Below, piece after piece: positions 1 to 64,000 of a stretch of DNA of 64,000 nucleotides. Where the stretch lies: assembly GCA_963664815.2 (NCBI GenBank), contig CAXXHB010000003.1:704001-768000 (forward strand). Direction: 5' to 3'. The notes under the pieces are model-generated. The model worked only from the letters and a program-made list of their open reading frames with translations, had not been told where the DNA came from and searched no databases. The DNA is from Spirochaetota bacterium (lineage in GTDB: Bacteria > Spirochaetota > UBA4802 > UBA5550). The first letter of the stretch is position 1, and the number at the start of each line of letters is the position of its first letter. Position numbers and translations under genes: made by a program.

Positions 1-405
1 CTCTGCGGCCCCTTCGGGCAGCTGCGACAGTATCCGGTCAAATGCTGCCTCGTCCACGTTCTGCCTTAGCGCCCTGGCCACTTCACCTATTGCATCGGGT
101 GTTGAAAAGTTGTGATCCGGCCGTAATGTCCGGACCTCTTTTGTCATAGTATCACGGTCGCCAAAAGGGAGTCTGGGTTCATCAATATCCCAGTCAGCAA
201 CAAATATTGCACGCAGCACAGGGGGGAGCACGCCTGCAAAGAGGATGGCTTCCTTAACGTTTATCCTGCGGCGGAATACCTGCAGTACACCCTGAACCAT
301 GGTATATGTCTGGTGTGTACTCCCGAAGCCTGCGATGTCCCTTGCTTCTGTAAGAAACTTGTAAAAATGATCTGTTGCACGCTGGTATTCAGAAGGTATT
401 GGCAT
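1..405 (-). CDS. DUF2267-like protein, 3' end beyond the window edge
   Basis: Not in the ORF track. Manual translation from ATG 405 (AAGGAG upstream) gives MPIPSEYQRATDHFYKFLTEARD...YTMVQGVLQVFRRR...LPPVLRAIFVADW...LRPDHNFS...LSQLPEGAAE, open to base 1. Confidence 0.75.
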   Translation of the reverse strand, partial: MPIPSEYQRATDHFYKFLTEARDIAGFGSTHQTYTMVQGVLQVFRRRINVKEAILFAGVLPPVLRAIFVADWDIDEPRLPFGDRDTMTKEVRTLRPDHNFSTPDAIGEVARALRQNVDEAAFDRILSQLPEGAAE

Positions 406-457
406 AATCGGCTCCTTTTATGAAAATTCCTTATTCTGACGGTTACCCTATATAGTT

Positions 458-1363
458 TCAAATCCATTTAATATTTACGTTGCGTTCCGGGATGCTGTGC
501 AATTTTATCGATGGATAACCTGCTGTCAATGCAGCATAACACTTATGTCCTTCCGGTATTTTAAGAAATTTGCCAAGTTTTGAAAAATTCCGGATATGTT
601 CTCCGGCTGCGGCCATCTGGATCAGTCCATTCCAGCATGTTCCGATTCCAAAAGAATAAGCATACAGCTGAATATAGGAAACAGCCGCGTCACAATCTGA
701 ATGCGGCATCGATGAATTTTCAGGGGCATATGCAAAAATTGCAACAGGGGCATTATACATGATGGCGTCTCTTCCTTCATTATATTCCTGCAACCTCATT
801 TCGATGTCCGGAAGGACTGCAAACGCGGCGTCAATTGATTCATCAAAATGTGATGCCAGGCGTACTATGGGGTTTTTTATCAGTTTGCGCATTTTCTGCA
901 GGTATTCGACAGTCATATCAAGTACTGACTTCATGTTATCATAACCGTAAACAACACTGAAATTCCGCACCCAGCCGATCCTGTGATGGGGACTCCCCTG
1001 GGCATACCCGGCAATCTTTATAATTTTTTCGATATCTTCCAGTGGCGGGATATTCTCACGGTAGTTTCTCACTGATCTCCGGCCGGATAGAAGACTAAAG
1101 GCACTTTCATTTAATACCGGATTATCAGAAAAACTTCTGAATTTCGAAAAATCAAACCCGCTGTGAAAAATCGCTTTCTTAGGGCATGCAGCAAGGCATT
1201 GACCGCACAGGCAGCACTCATCAAGGTCGCGCGCAACTGCTGCCTTTTTATCTGTCACTTTATATATCCGCACAGGGCAGACCTTTTCACATAAACCGCA
1301 ACCGTTACAGGTATCCTGTAAGATAGAAATTTCCGGGGCAATCAGATAATCTTTTGAATCCAT
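458..1363 (-). CDS. Nitroreductase-family protein with N-terminal 2x[4Fe-4S] ferredoxin domain
   Basis: CNGCGLCEKVCP and CCLCGQCLAACP motifs, then RRSVRNY, GIGTCWNG and GYP nitroreductase motifs. Confidence 0.9.
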   Translation of the reverse strand: MDSKDYLIAPEISILQDTCNGCGLCEKVCPVRIYKVTDKKAAVARDLDECCLCGQCLAACPKKAIFHSGFDFSKFRSFSDNPVLNESAFSLLSGRRSVRNYRENIPPLEDIEKIIKIAGYAQGSPHHRIGWVRNFSVVYGYDNMKSVLDMTVEYLQKMRKLIKNPIVRLASHFDESIDAAFAVLPDIEMRLQEYNEGRDAIMYNAPVAIFAYAPENSSMPHSDCDAAVSYIQLYAYSFGIGTCWNGLIQMAAAGEHIRNFSKLGKFLKIPEGHKCYAALTAGYPSIKLHSIPERNVNIKWI

Positions 1364-1380
1364 ATCATTATATCCTTTAA

Positions 1381-1986
1381 TTATTTTTTTGTATGGCCTG
1401 ATTTTCTGTAGGTTGTAATAAATGTTTCTGTAAATGCCTGTATTGTTTCTTCAGGGTCAAGCCCGCCTTCAATTGCCAGGTAACCTGTAATTCCATCAAG
1501 TGCCGCGAGAAGCGGGTATGCTGTGTTGCGTGGTGAAAATTTTCTGAACACGCCTGTTTCAATGCCCCTGATGTATAAACTCTCAAAAAAATTTATTGTC
1601 TGCCTGGCATAATCCGCGTAAGTACGTGAGAGCTGTTGATTTGAAAAAGTTTTGGCCAGTGATAAATAAACGACAATAAGCTCACGGGGATGATTCATCC
1701 AATAAGTAAGATAGCTGCGTATATATAATGTTAAACCTTCTGCCGGGTCAGGATTACTTGAAGCTTCGCTGATAAACTGCATTACCGGTTCTATAAGTTT
1801 ATCATTTACTTTTATCAGAATATCATCTTTCGAAGAAAAATGGTAATATATTCCACCTTTTGTGATTCCTGTGCGTTGGGCAATAGATTCCATGGAGGCA
1901 TTTTCGTACCCTTTTTCTACGAATTCTATAATTGCGGCCTCAAGGATCTGGTTAATTCTAATCTCTTTGGATTCTTTTTTAGTCAT
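1381..1986 (-). CDS. TetR/AcrR-family regulator
   Basis: ILEAAIIEFVEKGYENASMESIAQRTGITKGGIYYHFSSK helix-turn-helix. Confidence 0.95.
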   Translation of the reverse strand: MTKKESKEIRINQILEAAIIEFVEKGYENASMESIAQRTGITKGGIYYHFSSKDDILIKVNDKLIEPVMQFISEASSNPDPAEGLTLYIRSYLTYWMNHPRELIVVYLSLAKTFSNQQLSRTYADYARQTINFFESLYIRGIETGVFRKFSPRNTAYPLLAALDGITGYLAIEGGLDPEETIQAFTETFITTYRKSGHTKK

Positions 1987-2005
1987 ATCTTTTTCCTTTT
2001 TTAAA

Positions 2006-2033
2006 AAATACCGTCGGTAGGTATTTATGTCAA
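2006..2033 (-). promoter_or_regulatory. Putative TetR operator AAATACC-N7-GGTATTT next to a TTGACA -35 box
   Basis: Inverted repeat 2006-2026 directly upstream of tetR; TTGACA on the minus strand at 2028-2033. Confidence 0.6.
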
Positions 2034-2327
2034 TCCCGAATTATAAATATCTTAATTTTTAAGTAGTGAATCAATGTAAAATCGCGTGTGTGGGGATTTC
2101 AGAGAGCTGCTAAAAAACATAAACTGTTTTTATGTGAAGAACTTAAGAAACTCATCTTTTAAAAAAGCAATATTAAAGGAAGAGGTTTTAAATGCCGGAC
2201 GGATAAACCTCCGGCTGAAATGTATTGGAATTCCATTATATTGATGATTCTGTTGTGGCGATTTTATTAATTGACAGAACTGTTTAAACAGACTAGTCTG
2301 AATAGATTGATATTTAGGAGGTGATTC

Positions 2328-2972
2328 ATGAAACGGATAATTTTATTAAATCTGATCCTGGCAGTTCACTTTGCTTACGCGTCCGGTACCGGATCATACA
2401 GCAGAAGGCCGGTAGAGTTTAAATTTATCATTAATTCAAATGTTGTACTAAATCATAAAATCACATATGACGGGAAAAACAGACCATCAAAAATTCTGTA
2501 TTATGAAAGTGGCATTTATAACTCGTATGAACTTTACGCTTATGATTCTGCGGAGAGGTTAACTGAGATAGTCAAATATACTCCTGAAGATTCATTGGTA
2601 GAGAGCAGAAAGCTTTTATATGATACTGCCGGGGCGCTGGTTCGTGAAAGCAGGATCTCTCCTGATAATGTTTTGCTTGAGTATGGCATTTTAAAATATC
2701 AAAGCGATAAACTTGTTTCAGTACAGTATTACAACCCGGATGGGAAGCAGCTGAGATACTGTGAATACGTTTATAAAAACGACAGGATTGATGTAATCAG
2801 AATAAATGACATCGGCAACTATACTATGACAGCTCATTTTATTTATGACAAAGATAATTTAACAACGGGGCAGAGCATAGAACATTCTGATTTAAACGGA
2901 AAGGCTGAATCGGTGATTATTTATGAGGAGGGCACTATTTCAAAGGCAGATTACAATGAGTTAATGAGATAA
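2328..2972 (+). CDS. Exported protein with YD/RHS-like repeats
   Basis: AGGAGG RBS, signal peptide (MKRIILL...FAYA), recurring YD-G/A motifs. Confidence 0.75.
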   Translation: MKRIILLNLILAVHFAYASGTGSYSRRPVEFKFIINSNVVLNHKITYDGKNRPSKILYYESGIYNSYELYAYDSAERLTEIVKYTPEDSLVESRKLLYDTAGALVRESRISPDNVLLEYGILKYQSDKLVSVQYYNPDGKQLRYCEYVYKNDRIDVIRINDIGNYTMTAHFIYDKDNLTTGQSIEHSDLNGKAESVIIYEEGTISKADYNELMR

Positions 2973-3009
2973 AACCTTTAAAACCGCATCAGATGTATCT
3001 TATAAAATT

Positions 3010-3113
3010 TTAACCGGCAATAGTACTGAATTTAATAATTTAAATCAGGGAATGAACCGCACTTAATTCAAAGAGAAATATAAAAAAAGCGTACCGGTTT
3101 ATAAACGGGGGCG
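3010..3113 (+). repeat. 104-bp dispersed intergenic repeat, copy 1 (copy 2 at 13484-13587)
   Basis: Ungapped alignment by eye with about 9 mismatches; the last ~37 bp are identical. Confidence 0.9.
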
Positions 3114-3201
3114 GTATCCCTGTTCCTGACGGTGGGATTATTACTTCACGGGTGCTTCTGCTTGCGGAACACTCTCATTCGAAAAAAAATTTTCAAATTT
3201 A

Positions 3202-3666
3202 CTATAATCCTCCTTTTAATATTGTCTGGACAATGACATCATAGAGCTTTGTCCCCTGCATAGTGGTTCCAGTCGAGAGGTTCACTACGGATGCATCTTC
3301 GAAATGAACTTCAATGGAATCACCGTCTGAAAATCCCCGGGGACACGACTCAAGAATCACAATTGGTATACCCAAAGCAATGGCATTGCGGAAAAAAATC
3401 CTTGCAAACGATTGTGCAACAATCGCGCCGATGCCAAGGGTCTTGAGTATCCCGGGAGCTGATTCTCTTGATGATCCGCATCCGAAATTTGACCCGGCTA
3501 CAATAATATCCCCCTTGTTGAATGCTTTGGTGAAATCCGGCCTGACAGATTCCATAACATGCTTAACCATCTCGTTTACCGGGCTGTCGAGATAAGCACC
3601 GGGGGTTATCGCATCTGTATCGATATTATCTCCGAATAACCAGACCTTGCCTTTTATCGTTTCCAT
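3202..3666 (-). CDS. leuD: 3-isopropylmalate dehydratase/DmdB-like small subunit
   Basis: GDNIDTDAITP, GSNFGCGSSRE and SFARIFFRNA motifs. The family call is firm; the substrate is uncertain. Confidence 0.85.
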   Translation of the reverse strand: METIKGKVWLFGDNIDTDAITPGAYLDSPVNEMVKHVMESVRPDFTKAFNKGDIIVAGSNFGCGSSRESAPGILKTLGIGAIVAQSFARIFFRNAIALGIPIVILESCPRGFSDGDSIEVHFEDASVVNLSTGTTMQGTKLYDVIVQTILKGGL

Positions 3667-3683
3667 ATTATCTCCGGCTTCAT

Positions 3684-4937
3684 TTATAATTCGTCAGGGT
3701 GTATAATCCTGCCCGCCACAGAAGATGCAGCGACTACGTAAGGATTCGCAAGATATATTTCCGATGCTGGGCTGCCCATCCGTCCCCTGAAATTCCTGTT
3801 GGATGTCGAAACGCATACTTCACCCGCAGCCAGCAGACCCTGATGCGCACCGAAACAGGCTCCGCATCCGGGATGATTTACAATTGCTTCCGCTTTGACA
3901 ATTATTTCCATGAATCCTTCTCTGATTGCCTGAAGGTATATTTCCCTTGATGCGGGTGTCACAATCAATCTTACATCCTTATGCACCTTTCTCCCCTTGA
4001 GAATTTCTGCTGCTGCCTGCAGGTCTTCGAGCCTTCCATTGGTACAGGATCCGAGAAAAGCCTGATCGATCCTGACATGGCCTAGAGTGCTTACCGGTCT
4101 AACGTCATCAATCCGATGTGGGCACGACACTAGTGGTTCGAGTTCATTCAGATCAATATCATGGCATGCTTCATAGATAGCGTTTTCATCGGGAAATACC
4201 GGGTCATAAGCATCTCTGATGCGCGGATTGAGGTATTCGTGAACGATGTCGTCTGGGAGGAAAAATCCGAATTTTGCCCCCAGCTCTACGGCCATGTTGC
4301 AGATTGTCATTCGGGATGCGAGAGACAATTCTCCGGCCGAAGGCCCATGAAATTCTATCGACTTATATTGTGCGATTTCCACTTTATGAATACCGGCTAT
4401 ATGCAGGATGATGTCTTTGCCCATGACATATTTTTTTTTCTTTCCGTGAATCTCAAACCGGATTGTTTCAGGAACCTTGAGCCAGATCTCACCTGTATGA
4501 CAGAGGTGGGCCATTTCCAGGTAGCCGATCCCTGTGCCGGCACAGCCGAAGGCACCGTATGTTGTCGCATGTGAATCGGCGGCAATGACCAGCCTTCCGG
4601 GGGCAATAAAACCGAGCTCAGGCATGACCTGATGGCATATCCCGGGCTTTTCGCCGTAGAAGTGAGTGATTCCAAACTTTTGTGCAAAGATCCTTCCAAG
4701 TTTCTGTATTTCAGCAGCTCTTATGGTCGGTGCTGGTGAATAATGATCAAGAATGACTATGATTCTGTCCCTGTCCCATACGCTATCAATTCCGGCCTGC
4801 ATCATCCTTAAATAAACACCTGCGGCAGCTTCAGGGCACATTACATAATCAGGCCGTGCGGTTACATACTCCCCGGCTTTTACCTGGTTATTACCGGAAG
4901 CTCTGGCGAGTATCTTCTCTGCGATTGTGTATCCCAT
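3684..4937 (-). CDS. leuC: 3-isopropylmalate dehydratase/homoaconitase/DmdA-like large subunit
   Basis: DH, GICHQ, DSH, GSCTNGR, PGCGACFG and STSNRNFRGRMG aconitase-family motifs. Confidence 0.9.
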   Translation of the reverse strand: MGYTIAEKILARASGNNQVKAGEYVTARPDYVMCPEAAAGVYLRMMQAGIDSVWDRDRIIVILDHYSPAPTIRAAEIQKLGRIFAQKFGITHFYGEKPGICHQVMPELGFIAPGRLVIAADSHATTYGAFGCAGTGIGYLEMAHLCHTGEIWLKVPETIRFEIHGKKKKYVMGKDIILHIAGIHKVEIAQYKSIEFHGPSAGELSLASRMTICNMAVELGAKFGFFLPDDIVHEYLNPRIRDAYDPVFPDENAIYEACHDIDLNELEPLVSCPHRIDDVRPVSTLGHVRIDQAFLGSCTNGRLEDLQAAAEILKGRKVHKDVRLIVTPASREIYLQAIREGFMEIIVKAEAIVNHPGCGACFGAHQGLLAAGEVCVSTSNRNFRGRMGSPASEIYLANPYVVAASSVAGRIIHPDEL

Positions 4938-4947
4938 GAAGTTCGCC

Positions 4948-5826
4948 TCATTCTTTTATCGAGTATTTCTGTTCCAAAGCAAAAATACCGGGAAGATCGA
5001 CGATTTTTGTAAATTCATCGAATGTGGCAAGATTGGATTCATATTCTCTGGTGGACCCTTTGGATTTCAGCTCGGTTAAAGCATTCATCATAGCACGTGC
5101 AGCTGCAAAAACTGAAGTGAGCACATAGCCTACGAACTGATATTTTAGTTCAGCAAACTCTTCAAGTGAAAGAATCGGGCTCAACCCCCCCTCAATCATA
5201 TTTGCGACAAGCGGGCCGGGTACATTTTCTCTTATAATTTTCAGTTCCTCCTTGCTCCTTGGCGCCTCGACAAATATGACATCCGCTCCGAGTTCATGGT
5301 ACCTGTTTGCACGCCTGATTGCCTCATCAAGGCCAATAGGTCCTCTGGCATCTGTACGGGCGATAATGATGAAATTACCGGGATCCCTGCGAGCTTCAAG
5401 TGCGGCAAGAAGCTTCTGTTCATATTCCTCGGCAGGGATTACTTTTTTACCGGCCATGTGTCCACAACGCTTGGGCCAGAGCTGATCTTCAAGTATCATC
5501 CCCTGAACTCCGGCCTGCTCGAGCTCCCTGACCGTTCTGATAACGTTTATCGGACCGCCATAACCTGTATCCGCATCGGCTATTACAGGGATATTTACGG
5601 CTGATGCAATATAAGAAGCCGTTTTTACAACTTCACTCTGGGTCAGCAGGCCGAAATCGGGCATTGCAAGAAGTGATGCCGTTGTGGCATACCCGGAAAC
5701 AAGGACCGCTTCAAATCCTGCCAGCTCTGCGATACGGGCGCTTAACGCATCGTAAGCGCCAGGCATAAGCACCGGACTGTCTGTTGCTGATAAAGCACGT
5801 AAATTTCTGAATTTCTTTGGTTCCAT
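4948..5826 (-). CDS. Isocitrate lyase/PEP mutase family C-C lyase (PrpB or 2,3-dimethylmalate lyase-like)
   Basis: PGAYDALSA, DADTGYG, EDQLWPKRCGH and ARTDA motifs. Confidence 0.9.
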   Translation of the reverse strand: MEPKKFRNLRALSATDSPVLMPGAYDALSARIAELAGFEAVLVSGYATTASLLAMPDFGLLTQSEVVKTASYIASAVNIPVIADADTGYGGPINVIRTVRELEQAGVQGMILEDQLWPKRCGHMAGKKVIPAEEYEQKLLAALEARRDPGNFIIIARTDARGPIGLDEAIRRANRYHELGADVIFVEAPRSKEELKIIRENVPGPLVANMIEGGLSPILSLEEFAELKYQFVGYVLTSVFAAARAMMNALTELKSKGSTREYESNLATFDEFTKIVDLPGIFALEQKYSIKE

Positions 5827-5861
5827 CTGATACCCCCCTTAATTTTAGTCAGAATAGTTAA

Positions 5862-6003
5862 CTGCCCGATAGAATACCGGTTATCGTCGGTCTCTTATTC
5901 TCAATGCTTAAATTAGCAATAAAATATTATAATGGGAGTAAAAATTCAGTTCTATGTATTGGAAGTGCATACTATGGAATCATAGTACTAAATATTTTAT
6001 ATT
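5862..6003 (-). repeat. Conserved non-coding element, copy 1 (core also at ~24552-24682 and ~27740-27860)
   Basis: The reverse complement reads ATAAAATATTTAGTACTATG-attc-CATAG...AATACATAGAACTGAATTTTTACTCC...AATATTTTATTGCTAATT...GAATAAGAGAC, matching the other two copies. Confidence 0.8.
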
Positions 6004-6444
6004 TTGATACAGGAAGATTAGCGTATTAAAGAATTCTCCTTATAATGAACCACCTTGGATTCAGCAGCTTTAATGATATTTATCTGTTCTTTTTAAATCA
6101 GATAATAATATATTGTGCAGTTTACGTCTGTGGACATCCGGCAGCCATGAGAGAAAGCAGTGATACCAACCGGAATGGCAGCTGAAAAGATTAGACTTTG
6201 AAAAACATCAGATTACTATCTTTACAACTTGTCTCGTATAAATTGGGGTATATTCAGCAGAGATTGTTAATGAAAACATTACAGGTAGGTGAATTTAAAC
6301 GCAGATTCTCTGAAGTCCTTGATATTTATGGGAGTATGAAGTACAAATAACTAATATTTCAATTAGAAAAATCGGGCAAATCTATGCATAATTTTTCTCC
6401 TTATATTATAAATTTTTATAATTATATAATTGATAATTAAATTC

Positions 6445-6475
6445 TGTCCCGCCAATTACTGTGCGCGGAATAATT
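6445..6475 (-). promoter_or_regulatory. 31-bp palindromic motif upstream of an RBS, copy 1 (copy 2 at 11012-11042)
   Basis: 28/31 identity to 11012-11042; lies 55 nt upstream of an ATG at 6389 preceded by AAGGAG. Confidence 0.6.
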
Positions 6476-6535
6476 GTCTATGTTTAAATGGGTTAAATTT
6501 GAAAGGCATGAAGTTAAGGAGGTTTAATACGGGGA

Positions 6536-9500
6536 TCAGGAAAAGCTTTTCAGTAAAGCATCTTTTTGTTTCTCCCTGAACTCACTTGGTGTCATCCCTT
6601 CTGATTCGCGGAAGACTCTGTTGAACGTGCGCAGGTTTTCGAATCCGGAATCCATGGCAATTTGGATCACTGTTTTAGCGGTTTCAATGAGACTGTTTCT
6701 GGCATTATGGATCCTTAACTCATTTATATAGGAATTAAGCCTCTTACCTGTCACCTTGTTGAATATTCTGCTCAGATGATCGGGATTCATGTCAACTGCG
6801 GCGGCAAGCCCCTCGCGGGAAATGTCTGCTGAAAAATTTTTATTAATGAAATCAATCACATGGCTTATTTTTATCTCGGATGACTCGCTTACGGTCAGTT
6901 GTCTGGTACGAATATTTCCAAGCTCGGCATACAGCGCCCGGTTTGTCCGCTCAAGCCTGTCTCTTACGCTTTTCAGGTCGAGCTGGGCTTTTATCCGCGA
7001 CTGGAGGTCGCTCATGTTAAAGGGTTTGACGATGTAATCTGTTGCCCCCTTTGAAAATCCTTCAAGTTTCATCTCAGGTTCAGCCTTTGCAGTGAGCAGA
7101 ATCACCGGAACGCTTTCAAGTCCCGGCATGCGCCGGATGTTAGCTGTCAGCTCGTAGCCGTCCATGCCTGGCATCATCACATCGGAGAGTATAAGGTCCG
7201 GAATGTTTTCCTCTGTTTCAATAATTTTAAGCGCATCCATCCCGTCATTTGCATTAATGATTCTGTACTGCCCGCCGAGTACACCGGTAAGCATTGTATG
7301 CATTCCGGGATTGTCCTCCACTATCAGTATGGTATATTCAACCGGTATAACGGAATTGCTGACGGTTTCAGCTGATACGACTGCGATTTCCTGTTTCCTG
7401 ATGCCGTTCAATGCAAATTCGGCATAGTTGAGGGTATAGACATCTCTTTCGTCCGTGCCCTCCACGGAGAAATTCACATCTTCCCTTGTCTGGAAGTGCC
7501 CCCTGTCTGCGGGAATTTTCACAGTAAAGACTGAACCATGATTTTCAGGGAAACAGTCTATGTGCCTGCTTTCAACGGCGACAGTTCCGTCATGGAGTTT
7601 AACATATTCCATGACCATGGCCAGCCCTATGCCAGTACCTTCAAACATACGTGAAGGGCCGGAGTCAACCTGTGAAAAGCGGTCAAATATGCTCTCCTGT
7701 TTATCTGCTGGTATGCCCGGGCCTGTGTCCTCAATGCGCAATACGCACATGCCTGTATCATCTGATATTGCAGACAGGTAAATACTGCCGCCGCCGGCTG
7801 TAAATTTTACTGCATTGGACAGAAGGTTTGCCAGTACGCGGTCTATTTTTTCCCTGTCTGCCCAGATAAGTATTTCTTCAGGCTGGCAGAATGTCCGGAG
7901 TTTTATACTCCTGAGATCGCAGACTGAACGTATTGCCTCGGCGTGCGACGCGGCCATGGCTGTGATGTTTATCAGACTTACGGACATTTTCATACGGCCT
8001 GCATCCATGCGTGAGAAGTCAAGCAGATTGTTTATAAGTGAAAGAAGACGTAAACCGTTATTATATATTGATTCAAAGAATGCCCGGTCCTGTTTGTAGT
8101 TATAACCGCCGCTGAGTACCGCCTCAACAGGTGTAATCATAAGTGTCAGCGGTGTGCGTATCTCATGCGATATATTGGCGAAGAAATTTGACTTGATGCG
8201 GTCAAGTTCGCTGAGCCTTTCGTTGGCCATGGCCAGTTCTCTTGTGCGTTCTATTACCTTCTGTTCCAGAGTATTGCGTTCCTCAAGGAGTTCGGCAGAT
8301 GTTTTTTCAAGGGCTTCGAGCTGCTGACTTGAAACAACAGTGTATTCGCTCAGTCGTTCTGAAAGATTATTTTTCTCTGAGTAAATATATAAAATATACA
8401 GAGAAAACAGTGCAATGGTCAGGCAATGGGTAATAATTCCGGTATGTATTAATCCGAACCCGGCAAAGATAGATAATATTATTGCCGCAACAATTTTATA
8501 ATATATTATGCTCGCAGTTGGCTTCCACCTGTACTCTATTGTAAAACTGTGTCTGTCTCCGTCGTTTCTGAATGTAATGACTGAATCGGGTAGATCATCA
8601 AGGGTGAATATAAGCTTGAGTATTGCACCCAGTGAACCGTGGTAGATGGCCGCATCATTCGGTATTGATGCATTCAGATATTTTGAGTATTGGCTTAAAT
8701 TAAATTCAGGTTTAATCCAGATTTGAAATCTTGCAAATCCCTTACTTACATCGGTTTTGAAATCATGAATATCGTTTACTTTAGATATACCGTTTTTAAT
8801 CTGTGTAAATACCACCTGTTGTGGTATGAGGAAAAAAATTTTCCCTAATCTTAATTCATTCAACGTGCTGTGTATAGCGGCTTTTATAAAAAAACTTTTA
8901 CTATTAGCCAGGATTTTTGTGAATTCCAATCCATATTCAATGAATTCAAGACTGCACCAGATATTTTCATTATTATAAAAATCTCTGTCAATGCTATAAC
9001 TGGAGTTCATGTTGTTATTTATAAAGCTTATTATATCCGATGTGTTTATGAACTGAACCTTTTCAAGGTATAAAAGCAGGCCAAGTACGTTATTTGTTGT
9101 TACATCGTGAACTGGTGTGCCGCTCCCTGTTTTGCCGTACGGTATGTAGTCCATGAATCCTTTTTCATAAATCTTATGATGTTCACTTAACTGCTCATTG
9201 CTGTTCTCTCCAAAATGGAAATCATACCTGCCTATTACTTTTTTCGTGAACATAATGAAGTAGAAATAGAACTCGTTGCTGTACCATCTTGTTTTATCAA
9301 GGAGATCGGCTCTTACTGCAGTGAACCTGTTATCAGCCATATGTTCATTAAGCATTGACACAAGTATTCCGGTGTCTCCGCCGCATTCCTCGAAGTAAAG
9401 AAGTGTCTCATTCGCTGCTTCACCGGATATGCAGTATATTGTTTTTATTTCATCAGCCGAAGGGCCACGGTAAAAACCGTTTTCATCAGCAGGCCATGGC

Positions 9501-10651
9501 GTGTACCACATTTTCCTGCCCATGAGATCGATTCCCCAGGTTTTATCTGCTGTCATTTTTTCATCGTCGGCATCTGGACCGGGAACGGTGGTGAATCCGG
9601 CGTCAGTTCCCGTGTTATTTCCGCTTACAGAAGGTGTAGTAAGGATTATCAGGATTCCTGTGAAATCACCGAATTTGTCACTGATAACTGAACAATCTGC
9701 TATAAGAAGAGAATTTCTCTGATTGCTGTATTTAAGTGCACCATTGACGGTCTTAGCCTGACCTGAAGCCAGAAGCGTTAACCCGTTTACAAATGATTCA
9801 TCCGCTGAAAACCAGTTGTTCAGATGCATACCGTAAACGTCATTTTTTGAGCAGCCGAAATAATTGCAGAACTCATTGTTGACTGTTATTATACGTCTTC
9901 TCCTGTTAACCAGAAGAGCCATGCCCGGGTATGTCTGGATAAAACTGTTATCGAATATGTCCCTTACAGGGGTAAGAAAGTTGTATTTATGGATTGTTTG
10001 AAGAATTGAGCCTGTGTTGAGCAACAGCAGAACAGGCGCAAGAGCGGGTAAATTGTAGAATTGAAATGAAGGAAGTATAAAATCTGTTATTGTACAAATC
10101 ATCACGGATGATATATATGACGTAGCTATGATACGCGACTGGTGTATCTCCTTCTGCGATTCAGCCCTTGATCTCCACCGGATCATTCCTATGACAGTAA
10201 TAATAACGAATGACAGGTAATAAAGAGCGTAGATGTAAAAACCTGCGCGGGAAAAAGCGGGTATGAACTTCCACCTGCCGCATGTGAAGATGAAATCTTC
10301 AAACAGAGTGTAGGAAAACCATGTCATTGCTATGATGATTGTCGCCGGGATATACATTGCAACTAACCTGACCGGTGTCAGTTTTGCCCTGATAAAGAGC
10401 AGGCACAGGTGAAGTGTAAAGACGTAGTAAAGTCCGAATCCGAAAGATGAAATTTTGTACCAGAAAACAATGTCGGTTCTGCCGTTTGAGGAGTATATTA
10501 TTACAGCTGTCAATGCCCATACGGCCAGGCTCATACACTGCAGAAAAAACAGGCGGTTCATTTTATGTGCTGGATCTGTAGCGAGGACATATGTTCCCGC
10601 TGAAATGTTAATAAACATGACAATAACAGCAAGGGCTGATAGTATGCTCAT
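6536..10651 (-). CDS. Hybrid sensor histidine kinase/response regulator (7TM, PAS, unknown duplicated domain, TM, HisKA, HATPase, REC, AraC HTH)
   Basis: N-terminal multi-TM region; FFANISHEIRTPL H-box; NLLSNAVKFT, DTGPGI, GTGIGL; DLILSDVMMPGMDG receiver; SGFENLRTFNRVFR...GMTPSEFR AraC domain. Confidence 0.9.
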   Translation of the reverse strand: MSILSALAVIVMFINISAGTYVLATDPAHKMNRLFFLQCMSLAVWALTAVIIYSSNGRTDIVFWYKISSFGFGLYYVFTLHLCLLFIRAKLTPVRLVAMYIPATIIIAMTWFSYTLFEDFIFTCGRWKFIPAFSRAGFYIYALYYLSFVIITVIGMIRWRSRAESQKEIHQSRIIATSYISSVMICTITDFILPSFQFYNLPALAPVLLLLNTGSILQTIHKYNFLTPVRDIFDNSFIQTYPGMALLVNRRRRIITVNNEFCNYFGCSKNDVYGMHLNNWFSADESFVNGLTLLASGQAKTVNGALKYSNQRNSLLIADCSVISDKFGDFTGILIILTTPSVSGNNTGTDAGFTTVPGPDADDEKMTADKTWGIDLMGRKMWYTPWPADENGFYRGPSADEIKTIYCISGEAANETLLYFEECGGDTGILVSMLNEHMADNRFTAVRADLLDKTRWYSNEFYFYFIMFTKKVIGRYDFHFGENSNEQLSEHHKIYEKGFMDYIPYGKTGSGTPVHDVTTNNVLGLLLYLEKVQFINTSDIISFINNNMNSSYSIDRDFYNNENIWCSLEFIEYGLEFTKILANSKSFFIKAAIHSTLNELRLGKIFFLIPQQVVFTQIKNGISKVNDIHDFKTDVSKGFARFQIWIKPEFNLSQYSKYLNASIPNDAAIYHGSLGAILKLIFTLDDLPDSVITFRNDGDRHSFTIEYRWKPTASIIYYKIVAAIILSIFAGFGLIHTGIITHCLTIALFSLYILYIYSEKNNLSERLSEYTVVSSQQLEALEKTSAELLEERNTLEQKVIERTRELAMANERLSELDRIKSNFFANISHEIRTPLTLMITPVEAVLSGGYNYKQDRAFFESIYNNGLRLLSLINNLLDFSRMDAGRMKMSVSLINITAMAASHAEAIRSVCDLRSIKLRTFCQPEEILIWADREKIDRVLANLLSNAVKFTAGGGSIYLSAISDDTGMCVLRIEDTGPGIPADKQESIFDRFSQVDSGPSRMFEGTGIGLAMVMEYVKLHDGTVAVESRHIDCFPENHGSVFTVKIPADRGHFQTREDVNFSVEGTDERDVYTLNYAEFALNGIRKQEIAVVSAETVSNSVIPVEYTILIVEDNPGMHTMLTGVLGGQYRIINANDGMDALKIIETEENIPDLILSDVMMPGMDGYELTANIRRMPGLESVPVILLTAKAEPEMKLEGFSKGATDYIVKPFNMSDLQSRIKAQLDLKSVRDRLERTNRALYAELGNIRTRQLTVSESSEIKISHVIDFINKNFSADISREGLAAAVDMNPDHLSRIFNKVTGKRLNSYINELRIHNARNSLIETAKTVIQIAMDSGFENLRTFNRVFRESEGMTPSEFREKQKDALLKSFS

Positions 10652-11011
10652 ATGGCTATACCATAACTATTTTAAAAGGTGTAATATGCAAAGAGGCATA
10701 ATTAAAAGTGCTATATAAAAAACTGCGGGTCAAGTATTTTTAGTTCAGCCTGAAAAATAAATTACAATTTTGTATAGACACAGAAATTAAGAAAGCAGCG
10801 TTTTAAAAAGAGATTTTACCTGATTGTGGATGGAATATGGGTATTTTCTGATACAACAGAGATCAGCAGGATATTTATACTGCAGAATATATTATTAGAC
10901 TATCCGCAGCCGTTGGTAGTATATTTTAAAAGAATAAAATCCCTTTTCTGATTCTCGCATATTGTATTAATAAACCCATACATTAAAATAATTAATATAT
11001 TTAATATGGCT

Positions 11012-11042
11012 AATTATTGCGCGCGCAGTAATTGGCCGGACA
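11012..11042 (+). promoter_or_regulatory. 31-bp palindromic motif upstream of the MORN-repeat gene, copy 2
   Basis: AATTATTGCGCGCGCAGTAATTGGCCGGACA, 59 nt before ATG 11102. Confidence 0.6.
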
Positions 11043-11101
11043 TAATTCTTTTCATGTGATAACCTGTTAAATACAAATTTAATTAACTACAGGAGTTAAA
11101 T

Positions 11102-11659
11102 ATGAAAAAAATCTGGTTGTTGTCTTTTGCCTTATTTTTAAGCTTTTCTGGATTGTTGTTTAGTGATGATGCAGACAAAAATTCCGTTGAAGGTAAATGT
11201 ATTTCAGGTAATTGTCAAAATGGTAATGGTACATTTGAGATTTCAAAGGATAGCGAAAATTTTTCCGGTGGCAAATATGTAGGTCAATTTAAAAATGGAA
11301 AATTTAACGGGAAAGGTACATTGACATGGTATGATGATAGAGGTGAAGAAGTAAAAAGTTTCAAATATGCCGGTCAATTCAAAGATGGTAACATTGATGG
11401 CCAAGGTACATTTACTTCAGTTATTGGCTACTTTGATAATCGAGGTGTATTTAAAGCAGATGAAAAATTTTTCAAATATATTGGTGAATTTAAAAATGGT
11501 GTGATAAATGGGAAAGGGCTGGCAGCTTATCCCGACGGTTCTAAATATGTAGGTGAATACAAAGATGGTAGCTATAATGGGAAAGGAACTTTCTACAATC
11601 CCGACGGATCTATTTACAAACAGGGTCGTTGGGAAAATAGTGAGTTTAAAGGTGAGTAA
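11102..11659 (+). CDS. Exported MORN-repeat protein
   Basis: Signal peptide; CISGNCQNGNG; repeated Y-x-G-x-FK-x-G-x-x-x-G-x-G. Confidence 0.9.
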   Translation: MKKIWLLSFALFLSFSGLLFSDDADKNSVEGKCISGNCQNGNGTFEISKDSENFSGGKYVGQFKNGKFNGKGTLTWYDDRGEEVKSFKYAGQFKDGNIDGQGTFTSVIGYFDNRGVFKADEKFFKYIGEFKNGVINGKGLAAYPDGSKYVGEYKDGSYNGKGTFYNPDGSIYKQGRWENSEFKGE

Positions 11660-11704
11660 ATTTCTATAGTTGGTTGTTTGACGATATATAAATTTTCTTA
11701 TCCA

Positions 11705-11767
11705 TTCCGCTTTTGGCGCAATTTCTGCATCGGGACAGAAATGCGCCAATCAGCAGAGCGGAACGTT
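11705..11767 (+). other. Long bulged hairpin (attC-like or terminator)
   Basis: Nested arms TTCCGCT/AGCGGAA, TTGGCGC/GCGCCAA and ATTTCTG/CAGAAAT with bulges, ending in CGTT. Confidence 0.5.
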
Positions 11768-11904
11768 CCCTACATCTGTTCTTGATTTGTAAAATTGTAA
11801 TAACGGTGGCTGTATGAACTTGAATTGTGCAGCAAATATTGGATCAGCAAGAAATCTATTTATAAATTCTATTATATGGTCAATAATTTTCAGGAGAAAT
11901 CAGA

Positions 11905-13398
11905 GTGAAACGAAATCTATTCATAACAGCAATTATAACTACGTTGGCTGTAACAGTATTAAACAATTCCGATGTGAATGCATCTGAAAGCGATAATGTA
12001 ATATGGCTTTTAAAACCTCAATACAGCCGGTCATCATATTTTTCAGAAGGGTTTGTATGTTTTGAAAAAGATGGGCAATGGGGTTATGTAGACAGAGATG
12101 GGAAGAGTGTAGTAGAACCTCAGTTTGATTACGCATGGGAATTTTCCGAAGGAATGGCCCGCATTAAAAAAGATGGTAAATACGGATTTATAAATACCGA
12201 TGGCAGAGTGGTAATAGAACCCCGGTTCGACGATGCTGGTGAATTTTCAGAGGGATTGGTACGCATTCAAAAGAATCATAAATGGGGTTTTATAAACAGG
12301 CAAGGCCGGATAATAATAGAACCCTCGTATGAGGATGCAGGTAATTTTTCTGAAGGACTGGTTTGTGTTGAAAAGGACGGGAAATGGGGTTTTATTGATA
12401 AAGACGGTGATACCGTATGTGAATTCCAGTTTTATAATGCATCTGATTTTTCCGGCGGAATAGCTAAAGTTGAAAACATCAGTGGGTATGGCTGTATAAA
12501 CAGTAAAGGCGCAATAATAATAGAACCCCGATTCGAATATATATCATATTTCTCTGAAGGTCTTGCAAGAGTTGTAAAGGGTTACCAGTCGGGATTTATA
12601 AACATGGAAGGTAAGATCGTAATAGAATCTCAGTTTGATGATGCCTCAGATTTTTCTGAAGGACTGGCACGTGTCGAAAATGATCAAAAGTGGGGTTACA
12701 TAAACAAAAATGGTAATATTACAATAAAACCAGAGTTTGAGAAAGCCGGTGATTTTTTTGACGGACTGGCCTGTGTAAAAAAGGATGGGAAATGGGGATT
12801 TATAAACAAAGATGGTAATACAGTAATAAAACCCCAGTTTGATGTTGTATGGAACTTTTCCGAAGGTCTGGCCTGTGTTAAAAAGAATGGGAGATGGGGA
12901 TATATAAACAGAGATGGCAAGTTAGTAATACAGCTTCAGTTTGAAGAAGTTGAAAAATTTTACGGAGGTCTGGCTTGTATAAAAAAGAATGGGAAGTATG
13001 GTTATATTAACAAGTACGGGAGGTTAGTAATAAAACCCCAGTTTGACAGTGTTGAGGAATTTTCCGAAGGACTGGCTTGTGTTGAAAAGAACGGGAGTTG
13101 GGGTTTTATAAAATATCCTATATCCGCAGATGAACAGATAAAATCATTTGAAGAATCAGGCATGTTAATCGGTGAAGTAAAATCTGTGACGAACTCAGAA
13201 TTTATCATTGGCGGCCAAGATATTGCTGAACATGTCCGTATGGGGGATAAGCTTTGCCTGTATTCAGGTGAAAAGATAATAATTCTCAGGGCGACATTTC
13301 CGATGCAAACAGTAACTAAATGTGAAGTAATTTCCGGCAGCAGGAGTGATGTCAAGCCTGGTATGAAAGTTTATAAATACAAAAAAACCAAAAAGTAA
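11905..13398 (+). CDS. Exported WG (KWG)-repeat protein with a distinct C-terminal domain
   Basis: Signal peptide; about 10 FSEGLAxVxKxGKWGFIxxxG repeats. Confidence 0.92.
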   Translation: MKRNLFITAIITTLAVTVLNNSDVNASESDNVIWLLKPQYSRSSYFSEGFVCFEKDGQWGYVDRDGKSVVEPQFDYAWEFSEGMARIKKDGKYGFINTDGRVVIEPRFDDAGEFSEGLVRIQKNHKWGFINRQGRIIIEPSYEDAGNFSEGLVCVEKDGKWGFIDKDGDTVCEFQFYNASDFSGGIAKVENISGYGCINSKGAIIIEPRFEYISYFSEGLARVVKGYQSGFINMEGKIVIESQFDDASDFSEGLARVENDQKWGYINKNGNITIKPEFEKAGDFFDGLACVKKDGKWGFINKDGNTVIKPQFDVVWNFSEGLACVKKNGRWGYINRDGKLVIQLQFEEVEKFYGGLACIKKNGKYGYINKYGRLVIKPQFDSVEEFSEGLACVEKNGSWGFIKYPISADEQIKSFEESGMLIGEVKSVTNSEFIIGGQDIAEHVRMGDKLCLYSGEKIIILRATFPMQTVTKCEVISGSRSDVKPGMKVYKYKKTKK

Positions 13399-13483
13399 TG
13401 TTGTAAATGTAGAATAACATTTTAAAATTCCGCAGACTGCTTGAGAAACACCTCTTAAAGCAATTCATAAGTACTGATAAACT

Positions 13484-13587
13484 TTAACCGGCAGCAGCAT
13501 TAAATTTAATAATTTAAATCATGGAATGAACCGTATTTAATTCAAAGAGGAATATAAAAAAAGCGTACCGGTTTATAAACGGGGGCG
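13484..13587 (+). repeat. 104-bp dispersed intergenic repeat, copy 2
   Basis: Matches 3010-3113. Confidence 0.9.
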
Positions 13588-13691
13588 ACAGAAATAAAAT
13601 AAACATATATAAACCATAATAAATTTCACCACACCGGTTTCCTTAAAAACATTTTCAGAGAACCGGCAGGTAATTTTTATGAGGAAGGTAT

Positions 13692-15077
13692 ATGTTAAAC
13701 AAACGATCTTTAAAAATAAAAAAATATCTGCTTTTATCTGCATTCCAGATCATCTGCATCTCTTTTAACGGATGTCAATGGTGGGACAAGGATAAGGGCA
13801 ATACAGACAACACGTCCGGCCAGGTCTATAAAGTAACCTACTACGGGAACGGGAATACAGGGGGAAGCGTCCCTGCTGATTCGAAAGATTATAAAAAAGG
13901 GGAGAGTGTCACCGTTCTTGGCAATACGGGAAATCTTGTTAATTCAGCGATTTCTACCTTTATCGGCTGGGACACGCAGGCTGACGGAAAGGGAACAACT
14001 TATATCCCTGAGCATTCATTTACCATGGGCTCTGCCAATGTTTCGTTGTATGCAAAATGGTTTACCTGGTCGGTCTTTGGTTCGGCTAATAACAGTGTTA
14101 ATGCCCTTGTAATTGACAGCTCGGGCAATCTCTACGCAGGGGGATCTTTTACTACAGTCGGAGGAACAGCTGTAAGCTATATCGCGAAATGGGACGGTAC
14201 CTCATGGTCTCCCCTCGGTTCAGGGGTAGATGACGAAGTATCTTCCCTTGCAGTTGACAACTCGGGCAATCTCTATGTTGGGGGATATTTTACTACCGCG
14301 GGGGGTACGGCGGCAGAATCTATTGCAAAATGGGACGGAAGCTCATGGTCCGCACTCGGTTCAGGTGTGACAGATGGAATTGTATCTTCCCTTGCAGTTG
14401 ACAGCTCCGGAAACCTCTACGCAGGTGGGAATTTTACTACCATGGGGGGTACGGCGGCAAACCGTATTGCAAAGTGGAACGGAAGCTCATGGTCCGCACT
14501 CGGTTCAGGAATGAGTAGCAATGTATATACCCTTGCAGTTGACAGCTCGGATAATCTCTACGCAGGGGGATATTTTACTACCGCGGGGGGTACGGCGGCA
14601 AGCCATATTGCAAAGTGGAACGGAAGCTCATGGTCAGCACTCGGTTCAGGGACGGATGACTATATCAATGTCATTGCAGTTGACAGCTCGGATAATCTCT
14701 ATGCAGGGGGAGCTTTTACTACCGCGGGGGGTACGGATGCAATCTGTATTGCAAAGTGGAACGGAAGTTCATGGTCAGCACTTGGTTCAGGGATGGGATA
14801 TGATGTCTATGCCCTTGCGGCTGACAGCGCCGGATATCTTTATGCAGGGGGTGCTTTTACAACTGCGGGGGGTACGGCGGCAAACGGTATTGCGAAATGG
14901 GATGGAAGTTCATGGACAGTGCTGGGATCTGATATATCCAGCGGCGGACAGGTCTATGGTCTTGCTGTCGACAGTTATGGAAATCTCTTCGTCGGTGGAA
15001 CATTTACTATATCGGCCGATGGCGGCGGTAGTGCATCAAATATAGCTGAATTCGGGAACAGAGTGACATCTTATTAA
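13692..15077 (+). CDS. Lipoprotein with an InlB-B/Listeria-Bacteroides repeat and beta-propeller repeats
   Basis: Lipobox-like FNGC; YxGNGNTGG...FIGWDTQADG...LYAKW; about 7 AVDSSGNLYAGGxFTTAGG...IAKWNGSSWSALGSG repeats. Confidence 0.85.
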   Translation: MLNKRSLKIKKYLLLSAFQIICISFNGCQWWDKDKGNTDNTSGQVYKVTYYGNGNTGGSVPADSKDYKKGESVTVLGNTGNLVNSAISTFIGWDTQADGKGTTYIPEHSFTMGSANVSLYAKWFTWSVFGSANNSVNALVIDSSGNLYAGGSFTTVGGTAVSYIAKWDGTSWSPLGSGVDDEVSSLAVDNSGNLYVGGYFTTAGGTAAESIAKWDGSSWSALGSGVTDGIVSSLAVDSSGNLYAGGNFTTMGGTAANRIAKWNGSSWSALGSGMSSNVYTLAVDSSDNLYAGGYFTTAGGTAASHIAKWNGSSWSALGSGTDDYINVIAVDSSDNLYAGGAFTTAGGTDAICIAKWNGSSWSALGSGMGYDVYALAADSAGYLYAGGAFTTAGGTAANGIAKWDGSSWTVLGSDISSGGQVYGLAVDSYGNLFVGGTFTISADGGGSASNIAEFGNRVTSY

Positions 15078-15479
15078 TAAAACTGTTTTTGTTTCAAATT
15101 CTGTGAGATAAAAAACTATAATAAAATTAATCTGGCCTGAGATATATCCTCATTGATAAAGAAGATGGTCGTCACAAAAACCTGTGGGTAATTACAGGTT
15201 ACTGCACAACACAAACGATGGACGGCCATCTTCAAATCTTCAACAATCTGTCCCCTTTGCTTCAGATGTTTCATTGAGCAAACCACTACATAGTATACAC
15301 TTCAGTTTCATGAAATAATTTATATATCTATCTAAAATGCATCTCATAAAAAAGCATTTCAGGAGGCGCAATAAAAGTATCAAATACATATTGACAAATC
15401 AACGATAAATTAACAGAACAAAGAAAATGAATATAATTCAGTATTTATAACATTGAGGCAGACGCAGCAGGAATAAATT

Positions 15480-16616
15480 ATGTACAGTTTTCTGGATCTA
15501 TTGACCTTTGCGAGCAGTTGTTCGCTTATAACCATGGGCTTTGTCTATCTCTCTGAAAACAGAAAAAAAGCAGATCGTATTATCGTTTTTGCCTTTTTTT
15601 TATTATGGGGCGCCGATACTTTTTTAATATTGTGGGAGGAGATGGGTTTAAACACCCTTTACCCGCATTTTCTTTATCTGAGCAAGCCCTTTGAACTTTT
15701 CTACGGGCCCCTGATATACTACCGCTTCAGGACGCTTATAGAAGGGAAAATGAAGTTGGATATTCAGGCGGTGCTTCTTTTTCTGCCTGGAATTCTTGCC
15801 GTCATATATTTCATACCCTATTTCACTCTGGGCCCGCAGGAGAAGCTGGCATATGTCGGGTTTCATAATATTCCGAACGGGGCCGTCCGGTTCATATATC
15901 TCATGATTGTGCACGGGGTGACGCTGTGGTTTGTATTTTGCATCCTTCTTTTTATTTTCCAGCTGCCAGGAATGCTTTCAGCAAGAGGCTTCAGGCTGAT
16001 ATTGCAGAAAAAGATACTGGTGATTTACAATATCTTATGGATTGTTATTTCCATAACAGGGTACTCCATGTATATCCTCGGTTATAGCCCTATGATAAAG
16101 GTCATGATTATAATAACCAACGGTATGATTATCATTTTTTATTTTATCGAGAAAAAATATGAAAGGCTGTTCATCCTGATACATGAAGACTCAAGCGAGA
16201 CAAGATATAAAAGATCAATGCTGCATGGCATAGACACAGGTGCTGTCATAGAGCGCATTAAAGAGCTTATGGAGCTTGAGAATCTTTATCTTGATGAAAA
16301 TTTGTCGCTTCAGACTCTGAGTTCCATGCTCAATATCACATCTCATCAGCTTTCCGAGATATTAAACAACAGGTTAAATACAAATTTCCGTTCATTTATA
16401 AACACCTACAGGATCAACGCTGCAAAAAAAATGCTTCTTGAAAACGGGGATATCAGCATAATACGTGCAGCCTATGAATGCGGCTTTAAATCGAAAAATG
16501 CCTTTAATACAGCTTTTCATAAAGCAGAATCAATGACCCCGTCGGAATTTAAAGAAAGAAACAAAAAAAATGGTTACGGTTTGTCAACTCTGAATAAATC
16601 CGTCCGGCAGGGATAG
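15480..16616 (+). CDS. Membrane-anchored AraC-family regulator
   Basis: Several TM helices, then HQLSEILN...NFRSFINTYRI...CGFKSKNAFNTAF. Confidence 0.9.
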   Translation: MYSFLDLLTFASSCSLITMGFVYLSENRKKADRIIVFAFFLLWGADTFLILWEEMGLNTLYPHFLYLSKPFELFYGPLIYYRFRTLIEGKMKLDIQAVLLFLPGILAVIYFIPYFTLGPQEKLAYVGFHNIPNGAVRFIYLMIVHGVTLWFVFCILLFIFQLPGMLSARGFRLILQKKILVIYNILWIVISITGYSMYILGYSPMIKVMIIITNGMIIIFYFIEKKYERLFILIHEDSSETRYKRSMLHGIDTGAVIERIKELMELENLYLDENLSLQTLSSMLNITSHQLSEILNNRLNTNFRSFINTYRINAAKKMLLENGDISIIRAAYECGFKSKNAFNTAFHKAESMTPSEFKERNKKNGYGLSTLNKSVRQG

Positions 16617-17048
16617 CCCGTTGTACTGAACCCAGTCGCGGACAAGCCGCTTGCCCTTTCCGGTGTTCCAGTCTTTCGCAATATCATGATGGCACTTTTC
16701 GCCTCTGCCAATTCTTTTGTGATGGCAGAACCTGCATTCAACCGGCTGTAATATTGATCCGAAAAGTTCACAGCTTTCATTTTCAAAAAAGATGCAGCCG
16801 TTATAAGAGTATTCTTGAAGAGCGAAATTTCCGCCATTTCCCCTGAATGCAGGAGAAAGAACGCCAAAAGAACGATCCGGAGAAAACTCGAGCATCATTT
16901 TCCCGGCATAACCACTGTCGATTGCCCCCCTTGCTTCCGAAACAAGCCACCATCCCGGCCTCATGCAGAAATAACGGCAGATTTGGCATGTACACGGTCT
17001 TGAAGGCGGATATCTTCTATAAAGCGCATGAATTTTTGTCATCAGCAT
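16584..17048 (-). CDS. Cys-rich putative metal/Fe-S-binding protein (YkgJ-like)
   Basis: CTCQICRYFC, GCIFFENESC and QPVECRFC; GGAGG RBS before ATG 17048. Confidence 0.65.
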   Translation of the reverse strand: MLMTKIHALYRRYPPSRPCTCQICRYFCMRPGWWLVSEARGAIDSGYAGKMMLEFSPDRSFGVLSPAFRGNGGNFALQEYSYNGCIFFENESCELFGSILQPVECRFCHHKRIGRGEKCHHDIAKDWNTGKGKRLVRDWVQYNGLSLPDGFIQS

Positions 17049-17116
17049 ACCTCCATCCTGCAGGAGGATATATTTAGACTTTACAAAATTCAATAGTGAT
17101 AAATCATTATTTTATA

Positions 17117-17890
17117 ATGAAATCCGTGAACAGGTTGAAATATGAATATGACAGCATAGTCATGTCACTAAGATGTGATGTAACGGACGAAGATTATAAT
17201 CGTCTGGAAACACGCATTGCCGATATAAGCGCTCTTGCCAGGTTTGAAAACAGGTCAGTCTCGTTGTATGATGTGAACAGACGGGAATTCCTGCTGAAAG
17301 TAGACCGACACATCGAGCTTTTGGGATATGATCCAGGAGAAGCCTTCAATATCAATGATATAAATGCATATCACTCCATGATCCATCCAGATGATGTGAA
17401 GTTTATGTATGATTCGGAAATCAGGATGTATTCATATTTAAACGCCATACGGGATGACTCAAAGAAGAACTACAAACTGGTCTATGATTACCGGGTAAGA
17501 GGCAGGTCGGGTAATTATGTGCGGTTTCTCCACCAGATGGCACTTTTTGAACTGGATAAAAACTTCAATTCATGGATAGTGCTTGTTATTTCCGATGTTT
17601 TATCCATGTTTCCGGAAGAGTACCTCCCCCGTCGTTTTCTGATAGATACCGGCACAAACAGAGTTGTACTCTTCAACGATGAAGCGGGTGTAAAGTCTTA
17701 TCTGATTACCCGCAAGGAAATGGAGGTACTTCAGCTTGTGTCACATGGGCTGGACAGTGCTGAAATCGCAAGACGGATGCATATCAGCATCAACACAGTT
17801 AACAACCACAGACAGAACATTCTGCAAAAAACATCCACAAGGAACACGCCGCAGGCTATAACCTACCTGAAATGTATAGGGATACTCTGA
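17117..17890 (+). CDS. PAS-LuxR transcriptional regulator
   Basis: PAS-like IHPDD...DYRV; C-terminal TRKEMEVLQLVSHG...ISINTVNNHRQNILQK LuxR HTH. Confidence 0.9.
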   Translation: MKSVNRLKYEYDSIVMSLRCDVTDEDYNRLETRIADISALARFENRSVSLYDVNRREFLLKVDRHIELLGYDPGEAFNINDINAYHSMIHPDDVKFMYDSEIRMYSYLNAIRDDSKKNYKLVYDYRVRGRSGNYVRFLHQMALFELDKNFNSWIVLVISDVLSMFPEEYLPRRFLIDTGTNRVVLFNDEAGVKSYLITRKEMEVLQLVSHGLDSAEIARRMHISINTVNNHRQNILQKTSTRNTPQAITYLKCIGIL

Positions 17891-19918
17891 ATTCTTTACG
17901 GTTATAGCCCTCCTGTTGTTTCAAAAGCCACAGGTAAGCTCATCATGGTTGTAAGCTATCCTATTTACTCGGCAACCGGTGAATTTCTAGGGATAACAGG
18001 CGGCCCGCTGAATATTGATTTTATGATAAAGAACATTTCTTCAATAAAAATCGGGAATACCGGATACCCCTTTATTGTTGATCACAGAGGTGTTGTAATT
18101 GTCCATCATGATAAAACCCATATATTAAAGACAAACATGTATGAACTCCAGGGTAGTTTAAAAATAACAAGGAGAATGATGAATAACGAAACCGGTTCAG
18201 AAGAGTATATATATAATGATATAAAAAAAATAGCCGGATTCGCACCTGTACCATTCACAGGATGGAAAGTTGTAGTAACACAGAACCGTGATGAAATTTT
18301 TGCGCCGTCAAGGTCTGTGCTTTATTTTATTATTTTCAGCGGAGTTATATTCATGGCAACTGTTTCAGCCGGTATTGTTTTTATTTCCAGAAAAATCAGC
18401 GGTTCTGTTGAGAACACCATTAAGATACTCAGGGAAATAACAGAACACACAAACGAGGTTGTTCTGACAATCGGCCGGGACGGGAGAATTAACTGGGCTA
18501 ACTCCATCATGGAAAATATTACCGGTATATCGCCAAGAGATTTACAGGGACGGGAACCTGTATTGACAAATTTAAATAATACGCCTGAAGATGAAATCTG
18601 GAATATACTGAATGGCGGAAACGCATGGACCGGCCGGATTATTCTGAAAGATTTAAACAATGAAGACGTTATCCTTGCAGCAATGATACTCCCTGTAAAA
18701 AATGAGAAGGGTAATATATACAGCTATATAGAGATCGGGCGGAATATTACACACGATCTTATGATTGAAAACAGGTTGAGACAGGCTCAGAAAATAGAAG
18801 CTGTGGGTACACTTGCCGGAGGAATTGCCCATGATTTCAACAATATTCTTGCCGGAATCTTCGGTTATGCGCAGATTGTACTTATGAATCCTGACGACAA
18901 AGTCCGCACAAAAAAAAATATTAAAGAGATACTGAAAGCTGCAGAGAGAGCCAGGGATCTTGTTCAGCAGATACTTACTTTCAGCCGCAAAACAGATGTT
19001 GAGTTTAAGCCGGTGAATATTGCATCTGTTATAAAGGAGGCGATTATCTTTCTGAGGGCATCAATACCTGCAACAATTGAACTGCATGAATCCATTGACA
19101 GCAATGCATATATTATGGGTGACAGGATACAGATCCACCAGGTTATTATAAATCTCTGCACCAACGCAACCCATGCCATAGGAAACAGCAGGGGAGTAAT
19201 AGATATCAGTCTTCATGATTTAGTTGCAGACAAGGAATTCACCAGACTTCATCCTGGACTATCGGAAGGACATCATGTGCAGATTACCGTAGCTGATTCA
19301 GGTAAAGGGATGGAGCCTGAAGTAATGGAAAAAATCTTTGATCCGTTTTTTACAACAAAACCTCAGGGAGAGGGTACAGGCCTCGGACTTTCCGTTGTAC
19401 ATGGTATTATTCAGACATTGAAGGGAATTATAAATGTTTACAGTAAACCGGGGAATGGGACGACTTTTAATGTAGTATTGCCGGTCACTACTGACATTGA
19501 GCATAGCCATGAAACGGAAAATCAGGAAAATACAATTATCGGAGGCAGCGAAAGAATACTTCTGATAGACGATGAATCTGCAATTATAAACTCATTTAAA
19601 CCGGCACTGGAAAAGCTTGGTTATGCAGTAAAGGCATTTTCGGACCCTCTGCAGGCCCTTGATGATTTCAGATCAAATCCATATTCGTATGATATCATAA
19701 TTACAGATCACACAATGCCACGGATGACAGGAATAGAAGTTGCATATGAAATCCGGAATCTAAGAGATGATATTATGGTAATTTTAAGTTCAGGGTACAT
19801 TGATCGTAATATAGAGGAGATTTCCAGGAGAGCAGGGATTACTGAAATTGTAAGAAAGCCTGCGACCCTGTATGATCTCTCGATTGTCATCAGAAAGGCT
19901 CTGGATAAGATGGCGTAA
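17891..19918 (+). pseudogene. 5'-truncated Cache-PAS hybrid histidine kinase (ORF from ATG 17945)
   Basis: The frame begins mid-dCache (SPPVVSKATGKLIMVVSYP) with no first TM and no RBS. AGGIAHDFNNIL H-box, HATPase and REC are intact. Confidence 0.65.
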
Positions 19919-19925
19919 AATTTTC

Positions 19926-20675
19926 CTATCTGTAAACAGGCATATTAACCCTGATATTTTTTGCTGATTTTACGCTGTCCTTCTTGACCTTACACTTCGA
20001 TATGGTCAGCATGGGGAAGACCACTTCAAGATTTACCTTTTTATCATCGATCATCACAAATACTGTGTCACCCATCTGAAGCATTGTTTTCTGTGAACTG
20101 ACTGCAATTACAAGTTCAGATTCATTCATTTTATAAATCTTTCCTATTAATCGTTTCGCAGAATTTTCCTTTTTATCTTTTCCTTTAACATCTTCAGATG
20201 ATGTTTTCACAGAATCCATCATTCTGACCAGGGTTTCAGTTCCTTTTTTTTTATATCCATTACCATCATCATTTGACCATTCTACTTTAAGTTTATTTTC
20301 TGCAACATAAAGTAGTCTAAAATTAACTGTATATTTTGTTGAGGGTACATAGTAGCTCCAGTTTAGTTCATTTCCGTCCCATCTGCTTGATATTACTTTC
20401 TGGTTTTCAACCGGTTTATTATCGCTGCCGAAATTAACTATTGAACTGACAGTGTAATTATTGTCAGTTCTATTGATAGAATGGAGGTTATGAGTTTCTG
20501 GGTCTTCCCATACCCCCTCCAGTCCTTTTATTACTTTATTCACTTTATTCTCTGAAACGATATTATCTGCTTTTTCAGGATTTTTTCTGAAGGTCTCCTT
20601 TTTGGGAGAGTTGCATCCTGACATCAGCAGAAGTGACAGAGACAGTATAAGAGATTTCTGATTGATATAATTCAT
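19926..20675 (-). CDS. Lipoprotein with a C-terminal domain shared with the WG-repeat protein
   Basis: MNYINQKSLILSLSLLLMSGC lipobox; start reassigned to ATG 20675. Confidence 0.75.
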   Translation of the reverse strand: MNYINQKSLILSLSLLLMSGCNSPKKETFRKNPEKADNIVSENKVNKVIKGLEGVWEDPETHNLHSINRTDNNYTVSSIVNFGSDNKPVENQKVISSRWDGNELNWSYYVPSTKYTVNFRLLYVAENKLKVEWSNDDGNGYKKKGTETLVRMMDSVKTSSEDVKGKDKKENSAKRLIGKIYKMNESELVIAVSSQKTMLQMGDTVFVMIDDKKVNLEVVFPMLTISKCKVKKDSVKSAKNIRVNMPVYR

Positions 20676-20870
20676 ATTTAAACCTTTGATATAATATAAT
20701 ACTCTGAATAAGATAAAAGTTAGACACTTAGTCAAGCAGGCAACTGAATTTTTATATGTCATGCATTTTAAATTTTATCGATCTGTCCTTATGCAAGTAT
20801 TCCTGCGGGGGGAGTGAAAATTCCGTTTACCGGTTATGGCAATAACTGCACATAGAATCTTAGTGTAATA

Positions 20871-21578
20871 TTATAAACCCGATGCGGTTTTATAAAATAT
20901 ATTCAGCCTGTTGATTATCCAGTTAAAATCATTTTTAAAATTCCAGGGTTTGTCCCCGGTAATAACAATATTTCTCCTCAGAACCAGCCCCCTGTTGTCT
21001 ATTAATGCGTACGGGTAAACACGGAAGATATCATGCAATGCGTCGCGGGTTTCCGCCGGTGACAGAAGAGCATCAATCTTATCCTGCTGTATATTGAGCA
21101 CCGAGACTAAATCTTCAAGAGGAGATTCTTTGGAAAACTGTCCGCCGCCAACTATGTTTTTAACAGAGTTGATAATTTTATTCTTTGCTTCTATTCTGAT
21201 ATCCGGATCAAGCGGATGCCGGAAAAAAATATTTACTGACAGTATATCCTTCTTATAGCCATCTTCGAATTTCACACTTATGCTGTAATCCCTGTAGATA
21301 CCGGAAAGGGCTATATCATACGGTTTTAGTCTGAAGGTCATTGCAAGCCCCAGGTAAGTGTGCGGATTTAATGATTTTGACGGATTGCTTATTATTGCAG
21401 CACAGCGGTTTTCAAACTGAAGCCCGGTTTTTTCGGCCCCTTCGCGAAGTGCTTTTTCCCACCGGATGAAAGAACCGGAGTAATCTTTCATGATAATGGT
21501 AAAAAAAATTAAAATAATGCCTGCTGTCGGAATGAAGAATAACAGATACACAGGGATCTCTAATATTGCGCTTATCAT
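20871..21578 (-). CDS. Hypothetical protein with an N-terminal TM segment
   Basis: 235-aa ORF with a hydrophobic N-terminus. Confidence 0.65.
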   Translation of the reverse strand: MISAILEIPVYLLFFIPTAGIILIFFTIIMKDYSGSFIRWEKALREGAEKTGLQFENRCAAIISNPSKSLNPHTYLGLAMTFRLKPYDIALSGIYRDYSISVKFEDGYKKDILSVNIFFRHPLDPDIRIEAKNKIINSVKNIVGGGQFSKESPLEDLVSVLNIQQDKIDALLSPAETRDALHDIFRVYPYALIDNRGLVLRRNIVITGDKPWNFKNDFNWIINRLNIFYKTASGL

Positions 21579-21761
21579 CCGATTCTACCCCCGTTTTTCC
21601 GGCTAAAAGATAAACCGGGTATTTATCCCTGCTGTTCCAGGGATAATAATGCACATGCAGCCTGCATGTTATAACTGATATTACTGTTATTTTGAATATG
21701 ACAATCTGCCGTATGGCAACTGTTTTTTTATCATTATATTGCTTATTCGGCATATGCCTTA

Positions 21762-23090
21762 TTACATCGACATCCCCACGTAGAACGAAAACTCCGTATT
21801 ATCTGTCTTTACATTATGCCCCACGTTGAATCCCATTGCCGGGAGCGAGATGTTTTTCAGGTAGAGCAGTGTGCCGCATCCGGGTCCGTAATAGCGTGTT
21901 GTATCAACTTCGTCGCTGCCGAATAACCCCTGTTCCCAGAACGCCTGTATGGTCACCGCTCCACGGGAGAACCTGAACAGAGGGTATTCATATATTGCCG
22001 TGCCATTAATCCACCTGTCAGCGGATATAATGTCAGGTGGGAGAGTCATTGTTCCAGTTCTGCCGCTGATTCTCTCACCCATTATTTCAGGTCTGTTGCC
22101 GTATGAGCCGGAGGAGTGTATGGCAAGCCTGTGGTATGTGAAGAGTTTGAATGAGTATTGTGCATTATACTGCCCGTAGCTGTAGTCAGCGCCTGTGCCG
22201 TCGTTAAAGCAGTAGTACCATCCTGAATCCAGTTTGAATCCGTAAAAGAGGTACTCGTAATGGTAAATCCTGTCGACATTAAGCAGCAGGCCTGCGGGGT
22301 AGACCTTCACAGAATCGGGCAGGTTATAGCCTCTGTTGTATTCTTTATCGATAATGTTCTGTCTGTATCCGCCTGAAAGGAACAGGTTTATGCTATATGG
22401 AAATGAATATCCCAGGTCAGCACGGCAAAGCATGTTCTCTGCCCTGTACTCATTGAAGGTATTCTCCTTCATATCACCTGTTTCGTAGATAAATTTTTTA
22501 TAGGAGAGGAACAGGTTGAACCTGAGATCGGTGCTGTTCAGCGAGGGATCCACAAAGCCGATAAGCGCGCTGTTCCCCGCTGTTGAGTAGCTCCCTCCGG
22601 CAAAAATCATTTTACCGTAGCCCATGAAGTTGCTCTCCATGACATAAAGCCCTGCAGAGAGTCTGTTCCCGTTGCTTGTGAAGAGAGGTATTGGGATTAA
22701 GGTCCATTTTTCACGGACAATGATCTCCACGATCACTCCTTCATTCTCCCGTATGTAGTTAAGCTCAATGCTGCTGAATATGTTTTTCTTTTTGAGGCTG
22801 TTGACCGTGTGATAGCAGTCGAATGACGAGAGGTTCTCTCCGGGCTGTGTGTGAATTTCTTTGAGGATTGTTAGTGGTCTTGTTTTGCTTATGCCTGATA
22901 TGCGGAAATCTTTTATAACCATATTGCCATGCTGCTGTATAAAACCGTCGCGCCTGCCGGAAAGATATTTCTCTTCGTATTTATAATCCTCAGGGCCGTT
23001 ATCATCTGCATCTGTTACAGAGGCCGTAGCCGGCATAAGCGCCATGGAGATCAGTAAGGACAGAAATATCTGTCTGATAATTAGTTTCAT
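21762..23090 (-). CDS. Omp85/BamA-like outer-membrane protein with a single POTRA domain
   Basis: Signal peptide; ISGISKTR...IFSSIEL...VEIIVREKWTLIP POTRA; ESNFMGYGK; C-terminal beta strand FSFYVGMSM. Confidence 0.75.
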   Translation of the reverse strand: MKLIIRQIFLSLLISMALMPATASVTDADDNGPEDYKYEEKYLSGRRDGFIQQHGNMVIKDFRISGISKTRPLTILKEIHTQPGENLSSFDCYHTVNSLKKKNIFSSIELNYIRENEGVIVEIIVREKWTLIPIPLFTSNGNRLSAGLYVMESNFMGYGKMIFAGGSYSTAGNSALIGFVDPSLNSTDLRFNLFLSYKKFIYETGDMKENTFNEYRAENMLCRADLGYSFPYSINLFLSGGYRQNIIDKEYNRGYNLPDSVKVYPAGLLLNVDRIYHYEYLFYGFKLDSGWYYCFNDGTGADYSYGQYNAQYSFKLFTYHRLAIHSSGSYGNRPEIMGERISGRTGTMTLPPDIISADRWINGTAIYEYPLFRFSRGAVTIQAFWEQGLFGSDEVDTTRYYGPGCGTLLYLKNISLPAMGFNVGHNVKTDNTEFSFYVGMSM

Positions 23091-23118
23091 TATTAATTCC
23101 GGGTGATTTAATTATCGG

Positions 23119-23169
23119 GCATTACCGGAAGAAAAAATAACTGAAGAAAATTTTTCTCCGGTAATGCTG
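23119..23169. terminator. Stem-loop between the SH3-like and Omp85-like genes
   Basis: GCATTACCGGA...TCCGGTAATGC inverted repeat. Confidence 0.5.
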
Positions 23170-23184
23170 TGAATCAGAAAAAGA

Positions 23185-24024
23185 CTATTTCTGCTCTTCC
23201 ATCCGGAAGTTAATCCACTTAAATCTTTTTACCTTTTTATCTGACTGTCTGTAGTCCTGAATATTTTCGTCAAAGTTTGAGGTTATTCCGACAAGTCTAA
23301 TTTCATCTTTAAGAGATTTATCTGAAGATGGAAAGATCATCTCCTCTTCATAATGAAAAACACCGGCTTCAAAAACTGAGGTGTCTGTTCCGAGATAATA
23401 CAGCTTTTCATCAGAAATCCCTATCCAGATATTACCCGCCGGGTAACCGCATGCTTCATAATTACAATTAATAGATATAATATGTTTCAATCCCGAAAGA
23501 CCCAAGTTGTTGTGAAAATTGACAGTTATATTATATACATAAAAAGGGTTTTCACCCCCTGACGGAAAATCATGAAGCGTCACCGGCAGAGATGAAATAA
23601 TTTTACCATCATGTATTAATCTGCACTCACCTTCAAATCCCCCGTTCGCTGCATATTTTCTGAACCCGAATATAAGGAGATCTTTATCTGTTTTCTGATA
23701 TCCGGCAGCAATGAGTCCGCCCCATATATATCCTGTTACCTTCTTTTCATTTTTCATATAGCTGATCTGATACCAGTATTCACTGAATCCGTTCTGTGAC
23801 ATCACCCTGGATGTCTTTTTTAATATCTTCACAGGAAAACCGGCTGGAAGAGTATCTGCAATATTCGTTTCTGCGATTTCCGGGATCTTCCTGACGCGTG
23901 CGTTATCACCAAAAATAAAAGTATTGCTATTTTCTACAAAGCTGCCATGGTAAATAATATTTTGATCTCCGCCATAAACACAAAAAGAAAAAAACAGAAA
24001 GAGCAGCATAAAGTATTTTCTCAT
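23185..24024 (-). CDS. Exported SH3b-domain protein
   Basis: Signal peptide; NARVRKIP...LPAGFPVKIL...WYQISY...GYIWGG. Confidence 0.75.
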   Translation of the reverse strand: MRKYFMLLFLFFSFCVYGGDQNIIYHGSFVENSNTFIFGDNARVRKIPEIAETNIADTLPAGFPVKILKKTSRVMSQNGFSEYWYQISYMKNEKKVTGYIWGGLIAAGYQKTDKDLLIFGFRKYAANGGFEGECRLIHDGKIISSLPVTLHDFPSGGENPFYVYNITVNFHNNLGLSGLKHIISINCNYEACGYPAGNIWIGISDEKLYYLGTDTSVFEAGVFHYEEEMIFPSSDKSLKDEIRLVGITSNFDENIQDYRQSDKKVKRFKWINFRMEEQK

Positions 24025-24120
24025 AAAACTCTCCTTTATGATAACAGATTATCTGGTATCCTGGCAACAGATCGGATTTTATAACGAATCTGAAACTTAA
24101 TCAACTCATATAGACAAATG

Positions 24121-24384
24121 GGTGGTTTGTCAACCCGGAATCTTGCTTTCTGTTCAGGCTTTATTGACAATGAACTCTATGTTAAAAAGTGTAATGAACA
24201 TTGACCGGTCAAGGATGTCTCCTTTAAAGATGGATAGATTGTTATTGATGAACATTTATGTCCGGGATGCGGACTCTGTGCCGCTAAATGCCCGAAGAGT
24301 GCCATAAGGCTTAATCTGCAAACCCCATTAAAAGAAAAAATACAGGATTATTTCACAGATGGCGGTCTTGAGGTGAAAATATAA
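24121..24384 (+). pseudogene. Remnant 3' end of a 4Fe-4S dicluster protein
   Basis: The frame from 24181 reads VKKCNEH*PVKDVSFKDG*IVIDEHLCPGCGLCAAKCPKSAI..., with internal TGA (24202) and TAG (24235). Confidence 0.75.
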
Positions 24385-24387
24385 TCG

Positions 24388-24690
24388 GGAAAAGCGGCTC
24401 CATCTCTGCCGTATAAATTCACTCTTAAAACCATTGTTATTTTATAGTTGCCTGAAATTGTAATAACAGACTACAGAGTGTTATGTTATATATAAAATCT
24501 GTTCATCCGCCAGCCGATAAGCAGTTACACCATCCATCGATGGCTGCAAAGTATAAAAGATTTAGTACTATGTATTCATAGAAAACACCACTAATACATA
24601 GAACGGAATTTATACTCCTGCCGCAATATTCTGTTGCTAATTAAAATCACCGTAATTAAAGACTGCCGCATAGTGTATTCTGCCGGGTTA
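24388..24690 (+). repeat. ~300-bp diverged non-coding repeat, copy 2 (left flank of the sugar cassette)
   Basis: Collinear blocks GGAAAAGCGGCTxCATCTC, GTGTTATGTTxTAT, TATAAAAGATTTAGTACTATG, ATAGAACGGA and TGCTAATT shared with 27572-27860. Confidence 0.8.
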
Positions 24691-24829
24691 AAAAAGTAAC
24701 TTCACCTCTGCGTCTGGTGGGTCTCTCCAGCCACAGAATACATAAGATCTTGGATCAAGAACGCTCATTGAACGGCTTGTCCTGAGCATCGGAGTAAGTC
24801 AAAATGAGCAGGTTATTAAAGGAAAATAA

Positions 24830-25204
24830 ATGGCGGAATTATTACCTCTTCCTGTTTTTAATGATAGCAGGGGATCGCTTAATGTAATTGAAGCATCAAA
24901 AACAGTAAATTTTGAAATTAAACGGATGTATTCTATATATAATGTACCCGGAGATGTAGAAAGAGGGGGTCACAGACATAGAACAACAACCCAGGCCTTG
25001 ATATGCGTAAAGGGTGATTGTAAAATATTTGTTGATAATGGATCTGAGAAAAATGAGTACATTCTGGACAGTCCGGATAAGTGTCTTATTGTAAAACCTG
25101 AAGACTGGCATACAATGCACAGCTTTTCAGATGATGCAGTTCTTATTGTGCTTTCATCAACTCATTATGACAAAAATGATTATATAGATGAGAAATATAA
25201 TTAA
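24830..25204 (+). CDS. fdtA: FdtA/QdtA (WxcM-like) cupin sugar 3,4-ketoisomerase
   Basis: DSRGSL, RGGHRH and WHTMHSFS motifs. Confidence 0.85.
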   Translation: MAELLPLPVFNDSRGSLNVIEASKTVNFEIKRMYSIYNVPGDVERGGHRHRTTTQALICVKGDCKIFVDNGSEKNEYILDSPDKCLIVKPEDWHTMHSFSDDAVLIVLSSTHYDKNDYIDEKYN

Positions 25205-25216
25205 TGAGAAATATAA

Positions 25217-26302
25217 ATGATAGAATATGAAAGTCTAAAACTTGTAAATAGACCATTTTTTGAAGACTTCAGAAGATCTTTTAATAATACTATTGAAAGC
25301 GGGCGGTATATTCTCGGCCAGAATGTAATGGATTTTGAGAAAGAATTTGCGCATTACAATAATTCAAAATATTGCACAGGCGTGGCATCCGGTCTGGATG
25401 CACTTACCCTGTCGCTGGATGCGTTCTGTTTTGAACCAGGGTGTGAAGTACTTGTCCCTTCAAATACATATATAGCAACTATTCTGTCTATATTACATAA
25501 TAATCTGAAACCGGTACTTGTTGAACCGGATATCCGTACGTATAATATTGATCCATCCGGAATTGAAGAAAAGATAACAGGGAAAACAAGGGCTGTAATT
25601 GTTGTACATCTTTATGGCAAATCCTGTAATATGGATCCAATAATTGACATTGCTGCAAAGTATAATCTGAAGGTGATAGAGGATTGCGCCCAATCTCACG
25701 GTGCGAAGTATAAAGGACGCAATACAGGGACATTCGGTGATTTCGGAGCATTCAGTTTTTATCCTACAAAAAATCTTGGTGCTCTCGGCGATGCAGGGGC
25801 TGTTGTTACTGATGATGAGAATCTTAAAAAGAAAATTAATCAGCTGCGGAACTATGGTTCGGACATAAAATATTACAATGAGGTAGTGGGCTTTAATTCA
25901 AGGCTTGATGAAGTTCAGGCCGGGTTCCTTTCCATAAAACTGAAAAAGCTTGATGAAATTAATTCACACAAAAGAAAGCTGGCTGAAATTTATCAAAAAA
26001 ATCTAAAGGATGATTTTATAAAACCTGTAGTTGATCCTGACTACCATGATGTCTATCATATTTATAATATCAGACATGAAAAGAGAGACGCTGTCCGGGA
26101 ATATCTTCTGAAGCATGATATTAAAACCGAAATCCATTACCCGGTTTTTCCCCATAAACAGAAAGCGATGAAGGATATTTTTAAAGGGGAGGATTATCCG
26201 ATCTCACAGGAGATACACTGCACCACGCTCAGTCTGCCCGTCTCCTATGGCCATTCCGGGAATGATATATACAGAGTCGTTGAAGTTCTTAATAAATTCT
26301 GA
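25217..26302 (+). CDS. DegT/DnrJ/EryC1/StrS sugar aminotransferase (FdtB-like)
   Basis: [29 protein letters not shown] and NSRLDE motifs. Confidence 0.92.
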
Positions 26303-26313
26303 GTGTAAACCCG

Positions 26314-27225
26314 ATGAAATTATCAATATGCATACCTGTCTACAATGGTTCTGAAACGATAGAGGATCTTGTAAATTCCGTGTTTGAAAACCTGAAACAG
26401 CATCAAGTTGAGATAGTCATGGTAAATGACGGCAGCCATGATAACAGCGAGGATGTATGTGAAGCAATAGTAAAAAATAAGAAGAATGTTAAATTTATTT
26501 CACTCAGAAAAAATTTCGGTGAGCATAATGCAGTTATGTGCGCTCTGAATTATACGGATGGTGATTATATCGCAATAATTGATGATGATTTTCAGAATCC
26601 GCCTGAGGAAATTATAAAACTTTTAAGTGAAGCAGAAAAGGGATATGATGTTGTTTATTCAAAATACGAGATCAAGAAACACCACTGTTTCAGGAACTTA
26701 GGGAGCAGGTTCAATAATATCGTCGCAACCTGGCTTCTTAATAAACCAGCGAGTCTTTATCTTTCAAGTTTCAAGGTGATAAACAAGGATTTAAAAAATG
26801 AAATTATAAAGTACACAGGGCCGTTTCCCTATATTGATGGTCTTATTCTGAGAGCCACAAATAATATTACATCAGTTTATGTTCAGCATGATGCAAGAAA
26901 GATCGGGAGATCTAATTATACGCTATCAAAACTGCTTTCACTATGGCTTAATATGTTTATAAATTTTTCAATCAAGCCCATGAGAATTTTTACATTTTTC
27001 GGGATAATCGTATCCATCTTCAGTTTTATTCTGGCAGTTTTTTTTATTATTGATAAAATACTCCATCCAGAAAATCAATCAGGATGGACTTCACTTGCAG
27101 TTTCTATATTGTTCTTTTCCGGTATACAGATTGTATTTATGGGCCTTATCAGTGAATATATCGGGAAGCAGTACCTTGACTCAAATAAAACCCCGCAATG
27201 GACTGTGAAGAAAAAAATATTATGA
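26314..27225 (+). CDS. GT2 polyprenol-phosphate glycosyltransferase (ArnC/GtrB-like)
   Basis: IPVYN, NDGSHD, NFGEHNA and IDDDFQNPP motifs; two C-terminal TMs; EYIGK. Confidence 0.9.
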   Translation: MKLSICIPVYNGSETIEDLVNSVFENLKQHQVEIVMVNDGSHDNSEDVCEAIVKNKKNVKFISLRKNFGEHNAVMCALNYTDGDYIAIIDDDFQNPPEEIIKLLSEAEKGYDVVYSKYEIKKHHCFRNLGSRFNNIVATWLLNKPASLYLSSFKVINKDLKNEIIKYTGPFPYIDGLILRATNNITSVYVQHDARKIGRSNYTLSKLLSLWLNMFINFSIKPMRIFTFFGIIVSIFSFILAVFFIIDKILHPENQSGWTSLAVSILFFSGIQIVFMGLISEYIGKQYLDSNKTPQWTVKKKIL

Positions 27226-27287
27226 AGCATTACGCTGAAAAAAAGGTACTGATAATGAAAAATGATTGTTTTGTCAGTCCGGAATAA
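27222..27287 (+). pseudogene. Truncated start of a fourth cassette gene (probably an NAD-dependent epimerase/dehydratase)
   Basis: ATGA overlap with the GT2 stop. MKHYAEKKVLI resembles a Rossmann beta-1 lead-in, then diverges and stops. Confidence 0.4.
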
Positions 27288-27305
27288 TTTTTTTTATTTC
27301 CGACA

Positions 27306-27400
27306 TTTCGATACAGGCTGCGCCCTACTCAGTGCAAGTGGTTTGAACCAGGGTTGTGAGCGAAGCCGAACCACACTTCGGCAGGGCTCAGTGCAAGTGT
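27306..27400. repeat. Cluster of degenerate REP-like palindromic repeats
   Basis: CTCAGTGCAAGTG occurs twice; CTTCGGCAGGGCTCAG and TGAGCGAAGCCGAA are complementary-type units. Related units lie at ~27916-27932 and ~27977-27992. Confidence 0.5.
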
Positions 27401-27571
27401 CACAAGTAAGGTTACAGTATGTAACTTGAATTGAGGTGGTTCAGAATACAGTGCGTACTATAATATATGTAAAATCTCTGATTAATATAAAAATGGTAAC
27501 ATCATAACGATATACTCCGTTTAATGATGATTGAAAATTAAACATTAAGATATATAAGAAAATTGTATTCA

Positions 27572-27860
27572 GGAAAAGCGGCTACATCTCAACCAGATAA
27601 AAACATTTTTGAAATCACGATTAAATTAAAATGACCTGTAAATTACTGGCTATTATAGTCTGCGGTGTGTTATGTTTTATATGAAATATATTTATCTGCC
27701 TGGCAATAAACAATTGAGCAATTGTTTATTGTTGTTAAATATAAAAGATTTAGTACTATGAAATCATAGATATTATAACTAATATATAGAACGGATTTTT
27801 TCTCCTGACAGAATATTCTATTGCTAATTTACATCCTGAGAATTAGAGACTGCTGATAAC
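27572..27860 (+). repeat. ~300-bp diverged non-coding repeat, copy 3 (right flank of the sugar cassette)
   Basis: Collinear with 24388-24690. Confidence 0.8.
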
Positions 27861-28239
27861 ATTTAATCTTCGTTCAGAAAAACATTCTGGTCAAGATAAA
27901 ATTTATTCACAGGTACTTCGGATCCGCTCAGTAAGCGATGGGTAACGGGTTTTTTTAATTCATGTACAGAACTCCCATTGAGTGGAGTCGAAATGAGCGA
28001 TTTACGAAATCAACCCGCGGGTAGCGCAGGTGCTTCGAATAGCGGTTGTTTGATAAAGTCGGACAATGGATTGTCAAGACGGAATAACATATTTGCTTCC
28101 TGTGATTTTTTAATATGTCCCCTTCTCATCAGGAGTTTCCGGTGACCGGAAGGGTACTCTAAGACGTATTTTCTTATATTAAAAAATTTAGTATATAAAA
28201 CAAAAATTAGATATATAACTATTAACTATTGGAGGTTTT

Positions 28240-28584
28240 ATGCGTAACAAGTTTGTATTGTTTTTTATTCCAATACTTTTCTCTTTATTTTTTTCATGTG
28301 CTTCTTATAGCATTGATAACTTTATTCAAACAGGGAAAACTTTTTCACCTTTTCCTGAAAGTGAAGAAGTCGATGTAGTTATGCGTGCTGTTCCAAGTTA
28401 TAAAGTTATACCAATTGGGTTAATAAAAATATGTTACCAAGTTAATCTTTCTGAAGATGGTATAACAGAATTAAAAAAAGTTGCCAGGAGTAAAGGTGGG
28501 AATGTCATTGCTCTTTTTGAAAGTGGATACGAAGCTGGATATAAGTATTCAATTTATGAAGTAGCAAGGAAAGTAAATAATTAA
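28240..28584 (+). CDS. Small lipoprotein
   Basis: GGAGG RBS; LFFSC lipobox; KKVARSKGGNVI motif. Confidence 0.75.
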   Translation: MRNKFVLFFIPILFSLFFSCASYSIDNFIQTGKTFSPFPESEEVDVVMRAVPSYKVIPIGLIKICYQVNLSEDGITELKKVARSKGGNVIALFESGYEAGYKYSIYEVARKVNN

Positions 28585-28726
28585 AAAATTAATAAACAGA
28601 TACTGACACTTCAGCTTCGCATGTCACCGGCGTTTTTAACCATGGTTGGTGAATGGTTTAGAACCATGGTTTATCTGTTCAGTATCAAGCAGGAGACCGG
28701 GTGCGGCGCAGAATGCAGACAGATTC

Positions 28727-29650
28727 TCAGATCAGTGGTTCATTTACCTTAATATTATTTCTTATAATAAATTCATGGTAACCAGATATCTTTTTACCTG
28801 CAAAATTCATCTCCACTGCACTCACAGGGCAGTTGTTGATGCATCCAAGACATGCTATACATCTGCCTGTATCTGCAATTCCCTTTTCGGGATTAATGGC
28901 ATTTACCGGACAGGCCCTTCTGCATATTCCGCAGCCTGTGCATTTTTCCCTGTTTACCCTGTGACCGGTTATGAGCAGCTTTGTAAATCCGACAGACGGG
29001 CTGCCTTTAATCATATTTCTTATATCGAATTTCTTCAATAACTCTGAAGTTTCACCATGTTCAGCTTTTGACAGAACATCCCCGGCAAACTTTTCCGCAG
29101 CGCTGAATGTCCCTGCATCAGGTCTGCTGCTGTATTTAAGAAGATGTTCGGTACTCACAAATGGCCATGTAAGAGACCAGGAGAGCATACAGCTGAATCC
29201 GGCTGTACCTGCCGGAATACCCCCTTTTTCTTTCATGAGACCGGCAAGTTCACACACGGTATTATGCTGGTTGCCGCCATCCCCTCCGAATGTTACAAAG
29301 GCTGCAACAGGTATGCCGTCAATACGGTTTATGCCATTAATCCACTTTCTGAAGTTTTCAGGTACCTCATAGTAGTAGACAGGTGTACCGACAGCTATAA
29401 TGTCATACTTATCTATAGATTCACTGTTGATCTCCCTGTAATCTCCATAATTCACTTCAAGACCGGATTTTCTCCATGCTGCGGCTATGGCCAAACCTGT
29501 TCTTCTGGTGTTTCCTGTCTGACTGTACCAGACAACAAGCCCTCTGCGGATAATTTTATTTTTAATATCTGATCCTGACGGCCAGGGTTGTCCGCTGATA
29601 ATCCTCTCTGTTTTACCGGAATCTGTATTTTCAGCTGTTTTCTTTTTCAT
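28727..29650 (-). CDS. EFR1-type flavodoxin-ferredoxin fusion
   Basis: YSQTGNT and GTPVY flavodoxin motifs; CTGCGICRRACP and CIACLGCINNCP; start reassigned to ATG 29650. Confidence 0.85.
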   Translation of the reverse strand: MKKKTAENTDSGKTERIISGQPWPSGSDIKNKIIRRGLVVWYSQTGNTRRTGLAIAAAWRKSGLEVNYGDYREINSESIDKYDIIAVGTPVYYYEVPENFRKWINGINRIDGIPVAAFVTFGGDGGNQHNTVCELAGLMKEKGGIPAGTAGFSCMLSWSLTWPFVSTEHLLKYSSRPDAGTFSAAEKFAGDVLSKAEHGETSELLKKFDIRNMIKGSPSVGFTKLLITGHRVNREKCTGCGICRRACPVNAINPEKGIADTGRCIACLGCINNCPVSAVEMNFAGKKISGYHEFIIRNNIKVNEPLI

Positions 29651-29754
29651 ATATAACTTCCACAATTCGATATTCGTCAAATTGTGGAAGTTATACTGTT
29701 TAGTCAAATAAATAAAGAATAAAAAAGAGGGCAGGGTAAAGAGGGGATAAGGAT

Positions 29755-30633
29755 TTATCCATCTATCAGCGCATAGCCGCCGGAGAGTATCTTCGATCCG
29801 TTGTTTCCCGTTACATCGAAAAAGAGATCGCCCCCTCCGGTGCTCTGCACTTTCCACAACAGGTTTATGCAGATATCTTCAGGGGGAACAACCATCCCTG
29901 AGAACCTGCAGTACATCTCCCTGAGCCTGCGGGGATTGCCCTCTGCTTCAGCATTGACTATCTCGCGTGCAGCGAAGGCCATTGTTGCTGTTCCCTGAAG
30001 GATAATATCCGGCAGACCAACCATGCGGGCAAAAGCTGATGAGGTATGTATTGGAAAATGTATGCTGGTGCACCCGTCATAGATGTATGGCCGCATACGG
30101 TCAATCTGTATAATACTTTTACGGAAAACATCACCAGCATGGTCATTTCGCGGTACCTGTGGCATGTCACCGGTACCGCACCCTTCGCCTGTGCACTGCA
30201 CTCCCCGTAACATCCCTCCGATATGCTCGGTAAAAACCGGGTTCCCTGATCTATCCACGGCATCATGTTTTACGACTATTACAGTCCCGGCGCGGTGAGG
30301 CATAACCGCCGCAATACATCCCTTTATGGTCAGTTCATCACCGGGGCCTAAGGGCCTGTGAAAAGCAAGGTGCTCCGTGTAGTGTACTCTTGTATTAAGT
30401 ATATCTTTCGGGAAATCTGCATCTTCGATAAAATCGATTATATGCTCCTGAACAGGCCATGTTACTGCCGCTGCGAACATTGGGGGAGCAATTACACTCC
30501 TGTTTTCAGTGTCATCAAAGTAGGCGGGATTATCATCATTTACAGCTGAGGCATAATTCATGGTCGCGCGCGAAGTTATGGTAGTGCTGTAATCCTTCAG
30601 CTTTGTACCGGCAAATGACGAATCTATCTTCAT
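29755..30633 (-). CDS. MaoC-like double hot-dog dehydratase
   Basis: YASAVNDDNP and APPMF; HFPIH...GLPDIILQG; RFSGMV. Confidence 0.85.
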   Translation of the reverse strand: MKIDSSFAGTKLKDYSTTITSRATMNYASAVNDDNPAYFDDTENRSVIAPPMFAAAVTWPVQEHIIDFIEDADFPKDILNTRVHYTEHLAFHRPLGPGDELTIKGCIAAVMPHRAGTVIVVKHDAVDRSGNPVFTEHIGGMLRGVQCTGEGCGTGDMPQVPRNDHAGDVFRKSIIQIDRMRPYIYDGCTSIHFPIHTSSAFARMVGLPDIILQGTATMAFAAREIVNAEAEGNPRRLREMYCRFSGMVVPPEDICINLLWKVQSTGGGDLFFDVTGNNGSKILSGGYALIDG

Positions 30634-31052
30634 ATTAATCTCCTTCATTCCTCGATCCACTGCTTAATAGGCAGGACATGATCATTTTAAAATAAAATAA
30701 TCAATTCAATATAGTTTTTATTTTTTTATGAAAAGAGTGGATCAGATGTATATAACAGCTGTAAAACCGCTTTAATATCGGGTAAAATTCAACTGGGATA
30801 TACAGGCATTCAGCTACGTTCAGTACAGGTACTTCTATCAAAGAGAGTGAGCGGATTCGAACCGCAGTACAGGTAATACACATTAAATCCTCTGAATCAG
30901 AGTAATTCAGAGAGTGTGAGTGTTTAATCTGACGAGCTTCTTATATAAAAAAATGAAGCATAGCTGTTACTTTTATTTTTAATACACAAAAAAAGAGTTG
31001 AAAAACAATTTTGTTTCTATAAAATTCCCTAAAAAGGATAAAGGAGATACCA

Positions 31053-31970
31053 ATGTTTAAATTAAAAAGTTTTATTTTACTGCCGGTTTTTTTATTGGTT
31101 ACAGTTTTTTATGCAGGAAATGTCATGGCTGAGTCTTACCAGTATGAGGTTAATGGCACCTACATAAATGAAAAAACTGATAATACCAAGACGAACTCAT
31201 ACATGGCAGATGCTGTATTTAATTTCAAGGAAGTAAACCTGGACAAAGTGCCCTGGGAGGAAGCTGCGTTTTTACAGAAAGTTGGTTATGTTTCGATTAA
31301 TGGATTGCTTGCTGATTATAAAGACGATCGAAATACAGTAAAATTAGATTATAACAGATTCGGCATTGATTTCGGCTATGTGCTTCCCAAAGTTCCTTTT
31401 TTGGTAAAGTTATCTTATCAGAGGCTTAAGGATGACGGGTCATTTATGGATTCCGGAGTCAAATATGATCTTAAAGATACGAAAAATACATTTAGCGGGG
31501 AATTAGGCTATTATATTATTGATGGTCTTGACGTAGCCGCATCTTACGAAAAAAGAATAAAAGATGATAAAACTTCCATAAATAAGGACACAAAAACGGA
31601 TATCTATGGTGCGAATTTTAAATATGTTACAATGTTCAGCAATGAGATGGGGATAAATATAGCCGGTAGTTATAATTACCAGACAGATAAAAGCACTCAA
31701 CCGGGAAGAAATGATCTGAAAGAAAAAAATAAAATTTATAAAATAGAAGGCACTTTTTATGTTATTCCACAGATCGGTCTTGGCTGTGACGGTGAATTCA
31801 ACAGAGGTGATAATAAAGATGATGCAGGAAATACCTACTCTGCCTGGATTAAAGCATATATTATACCGAATATTGGTCTATCTGTCGGATATAGTATCTT
31901 CAAACCTGAAAACACCAGAGATGCAGAAGAAAAAAAGATGTTCATGGCGGCCCTTACCGGAAGAATCTGA
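31053..31970 (+). CDS. Putative outer-membrane beta-barrel/porin
   Basis: AAGGAG RBS, signal peptide, PWEEAAFL motif, alternating amphipathic strands. Confidence 0.7.
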   Translation: MFKLKSFILLPVFLLVTVFYAGNVMAESYQYEVNGTYINEKTDNTKTNSYMADAVFNFKEVNLDKVPWEEAAFLQKVGYVSINGLLADYKDDRNTVKLDYNRFGIDFGYVLPKVPFLVKLSYQRLKDDGSFMDSGVKYDLKDTKNTFSGELGYYIIDGLDVAASYEKRIKDDKTSINKDTKTDIYGANFKYVTMFSNEMGINIAGSYNYQTDKSTQPGRNDLKEKNKIYKIEGTFYVIPQIGLGCDGEFNRGDNKDDAGNTYSAWIKAYIIPNIGLSVGYSIFKPENTRDAEEKKMFMAALTGRI

Positions 31971-32665
31971 TATTCAACTCCTTCCATGGGTCTGAGGGGT
32001 TTTCTTCGAATCCCGGCACAGGGAGAAATGATGCAGACCCTATATCAATAACAGAAGAGAGAGTAAAAGATAACAGGGAAGCAGTGAGAGAAGTCACTGC
32101 TTCTGCTGAAAAGAATGATATTGACCATAGTGACGGAAAACAATATTTCCCCTCAATTCCCCAAACCAGGGGTGGATTTTGCAGTAACTTCAAGGATTAA
32201 CTCCAGCTTAAGCCGAAAAGCCCTGCAATGATTTCAGAAACTTCGCTTGATGTTACAATAATCCATGGCAAGTAACACTACACAATTAAATGTTCCATAA
32301 ACCTTTTCATCATGGCTCTCTGGGAAAACATATTAAATGGAAACCATAAAGATCTGATACAAATAAAAATATCAATGATGGCCTCAGATGTTTGATATAA
32401 GAATATTTATTATATATATTCTATAACTGTTAAAATATGTTCAGTTATTTATTTTAAAGAAGAGAAGATTAAAGAAATACAGATTAAAAACCGCCCTGAC
32501 TCAGGTTTTTTTAACCCTCTTCCGGAATTTACAGCAGTCAGACAGGGAATTCAGAAATTTTTTTAGTTTTTAAACAATTTCTGTGAAAAGCTGCAGGGTT
32601 GGTATAAATTAAATTGGATCAAGTATTAACTGATGAATTTATTCTAAAAATAACAGGAGAAAACA

Positions 32666-33916
32666 ATGAAGAAACTGATTATTCTTTGTCTTGCAGTTGC
32701 GGCACTGTCAACATCCGCAATCGCTCAGACACCAGACGCCACGGCGTTGACGTTCAACCCTTATCTTTCAGTAAGAATGTACGCAGGTGAGCATCATCAG
32801 AACCTCGCGGAAGGATCGACTTATGCAGACAATGAAGCGGATCTCGCTTACAGGCTCCAGGGAAATACAAGATTCGGGGCAAAGATGGCAGCTGAAGGCA
32901 TATCGGGTACAGTGGAGTTCGGGCTTGACGCTAATAACCTCAATACAAGCAACAGCGCTGATGCGTACCTGAGACTCGCTTTCGCCACCTGGTCATTGGG
33001 TGATTTCAAGGTGATGGCCGGGCAGAACTATACTCCATATACATGGGTTAATCCGTACGGTGATGTTGTAGATGACAATGGCATGGGTGGATTTGGCACA
33101 ACCTATGACGGGCGTCAGCCGGAAATAACTTTTTCCTACACGGGGCTCTATCTCTCCTTCATAAAACCGTCAACAACAACTACAGGAATCAAGGGGGGAA
33201 AAGCGACATATACGGCTTCAGGTACTGCGGCCAATACCGAAACTGATACAGTTAATGATACTACTGTATACATGCCCAAGACGGCGGCAGGATTTGATTT
33301 TAAAACAGAGGGTTTTACAGCAGGGCTTGGCGGAGCTGTAAACTGGTTTAAGATTAATGATCCTAAAGCAGGAAGCGACCTGAGCGGCTACCTTGATGGA
33401 AAGAAGATAATTTCATGGATAGGTTACTTTCATACGGAGGCATCAACAGGGATGTTTATAGTAAGGGCAAATGTCGCTTACGGACAGAATGCGGGAAACT
33501 TCGGAATAGTAACAATAACGACACCGAAAACAGGGAACGTTGACTCAATAGCCAACGATACAACACCCTCCGCCGGTTACAAAAGCACCAATTCAACAGC
33601 AAAGGCTGCATGCGCAGTCGACAACGGCAGTAAAATAGAAAACACAAAGCATTTTGAGGGGTATATTTCACCGGCAGTTAAAATCATCCCCGAACTTATG
33701 TTCGCGTGCGGTGTCGGGTATGAGCAGGAAAAAAATAAGACATACGTTAAGACCGACAAGCAGATAATGTATTTTGCCAATGCGAAGGTCTCACTCAATA
33801 AGTATTACTCGATTACACCAGAAGTTTCATACAGGGACTTCATGAAAGGGGCTGATGGCCTGGATCAGGGTACAGAGTGGTATGCAGGCGCTAAATTTCA
33901 GATGGATGTTCAGTAG
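32666..33916 (+). CDS. Putative porin-like outer-membrane protein
   Basis: Signal peptide (AIA), LQGNTRFG and LRLAFATW, amphipathic strands, terminal WYAGAKFQMDVQ. Confidence 0.7.
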   Translation: MKKLIILCLAVAALSTSAIAQTPDATALTFNPYLSVRMYAGEHHQNLAEGSTYADNEADLAYRLQGNTRFGAKMAAEGISGTVEFGLDANNLNTSNSADAYLRLAFATWSLGDFKVMAGQNYTPYTWVNPYGDVVDDNGMGGFGTTYDGRQPEITFSYTGLYLSFIKPSTTTTGIKGGKATYTASGTAANTETDTVNDTTVYMPKTAAGFDFKTEGFTAGLGGAVNWFKINDPKAGSDLSGYLDGKKIISWIGYFHTEASTGMFIVRANVAYGQNAGNFGIVTITTPKTGNVDSIANDTTPSAGYKSTNSTAKAACAVDNGSKIENTKHFEGYISPAVKIIPELMFACGVGYEQEKNKTYVKTDKQIMYFANAKVSLNKYYSITPEVSYRDFMKGADGLDQGTEWYAGAKFQMDVQ

Positions 33917-33934
33917 ATGTAATTAATCCCGATT

Positions 33935-33973
33935 CAGAAAGATGGACGCGATAAAAAAGCGTCACCTTTCTGG
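33935..33973 (+). terminator. Putative intrinsic terminator
   Basis: CAGAAAG-ATGGACGC...GCGTCAC-CTTTCTG stem followed by a T-rich run. Confidence 0.5.
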
Positions 33974-34276
33974 TTTAATGGTTTTAATCCGGAAAATAAA
34001 GATTGTGCATGAGTATAATGCTCATCGTGATCAAGGCTTTTTCCTGAAAACAGAAGTCATCTCGGTGATGATCAATGCGGCAGATTTAATAATCACGGGG
34101 GAGTTGTCGTAAATACAATTAAACAGGAAAGCTCCCTGACTTTCGTATTTTTTTACCATTTTTTAAAGATAAAATTTCTTCCCCTCTGAATATTATTACT
34201 ATTAATAATAACCCGGCTGCATTACGCTCCCTTAAACACTAATCATCCGGGTATAAATTCAGAGGGGAATACGTTT

Positions 34277-36211
34277 ATGATAAAGAAAGAATCAATTCTG
34301 AGTAATTCTGTTTTTACAGGCAGCCTCAAGAGAAAACTTTTCATGGCATCGGCATTGCTTGTGGCCGTGCCGTTGATATCTGTTATAATGCTGCTGAGCT
34401 ATACGCTGATGTATCAATCTGAAAAGGATTACGTTAACAGAATCACTGCCGAAATTACGCATGTCAGCGGAATGATAACAGTCTTTTTTGACGGGGTATA
34501 TGGTGATGTTAACTATGTGGGGAACCATCCCCTTATAAAGCGGGCTTTGAACGATAAAACAATCAATAACTATCTCAACAGTAATGCCGAAATTATGAAT
34601 TCCGAGGTAAAACGCAGCCCGCTTGAAAAAGAGATATTCGATCTTGAACTTATGATTACAAAATCGCTGCCGGAATACAACGGTGTGGTCTTCGCGAGTA
34701 AAACAGGGCAGTATGTAACCGACAATCTGAAGGTAAAATTAACAAAGGGATTTGATCCCAGGCCAAGACCAAACTATACTGCGGCCATGGAGGCAAAGGG
34801 TGAACCGACTGTGGCAAAACCCTTTCTTGCTGCCACGGGAGATTATATAGTCTTCGGAGCCAGGGCATTTAACGGAATTGACGGCACACTCTCATACATG
34901 GTATCGATTGCCCTTCAGCTTACCAGCCTTACAGAAAAGATCAGCAAAAGCCGCATTGGTGAATCTGGGTATATAGCCATTACCGACAGGGATGGCACAT
35001 TGATTACGCACCCCAGGAAGGAGTTTCTGGGGAAAAATATCTCTGAACTGAATGTCCCGGCGCTTACAGAGGGTGTAAAATCCGGCGATGCGGTAATCCG
35101 CTACACGCTGGACGGGATTGATAAAACTGCGAGGATTATGACAGTGCCGAAAATAGGGTGGAAAATAATAGGCGTGATAAATAAAAAAGAGATCACTTCA
35201 AGCGCGCGCGGAATTACATTGAAAATCATGATCATCGGGATAATATTTATCATAGCCGCAATCCTGCTCGCATGGTTCCTCTCAAAGAAAATCTCTGATC
35301 CTATAATAAGCGTTGTTGATGTACTCCGGGAGACCTCAGGAGGGGATTTTACAGTGAGCATTGACAGCAGATATGAGAAGAGCAATGACGAGATAGGATC
35401 GCTATCCCGGAGCTTTAATCAGTTTATTAAGACTATGAGCGAAACAATAGGGGAGATTATCTTCTCCACAGAAACCCTTGTGAAAACAATAGATGAAATC
35501 GCAAAGGGAAATGAAAATCTGTCACAGAGAACATCGGAGCAAGCATCATCAATAGAAGAGATAGCCGCCACTGTCGAGGAGGCAAACTCCGCCACCAGGC
35601 AGAGCGCCGACAGCGCTGCCGAAGCGAGCCGTTTTGTGAACACATCCGCGAAGATGGCAAATGAAGGGGGTGAGATAGTGGAACAGGCGGTTATTTCAAT
35701 TGAGGAGATAAACAGTTCCAGCCGGAAAATTTCGGAGATTATTACGATGATAAATGAGATCTCATTCCAGACAAACCTTCTTGCTCTCAACGCCGCTGTT
35801 GAAGCCGCCAGGGCGGGGGAGCAGGGACGCGGCTTTGCCGTAGTTGCCGGAGAGGTGCGCAACCTGGCTCAGAGATCGGCAGGAGCAGCAAAGGAGATTG
35901 AGAAGCTGATCCAGGACTCAACCGGAAAAATAAACGAAGGGACCGACCTCGTTAAAAAAAGCGGCGAATCACTCAGGGAGATAATCGGTTCCGTCAAGAA
36001 GGTGAGAGACATAGTCTCAGAAATAGCGGCTTCCAGCGAAGAGCAGAAAAACGGGATAGACCAGATTAATGCGGCCATTAATAACATGGACAGCATGACT
36101 CAGCAGAATGCGGCACTTGTAGAGGAGACAGCCTCTGCAAGCGAGCAGATGGCAGGCCAGGCATCTGATCTGCTCCGGAGAGTGAAGCAGTTTAAAATTA
36201 AAGATAATTAA
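34277..36211 (+). CDS. Methyl-accepting chemotaxis protein (dCache-HAMP-MA)
   Basis: Two TMs; [31 protein letters not shown]. Confidence 0.95.
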
Positions 36212-36322
36212 TGCTCTTTCCTGTAAAATTAGTGAAAAGAAAAAATTTATTCAGGCTTGATATATCCTTCAGGAATTGTTATTTTTATCCATCTGAAAAT
36301 ACCATTGCAGAGGCGGTTTCTT

Positions 36323-37870
36323 GTGCCTGAAAAAAGATCAAAACTGATTCTTATCCGGACAATTGCAGGATTGTTTGTATTGTTCTCGGGAATTTCAATG
36401 ATTATGAATTATCATTATATAATGAAAAGCGTAGCTGACGGATTGAATAAAGACAGTATTTCGGCAAACCTCCTTGGAAAGCTTTTAAGGGAACATGAAA
36501 GGGCATCAATAAATATCCTGAACTCATATGCCTCCAGGCCTCTTTTTATAGAAGCGGTAATGAAAAGGGACCTTCCGGGCGTAAGGTATCACATGAATGA
36601 TTTAAACCATAACAACGGTGAAATGGATCTCTCTTTCCTGACAGATGATAAAGGAAGGCTATGGGCAAATTACCCCGATTTTCCCGAAGCACTGGGGAGA
36701 GATCTCTCCGACCGTGACTGGTATAAAGGTGTAAGCAGATCCTGGAAACCTTATATCTCCAAAGTTTTTCAGCTTATAGTGAAGGATAGACCGCTTGCAG
36801 TTGCGCTCACTGTGCCGGTAAAAGACTGGGGAGGAAAGGTTATAGGTATTCTTGGGAACTCGCAGAGGCTGAGTTTCCTGGCGAGCATGCTCTCGGCTAT
36901 AAAGTCAAACCCTGCTGCATCATTCAGCGTAATAGACAGCGACGGGAATATACTCTACAGTAACATGTATTTATATATGGAAAAAATTACAGAGTATCCA
37001 TTCTATCCGGCTGTCCTGAAGGCTGCTGAGGATAAGAGATCACAGGTCGTTGTTCATTCTGTAAAGAAACTGACAGACAACAGGTACCTGACCATACAGC
37101 CTGTTGAAAATATTAACTGGACTATTGTAATAGAAAGATTATTCTCTGACAGCCTCATTACAGAATTCTATAATCTGATTCAGATAAATGTCATTCTGTT
37201 CCTTATTTTTCTGGTTATAACTGTATTCGTTATATATCAGAATTATCTGTATGAGAAAAATAAAATTCTGTATGAAAAGGAGATTATTCTGAAAGAGGTT
37301 CATCACAGGGTAAAAAACAACATGAATACAATTCTTGCTTTGCTTACGCTCCAGGCTGAAGCTCAGGAGGACACGGCTGTGAGCGGAGTACTGAATAATG
37401 CGGCCGGCAGCGTGCAGTGTATGATGCTGCTGTATGACAAGCTGTATCGTTCAGAAAACAGCGGCGTGATATCGCTAATGGAGTTTCTCCCTCAGCTGAC
37501 AGGTGAGATAGTAAGATTGTTCCCGGGGGCTGAATCGGTAAAGATTACAACTCAGATTGATGATATAATCCTTGGTGCTGAACTGGTATCAACACTTGGG
37601 ATTGTTATTAATGAACTTGTGACTAATGCAATGAAATATGCATATCCCGGGCGTAATGACATGACCATAACATTGACTGCTTCAAAAAGCGGCGGGCGTG
37701 TCAGAATTGTTTTTCAGGATGATGGTCCGGGTCTTCCGGAAGAAATTACATTTGAAAACTCATCAGGTTTCGGGATGCAGCTTGTTCATATGCTTGTACA
37801 ACAGATTAATGGATCAATTGCTGTTGAAAGAAACAATGGCACAAGGTTCATTATAGAATTTGAAGCATAG
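36323..37870 (+). CDS. Cache-domain sensor histidine kinase (HisKA_2 type)
   Basis: KEVHHRVKNNM, NELVTNAMKYA and DDGPG motifs; probable GTG start at 36323. Confidence 0.88.
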   Translation: MPEKRSKLILIRTIAGLFVLFSGISMIMNYHYIMKSVADGLNKDSISANLLGKLLREHERASINILNSYASRPLFIEAVMKRDLPGVRYHMNDLNHNNGEMDLSFLTDDKGRLWANYPDFPEALGRDLSDRDWYKGVSRSWKPYISKVFQLIVKDRPLAVALTVPVKDWGGKVIGILGNSQRLSFLASMLSAIKSNPAASFSVIDSDGNILYSNMYLYMEKITEYPFYPAVLKAAEDKRSQVVVHSVKKLTDNRYLTIQPVENINWTIVIERLFSDSLITEFYNLIQINVILFLIFLVITVFVIYQNYLYEKNKILYEKEIILKEVHHRVKNNMNTILALLTLQAEAQEDTAVSGVLNNAAGSVQCMMLLYDKLYRSENSGVISLMEFLPQLTGEIVRLFPGAESVKITTQIDDIILGAELVSTLGIVINELVTNAMKYAYPGRNDMTITLTASKSGGRVRIVFQDDGPGLPEEITFENSSGFGMQLVHMLVQQINGSIAVERNNGTRFIIEFEA

Positions 37871-37921
37871 ATTGTTGCCGGTAATGTATAAGAGAATTAT
37901 CGGCAACAATCTATGCTTCAA
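37860..37921. terminator. 21-bp perfect inverted repeat between convergent genes
   Basis: TTGAAGCATAGATTGTTGCCG-N20-CGGCAACAATCTATGCTTCAA. Confidence 0.7.
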
Positions 37922-37967
37922 TAATTAAAGAGCATATTGATAAACTGAATTTCCCGGATTAAAAAAG

Positions 37968-40007
37968 TCAGTCCTGTTCTTTATTGTTAAGTTTAAAAAT
38001 GTTGACTGTTTCCAGAAGACAGGAGGCGCTTTTCCTGTTATCATTTATCAATTCGGCCACTTTATTAACCTGATCCACAATTTTTACCAGATGTTCATTG
38101 ATGTATCCGGCTTCCATCGCACTGCTGCCGCTGGATTGGGCAATCTGATCAACTGACTGCACCACATGCGCGATCATTTTCTTTAGAGCTTCACTTCCCA
38201 GATTAAATTCATTCATAAGACTGGCGATGCTTTCCGCGTCGGCATTATACTGTTCTCCGGTCTCTACGAAATTCCTGTAATCCTGTGCTATATTCGTGTC
38301 AATAAAGTTTACCAGCTCACTTGAGCTTTCTACCAGATACTGAACTGATTCATATACCTGGCTGGTAATGGTCTGAATATCACTGGCGGTAACTGAAGAC
38401 TGCTCTGCCAGTTTTCTGACTTCTTCTGCAACGACGGCAAAACCAAGTCCAGCTTCACCGGCTCTTGCAGCTTCAATAGCTGCATTTAAGGCCAGCAGGT
38501 TGCTCTGTTCTGCAATACCGAGTATTTCACCTGTAAGCATATTTATTCTGTGGACAACCTGGGCCTCATCTACTGCTTTTGTCAGTTTATTACGGGTTTT
38601 TTCCAGCAGAGAGGCTGTATTGGCATTGGATTCAGTTGCTGTAGCCTTTAATTTAACCGCTCTTTGAAGCATCTCCCTGGCCTGAATAGCGCCGGATGCC
38701 GCATTATCACTGGATTTTTCCAGCATTCCGGAAATATCCCTGGAGGCTGCATTGAGCTCTTCGGTAGACGCGGCTGTCTCTTCCATGCCGGCTGATATCT
38801 GCTCTATCTTTAGCGATATCTCCTGCACGGAAACCTGAAGTTGTTCAAAACTGCTGCGTGCCTTGTCAGCGCTTTCCTCAACACTCTTACTTTCAGTCAA
38901 TACACCCTGTACAATACCCTGAAGGTTTGTTACCATGCCGGCTGAATTCCTGCTTAATTGACCTATCTCATCATTGGTGCTGAGGCTTTTTATATCAACC
39001 GCAAGATTACCTTTTGCTATTTCCATGGTAACCCGGCTTAAGTCTTTTAATGGCTCGGAAATCTTCTTCCCGAAAAATAAGGCCAGGGCCGGCACGATCA
39101 ATATAGCTGCAAGGATTGTAATGTAAACATACCATGATGTGGTTTTAACCGGTTTCATGTACAGATCAACTGTCGTGGCGCACCATATATACCAGCCCTG
39201 CCCTGAGTCTGCATTAAAGGTATATGGATTAAATGCCATCAGTTTGGGCACACCATTCAGGGTATAGAAAGCATGATCAGCCTTATTCAGCTTCATTCGT
39301 CCAAAAATTTTTTCCAGGCCATTGGTCTGTGTTTTATAGTCATAAGTAAGAATGTAACTCTTGTTGTCATGCGATATTACAAAACCGTCATTGGAAATAA
39401 TGCCGAAGATAAGTTCCTGGTGATACGGATCATGGCTGATGGTGGCACTTGTTAAAATTTCATAATCAATTGCGATAAGCACTCCTCCGATGATTCGTCC
39501 CTGATTATTATGTACAGGTGTGGAAAGAACAGTGACAGCTTTGCCGTTGGAAACTGTGCGGAATACCGGGCTGAGTATCTGCTTATCTGATCTGATCATC
39601 TGAGTAAAATAAGGTGTTTGAGTGAAATTTGAAAATGGAATAGTCTGTGCGCTGTCATAGACTACTGTACCATTCGCCCTGACCAGCAGAGAATCGGTCA
39701 ACAATCCTTTGCCATGATCAATAAGGTATTTAAGATTACTTTCCAGGATGGAATTTCTGCCCCCCCCCTCCAGGGATGAGATTATAACAGGCTGTCTGGA
39801 TGTAGTCTGCATCAACATTTGTAAAGTATTGATTTTCTCGCTCAATAAGATCGTGCGGTCATTGGCCAGACTGGCCATAGTATCAACCTGTTCGCTGTTT
39901 ATAGTATTAGAAAAACGATTAATGCTAAGAAAGCCGATAAATCCAACCGGCACCAGGGCCAACAGTATAGAAAATATTACAATTTTTATAAATAATTTGT
40001 TTAACAT
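37968..40007 (-). CDS. Methyl-accepting chemotaxis protein
   Basis: Two TMs, [38 protein letters not shown]. Confidence 0.95.
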
Positions 40008-40894
40008 TTATTCCTCTTTTTCTGTAATGCTGCTATGTTATTTACTGAATATTTTTTATTGGCTGATTGAGGTGTGAAAAAATATTCACGATACAAACCA
40101 ATCTGTTTAAATACCAGGCTATTGTTAGCCTCCGTCATATATTTTATTAAGGTGGATTAAGATTTTGCTGCTGATATTTCCTGCAGTTTTATAGATTTTA
40201 TGACATCCAAAAACAACAAAGAACTCTCATGATATTATAATGCAGAAATTGTACCATGCTGTATCCTTATTTTAAAAAATCATTTCTTCTGTGAATTTAC
40301 GTAAAACCGAACAAGAGAGGGATTTACCAATGTAGTTAAACTAATATACTAACAAAAAAATGTACAAAATTAAAGTTGTTCCCAAAAATATTCTTTCTGA
40401 AAAGTATAGATAATTTGTGATAAAAAAGAATTTAAATATATAAGTAATAACTGTCCAATTATCTGACACAATAAACAGGAAATACGTCAGATTTTTGACG
40501 TCTTAATTGTGACGGCTGTTCATTGGAGCGTGTTTATTAAACAAAGAGTTTAATGGTAATTTGATATACAGAAGAAGCATATATTTAAAAAGCAGATTTG
40601 TCTTTATCGGAAAATCACTTATTTATAATGAAGATAATGAGGTGGGTACAATCTGATGGACTTCGGATAAGCTTTTTGCTGATGAGTTCAGAAAATGCCA
40701 AAATTATGCAGCGATTACATGATTAAATGATTGGCGGGATTACCTGCGAATACTTTTCCAGTACACGGATATGCTCCGGGTTGAACATCAACTGAATCTG
40801 ATGCAATATCAGGACAGATTTATGACAAATATCACAATTTGTTTACAGAGTACTCAATTTCGCTTCAATTACGCCTCAAACACCTTACTGACAG

Positions 40895-41434
40895 TTATAA
40901 ACGCGCGTTTTTCTCTGTCTGTAACGATGTTGAAACGGTATTGAAACGGTTTTTAACAGGGTCTTCATACTGCTTAAATACCGTTTCAACAGATGTACTT
41001 TTATTTTCTACCGTATAAATATTACTCTGTCTATTTGCTGATCTGCTGTTTTCAGAAGAACCGCAGGTATAATCTGCAATATCACCGGAAGCGGATACAG
41101 CCGCTATATCCACTGTTACGCCGCTGCCCGATGATGTCACGGGTGAACCGGGTACAATACCACGAAGGTATTCAGACATAAACAGGTTATACCCTGACTT
41201 TTTCTTCCTCTTCGCTCTCAACCGGTACATATTTTTCTCCTCTTCGGGGAGTACCTGCCATGCCTTTACGCTGCCGCTGAAATTACCCCTGCATTTTACC
41301 TGCGGCTCTGTGCGCGGATTCGCTGGTATTGTACGTCTTTTGATGTAGGTTTTTCCGTAGCGCCTGTAAAGCACAAGGCCTTCCAGACCTCCATGTGCTG
41401 TTCTGAGAAAGGGATGAAGCTTTGTTCCTGCCAT
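40895..41434 (-). CDS. Basic hypothetical protein (NPRT-x-x-Q-x3-R-x2-F motif family)
   Basis: AAGGAG RBS; strongly basic N-terminal ~90 aa and a low-complexity tail. Confidence 0.7.
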   Translation of the reverse strand: MAGTKLHPFLRTAHGGLEGLVLYRRYGKTYIKRRTIPANPRTEPQVKCRGNFSGSVKAWQVLPEEEKNMYRLRAKRKKKSGYNLFMSEYLRGIVPGSPVTSSGSGVTVDIAAVSASGDIADYTCGSSENSRSANRQSNIYTVENKSTSVETVFKQYEDPVKNRFNTVSTSLQTEKNARL

Positions 41435-41853
41435 ACATTTATCTCCTTATTTATCAATTTTTAATCGCTATATTGAGACTTATGCCCTTTATTAACAGTC
41501 CGGAAAAACAAATGACATGGGGCAAGCAAATTTTTAAAAAATTAAAGATTAATACTTTTCTGAATATCAGTGTAATAATATCCCAACGCAGCTGCACTTG
41601 TACGATTATGCGGACAAATGTCTGAACACGATTACAGGATTAAGGGATGACCGGGATTAAAAAACAAAGAGAAGAAACCGCTGATAACTTTTTTTTTCCC
41701 GATGTTTTGACTGTCTATATTTGCGCAGGATTTCATATATAAAAACGCCCTGTATAATGTATCAGAAACACTGGTGAACATGGAAAATCGGATTGACATT
41801 TAATTAATACATACTGATATATTATCAAAAAATTTATTAATCGCGACATTATT

Positions 41854-42306
41854 ATGAAAAAAAATGAAGAAGTCAGCGCCGAGCAGTTTTTAAGAATTAT
41901 CAATAAGCTGATTTTTAACAGTAAAAACAATGTTCTTGTTAGTGGTGATAATCTCAAACTTTTTCCTTCAGAAATCCATCTGATTCTTGTTATCACTGAT
42001 GGTAAATCAGAAAATTACAGCAAAATTGTTCAACAGCTGGGAGTAACAAAAGGTGCGGTGTCACAGACCATTTCGCGTCTTGTTAAAAAAGGAATTTTAG
42101 AGAAGAGAAAAAAACCTGATAGTAATGATCTGACAATCCTGTTGACTGATAACGGCAAAAAGGTATTTAAGCAATGTAAAAAATTCCAGGAAGGTATTTA
42201 TAAACAATTATCATCCTACATGACTTCCCTTACTGAAAAGGATCGTGGTGTTATCGGAGAATTTTTAAATTATATAGAGGCTGAATTAAACTCCGTTAAA
42301 CCCTGA
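41854..42306 (+). CDS. MarR-family regulator
   Basis: LFPSEIHLI...LGVTKGAVSQTISRLVKKG...LTDNG winged HTH; TTGACA at 41793. Confidence 0.92.
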   Translation: MKKNEEVSAEQFLRIINKLIFNSKNNVLVSGDNLKLFPSEIHLILVITDGKSENYSKIVQQLGVTKGAVSQTISRLVKKGILEKRKKPDSNDLTILLTDNGKKVFKQCKKFQEGIYKQLSSYMTSLTEKDRGVIGEFLNYIEAELNSVKP

Positions 42307-42444
42307 TTCAAAATACTGTATACTTTCTTTCCATAAAACTTCGCTGCTGTATTGATTCATCAAAGACTATCCGGGCAGATACCTTAAAAGGTCATTTTAG
42401 ATCTGTATTTATTCCCTGACATTCAGATTTTGAAAAAAGCTCTG

Positions 42445-42475
42445 ATACCCCCGCCGCCGAAGGCGGCGGGGGTAT
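42445..42475. terminator. GC-rich 14-bp hairpin after marR
   Basis: ATACCCCCGCCGCC-GAA-GGCGGCGGGGGTAT. Confidence 0.7.
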
Positions 42476-42530
42476 ATAATATTCCTTTTGACGATAGAAT
42501 ATATGTTCAGGAATTATTACTGATTTTAGA

Positions 42531-42591
42531 TTGACATTTTATTGTTTAGATGCTAAATGGATTTTATTGTTTAGTATCTAAACAATAAAAT
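42531..42591 (+). promoter_or_regulatory. Promoter and palindromic operator of the merB-like gene
   Basis: TTGACA at 42531; perfect repeat ATTTTATTGTTTAG-TAT-CTAAACAATAAAAT at 42561-42591; a second partial copy at 42536-42558. Confidence 0.8.
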
Positions 42592-42609
42592 ATAAAACGA
42601 GGAGATATT

Positions 42610-43374
42610 ATGAAACGTTTGCTGTTTGGCTATAAGCGGCATATTTTGCCGGTACCCTGGGGTCTTTTCAGGAAAATGGCATCTGCCAAAGCCGGAAAAA
42701 ACAGACGGGCTTTCGGCAGACTCGATGATGAACATCGCATGGTGCATCACTTTGTGGTTCGCGAGCTGCCGGGATTTGCAAGGCCGATGGGGCCTGAATA
42801 TGTTGCCGGTATGCTGGGTATGGATCTGGGCCGGGTGGAAACAATAATGGACAACCTGGAACGCCGCAAGGTGTTTTTATACCGCCCCGGCGGGAGGGAT
42901 GTCGAATGGGCATACCCGGTGACCGTGGTGCCAACCCCGCATCGTGTTGAGTTTTCCACCGGTGAGACCATCTGGGCAGCCTGAGGGACAGATGCAGTTG
43001 CAACGCCCTTCGTGCAAGGACGCTTACGTAGTGAACCACTGACTTTCAATATCAGGACAGAGTGTGCATGCTGCGGACGGGAAATCCGGTTCTGTATGAA
43101 CAGCGATTTAACCTTTACCCTGGAAGACGAAACTTCTGACCCGGTATTCTTTGTGCCGATGATCGATCTGACCAAACTCAAGGCGCCGAGTATTATTAAT
43201 GATTTTTGAATGAAGTCTGTATTCTTCTGGTCAGAAGAACATGCAGGAAATCACCGGAAAAAGTATGGAGGGAAAAGCGGTTTATATCTTACCCTCGAGC
43301 AAAACGCATTCCTGGCTCCACTGGCGCAGGAAGTGCCCTTTGAGTTTAACCGCTGTCCCATGGGTGATAAATGA
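42610..43374 (+). CDS. MerB (organomercurial lyase)-like selenoprotein, 254 aa with two UGA-encoded Sec (U125, U200)
   Basis: GAGGAG RBS. One continuous frame: wHTH, AYPVTVVPTPHRV, IWAA-UGA-GTD, RTECACCG, IINDF-UGA-MKSVFFWSEEHA. The UGAs align with MerB YAWC96ALD99 and FC159CHVHFFAS, and a hairpin follows each UGA. Confidence 0.85.
43002..43026 (+). promoter_or_regulatory. Candidate bacterial SECIS for UGA 42982
   Basis: AACG-C-CCUU-[CGUGC]-AAGG-A-CG(C)UU hairpin; the loop starts 26 nt after the UGA and has G at position 2. Confidence 0.5.
43217..43246 (+). promoter_or_regulatory. Candidate bacterial SECIS for UGA 43207
   Basis: CUGUA-UUCUUCU-[GGUC]-AGAAGAA-CA-UGCAG; the GGUC loop is 19 nt after the UGA and resembles the E. 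coli fdhF apical loop. Confidence 0.7.
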
Positions 43375-43429
43375 ACACTTAAATTTCAGAGCTGCCCTCC
43401 GGTTTTTGCATTACAGGAGGGCAGCTGGA

Positions 43430-43618
43430 TCAAATATGAAATTTATTGGTCGCTGTTCCGTGAAGGAGAATCAGTGGTCTGCTGCTTCTGTTTCCGATGA
43501 AGGTTTCACCCAGGACTGTATCAACGCTGATGAAACGCCGTTGAACAGGCCACTTTTCAAGGATTACGGTATAGTAAGCAAGTATATCCTCTTTCCCTTT
43601 TTTACTTCTGTATATCAT
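43430..43618 (-). pseudogene. 3'-truncated alpha/beta hydrolase
   Basis: YxxILEKWPV...VDTVLGETF...PLILLHG start typical of hydrolases; stops after 62 aa with no GxSxG. Confidence 0.65.
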
Positions 43619-44042
43619 GTTCTTCCAGCCCGTTAAAAAGCTGCAGCATAGCGGCTACAGATGAAACATCGCCCCTGAATATGAAGCGCCCATGTCTCTC
43701 CTTCTCGTAGTAGGCAAATTCGAACCTGACGCCGGTTCCCTGGCCCAAGCTGTTAAGCGCTGCTATAATTGAATTCGAGATAGAAGATGCCCTGCTGAAG
43801 TCAGCCTTAAGGTCAATATGGGCATATGCGGCTGTGCCGCTGCTCCCGGCGCCTATGGTTTCATCCGGATCGAAGAGATCCTTCTCCCCCTCCATGAATC
43901 GGCTCAGAGCGTCACCTGTGACCCTCCACTCCCTGCCGACCTTCACTGCGCCAAGCCTTCCCTCGCGGATAAACCTCTGGACTGTTTTGATGTGCAGTCC
44001 GCATAATTCTGAAATCTCCTGTGCTGAATAATATTTTTCCAT
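43602..44042 (-). CDS. Excisionase-like HTH_17 DNA-binding protein
   Basis: YSAQEISELCGLHIKTVQRFIREGRLGAVKVGREWRV; start at ATG 44042. Confidence 0.85.
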   Translation of the reverse strand: MEKYYSAQEISELCGLHIKTVQRFIREGRLGAVKVGREWRVTGDALSRFMEGEKDLFDPDETIGAGSSGTAAYAHIDLKADFSRASSISNSIIAALNSLGQGTGVRFEFAYYEKERHGRFIFRGDVSSVAAMLQLFNGLEEHDIQK

Positions 44043-44191
44043 TTGCTGACCTTTGTAATATATAGTATTAATAAGTAACAATAGGTAATAAGGGGTAATT
44101 TTGTCAAGAAAAAATTTACTTAAATGTGGAGTATTGTCCACCATGGGGTATCATAGATTTAATCTCCTGAATCAGAGTGGATTCGGAATTG

Positions 44192-45370
44192 CTAATCTAT
44201 GATAGACAGATTGTTTTTAGAAATTTGAGTATCTCTGTAAGTCGTGGGTGTCATACCTATGATTTTCCTGAAAGCGGAATTAAATGTAGTCTTGGAATTA
44301 AATCCTGATCTGAATGCTATAGAAAGAATATTTGCATCTTTATTGGCGGGGTCACTTAATATATTTATCGCTTCCTGAACTCTGTATTCGTTGATGAAAG
44401 TATAAAAATTTTTATTCAGGAGATTGTTGATCACCATTGAGAGATGATGTATAGGAATATCAGTCTCTAAAGATAGATCCCTTATTGTGAGATCTTCATT
44501 CAGATAAGGTTTATTATTAATCATAAACAGTTTTAATTTATCGAGATATTCATTATGTTTATTAATATCAATGTTTTGTTTGCTGTATTTATTTGTTTCG
44601 GATACTATTTGTGGATTGTCAATTTCCACATTCATAACAAGATTTTGCTTAAATATTTCAGGCTGATTTATAATATAATAGATAGTTATAAAAAATATTA
44701 TTATAAATAACAGTATATTTATAATAAAAGCAAGCGGTTCAATTATGTTGATTATTTTAAATGCAGACAGCCAGAATCCGATACACCAGTAAATAAGTGA
44801 AACTAAAAGCAGAGTGGTTAATAAAAACAACCAGTTAAAGCTAATTTGTTCAATATCAGAATAGTAATTTTCAATCTTCCTGTTATATTTTTTTATTATA
44901 ATTAAAAGTGTGTAAAAAATATAACAGCTGGAATTAATTAAACCCACTCCAAGAAGAAAAACGAAATATGTCTGCAATTTGCCGGATGCTGCTATTTTAA
45001 AATTGTAGTGGAGTGTTGAAATCAGAAAAATAATCAGGATTATAAAAAATACTATAAAATGCAGTAAGTGAACAGGTTTAAATCTGTCAGTGAGCCCTGT
45101 TATAAATATTGCATAAAAATATATAAACACACCCGCAACCGAAATACCTGGTACGGAAAAAAATGTAAGATAAAATGCAATTGTTTTATAATCCATTATA
45201 TGGAGATAGTGGGTAAAATGAGTTGATGCAATGATAAGAATAAATAATGCGAGATTAATATTTGCTTTTTTATTTTTTTTCATGAAGAGAAGGATAAATA
45301 TTAAAACTATTGATATAGAGAATACAAAAATGAAAAGGAAATTATACACCGGCCAGATATAGCTCTCCAT
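44192..45370 (-). CDS. Membrane-anchored AraC-family regulator
   Basis: Multiple TMs; HHLSMVIN...NFYTFINEYRV...SGFNSKTTFNSAFRK. Confidence 0.9.
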   Translation of the reverse strand: MESYIWPVYNFLFIFVFSISIVLIFILLFMKKNKKANINLALFILIIASTHFTHYLHIMDYKTIAFYLTFFSVPGISVAGVFIYFYAIFITGLTDRFKPVHLLHFIVFFIILIIFLISTLHYNFKIAASGKLQTYFVFLLGVGLINSSCYIFYTLLIIIKKYNRKIENYYSDIEQISFNWLFLLTTLLLVSLIYWCIGFWLSAFKIINIIEPLAFIINILLFIIIFFITIYYIINQPEIFKQNLVMNVEIDNPQIVSETNKYSKQNIDINKHNEYLDKLKLFMINNKPYLNEDLTIRDLSLETDIPIHHLSMVINNLLNKNFYTFINEYRVQEAINILSDPANKDANILSIAFRSGFNSKTTFNSAFRKIIGMTPTTYRDTQISKNNLSIID

Positions 45371-45578
45371 TATATACCTCTTGATCAATAATAACAAAAT
45401 AAAATAATTTTAAACAAATTATTCTTTTAATTCATTAACCCGGTTAAGTACAGCAATTAATTTTTTATTTCAAACGCTTATGAGTGCGTCCTTTTAAGTT
45501 CGTTCGACAAAGGATACAATTTCAATTATAATCTGTATGTTTTAAAGATACATTATTTATAAACATACAGGTTAAAAA

Positions 45579-48500
45579 ATGAACATAGCAAAACTCGCAA
45601 TCAATAGGCCGATATTGATTTCATCAATAGTGGCTTTAATACTGATACTGGGATTGATCTCATATCATAAAATAGGAATGGAACTTTTACCGGATATGAC
45701 ATTCCCGACTTTAGGTGTAACAACTATTTATAAAGGTGCTTCACCTGAAGAGATTGAGCAGCTTATAACAAAACCTCTGGAAGATCAGCTGGGTACACTG
45801 TCAGGATTAAAACATTTAAGTTCGCAAAACATCGAGGGTCTCTCAATAATTACTCTTGAGTTTAACATGGAGGTCAACATTGATGTTGCTTCACAGGATG
45901 TCAGGGATAAGATTAATGTTGCCAAAAATAATCTGCCTGATGATCTTGAAGATGATCCGCTTGTTGAAAAATTTGATCCGGATTCAAATCCTGTAATGAG
46001 AATTGCTCTTATCTCTGATCAATCTCCTTCGGAAATATATGATATTGCAAAAGAGATAATAAAACCACAAATTGAACGGATTCAGGATGTAGGGAGTGTT
46101 AAGATCATCGGAGGAACCCGCAGGGAAATACAGGTTGAAATTGACCAGAACAGACTTAATGAATACCAGATCCCTATGATTCAGGTTGTAAACCAGATAA
46201 AAAGTTCCGGGAAAAACATTCCTGTAGGGAAAAAAGAAAATGGCCTGAACCAGACTTTGTTCAGGTCAATGGGTGAGTTCAACAGCCTTAAGCTGATAGA
46301 AGATACAATGATTTCATTTTCGGGAGATATCGGTAATTCAGTTTCTGTCAGGACATTTGGAGCAGTAAAAGATGGAGTTGAGGATGCTGCAAGTAAAGGA
46401 TATATTTATTATCCGTCACATACCCGTGATTCATCCATTAAAGATAAAAAGGTTTCGAGTTTATACCTCGATATAATCAGGCAGACTGGTACAAATACGG
46501 TTAAAGTTACAGCGCGGGTTAAAGACAACCTGGCGGGTATAAATGAAAATCTGAAAAAACGGTATACCAATTCAAAAGTTGAAATTATTACAGATCAGTC
46601 AAGGTGGGTAAAAATAAACGTAGACGAAGCTGTTTTCTCCATAGAACTCGGCATCTTACTTGCTGTTTTAGTTGTTTACCTGTTTTTAGGCAACATCAGA
46701 TCTACCATAATAACTGCAATAGCAATACCGAACAGTCTTCTTGGCGCAGTTATACTGATGAATACAATGGGATATACCTTTAACGTAATGACTCTGATGG
46801 CACTCTCCCTTGTCGTCGGTCTTCTCGTTGATGATGCGATTGTTGTAAGGGAAAATATTTTCCGTAAACTGGAGAACGGCGATGATTCCTTTACAGCGGC
46901 TGAACATGGAACTACCGAGGTAATGCTTGCTGTTATTGCAACGACCCTGGCAATACTGTCTGTATTTTTTCCAATTGGAATGCTCAGCGGTGTAATAGGC
47001 AAGCTGTTTAAACAGTTCGGATTCACTGTTATTTTTGCACTGGTAGTCAGTCTTTTTGATGCTCTTACAGTAGCTCCTTTCCTGAGTGCTTATTTCGCAG
47101 GTGATGGTAAAAAAGCGGATAATATATTCATAAGAGGTTTTGAAAAATTTCAGGATAAAATGGATAAGATTTATATAAAAATTATGGGGGTGTGTTTAAA
47201 TCATCCTTTAATGATTATCCTGATTACTCTGTTTATTTTTATAACCAGCCTGGGTCTTCTCCCTTTTGTAAAAAAAACATTCATGCCATCTACTGATATG
47301 GGGGAGTTCGGTATAAATATTGATATGCCTGCAGGGTCAAGCATTGATGGGACTGAAGATACTCTTAACAGTATTATTGAAAAAATTAAAAACATCCCGG
47401 ATATTGCTTATCTGGGCGTTACCGCAGGTACGGCAAATGGTGAGATTACTAAGGGCGATATTTTTTGCGCTTTAAAAAAAGATCGTAAAAGCAGTACCGA
47501 TGAAAATAAAGAAAAAATTCGGATTATTCTGAAAGAGTTTGCCTATGCAAGGCCAACTGTAAACAATACTGTCGGAGGGCCTCCCGGCGCGCCCTATTCT
47601 CTGGTTCTTTCCGGGAATGATCTTAAAGTGGTAGAAGAATATGCGGCGAAAATAATGGAGAAGGTGAAGAGCATACCTGATCTGATTGATGTGGATTCCA
47701 CTCTGAAGAAAGGTAGTCCTGAGCTTAGAATAGTTTACAATCCAGAAAAGATGATGTCGGTGGGGGCGTCAAATATTGCATCTGGCACTGAACTGAGATA
47801 TAATATTGAAGGTGAGGTTGTCGGGCAATACCGGGAAAAAAATATTGATTACGATATCCGGGCAAGGCTTAAACCGTCGCAAAGGGATCTGAAAAAGACT
47901 TTTAATGAGACAAGAATCCCTAATAAGAATAACCGCCTGATCCCTCTTAACCTGGTCGCTGAAAACAAACTGACCACAGGTTACACAAAAATATTCAGAG
48001 AGGACAGAGAGTATATAGTGAAAATAACAGCTAACCTGAACAAAAATGGCGCTGTAGGAAATGCTATGGAGCAGACAAGAATGATTATTAAAGAAGTATC
48101 ATTGCCCTCAAGTCTCAGATACAGGTTCAGCGGTCAGTCCGAAACGTTTTCTGAAACGGCATCAAGCGTTATTTTTGCCCTGATAATGGCTATTGTATTC
48201 ATCTATCTCATACTTTCAAGTCTTTATGAATCCTTTGTTACACCTGTAACAATTCTACTTGCCATACCTCCGGCACTTACAGGAGCTTTCTTTGCCCTTT
48301 TTTTGTCCGGATTCATGCTTGATATGTATAGCATGATTGGACTTGTTATGTTAATGGGACTTGTAACAAAAAATTCCATATTGCTGGTTGATAATATAAT
48401 GCATGGTGTTAATTCCGGACTCGGTAGAAAAGAAGCTATTCTCCAGGCAGGGGAAAGAAGGCTGAGGCCAATTCTGATGACAACATTTGCCATGATTGCG

Positions 48501-48686
48501 GGGATGTTTCCGCTTGCAATCGGTTTTGGTGAAGCAGCGCAAATGAGGCAGTCGATGGGAATATCTATTCTGGGGGGGGTAATAATTTCAACTCTTATCA
48601 CTCTTATCGTTGTGCCGGCAGTGTTTGAATATGTTGATAGATTCAGGGTTGCAACTGAAAGCCGGATACTCGTAAGAAGAAAATAA
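45579..48686 (+). CDS. RND efflux transporter permease (AcrB/CzcA family)
   Basis: GASPEEIE, GLLVDDAIVVRENI, KNSILLVD and RLRPILMT motifs; 1035 aa. Confidence 0.95.
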   Translation: MNIAKLAINRPILISSIVALILILGLISYHKIGMELLPDMTFPTLGVTTIYKGASPEEIEQLITKPLEDQLGTLSGLKHLSSQNIEGLSIITLEFNMEVNIDVASQDVRDKINVAKNNLPDDLEDDPLVEKFDPDSNPVMRIALISDQSPSEIYDIAKEIIKPQIERIQDVGSVKIIGGTRREIQVEIDQNRLNEYQIPMIQVVNQIKSSGKNIPVGKKENGLNQTLFRSMGEFNSLKLIEDTMISFSGDIGNSVSVRTFGAVKDGVEDAASKGYIYYPSHTRDSSIKDKKVSSLYLDIIRQTGTNTVKVTARVKDNLAGINENLKKRYTNSKVEIITDQSRWVKINVDEAVFSIELGILLAVLVVYLFLGNIRSTIITAIAIPNSLLGAVILMNTMGYTFNVMTLMALSLVVGLLVDDAIVVRENIFRKLENGDDSFTAAEHGTTEVMLAVIATTLAILSVFFPIGMLSGVIGKLFKQFGFTVIFALVVSLFDALTVAPFLSAYFAGDGKKADNIFIRGFEKFQDKMDKIYIKIMGVCLNHPLMIILITLFIFITSLGLLPFVKKTFMPSTDMGEFGINIDMPAGSSIDGTEDTLNSIIEKIKNIPDIAYLGVTAGTANGEITKGDIFCALKKDRKSSTDENKEKIRIILKEFAYARPTVNNTVGGPPGAPYSLVLSGNDLKVVEEYAAKIMEKVKSIPDLIDVDSTLKKGSPELRIVYNPEKMMSVGASNIASGTELRYNIEGEVVGQYREKNIDYDIRARLKPSQRDLKKTFNETRIPNKNNRLIPLNLVAENKLTTGYTKIFREDREYIVKITANLNKNGAVGNAMEQTRMIIKEVSLPSSLRYRFSGQSETFSETASSVIFALIMAIVFIYLILSSLYESFVTPVTILLAIPPALTGAFFALFLSGFMLDMYSMIGLVMLMGLVTKNSILLVDNIMHGVNSGLGRKEAILQAGERRLRPILMTTFAMIAGMFPLAIGFGEAAQMRQSMGISILGGVIISTLITLIVVPAVFEYVDRFRVATESRILVRRK

Positions 48687-48713
48687 AAATAAATACCGGC
48701 AACAGGAATTAAT

Positions 48714-49373
48714 ATGGTAACCAGAGAAAAAATAATAAAAGCTGCTGTCCATGTTTTTGCCGGGGAAGGTTTTCACGGCGCAAGAATGGAGAATATTGCC
48801 AGATACGGGCATATGAATAAAGCTATGATATATTATTTTTATCAAGGCAAAGAGGAATTATACATTGAAACAGTAAAGTTCATATATAAAAATATTCTGG
48901 AAAATATTTTTATATATGAGTTATCTCCGGCAAATAACAAGGTTGAGTATTTTAGTATTCTTAATTCTGGAATTTGTAAGCTTATAACATTTTTTAAAAG
49001 TAATACTGATTATTTAAATATAATTATTGATGCAACAGTCAGCAGAAACAGTAAAGTTTACGAAGCAGTAAAATATGTCAATGAAACAGATAATGAGAAA
49101 AAAATTGAAAGACTGATAAATTTTCTTGAGAGTGGAAAGTCTTCCGGATTTTTAAATAATATCAGTATAGCAATATTAATTGTCAATATTTTTGGAATTA
49201 TTATCCTAAACTTATTTCCGGATTATATTAATAAGAATTTTAAGATCAGTGAGCAAAACAATGACATGCTGATAATATCGGAATATGAGCATATCATAGA
49301 CATTTTACTGAATCAAATACAGGAAGGCTTTTTTAATGCAGAACAAAATCCGGCAGCCATTGAATATGGCTGA
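48714..49373 (+). CDS. TetR-family regulator
   Basis: TREKIIKAAVHVFAGEGFHGARMENIA...KAMIYYFY. Confidence 0.85.
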   Translation: MVTREKIIKAAVHVFAGEGFHGARMENIARYGHMNKAMIYYFYQGKEELYIETVKFIYKNILENIFIYELSPANNKVEYFSILNSGICKLITFFKSNTDYLNIIIDATVSRNSKVYEAVKYVNETDNEKKIERLINFLESGKSSGFLNNISIAILIVNIFGIIILNLFPDYINKNFKISEQNNDMLIISEYEHIIDILLNQIQEGFFNAEQNPAAIEYG

Positions 49374-49462
49374 TTAGAAGCAGTTTTTTAACTTCAGATC
49401 CGTAAATTCATGGCTATAAAGTGTAGTTGACAATGTATGTGCATGTTCCTGTTAATTACAGC

Positions 49463-50419
49463 TTATCTTGGTTTGCCGAAATAACAGGGGAATACTTCGT
49501 TTCCTGCAGATTTTGTTATATTGAAAAAGCCCGTACCATCAATGCCGATCCTGTAGATATCACATATGCCGGTTCCGCTATAATTACAATGAAATATTAT
49601 CTCATCTCCACCCGGTGAAACAGAAGGCCTGAAATTGCCTGCCGCGACAGACAATTCACCTGTCAGCAGACCCTGGTAACTGCCATCAAGCATAACAACA
49701 TATACATCCTGTCTGGTGGCAGATTGAACACAAAAAATCTTTTTCCCGTCAGGGGTCCATGTGGGCCACCAGTATCTGTATGATGCGTTTGTGTTGTTTG
49801 TAATGTTAGCAGGGATTGTACTGCTGCCATCGGAATTAATAATATAAATATTCCTGTAACTATTATACATCGAACTGAATGCAATCATGCTTCCGTCAGG
49901 AGACCATGATGGGTCCATTTCAGACGTGTCTACACCCAGGCTTGTAAGCTGCGTTACGTTTCCTCCATCGCTATCCATAAGGTAAAGCTCATAAAAACCT
50001 GTACGGTTTGAATAAAAAACTATCCGTTTACCGTCCGGTGACCAGGTGGGGCCATCGTCAATAGTGCTGTTGTCTGTCAGTTGTACAAGGTTGCTCCCGT
50101 CAGGATTAATTGCATAGATGTCTCTGTTGCCGCTCCGGTCCGATGAAAAAAGAATTCTGCTGCCGTCGGATGACCATGAATGAGAATAGTCAATCCAGTT
50201 CCCGGATGTTATCTGCTTTTCGTTGCTTCCATCATCATCAATAACAAACAGGTTGTAATAAGACCCGTTAACCTGCCTGGCAAAAACCAGCAGGTTATTA
50301 TTGTATTCTCTGGAGCATGACAATATGAAAAAAAGCGAAGTTATTATTATAACCGGCACTATTATTTTTTTCTGAATAATGCCCCCGGCGGCAGCTGTTT
50401 TTAATTCATAGGTTTCCAT
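49463..50419 (-). CDS. TolB-like PD40-repeat lipoprotein
   Basis: ILSC lipobox; repeated PxWSPDGxxIxFxS. Confidence 0.85.
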   Translation of the reverse strand: METYELKTAAAGGIIQKKIIVPVIIITSLFFILSCSREYNNNLLVFARQVNGSYYNLFVIDDDGSNEKQITSGNWIDYSHSWSSDGSRILFSSDRSGNRDIYAINPDGSNLVQLTDNSTIDDGPTWSPDGKRIVFYSNRTGFYELYLMDSDGGNVTQLTSLGVDTSEMDPSWSPDGSMIAFSSMYNSYRNIYIINSDGSSTIPANITNNTNASYRYWWPTWTPDGKKIFCVQSATRQDVYVVMLDGSYQGLLTGELSVAAGNFRPSVSPGGDEIIFHCNYSGTGICDIYRIGIDGTGFFNITKSAGNEVFPCYFGKPR

Positions 50420-50557
50420 TAAATCTTATTTTCCATTTATACGCTATTATATAATATACCCTGCCGGATTAATCCGGTAGAACGATTCTGCTTAACAGCC
50501 TGAATCGGATGACAGCACTTTATTCTTATCAATTATAGCGGATATATTATTTGCTGT

Positions 50558-50591
50558 CCGGCAAAATTCTGATATATCAGAATTTTGCCGG
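50558..50591. repeat. Perfect 34-bp palindrome downstream of the kce operon
   Basis: CCGGCAAAATTCTGATATATCAGAATTTTGCCGG. Confidence 0.85.
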
Positions 50592-50632
50592 TCGGTATGG
50601 TATGTTTGTACGGCTGTGTTACTGGTGTGTTT

Positions 50633-51658
50633 TTATTTTTTCTTTTTTTTCAAATCTGCAAACATTGCAATATTTGCAGCTTCATACTTATATCTGCCGT
50701 TTTCAATTCCTTTGACTATCTCAACGACTTTATCATTGTATGGAGTCGGAACTTTATATTTTCTTCCATATTCACAAACAACGCCGTTTATAGCGTCAAT
50801 TTCGCATTTTTTACCTTTTTCCAGATCCTGAAGCATGCTTGCTTTTAATTTTGCATGGGCTTTGATTGCAATTGGTATAATGAAGGATGAAAACTTTTTC
50901 TTCAGAAAATTATTGTAATCGAGAAGTCTGACAATATCTTTCCCCTGTACCGGTTCAATTTTTATTCCGGCAGCGCGTGATACATCAATGCACTCCTTCA
51001 TAATCGCCTGCGCGCATTCCCTTGATGCCTTTTCCTTTGCAACCACTCCAAATGTTTCGCCGAGAACCGTTGACATTCCGCTGCAGGCGGCATTAATCAA
51101 TAACTTGGACCAGCGGACACCCATAAAATTCTTTTCAACCTCCACCGGGCACATAAGCTCCAGAATTCTTTTTACCTCAGTCAATTTATCATCTATAATT
51201 CCATTCATCCTCCCAAGACTGAAAGTCAGGCTCTCCGGCTGTGAGGTAAGCTCAGATATTCCCGGGCCAGTAAGCGTGGCCCCCCATGCAACGGCGCAAC
51301 CCATAACCCTCTCTTCGCCTACAACATCGGCTACTGAAAGCTCCGGGAGTCCGTTCTGAAGCGTGCATATAATTCCATCACTCTGCAGGTAGGGTTTCAG
51401 ACTCTCAACAACCCCCCTGTTGTCAAGCTGCTTGGTCAGAAGAAAGATCAGGTCGTACTTTCCTCTCATCTCATCCGGCGTAAGTGCATTCACAGGAACA
51501 GTGAAACTGACAGTTCCTGTTATCTGCGCCCCGTTTTTTTTCAAAGCGCTGATATGCTCCGCATATTGATCGATAAGATCAACCTGTCCTCCGGATCTGG
51601 AGATATATGCTCCCAGAACTGTACCCATTGAACCTGATCCGAAAATAGCTGTTCTCAT
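50633..51658 (-). CDS. Ketopantoate reductase (ApbA/PanE)-family oxidoreductase
   Basis: GSGSMG, LQNGL, WSKLLIN and SMLQDLEKGKKCEIDAING motifs. Confidence 0.9.
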   Translation of the reverse strand: MRTAIFGSGSMGTVLGAYISRSGGQVDLIDQYAEHISALKKNGAQITGTVSFTVPVNALTPDEMRGKYDLIFLLTKQLDNRGVVESLKPYLQSDGIICTLQNGLPELSVADVVGEERVMGCAVAWGATLTGPGISELTSQPESLTFSLGRMNGIIDDKLTEVKRILELMCPVEVEKNFMGVRWSKLLINAACSGMSTVLGETFGVVAKEKASRECAQAIMKECIDVSRAAGIKIEPVQGKDIVRLLDYNNFLKKKFSSFIIPIAIKAHAKLKASMLQDLEKGKKCEIDAINGVVCEYGRKYKVPTPYNDKVVEIVKGIENGRYKYEAANIAMFADLKKKKK

Positions 51659-51697
51659 TTTAATTTCTCCTTATTATGCTGATAGTCAGCACTGATT

Positions 51698-51722
51698 GTC
51701 ATTCCCGCGAAGGCGGGAATCC
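51698..51722. repeat. REP/dRS3-like palindrome
   Basis: GTCATTCCCGCGAAGGCGGGAATCC (ATTCCC-N8-GGGAAT). Confidence 0.7.
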
Positions 51723-51740
51723 TTTTTTTACGATATAAAG

Positions 51741-53699
51741 TCACTGTAGCTGCGGCAGAACAGACTCGAAAAAGTCTAGTATCTCCGGATTAGCCAGCGC
51801 GTCACGGTTGGTCACTTTACGGCCGTTGAGGATATTGGCGATTGCGCTCTCGACTTTTTTTCCGTTCATTGTACGGGGGATATCGGGAGCAGATAATATG
51901 ACCTCCGGCACATGACGCGGAGAGGCATTCTCCCTCAGGGTTTTTCTGATTGCCTTATCAATATCGGGAGTCAGTTCATTCCCCCCCTTCATTTTTACGA
52001 AAAGCACAATGCGCTGGTTGCCGTGGTATTCCTGCCCTATGGCCAGGCTGTCTTCGATGGAGTCTATTTTCTGAACCTGGTTGTAGATCTCAGATGTGCC
52101 TATACGCACACCCGAAGGTTTGAGCACGGCATCGGAACGTCCGTAATATGTTATCCCCCCGGTATCGGAGTGAATCACAATATAGTCGCCGTGATGCCAG
52201 ATGCCGGGATAAACGCGGAAATAGGCGTCCAGGTAGCGGCTGCCGTCGGGGTCATCCCAGAATCCGACAGGCATGGATGGGGAGGGTGCCTCACAGACAA
52301 GCTCACCCTGCTCATCTTTTAAAGGTCTTCCATTTTCGTCATAACAGTTTATTTTCATCCCGAGACCTGCACTCTGCAGCTCACCTGAATATACCGGGCT
52401 GATGGGGCTGGCTGTACAGAAACAACCGTTGATGTCTGTTCCCCCCGCTATGGAGTTGAAAAACAGGTCATTCTTGATTTCCCTGTATACAAAATCAAAG
52501 CCGGCATCGGAAAGGGCCGATCCGGTCTGTGAAATCTCACGCAGTGCGCTGAGATCTGCTGAATTCTTCGGAGAGAAGCCTTCGGACATCAGCGCATGAA
52601 TATAGCTGGCGCTCAGGCCGAAAACCGTAACCTTTTCCTCTTCCAGCACCCTCCATATGGAGGAGGTTTCAGGCCAGGATGGATTTCCGTCATAGAGGAC
52701 AACCGTACAGCCGGTGCCTATTGCAGCCAGCTGCCAGTTCCACATCATCCAGCTGCAGGTGGTGATATAAAGCAGCCGGTCCGATGGTTTCAGATCTGTA
52801 TGGAGCAGCAGCTCCTTCAATTGATTGATCAGCAGCCCGCCCGCCGACTGTACCATGCATTTAGGCTTGCCTGTGGTGCCGGATGAAAACATAACCACGA
52901 GAGGATGTCCGGAAGGGAGCTGTTCAAAAACAAAATCCGCAGGGGCCTTAACGGCCAGATAATCCTCCCATCGTACACCACCGGGGATATTGCCGGTTTT
53001 ACTGCTGTCACCGGCGTAATGAGCTACTATAACCTTTTCTACTGAGTTGATCCCTGCAGCAACAAGTCCTGCGTTTTCCAGAACATCAAAGCTTTTTCCC
53101 TTGTAATAATAACCATCGGCGGTGAGCAGAATCCTCGGTTTTACCTGGCCAAGACGATCGATGGCTGCTGTATAGCCGATGTCGGTTGCGCATGAGCACC
53201 AGACAGCACCTGTTGCGGCTGCTGCGAGCATTCCGATAACTGTTTCAGGCATATTCGGCATATATGCGGCTATTGTATCACCGGCTTTAATACCATCGGC
53301 ACGAAAAGCGGTTGCAAGGCGTACTACATTGTTATACAGCTCCCTGTGCGAAAGTTCCAACCTTGTCTCGTTTTCACCGCGGAATATAAGGGCCGGGCCA
53401 TCAAGCTCTGAGTAACGGAGTAAATTCTCGGCATAATTGAGCATCGCACCGGGGAACCAGTCTGCACCCGGCAGCTTTTCCGGATCTTTAACAGGAGTAA
53501 GATATGGCCGGGAGACAATGATTTCAAAAAACTGCCAGAGTGTATCCCAGAATTCAGGTATATTTTTGACAGACCAGTCGTAAAGAGCCGGGTAATCATG
53601 CAGTTCAAGAGAATGTTTTTTATTCACATAGCAGATAAATTCAAACATTTTAGTACTCCTGATGTATTCATCGGAGGGTTTCCATAACATATTCCTCAT
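51741..53699 (-). CDS. Acetoacetate--CoA ligase
   Basis: SSGTTGKPKC, TCSWMMWNW, GGTDINGCF, WHHGDY and GRSDAVLKPSGVRIGTSEIY. Confidence 0.92.
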   Translation of the reverse strand: MRNMLWKPSDEYIRSTKMFEFICYVNKKHSLELHDYPALYDWSVKNIPEFWDTLWQFFEIIVSRPYLTPVKDPEKLPGADWFPGAMLNYAENLLRYSELDGPALIFRGENETRLELSHRELYNNVVRLATAFRADGIKAGDTIAAYMPNMPETVIGMLAAAATGAVWCSCATDIGYTAAIDRLGQVKPRILLTADGYYYKGKSFDVLENAGLVAAGINSVEKVIVAHYAGDSSKTGNIPGGVRWEDYLAVKAPADFVFEQLPSGHPLVVMFSSGTTGKPKCMVQSAGGLLINQLKELLLHTDLKPSDRLLYITTCSWMMWNWQLAAIGTGCTVVLYDGNPSWPETSSIWRVLEEEKVTVFGLSASYIHALMSEGFSPKNSADLSALREISQTGSALSDAGFDFVYREIKNDLFFNSIAGGTDINGCFCTASPISPVYSGELQSAGLGMKINCYDENGRPLKDEQGELVCEAPSPSMPVGFWDDPDGSRYLDAYFRVYPGIWHHGDYIVIHSDTGGITYYGRSDAVLKPSGVRIGTSEIYNQVQKIDSIEDSLAIGQEYHGNQRIVLFVKMKGGNELTPDIDKAIRKTLRENASPRHVPEVILSAPDIPRTMNGKKVESAIANILNGRKVTNRDALANPEILDFFESVLPQLQ

Positions 53700-53768
53700 A
53701 ATACTGATCCTCACTTCATGTGATAAAAATATTTTTCTGATTTATATCCAATTACAACCGGAATCATT

Positions 53769-54635
53769 TTATCTTTTTAATCCGATAATTTCCCTTGCTT
53801 CTTTGGGATTTGCGACTTCTCTCCCTATTGATTGTACTGCATTAACCGCCCATTCCACCAGTTCATAGTTCCCTTTTGCAAGTTCTCCATTGGGCATTCG
53901 TGTATTGTCTTCAAGACCCACTCGGATATTTCCGCCGGCAATAAGGGACTGCAGGCATGCAGGGAACTCATCTGTACCTACACCGCAGGTTGAGAAATTT
54001 GAATCAGGCGGAAGCGCGTTCACCATAGTCATAAAGGAATCGGGCCTGAATCTCTGGCCGCCGGCAACACCCCATACAAAATTGATGTTATAGGGTTTGC
54101 TGAAAAAGCCCTGTTTGCTTATAACAAGGAAATTATCAAGTCCACCTATATCATATACTTCCAGTTCCGGTTTGACATTATTACTTTCCATTGCCTTGCC
54201 GAAATTCTGCAGCATTGTAAAGGTATTTGTAAATATGGCGTCATAGATTATATTGCCAGTTTTACGGTCGAGAAAGCTGAAGTTCATAGTATTGGTGTTC
54301 AGTGATGCCATTTCAGGTTTTATTTCAATAATCTGGGCTATCCTTTCATCGGCCGTTGCGTTCGGCCCGACGGCCGAGCTTAATTGTACAATTGCCTCGG
54401 GAACCCTGTCTTTTATTGCATTGTATGTATCCCTGATCCGCTGAATTTCATGAGTAGGCATGCCGTCATCTCTCTTTGCGTGGACATGAATTACGGAGGC
54501 ACCTGCCTTAAAGGCTTTTTCTGAAGCATCGGCAGCCTCTTCGGGAGTATATGGAACCGCAGGATTATTCTGCTTGAATGTGCCGACACCTGATATTGCC
54601 ACTGTAATGATTACTTTGCTGTTTTCTTTATCCAT
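53769..54635 (-). CDS. Beta-keto acid cleavage enzyme (BKACE/Kce, DUF849)
   Basis: KVIITVA, NPAVPYTPEE, HVH metal motif, PEMASLN and RVGLEDN. Confidence 0.92.
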   Translation of the reverse strand: MDKENSKVIITVAISGVGTFKQNNPAVPYTPEEAADASEKAFKAGASVIHVHAKRDDGMPTHEIQRIRDTYNAIKDRVPEAIVQLSSAVGPNATADERIAQIIEIKPEMASLNTNTMNFSFLDRKTGNIIYDAIFTNTFTMLQNFGKAMESNNVKPELEVYDIGGLDNFLVISKQGFFSKPYNINFVWGVAGGQRFRPDSFMTMVNALPPDSNFSTCGVGTDEFPACLQSLIAGGNIRVGLEDNTRMPNGELAKGNYELVEWAVNAVQSIGREVANPKEAREIIGLKR

Positions 54636-54700
54636 ACTGTTATCTCCTTGAAATTTTTATGGTTGTTTATATTATTATATATATCATAATAAAATTCATA

Positions 54701-54754
54701 TTGAGCGTGCTCAAAGAAAAGAAGAATGTCAATAAAAAAACTGAGCGCGCTCAA
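54701..54754. promoter_or_regulatory. Paired TetR operators TGAGCGYGCTCA flanking a -35 box
   Basis: TTGAGCGTGCTCAA at 54701-54714 and CTGAGCGCGCTCAA at 54741-54754; minus-strand TTGACA at 54727-54732. Confidence 0.8.
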
Positions 54755-54860
54755 ATTAATTATATACTAATTGCTTAAAGATTTTTTTGTTGCTTTACAC
54801 TTACTGTTTTTTAGGATATTCATGTGGTAAAAATCATTACAAAATATAAAAGGATTTACT

Positions 54861-55490
54861 GTGGAAAACGTTAAGGAGAAAATCCTCAATACATCAAAGG
54901 ATTTATTCATTATTCATGGCTATAAAAACACAACAACCAGGCAGATTATAGCCCAGGCAGGGATTCTGAACGGCACCCTTTATCATTTTTTCAAAAATAA
55001 GGAGGAAATATTTAAATACATAGTTCTGGGAGTGCTTGATGAACTGGCTGAAACCGTTGAAAGGCTGACAATAAAGGATAAAAGCCCTGCATTAAAATAC
55101 GCGTGTATAATCGCCATAGATTTTTATACCGTTAAAAAGCATAAACATATTGCGGAATTATATTATGAAGCATACAGTCTATGGACTATATTCAATGCCC
55201 TTGTAAAGAGGGCATCCATAAGAAATAAGTCACTCTTTCAGATATATAATCCAGATTCAACTGATGAGGATTTTTATCTGAAAACCACAATCGTTGAAGG
55301 AGCAATGTATGGATTTATAACTGATAATTATCATAAAGGTGACATATCTTATAATAAAAGTATCATAGCTATATTGAGACTATCTTTAACTATTTTCAAT
55401 GTACCTGAAAAAGAGATTGAAAATGCCATTACCAAATCCCTTGAACTTATAAAAAGGAAAAAATTTGAAATTATGGGATTCACCATCTGA
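54861..55490 (+). CDS. TetR-family regulator divergent from the kce operon
   Basis: KEKILNTSKDLF...GTLYHFFKNKEEIF. Confidence 0.92.
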   Translation: MENVKEKILNTSKDLFIIHGYKNTTTRQIIAQAGILNGTLYHFFKNKEEIFKYIVLGVLDELAETVERLTIKDKSPALKYACIIAIDFYTVKKHKHIAELYYEAYSLWTIFNALVKRASIRNKSLFQIYNPDSTDEDFYLKTTIVEGAMYGFITDNYHKGDISYNKSIIAILRLSLTIFNVPEKEIENAITKSLELIKRKKFEIMGFTI

Positions 55491-55635
55491 AAACTGCCTG
55501 AGGTTTTTTATGGAATCAGTGCAGGTAATTCGCCATGGCTGAGAGCATACAGAACAGTTAAGTACAAAAATCAGGAAATTATTATGAAGCTAAAAAGTGT
55601 CTGTTTTAAAAACAGACTGTACAGTACTCCCGGAA

Positions 55636-57369
55636 TTATCTTGCAATAAGAACTTTCTGGTTATCAAGCAAAATTGTACTGCCGCTGCTGTAGCCTTTGG
55701 CATAAAAATGGATATAGTAGATTCCATTTCCCAGTATATTCCCCGATTTATTATTCCCTTTCCATCCGTTCTCCTTAATGTTTTCACCGCTGCGCCTGAA
55801 TGCATTATCAAGAAGAACTGACACCGTATTACCACCTTCATCAATGACAGAGAGTGTGACATAGGCATCCTCTGTAAGATAGTAGCATGGATATGCCCTC
55901 GTGTTATCATCTGTAATGACATTGTTGAGGATATATGTCGGTTTTTGCGCTATAATTGAAGGTGTACCGACAAGATATGTCCATTCTGCCAGATTCGGGT
56001 CGGTATCAGAGTCCCTGTCAACAAAGGTAGATACGCCATTATTTCTCAGTTCAACAATAAAGCGTACAGCTGCACCATTTTTAATAATCTGATTTTTACC
56101 TGTTGAAGGGACTGTCGGCAGATACGCTGTCCATTTGTTTGTACCGGTATTAACTGCAGCAACTGAATCCAGATTTGCCCCCAGACCGGAAGTGTTCGGG
56201 ACAAGCAGCGCTGTCAACATATTAAGCGGCTCAGTGGATACCGGGGCAAACCAGACATAGCAGGCATCCGGCTGCTGGGTTGAAGCAACTGTGTATATGG
56301 AAACAACTGTGTTCGTTTCTCTTAATGGTCTGAGGGCATTATTAGTCAGGTTGGTAAAATCGCTGTAACTTGTTATACCGTCAGATATTGTCACAGAAAG
56401 AGAATAGGGAAGTGTTGTTACGTTTCTCAGTGAGCCTGCCGGAGGCCATGCATTTGTATAACTGACTTCGTTGCCGAATACATCAACGGCAGTAATATAA
56501 AAACTATAGGCTGTTAAAATTTCAAGGTTTGGAATTGAAGTATATTTCCAGCTGTTTGAATCGAAGTGTTTTGAAGCATCACTCACCGGATAAGGGGGAC
56601 CGGGATTATTGGTCAATCCGCGGAGTGTCGAGTCGTTGGTACCGTTCCATAGTTTATAAGAAGAATCCGTATTCGCTTTGTAATAGATCCTGTATTCGTA
56701 AAAATCCTGTGCAACTACTGTTGATGTATCTACAGGATCCCAGTACAGGGTCAGTGATGTCTGAGTTACTGATTTACCTTCAAGGCTTATAACCGCGTTA
56801 CCCGTTGTCGGCGGGTTATCACGATTCCAGTAAACTGAATTTGAAGCACTTGAAGCCAGGCTTGAGACATAATCTCCGCCGGCAGCAGTCACATTGTACG
56901 TCCATTGTACTGTTGAAGGTGAAGCTATCCAGCCTGTAAGAAAACCTGATGAATTGTCATATGGAACGGCTCCTGTCGCAGTATAGGAGCCTGATGGGAT
57001 TGTCACTGTGAATGTTCCGGTATTTGTACTATCCGTATATGTAACGGTAAACTGAACATCCCCATACATCGGCGAACCATATGTTGTCCCGCCATCTAAG
57101 CTCATTTCTGCAGTTAATTCAATCTCTGTTCCTGAAAAACCGTAACCTCTGTAGTAGGTGGAAAATGTGTATGGTGAGCTGCTTGTCGGGCCAAGTCCTA
57201 TCCCGCCAACAAAGCGTATACCGGTTACCTTCACAAGGTATGGAGGTGTTCCTGCTGACAATGTCTGTTTGGTGTTATAGCCGGATACCAGGGATATAAG
57301 AATCAATATTAAGACTAATATTAATGTTCTCTTATAATTCCTGATGTATTTAAAATTTGTTATATGCAT
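55636..57369 (-). CDS. Exported Ser/Thr-rich protein with an FN3-like and a C-terminal FlgD-Ig-like domain
   Basis: N-terminal hydrophobic segment; TSLTLYWD...YSFYITAVDVFGN; WKGNNKSGNILGNGIYYI. Confidence 0.7.
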   Translation of the reverse strand: MHITNFKYIRNYKRTLILVLILILISLVSGYNTKQTLSAGTPPYLVKVTGIRFVGGIGLGPTSSSPYTFSTYYRGYGFSGTEIELTAEMSLDGGTTYGSPMYGDVQFTVTYTDSTNTGTFTVTIPSGSYTATGAVPYDNSSGFLTGWIASPSTVQWTYNVTAAGGDYVSSLASSASNSVYWNRDNPPTTGNAVISLEGKSVTQTSLTLYWDPVDTSTVVAQDFYEYRIYYKANTDSSYKLWNGTNDSTLRGLTNNPGPPYPVSDASKHFDSNSWKYTSIPNLEILTAYSFYITAVDVFGNEVSYTNAWPPAGSLRNVTTLPYSLSVTISDGITSYSDFTNLTNNALRPLRETNTVVSIYTVASTQQPDACYVWFAPVSTEPLNMLTALLVPNTSGLGANLDSVAAVNTGTNKWTAYLPTVPSTGKNQIIKNGAAVRFIVELRNNGVSTFVDRDSDTDPNLAEWTYLVGTPSIIAQKPTYILNNVITDDNTRAYPCYYLTEDAYVTLSVIDEGGNTVSVLLDNAFRRSGENIKENGWKGNNKSGNILGNGIYYIHFYAKGYSSGSTILLDNQKVLIAR

Positions 57370-57741
57370 TTGAACTTATCTATAAAATAATTTATACCGA
57401 TACATTTGTAAAAATCTCAATTGTTCTTCTATAATAAGCTAAAGAATAAATACTATAATTAATTGGAAAATGGCAATAAAAAAAGATACTTTTAATTTTC
57501 ATTTTCGAAAATTAAAAAAATTTAAATCAACATGGAATTATTTGTGTAAAAATTATCTGTTTATTTATTGAAACATTATGCTTTGACTTTATTACGGATG
57601 TAATATATGTTTTAATTTTATACAGAGACTGTCAGGAAGCTTATTTTTTAATATTATACTATATATTTGTTTTGTGAAAAGAGATTTTTGGTAATTTTAT
57701 ATAAATCTTAAATATAAGAAATATATTCTGGAGATCCGGCA

Positions 57742-59058
57742 ATGATAAGGTTAAAACCGTTTATTATGATCATAACAGTTTTATTTCTCCTTCCCGGTTG
57801 CACAGTGGGGAGTAAATCTTCCGGCGATGCATCTGCCCAGGACACTACTTACGGCAACAGCGGTATAGTCCGCTATGCCGGGAAGGGATATTATGACCAG
57901 AGTTTATCTTTAATATCGAATTCTTCAGGGCAGATTTTTGCAACAGGCTACACAACAGATTCCGGAAATACTCAGCTAATGGCTTTATGGAAATATACCT
58001 CGGACGGGGTGCTGGACACAACATTCGGCAACAGCGGAGTCGCCACTTACTCCGGCGGAAGTTATGATGTAGGCAACAGGGCAATAATTGACAGTTCAGG
58101 CAGGATTTTAGTTGTCGGCTACAGTGGTTTGAATATGGCAATCTGGAGATACACATCAGGAGGTGTGCTGGATTCGACTTTCGGCAACAGTGGAATTGTT
58201 ACATATTCCGGTGATGGTAATCTCGCCCGGGGAAACGGTATAATCGTTAATAGTTCCGGTTATATTATTGCTTCAGGATTCAGCCTGAATTCTGACAAAC
58301 ATATTGTAATGACCATCTGGAAATACACATCTGCCGGTACAGCTGCCTCGTCATTCGGCACAGGGAGTGTTGTTTCATATTCCGGCACAGGGAATAATGA
58401 TTGCAGCAACGCAATTACCCTGGACAGTTCAAATAATATCTACGTGGCCGGTTACAGCGTTAATGCTAAAAAGCAGAATATGATGGCTGTGTGGAAATAC
58501 ACATCTGCCGGTGGAGCTGACTCGTCATTCGGCACAGGTGGTGTTGTCTTATATTCAGGTACCGGGAATAATGATTGCAGTACTGCGATTACCCTGGACA
58601 GTTCGAATAATGTTTACGTTGCCGGTTACAGCTACAGTTCAGATAGTCAGATGATGGTTATCAGAAAATACACTTCCGGAGGTATACCTGATTCATCTTT
58701 CGGTACAGGCGGGACTGTTAATTACACCGGAAGTGGAGTCATCAATTACGGTTCAGGAATCAGTATTGACGGGTCGGGTAATATATTTGTAACAGGGTCC
58801 GCCGATTCTGATAGTCTGCAGCAGATGACAATATGGAAGTACAACTCTAATGGAAGTACTGATACATCATTTGGATCGGGCGGATTGGTTACATACTATG
58901 TTTCAGATTATTACGATCATAGTAATGATATTGTTCTTGATAACTCCGGCCGTATACTTGTCACCGGTTACAGGTTAAATTCAGAGAAAAAAACCATGAT
59001 GGTTTTATGGCGTTATAACTCAAACGGAACACTGGACAGTACTTTCAATCCTTTATAA
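57742..59058 (+). CDS. Delta-60-repeat-like beta-propeller lipoprotein
   Basis: LPGC lipobox; about 7 WKYTSxGxLDxxFGxxGxV repeats. Confidence 0.85.
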   Translation: MIRLKPFIMIITVLFLLPGCTVGSKSSGDASAQDTTYGNSGIVRYAGKGYYDQSLSLISNSSGQIFATGYTTDSGNTQLMALWKYTSDGVLDTTFGNSGVATYSGGSYDVGNRAIIDSSGRILVVGYSGLNMAIWRYTSGGVLDSTFGNSGIVTYSGDGNLARGNGIIVNSSGYIIASGFSLNSDKHIVMTIWKYTSAGTAASSFGTGSVVSYSGTGNNDCSNAITLDSSNNIYVAGYSVNAKKQNMMAVWKYTSAGGADSSFGTGGVVLYSGTGNNDCSTAITLDSSNNVYVAGYSYSSDSQMMVIRKYTSGGIPDSSFGTGGTVNYTGSGVINYGSGISIDGSGNIFVTGSADSDSLQQMTIWKYNSNGSTDTSFGSGGLVTYYVSDYYDHSNDIVLDNSGRILVTGYRLNSEKKTMMVLWRYNSNGTLDSTFNPL

Positions 59059-59446
59059 AGAAATGCCATTTACTCAAAATAATATGTGATTTGCAGAACC
59101 ATCCTTTAGACTGGAAGCCGGGATATAAAAAATTTTTAGTTTCCGGTGGTTTGACTTTGCTCGTAACAGGTAAGATTACATTCGTAGTACAACTGATGCA
59201 TTTAATGAAAATATCTGCGTTTAACCTGTAAATTGCATCCCGCTTTAAATCCATTCGCTTTTAATGATTATCCTGCTGAAAAATGATGTTTATTCTTCTT
59301 TAATAAAGTTTGAAACGGCAACAGAAACTGATTATAATAATTAATAATGACACCCTAAATGATAAATACAGATGCATGAGCCGGCAGGTTTTTCATAAGT
59401 CGCGGCATGAGGGTTTTACTGTTTATATATTTGAATGAGGTAAACT

Positions 59447-61363
59447 ATGGGAAAAAAAACAAGCCTTTCGACAAAGATAATAATCAGACTTTCAATGATT
59501 ATCTCTGTGTTTATTGCTGTTGCTGTTGTCCTGTCAATTATAGGCCTCAGGTACTACTATCTTAATAATTTTTACTATGACAAGGCTGAAGACTTTGCCG
59601 GTGCTGCCCGCAGTCAGGTAATTTCAATTTTTAATGCTGAAATAGATTCGGGAAGACATACTCTTGATGAGTTGATGAGTGATCAGTACAGGGAATTATC
59701 TGTTGAAGAGTGTCTTGATTTTTGGAGTGACCCGGCTGACAGGGGAAAATTCACTGAAGAATACCTGAACAGAATTTTCAAAAATATAGACAGCAGCAAT
59801 CCGGCAAAAGTTGAGGATTATAGAAGATTTATGACAACCTACAGCCAGGACCTGACGCTGGTAAAAGCAGTGAGAAACATAATGGATGGTTTTCTGACGA
59901 TAAAACCTAAAGGGCTTCTCTTTGTCGGGGTCATAGACAGAAATGGATTTGCCGCTTTCCATCACTCAGAAAACAGTATGAAAATAACCGGTGACTTTAA
60001 AAAAGATGTAATACTGTCCCGGACAAACCGTAAATGGGATTATCTTGGAAGGAGTATTGATCAAAAGGGAATGAAAAAAACTGTTTACAGAAGAGACACC
60101 GGCACTGAGGCGATTATGATATCCGAGCCGATCTATATAAGCGGAAGATACTGGGGTGGGGTACTTGTAGCATATGATATTAAAGATATTAATAGAAAGA
60201 TATACACTGCAACATCAATTGTGACGGGGATAATCCTTTTCGGCGCGTTTGTAATGTTTTTCTCCCTTTTCCTGATGATAAGAAGCAAATTAAAACCTGT
60301 AGTGAAAATCTCCGGAATATTAAAAAAAGTGGCAGAGGGTGATTTCACAATGACTATTGATTACATGTCAAATGATGAAATAGGGGAGATAGCAGAGAGC
60401 TCAAACATGATGATCAGACAGTCGGCTAAAACAATTGATTACCTGAAAACAGCCGCCGCATCCCTTGCGGCGTCAAGCGAGGAGCTGACCGCCACATCGG
60501 TCAATCTCGGCAGCAGCAGCAGCAACCAGGTGCATTCGGTGCGTGACATCTCAACCGAGCTTAACCTGGTACTTGATTCGATCGGAGAGACAACGGAATA
60601 CATCGGAGAGCAGGTTAACGATATTTCAAAAGCGGTTGATTCTATCAGCAGCCTTGAGGATATGTCCAACAGAATTGTATCTAATATGAACAGCGTAAAG
60701 AGGCAGAGTGATGATTCAAATAAAATTGCAGGTTCCGGAGAACAGATGAGTGCATCAGCCATGGAGGCGATTGAAAAGATTGTTGAATCAACAAAAAAAA
60801 TCGCAGATATGGTAAATATCATCAACGACATTTCTGACCAGATAAATCTGCTTTCGCTTAATGCGAGCATAGAAGCAGCGCGCGCGGGTGAGGCCGGGAG
60901 GGGATTTGCTGTGGTTGCAGAGGAGATAGGTAAACTGGCAGACAACACATCAAACCAGGTTAAACAGATACATGCCCTCTCTGCGGAGATAACCAATAAC
61001 GTCCATGCGGGGAACGAAATGGTGGTTAACATAAGAAAATCTATCGTCATGATAATGGGAAAAATATCGGAAAACTCCAGAGCCATAGAGGAAATTACGG
61101 AACTAAGTGAACAGCAGGCGCATAACCATACAGTAATAAAAGAGACAATGATCAGTCTGGAGGAAAAATCGCACAATATCATAGAAGTGGCTAATTTTCA
61201 GAAATCCAACAGCGAATCGATGAAAGAGGCTATAACGAGGGTAATGAACTTCGCTTCAGAGGCCGCATCGGGAGCAGAGGAGATAGCTGCGTCATCAGAA
61301 GAGCTGTCATCAAGAGCTGAGGATCTGAGCAATATGGTCGAGGGATTTAAAACCCGGCAGTAA
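59447..61363 (+). CDS. Methyl-accepting chemotaxis protein
   Basis: Two TMs, [38 protein letters not shown]. Confidence 0.95.
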
Positions 61364-61477
61364 GATGTTACTCCGGTTATAAAAAAATGCGGCCAGGCAG
61401 CCGGCACAGTATGCTGTAAAGAGCTGCGCTTCCGGGTAAAAGTTACCGTTGGTGTAATTGACCTGTGAGATCCCCGG

Positions 61478-61795
61478 TCAGAATATCACCATATAAACTG
61501 CAGCAGACAGCATGACGCACAGCGGAATAAAAATAATGATCAGAAAACCGAAGACCCTTCCTGATACAAATCTCTTTGTGCCGTCTTTTTCTTTATGCAC
61601 ATAGACCCGGCCGCGCCTGTAATAGCCTGAGCCTGATATATAATCTTCCTCTCCACAGGAGAGTGAGCCCTTGCTGTATATGTGTAAAAGTTCAAGAATT
61701 GCTATGCTAATGCCTGGCAAAGAGGGCATAATAATTGTCGGGATCATAATACCGGCAAAGATACCTGTGCCGAGAAAAATAAATATCATAGGCAT
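61478..61795 (-). CDS. Small hypothetical membrane protein
   Basis: Two hydrophobic segments; AAGGGGAC before ATG 61795. Confidence 0.5.
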   Translation of the reverse strand: MPMIFIFLGTGIFAGIMIPTIIMPSLPGISIAILELLHIYSKGSLSCGEEDYISGSGYYRRGRVYVHKEKDGTKRFVSGRVFGFLIIIFIPLCVMLSAAVYMVIF

Positions 61796-62115
61796 GTCCC
61801 CTTTTTTACCGGTGCTTATGTAAAACATTAAGCTATAACGGCATATAGTAAATGTCGAGTAAATTTCCAAAAATTAGTTACCGGTAGTTTCACTGCTGCC
61901 AAAAGGTTTTTTATATGCATCACCCAGTTTAATTCCGGCCCATGAACCTGTTGTTGCATCTTTAAATCTTACATGGGCTTTTGTATCAGTCTCAATCAGT
62001 GTATTATTGTAAGTTTGCAGCTATTATTGAAAAATATTTGACAATTTGAAATAACTATAAGAATATGCTTATAATTATTTAACAAATAATGACTGGAAAA
62101 TTATAAATATCTGCA

Positions 62116-62865
62116 ATGAACAATTCAATACTACGGCTGAAAAAACAGACATTTCAATATCCGGGCACTCTATTGCTAATTATAGTTATTGCTGTTATTG
62201 CGTGTTCTTCCGGTAAGTCCATGAATATCAGGAATAACTCAAAATATCTTATGCTTGAAAAAGCTTATGAAATGAAATCATTTCAGATGTATGAAAGCTT
62301 TTTCGAACAATGGCACAGAGAAAGTAATCCAATAACTGATGACGAACTGTCAAAGGAGCCGGAGTATTTAAAAGATATATATTCTGTTATGAACCTTTTC
62401 TATAATTCAAAAGATAAATTGCAGTCATTCACTACAAAAGAGATTGATCGTCATATCAGTGAAAATCAATACGTAATATTACAGAACAGGCTCAATTATT
62501 TCATTACATTAAGAAAAGGGGAGAGAATAACCGGTAAAATTGATAATTTCAGGCCGGATGTAAAATACAGGAATAAAAAATATCTTTATCTGAATAATGA
62601 GTATGAAGCTATTCTAAAAAACTATTATAAAATAAGGGGAACAGATGCATCCCGGGCAGATAGAGAATCAGTTTTTAATTATTTCATAAAGTCAGATCGG
62701 CCCTTCATTTATCCTAACATATGTGATATAAATGTATACTATAATACAAATCCGGAAAAAGGGTTGGCAATAGTATCATATACTTTCGGTTTTGTGTCAA
62801 ACTGGACTTCCATGTTTAAAAAGAGAGATGGAAAATGGATATTGATTGAGACACAACCTATGTAA
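62116..62865 (+). CDS. Hypothetical lipoprotein
   Basis: VIAC lipobox after a hydrophobic stretch. Confidence 0.65.
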   Translation: MNNSILRLKKQTFQYPGTLLLIIVIAVIACSSGKSMNIRNNSKYLMLEKAYEMKSFQMYESFFEQWHRESNPITDDELSKEPEYLKDIYSVMNLFYNSKDKLQSFTTKEIDRHISENQYVILQNRLNYFITLRKGERITGKIDNFRPDVKYRNKKYLYLNNEYEAILKNYYKIRGTDASRADRESVFNYFIKSDRPFIYPNICDINVYYNTNPEKGLAIVSYTFGFVSNWTSMFKKRDGKWILIETQPM

Positions 62866-62980
62866 CTGCATGAACTAATAATAAAAAAAACACAGGGCAT
62901 TAAAACAACTGAACTTTGCTCACTATACTTAGATAAACTTACCAGTTAAAACTGTATCATTTGCATTTATGCGTAATAAC

Positions 62981-63889
62981 TTAAAATGTTTTAATTATGT
63001 TAAAGAACAATATTACTAATGAGCAGAGACCTGTTAAAACATTAAGAATTTTTCTTGGCGGACTGAGCAGCAATATTATTCTGGTCGGCAGAATCCCGGA
63101 TATTATCAATGATTCTAAAACGGCAAGTGCTGATTCATTTCTGTTCTTCATAATAAAGACGTTATCAATCAACTCATGCGCAAATGACAGCATGAATGCC
63201 ATGATGAAAGGAAAAACATAGTTTCGTGCCAATGAACTTTTAAAAAAGTCATTTAATCTGTCATTTCCTGATTTGATAAAATTCTGAGAAAAAATCAGTA
63301 TAACAATTCCAAATGCCAATGATATATACCAGCTTTTTGAATATTCATATAACAAAGCTGTTGAAAATATCGGCAATATGACAATTAGGGGAGATAAATA
63401 AGTAAATATACCGATTGATAGTTTTTTTGAATCAATTTTATCATTTTCATAGTTGCTTCCGATATGCCACCCTATAATCAATGCAATAATTCCGGAAAAT
63501 AAATTAATAAAAAAGAATGAGGTGAAAAAAAACGAGTTAAAATATTCAACCAGATAATACGGCATGGCATAAACAATAAACAATGATGTAGATAATGTGA
63601 CAATGAATGATACCGGAATTAAAATTTTATTTAATAAATCATGTTTATAAACAGAAAATCTGCTATTAATTGCAGAAAGATACATCGGTGAAAAGAAAAC
63701 AGTTAAAAATAATAAAAAGAATAAAACAGGTTTATTTATTGATTCTATAAAGATTGAATTATCAGTTTTAAAATAATTAATTAAGAAAAAAAACAAAAAG
63801 ATAGTACAGTCAAAAATCAGTTCATCAACATTAATAAATTTTTTATAATTACCCTTTTTCATCAGATAATTTCTATCAATAATTTTCAT
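62981..63889 (-). CDS. Hypothetical polytopic membrane protein
   Basis: About 8 hydrophobic segments; AGGAG upstream. Confidence 0.7.
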   Translation of the reverse strand: MKIIDRNYLMKKGNYKKFINVDELIFDCTIFLFFFLINYFKTDNSIFIESINKPVLFFLLFLTVFFSPMYLSAINSRFSVYKHDLLNKILIPVSFIVTLSTSLFIVYAMPYYLVEYFNSFFFTSFFFINLFSGIIALIIGWHIGSNYENDKIDSKKLSIGIFTYLSPLIVILPIFSTALLYEYSKSWYISLAFGIVILIFSQNFIKSGNDRLNDFFKSSLARNYVFPFIMAFMLSFAHELIDNVFIMKNRNESALAVLESLIISGILPTRIILLLSPPRKILNVLTGLCSLVILFFNIIKTF

Positions 63890-64000
63890 AATATTTCACT
63901 GGACTCCTGCATATCCATAAAATCTGATAAACAGTACCTGCAAATACCTGTTTGTCAACCGGGAATAACTTTTTTACTCTCCTTTAACTGTTATATATAA

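Follow-up and report, generated by a model that had tools for sequence, protein, structure and literature searches.

Does a reading frame broken twice by TGA encode a working selenoprotein, and what chemistry might such a protein perform? The question is raised by positions 42610–43374 (forward strand) of a 64,000-nucleotide stretch of a Spirochaetota genome, hereafter the window. From the letters alone, an earlier note had proposed a MerB-like organometal lyase in which both catalytic cysteines are encoded as UGA. The open reading frame pieces 42610–42984 and 43012–43209 and the unannotated 43210–43374 do share one frame, as claimed there. It comprises 254 codons plus stop, and its only internal interruptions are the TGA codons 125 (42982–42984) and 200 (43207–43209), both read here as selenocysteine (Sec, U). 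The peptide motifs quoted in that note occur as written in the read-through translation. A third TGA, codon 255 (43372–43374), is the true stop; orthologues also end there (TGA in two, TAA in one), with no conservation past it. Splitting by standard annotation, likewise foreseen, was apparent: gene callers break the protein into two or three fragments, and the database entries for the family are 124–125-aa "hypothetical proteins". The annotation should be amended to a single 254-residue protein.

Both TGA columns recurred in all three orthologues found among 60 relatives. Among 49 homologous genome loci (41–80% identity, several phyla), 46 also had TGA at the two sites, the remaining three being frameshifted. 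In a 301-genome sample from a single phylum, 23 genomes carried the gene and 22 of 24 matches had both TGAs; one had three, and a partial second copy had one. Such recurrence across orthologues, genome loci and the 301-genome sample is beyond chance. The proposal implied that homologues would carry TGA or Cys at both positions, and natural Cys variants were found at either site. A related metagenome branch of 80 loci comprised 67 U/U, 7 Cys/U and 5 U/Cys loci, with TGC or TGT codons at site 1 and TGC at site 2, and the representatives P0002 and P0006 also have Cys at site 2. The coding sequence downstream of the TGAs is conserved as well. Values of dN/dS were 0.05–0.22 in all three segments, including those after both TGAs (pS 0.46–0.83), indicating purifying selection. 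The family is large, with 1103 representatives at E ≤ 0.001 in a library search and at least 434 confirmed metagenome stretches. A tree of 53 rows (35 U/U sequences plus 18 hand-picked representatives, cut to approximately the first 200 residues) resolved neither a single origin of U/U nor its order relative to C/U.

Each internal TGA is followed by a SECIS-like hairpin, as had been suggested, and both are conserved with compensatory changes. Hairpin 1 (43002–43024, forward strand) has a stem of 43004–43010 with 43016–43022, a CGUGC loop (43011–43015) and an outer pair (43002/43024); the window copy contains one C·A mismatch. Across 45 distinct sequences, 91.4% of cells were paired, compared to 35–61% with the partner slid. 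A GC to UA double change occurred in three sequences, and the covariation score was matched by 0 of 500 shuffles. Hairpin 2 (43217–43244, forward strand) consists of a core (43222–43228 with 43233–43239), a GGUC loop (43229–43232) and a lower stem (43217–43220 with 43241–43244). Here 94.6% of cells were paired (47 sequences) versus 41–63% when slid. UA to CG double changes were seen at two pairs (three and four sequences), one of them coupling a Trp to Arg replacement with a silent Ser change, and the count of double-change cells was again matched by 0 of 500 shuffles. Synonymous variation was suppressed at both elements. Entropy was 0.225 at hairpin 1, the gene minimum, and 0.371 at hairpin 2, the second-lowest value, versus 0.821 elsewhere. 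The lowest sliding windows coincided exactly with the two hairpin regions, and none of 20,000 permutations was as low. Single-sequence folding of the stretches after the TGAs was not significant (z +0.49 and −1.31); support for the hairpins comes from the comparative data. An Rfam search of 42500–43500 at E ≤ 1 gave no match. By this comparative evidence, each UGA would be served by its own small hairpin 13–20 nt on, inside the coding sequence, for Sec insertion. The third TGA lacks such a conserved element and ends translation.

The genome also has the means to decode these codons. The earlier note had made the proposal dependent on the sel genes, and selA, selB, selD and a tRNA-Sec were all found; selD itself contains an in-frame TGA. 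Among carriers of the gene, 46 of 48 encode selA above cut-off. TGA is otherwise an ordinary stop in this genome, ending 387 of 1314 long frames. The general criteria for a bacterial selenoprotein, namely a conserved in-frame UGA, a downstream stem-loop, Cys homologues and Sec machinery, are met. For four listed holders, no sequencing run is on record as RNA. We are nearly certain from these comparisons that the gene would encode a genuine two-Sec MerB-fold protein, although there are no data on its expression or on selenium incorporation.

Kinship to MerB was supported by both profile and structure. Residues 106–232 of the read-through protein matched Pfam MerB (PF03243) with 44.8 bits (cut-off 27). 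The same profile run on the whole genome returned zero matches, missing the gene itself and the controls too, and so carries no information. An AlphaFold2 model of the read-through protein (pLDDT 91.2) was searched against the PDB with Foldseek. The best 11 matches, with E from 6e-11 to 1.3e-6, were all MerB or MerB2; the twelfth had E 0.14. The fold is shared with MerB of E. coli plasmid R831b (PDB 3F0O, 3F2F and 1S6L) and with MerB2 (5C17) over 203–223 aligned columns that take in the N-terminal winged-helix portion, at a target-normalised TM of 0.70–0.78. Profile-to-PDB alignment, with MerB chain numbering verified by counting, placed U125, D128 and U200 of the protein on Cys96, the proton donor Asp99 and Cys159 of E. 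coli MerB, respectively, Cys159 being the first C of FCC. C152 of the ECACCG motif fell on Cys117, and the mapping proposed for all four residues was borne out. All three positions of the canonical Cys96/Asp99/Cys159 triad are occupied, with Asp kept (codon GAT, 42991–42993) and both Cys replaced by Sec, a site conserved in position but altered in its chemistry. D128 is invariant (35/35 aligned sequences and 80/80 metagenome loci of the related branch). C152 (codon TGT, 43063–43065) is conserved at 90% or more in alignment A2 and is not invariant, being Ser in some homologues. Site 2 is followed, as in MerB, by an FFxSxxxA-type motif.

In contrast to MerB, the protein has Sec at both catalytic Cys positions, is approximately 20 residues longer at the N-terminus, shares only 16–20% identity with it and lacks a mer operon or MerA; its hosts are strict anaerobes, many with hgcA. 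Scores against the curated MerB equivalogs NF009710 (28.8, cut-off 193) and NF033555 (27, cut-off 200) of NCBIfam did not reach threshold. These low scores, together with the low identity to solved MerB structures, mean that substrate specificity cannot be transferred. An assignment as canonical mer-operon MerB (EC 4.99.1.2) was rejected on the equivalog scores and the absence of mer context.

SaoL, the MerB-like selenoprotein of the nine-gene SAO locus described in the available part of a preprint (Haft and Gwadz, bioRxiv 10.1101/2022.07.06.499078), was considered as a further identity. As far as that part goes, the two proteins have in common a MerB fold, Sec at the Cys159 equivalent, anaerobic hosts and database truncation at UGA. 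SaoL has a single Sec in a CU dipeptide and Cys at the Cys96 equivalent, whereas the new protein has two Sec, with U at site 1; the SaoL gene lies in the nine-gene SAO neighbourhood, whereas the new gene's neighbourhood holds only a regulator. The SaoL model (NCBIfam NF040728) gave 37.6 bits (cut-off 140). No SAO neighbourhood was seen around the loci, although SAO family models were not individually searched. The SaoL identity was rejected on this score, on the F-U rather than C-U at site 2 and on the lack of SAO genes nearby, and the distinction from SaoL drawn in the earlier note stands. The accessible portion of an inventory from 2026, covering 119 selenoprotein families (PMC13188914), lists only SaoL of the MerB-like kind. 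Its Table 1 provides precedent for more than one Sec per bacterial polypeptide, for example MbdU, MduS and TsoB with two or three. These belong to other folds and families, none MerB-type on the information given there, and no NCBIfam model of them matched at E ≤ 1.

Regulation was considered from the gene's surroundings. A MarR-family regulator (Pfam MarR; 41854–42306, forward strand) adjoins the gene upstream on the same strand and is its recurrent partner. Of 50 loci, 15 have the MarR protein cluster upstream and 9 have a MerR-type HTH protein in that position; the other recurrent neighbour was a thioesterase (5 loci). Upstream-ORF results for L036, L029, L061 and L062 were left out owing to approximate coordinates. 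NCBIfam matches of the regulators were at the HTH level only, with no metal-specific subfamily or equivalog above cut-off. Directly ahead of the gene lies a putative promoter/operator (42531–42604, forward strand) with TTGACA at 42531, nested inverted repeats and an AGGAG ribosome-binding site (42600–42604). The repeat finder reported a perfect 14-nt pair (42561–42574/42578–42591) among these repeats. A consensus promoter scan missed the 42531 site and called a weaker one at 42488–42517. The repeat finder also located, in the interval separating the MarR gene from the promoter, a perfect 14-bp G+C-rich hairpin (42445–42475, forward strand), which is terminator-like by inference; the terminator scan passed over it, its T-run criterion being unmet. 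This context suggests that the adjacent MarR-type (elsewhere MerR-type) regulator probably represses the gene via the palindromic operator, which would allow induction on demand.

To our knowledge, MerB is the sole known enzyme that cleaves the Hg–C bond of methylmercury, and surveys use merB as the marker for demethylation and hgcAB as that for methylation. A critical review (PMC10114901) names, in the part available, the lack of a "MeHg-specific MerB" and the enzymology of anaerobic demethylation as open problems. The genome under study encodes HgcA (411 bits, cut-off 275), and HgcA exceeded the cut-off in 36 of 48 carriers. In the single-phylum sample, HgcA (E ≤ 1e-70) was found in 13/23 carriers versus 81/278 non-carriers, an odds ratio of 3.2. 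Within the window's own order, where HgcA is widespread in any case, the contrast was uninformative, at 4/4 carriers versus 29/57 non-carriers (p 0.12). HgcA above cut-off was missing in 12 of 48 carriers, including four of the five labelled Acidobacteriota. Relatedness confounds the association, which is moreover only partial. The gene and hgcA are not linked, lying on different contigs in all 13 carriers with both positions listed and 3.1 Mb apart in the present genome. Co-occurrence with hgcA was not part of the earlier note. Its statement that merA and merR are absent from the locus was upheld, with no merA, merR, merT or merP within 6 kb at 50 loci and a best MerA score across the genome of 140 bits (cut-off 454).

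The best explanation, to which we assign a probability of roughly 55%, is that of a MerB-fold selenoprotein that would act as a Sec-based organometal or organomercurial lyase, with U125 and U200 binding metal, D128 kept as proton donor and the gene probably repressed by its regulator. By analogy to MerB, the two selenolates would bind an organometal compound through its metal, the most probable substrate being methylmercury or another organomercurial. Protonation of the carbon by Asp128 would then free the hydrocarbon, and Hg(II) would stay bound to the two Sec. In the absence of MerA, thiols or sulfide in the cell would need to take over the Hg(II), and this mechanism does not explain what becomes of a product held as tightly as Hg(Sec)2. 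In favour of this reading, selone mimics of MerB split Hg–C bonds faster than sulfur analogues, according to the portions available of two papers (PMC11639659 and PMC10114901). The evidence is evenly poised on whether C–Hg cleavage would be the physiological role, and both substrate and activity are untested. The notion of a stand-alone lyase or metal-binding protein is largely supported, and none of the refuting conditions named in the earlier note was fulfilled. The MerB kinship holds, the gene proves to be one member of a large family, and activity and substrate remain inferences.

Alternatively, Sec-Asp-Sec may merely hold Hg(II), methylmercury or another thiophilic metal, making the protein a soft-metal trap or chaperone that is non-catalytic or turns over only once. 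We regard this as unlikely. A pair of selenolates would grip Hg(II) very strongly, and the genome encodes no acceptor of the MerA type. The MerB site itself binds other metals, and one substitution converts it to a copper binder, on the evidence in the available part of the Haft and Gwadz preprint. Degenerate relatives that lack both catalytic residues (P0005 and P0012) persist, which indicates that the MerB fold is also used non-catalytically. Mere binding, however, would not need the invariant Asp, and two Sec per molecule would be costly for stoichiometric use.

A lyase acting instead on organotin, organolead, organoarsenic, organoselenium or organotellurium, and not on organomercurials, is a rather improbable possibility. 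Protonolysis of Hg–C is the only characterised chemistry of the MerB fold, carriers are enriched for HgcA, and no recurrent arsenic, tin or other metal genes lie nearby. The idea draws some support from the distance of the family from curated MerB equivalogs, the quarter or so of carriers without HgcA and regulators that are not MerR proper. A like doubt over the Sec-bearing MerB site is voiced by the SaoL authors in the part of their text that was accessible.

Very little speaks for a redox enzyme unrelated to metals that would cycle between di-selenol and diselenide (or selenenyl-sulfide). The available part of the 2026 review (PMC13188914) states that a redox function is assumed for most bacterial selenoproteins, and both Sec are predicted to lie in one site. 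The fold, however, is that of MerB and not thioredoxin-like, neither UxxC nor CxxU occurs, 75 codons separate the two Sec residues, and the Asp is invariant. A pseudogene carrying two nonsense mutations, or decoding of TGA as something other than Sec, would fit the split gene calls, the short database fragments, the three frameshifted loci and one representative in which both sites are Trp (the residue that a table-4 gene call would put there), but has a negligible chance given the selection past both TGAs, the identical TGA pair across several phyla with Cys variants at each site, the covarying hairpins, the normal use of TGA as stop and the presence of Sec machinery, in line with the initial argument against a pseudogene.

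If the protein is the Sec-based lyase that we favour, selenium biology would gain a rare enzyme with Sec as both catalytic nucleophiles, catalysis being inferred. Its natural U/U, C/U and U/C variants are suited to asking what selenium adds to Hg–C protonolysis. Because gene callers terminate the frame at the first UGA, such an enzyme would be invisible to every merB survey. With members annotated as short hypothetical proteins and preferentially found in hgcA-bearing genomes, the family would be missed by merB/hgcAB surveys. Only tentatively do we suggest that a MerB-type enzyme dependent on selenium is present in many anaerobes that methylate mercury, where it would demethylate or handle the methylmercury that they themselves make. 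A large mer survey states, in the part available, that no MerB-only genome encodes HgcAB (PMC8261052), and this statement would be overturned if the suggestion is true. The enzyme would then be a candidate for the unexplained mer-independent degradation of methylmercury in anoxic sediments, and selenium supply would be linked to net methylmercury production.

The MerB-like gene at 42610–43374 is real and belongs to a large family of proteins that share a MerB fold and a Sec-Asp-Sec site (Sec, U: selenocysteine) and have gone unannotated. Translation of the sequence gave a single forward-strand frame of 254 codons, terminated by TGA at 43372–43374. The only internal stops were in-frame TGA codons on the same strand at 42982–42984 (codon 125, site 1) and 43207–43209 (codon 200, site 2). 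The earlier note had claimed that these split the gene into separate ORFs, and a mechanical ORF list bore this out, giving 42610–42984, 43012–43209 and 43210–43374. Across this genome TGA serves as a normal stop, closing 387 of 1314 long frames. Long antisense ORFs (123 and 144 aa) run across the gene on the reverse strand (42668–43181) and are found again at homologous loci (neighbour clusters 0 and 2); rather than genes, they look like a side effect of sense-frame conservation.

With Sec entered as Cys for the profile programs, residues 106–232 matched the Pfam MerB model at 44.8 bits (cut-off 27). Scores were far below the curated cut-offs of both NCBIfam MerB models (28.8 vs 193 and 27 vs 200) and of the NCBIfam model for SaoL (37.6 vs 140). 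An AlphaFold2 model built from a 35-sequence alignment was confident (pLDDT 91.2, pTM 0.88). Its best 11 PDB matches (E 6e-11 to 1.3e-6, target-normalised TM 0.70–0.78) were without exception chains of MerB or MerB2, and the next match reached only E 0.14. Profile-to-PDB alignment onto E. coli MerB, with chain numbering verified by counting, placed U125 on Cys96, D128 on Asp99, U200 on Cys159 and C152 on Cys117. The clade of this protein also carries a CACC cluster (residues 152–155) and a conserved C-terminal Cys (NRCP, residues 247–250, in FEFNRCP). A larger deltaproteobacterial clade lacks both, having CAHC instead of CACC and ending near FGF. The NRCP and CACC cysteines may be clade-specific metal hand-off residues.

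Orthologues were found in three of 60 relatives, at 75–77% identity. Both TGA columns were shared by all three, and conservation ran on to the C-terminus. Nei-Gojobori dN/dS was 0.08–0.15 before the first TGA, 0.06–0.22 between the two and 0.05–0.13 after the second, with synonymous sites close to saturation (pS 0.46–0.83). A wider scan, limited to one genome per species, yielded 49 loci at 41–80% identity, with record titles pointing to Spirochaetota, Deltaproteobacteria or Thermodesulfobacteriota, Acidobacteriota, Nitrospirota and Anaerolineae. TGA occupied both sites in 46 of these, 74–75 codons apart; the remaining three were frameshifted in the retrieved DNA, one being an additional copy in a MAG whose other copy is intact. 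Near-identical copies with the same neighbours lie on two contigs of one MAG (L028 and L031), one intact and the other frameshifted past about residue 165, which may reflect duplication, strain variation or assembly error. In a sample of 301 genomes drawn evenly from the phylum of one carrier (a genome holding the gene), 23 genomes gave 24 matches: 22 with two TGA codons, one with three and one partial second copy with a single TGA. The homologue with three in-frame TGA codons (G351:C7:1570257–1570964) could contain a third Sec; alternatively, the match could overrun its stop codon.

Exhaustive HMM search of 1.84 billion protein representatives returned 1103 matches at E≤0.001. Among the best 150 of these, residue 124 was the exact end point of 93, and several 70–75-aa fragments covered precisely residues 126–199. 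Public names, where present, were "hypothetical protein". Some representatives had Cys at site 1 and ended at residue 199, others combined Ser at site 1 with Cys at site 2, and some had lost both catalytic residues. One carried Trp at both sites, as expected from a table-4 gene call. Metagenome DNA was retrieved for a related branch, with 80 loci kept of at least 434 confirmed. These comprised 67 TGA/TGA, seven Cys/TGA and five TGA/Cys forms, and one cut by a contig end. The Asp was present in all 80 and the 75-codon spacing in 78. The natural U/Cys and Cys/U variants on metagenome contigs (loci L092, L097, L109, L120, L161 and L083–L088, L093) could be used as they stand to compare what each Sec contributes. 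A family tree of 53 sequences, trimmed to about 200 residues, placed the U/U, C/U and S/C forms together (ingroup support 100/100), with degenerate forms outside; its basal order was unresolved.

Each internal TGA is followed by a SECIS-like hairpin on the forward strand. Hairpin 1 (stem 43004–43010/43016–43022, loop CGUGC) had 91.4% of cells paired, compared to 35–61% with the partner slid, and three sequences had a double change from GC to UA. The copy in this gene has one C·A mismatch. Hairpin 2 (stem 43222–43228/43233–43239, loop GGUC, extended by a lower stem) had 94.6% of cells paired across 47 sequences, compared to 41–63% when slid. UA to CG double changes were seen at two of its pairs, in three and four sequences; one of these changes replaces Trp by Arg and alters a Ser codon silently. 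Normalised synonymous-codon entropy was 0.225 for codons 132–138 and 0.371 for codons 204–211, against 0.821 elsewhere in the gene. Sliding windows along the whole gene reached their lowest entropy exactly at these two segments, and 20000 permutations never gave so low a value. UGA distances and G-containing loops are consistent with the usual bacterial SECIS pattern, and the GGUC loop is similar to that of E. coli fdhF. Single-sequence folds of the post-TGA stretches were not significant on their own, and an Rfam search over the gene region gave no match. Frame, fold, triad mapping, selection and SECIS elements were all demonstrated, as far as sequence analysis can do so.

The genome, 96.2% complete, encodes selA (474 bits), selB (324 bits), selD (370 bits; G000:C3:2287335–2288261, L001) and a clear tRNA-Sec match on contig C2 (70 bits). 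The selD gene has one in-frame TGA, so the SelD of this organism is a selenoprotein too. The tRNA-Sec model also matched at G000:C3:2365656–2365741 (L014), barely above the gathering score (49.8 vs 47); this second match may be another long-arm tRNA. selA exceeded its cut-off in 46 of 48 carrier genomes and 279 of 301 phylum-sample genomes. Sec insertion in vivo is inferred.

Upstream of the gene lie an MCP gene (37968–40007, −), an unknown ORF (40895–41434, −) and a MarR-family gene (41854–42306, +). Across 50 loci compared, a same-strand MarR-type protein immediately preceded the gene in 15, a MerR-type HTH protein took its place in nine and a thioesterase lay downstream in five; no other recurrent neighbour was found. 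Neither regulator type reached any metal-specific equivalog cut-off. The stretch from the MarR gene to the start codon contains a perfect G+C-rich hairpin (42445–42475), TTGACA at 42531 and, just upstream of the AGGAG site, nested inverted repeats including a perfect 14-nt palindrome pair (42561–42591). We infer a repressor-controlled promoter, and control by the MarR protein. The regulator-only context, like the Sec/Cys interchange and Sec machinery, was established by sequence analysis. A strong G+C-rich hairpin 18 nt past the stop codon (43390–43426; −24.5 kcal/mol, z −4.05) has no clear T-run, is not conserved in the orthologues and may be a terminator or repeat element. Further downstream are genes for an excisionase-type HTH protein (43602–44144, −), an AraC-type regulator (44192–45397, −) and an AcrB-type pump (45579–48686, +). 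The excisionase-family and AraC-type genes (43602–45397), together with absence of the MerB-like gene from all seven same-genus genomes, hint at acquisition on a mobile island.

MerB-like selenoproteins are a kind already known, because SaoL has been described. SaoL sits in a nine-gene SAO locus; its single Sec is part of a CU motif at the Cys159 equivalent, and Cys occupies the Cys96 equivalent (Haft and Gwadz, bioRxiv 10.1101/2022.07.06.499078). In contrast, the present protein has Sec at both catalytic sites. SaoL, with one Sec, is the sole MerB-type entry among the 119 families in Table 1 of a 2026 inventory, as far as its available text goes (PMC13188914). No account of a MerB with two Sec residues turned up in a full-text literature search, which left most subscription journals uncovered. 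Among MerB mimics, selones cleave Hg–C bonds faster than their sulfur analogues (PMC11639659; PMC10114901), and pathways of anaerobic demethylation are described as still unvalidated (PMC10114901). Hg–C lyase chemistry and methylmercury as the substrate are inferences for this family.

The genome also encodes full-length HgcA (411 bits vs cut-off 275; G000:C3:3894582–3895559, L074), outside the window, making the organism a putative mercury methylator. No MerA was above cut-off (best 140 vs 454). HgcA exceeded its cut-off in 36 of 48 carrier genomes and was missing at that level from four of five carriers with record titles pointing to Acidobacteriota. In the phylum sample it was found above cut-off in 12/23 carriers and 79/278 non-carriers, and at E≤1e-70 in 13/23 and 81/278 (odds ratio 3.2, Fisher p 0.0095). 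The evidence is weaker than this p suggests, as related genomes are not independent. Sec use does not account for the enrichment, since nearly all phylum-sample genomes use Sec. Within the order of this genome the contrast was not informative (above cut-off in 4/4 carriers vs 29/57 non-carriers). Where both positions were seen, the MerB-like gene and hgcA never shared a contig. HgcAB is reported to have been found in no MerB-only genome (PMC8261052). The link to HgcA is an enrichment and no rule; the family matters for its double catalytic Sec and its overlap with mercury methylators.
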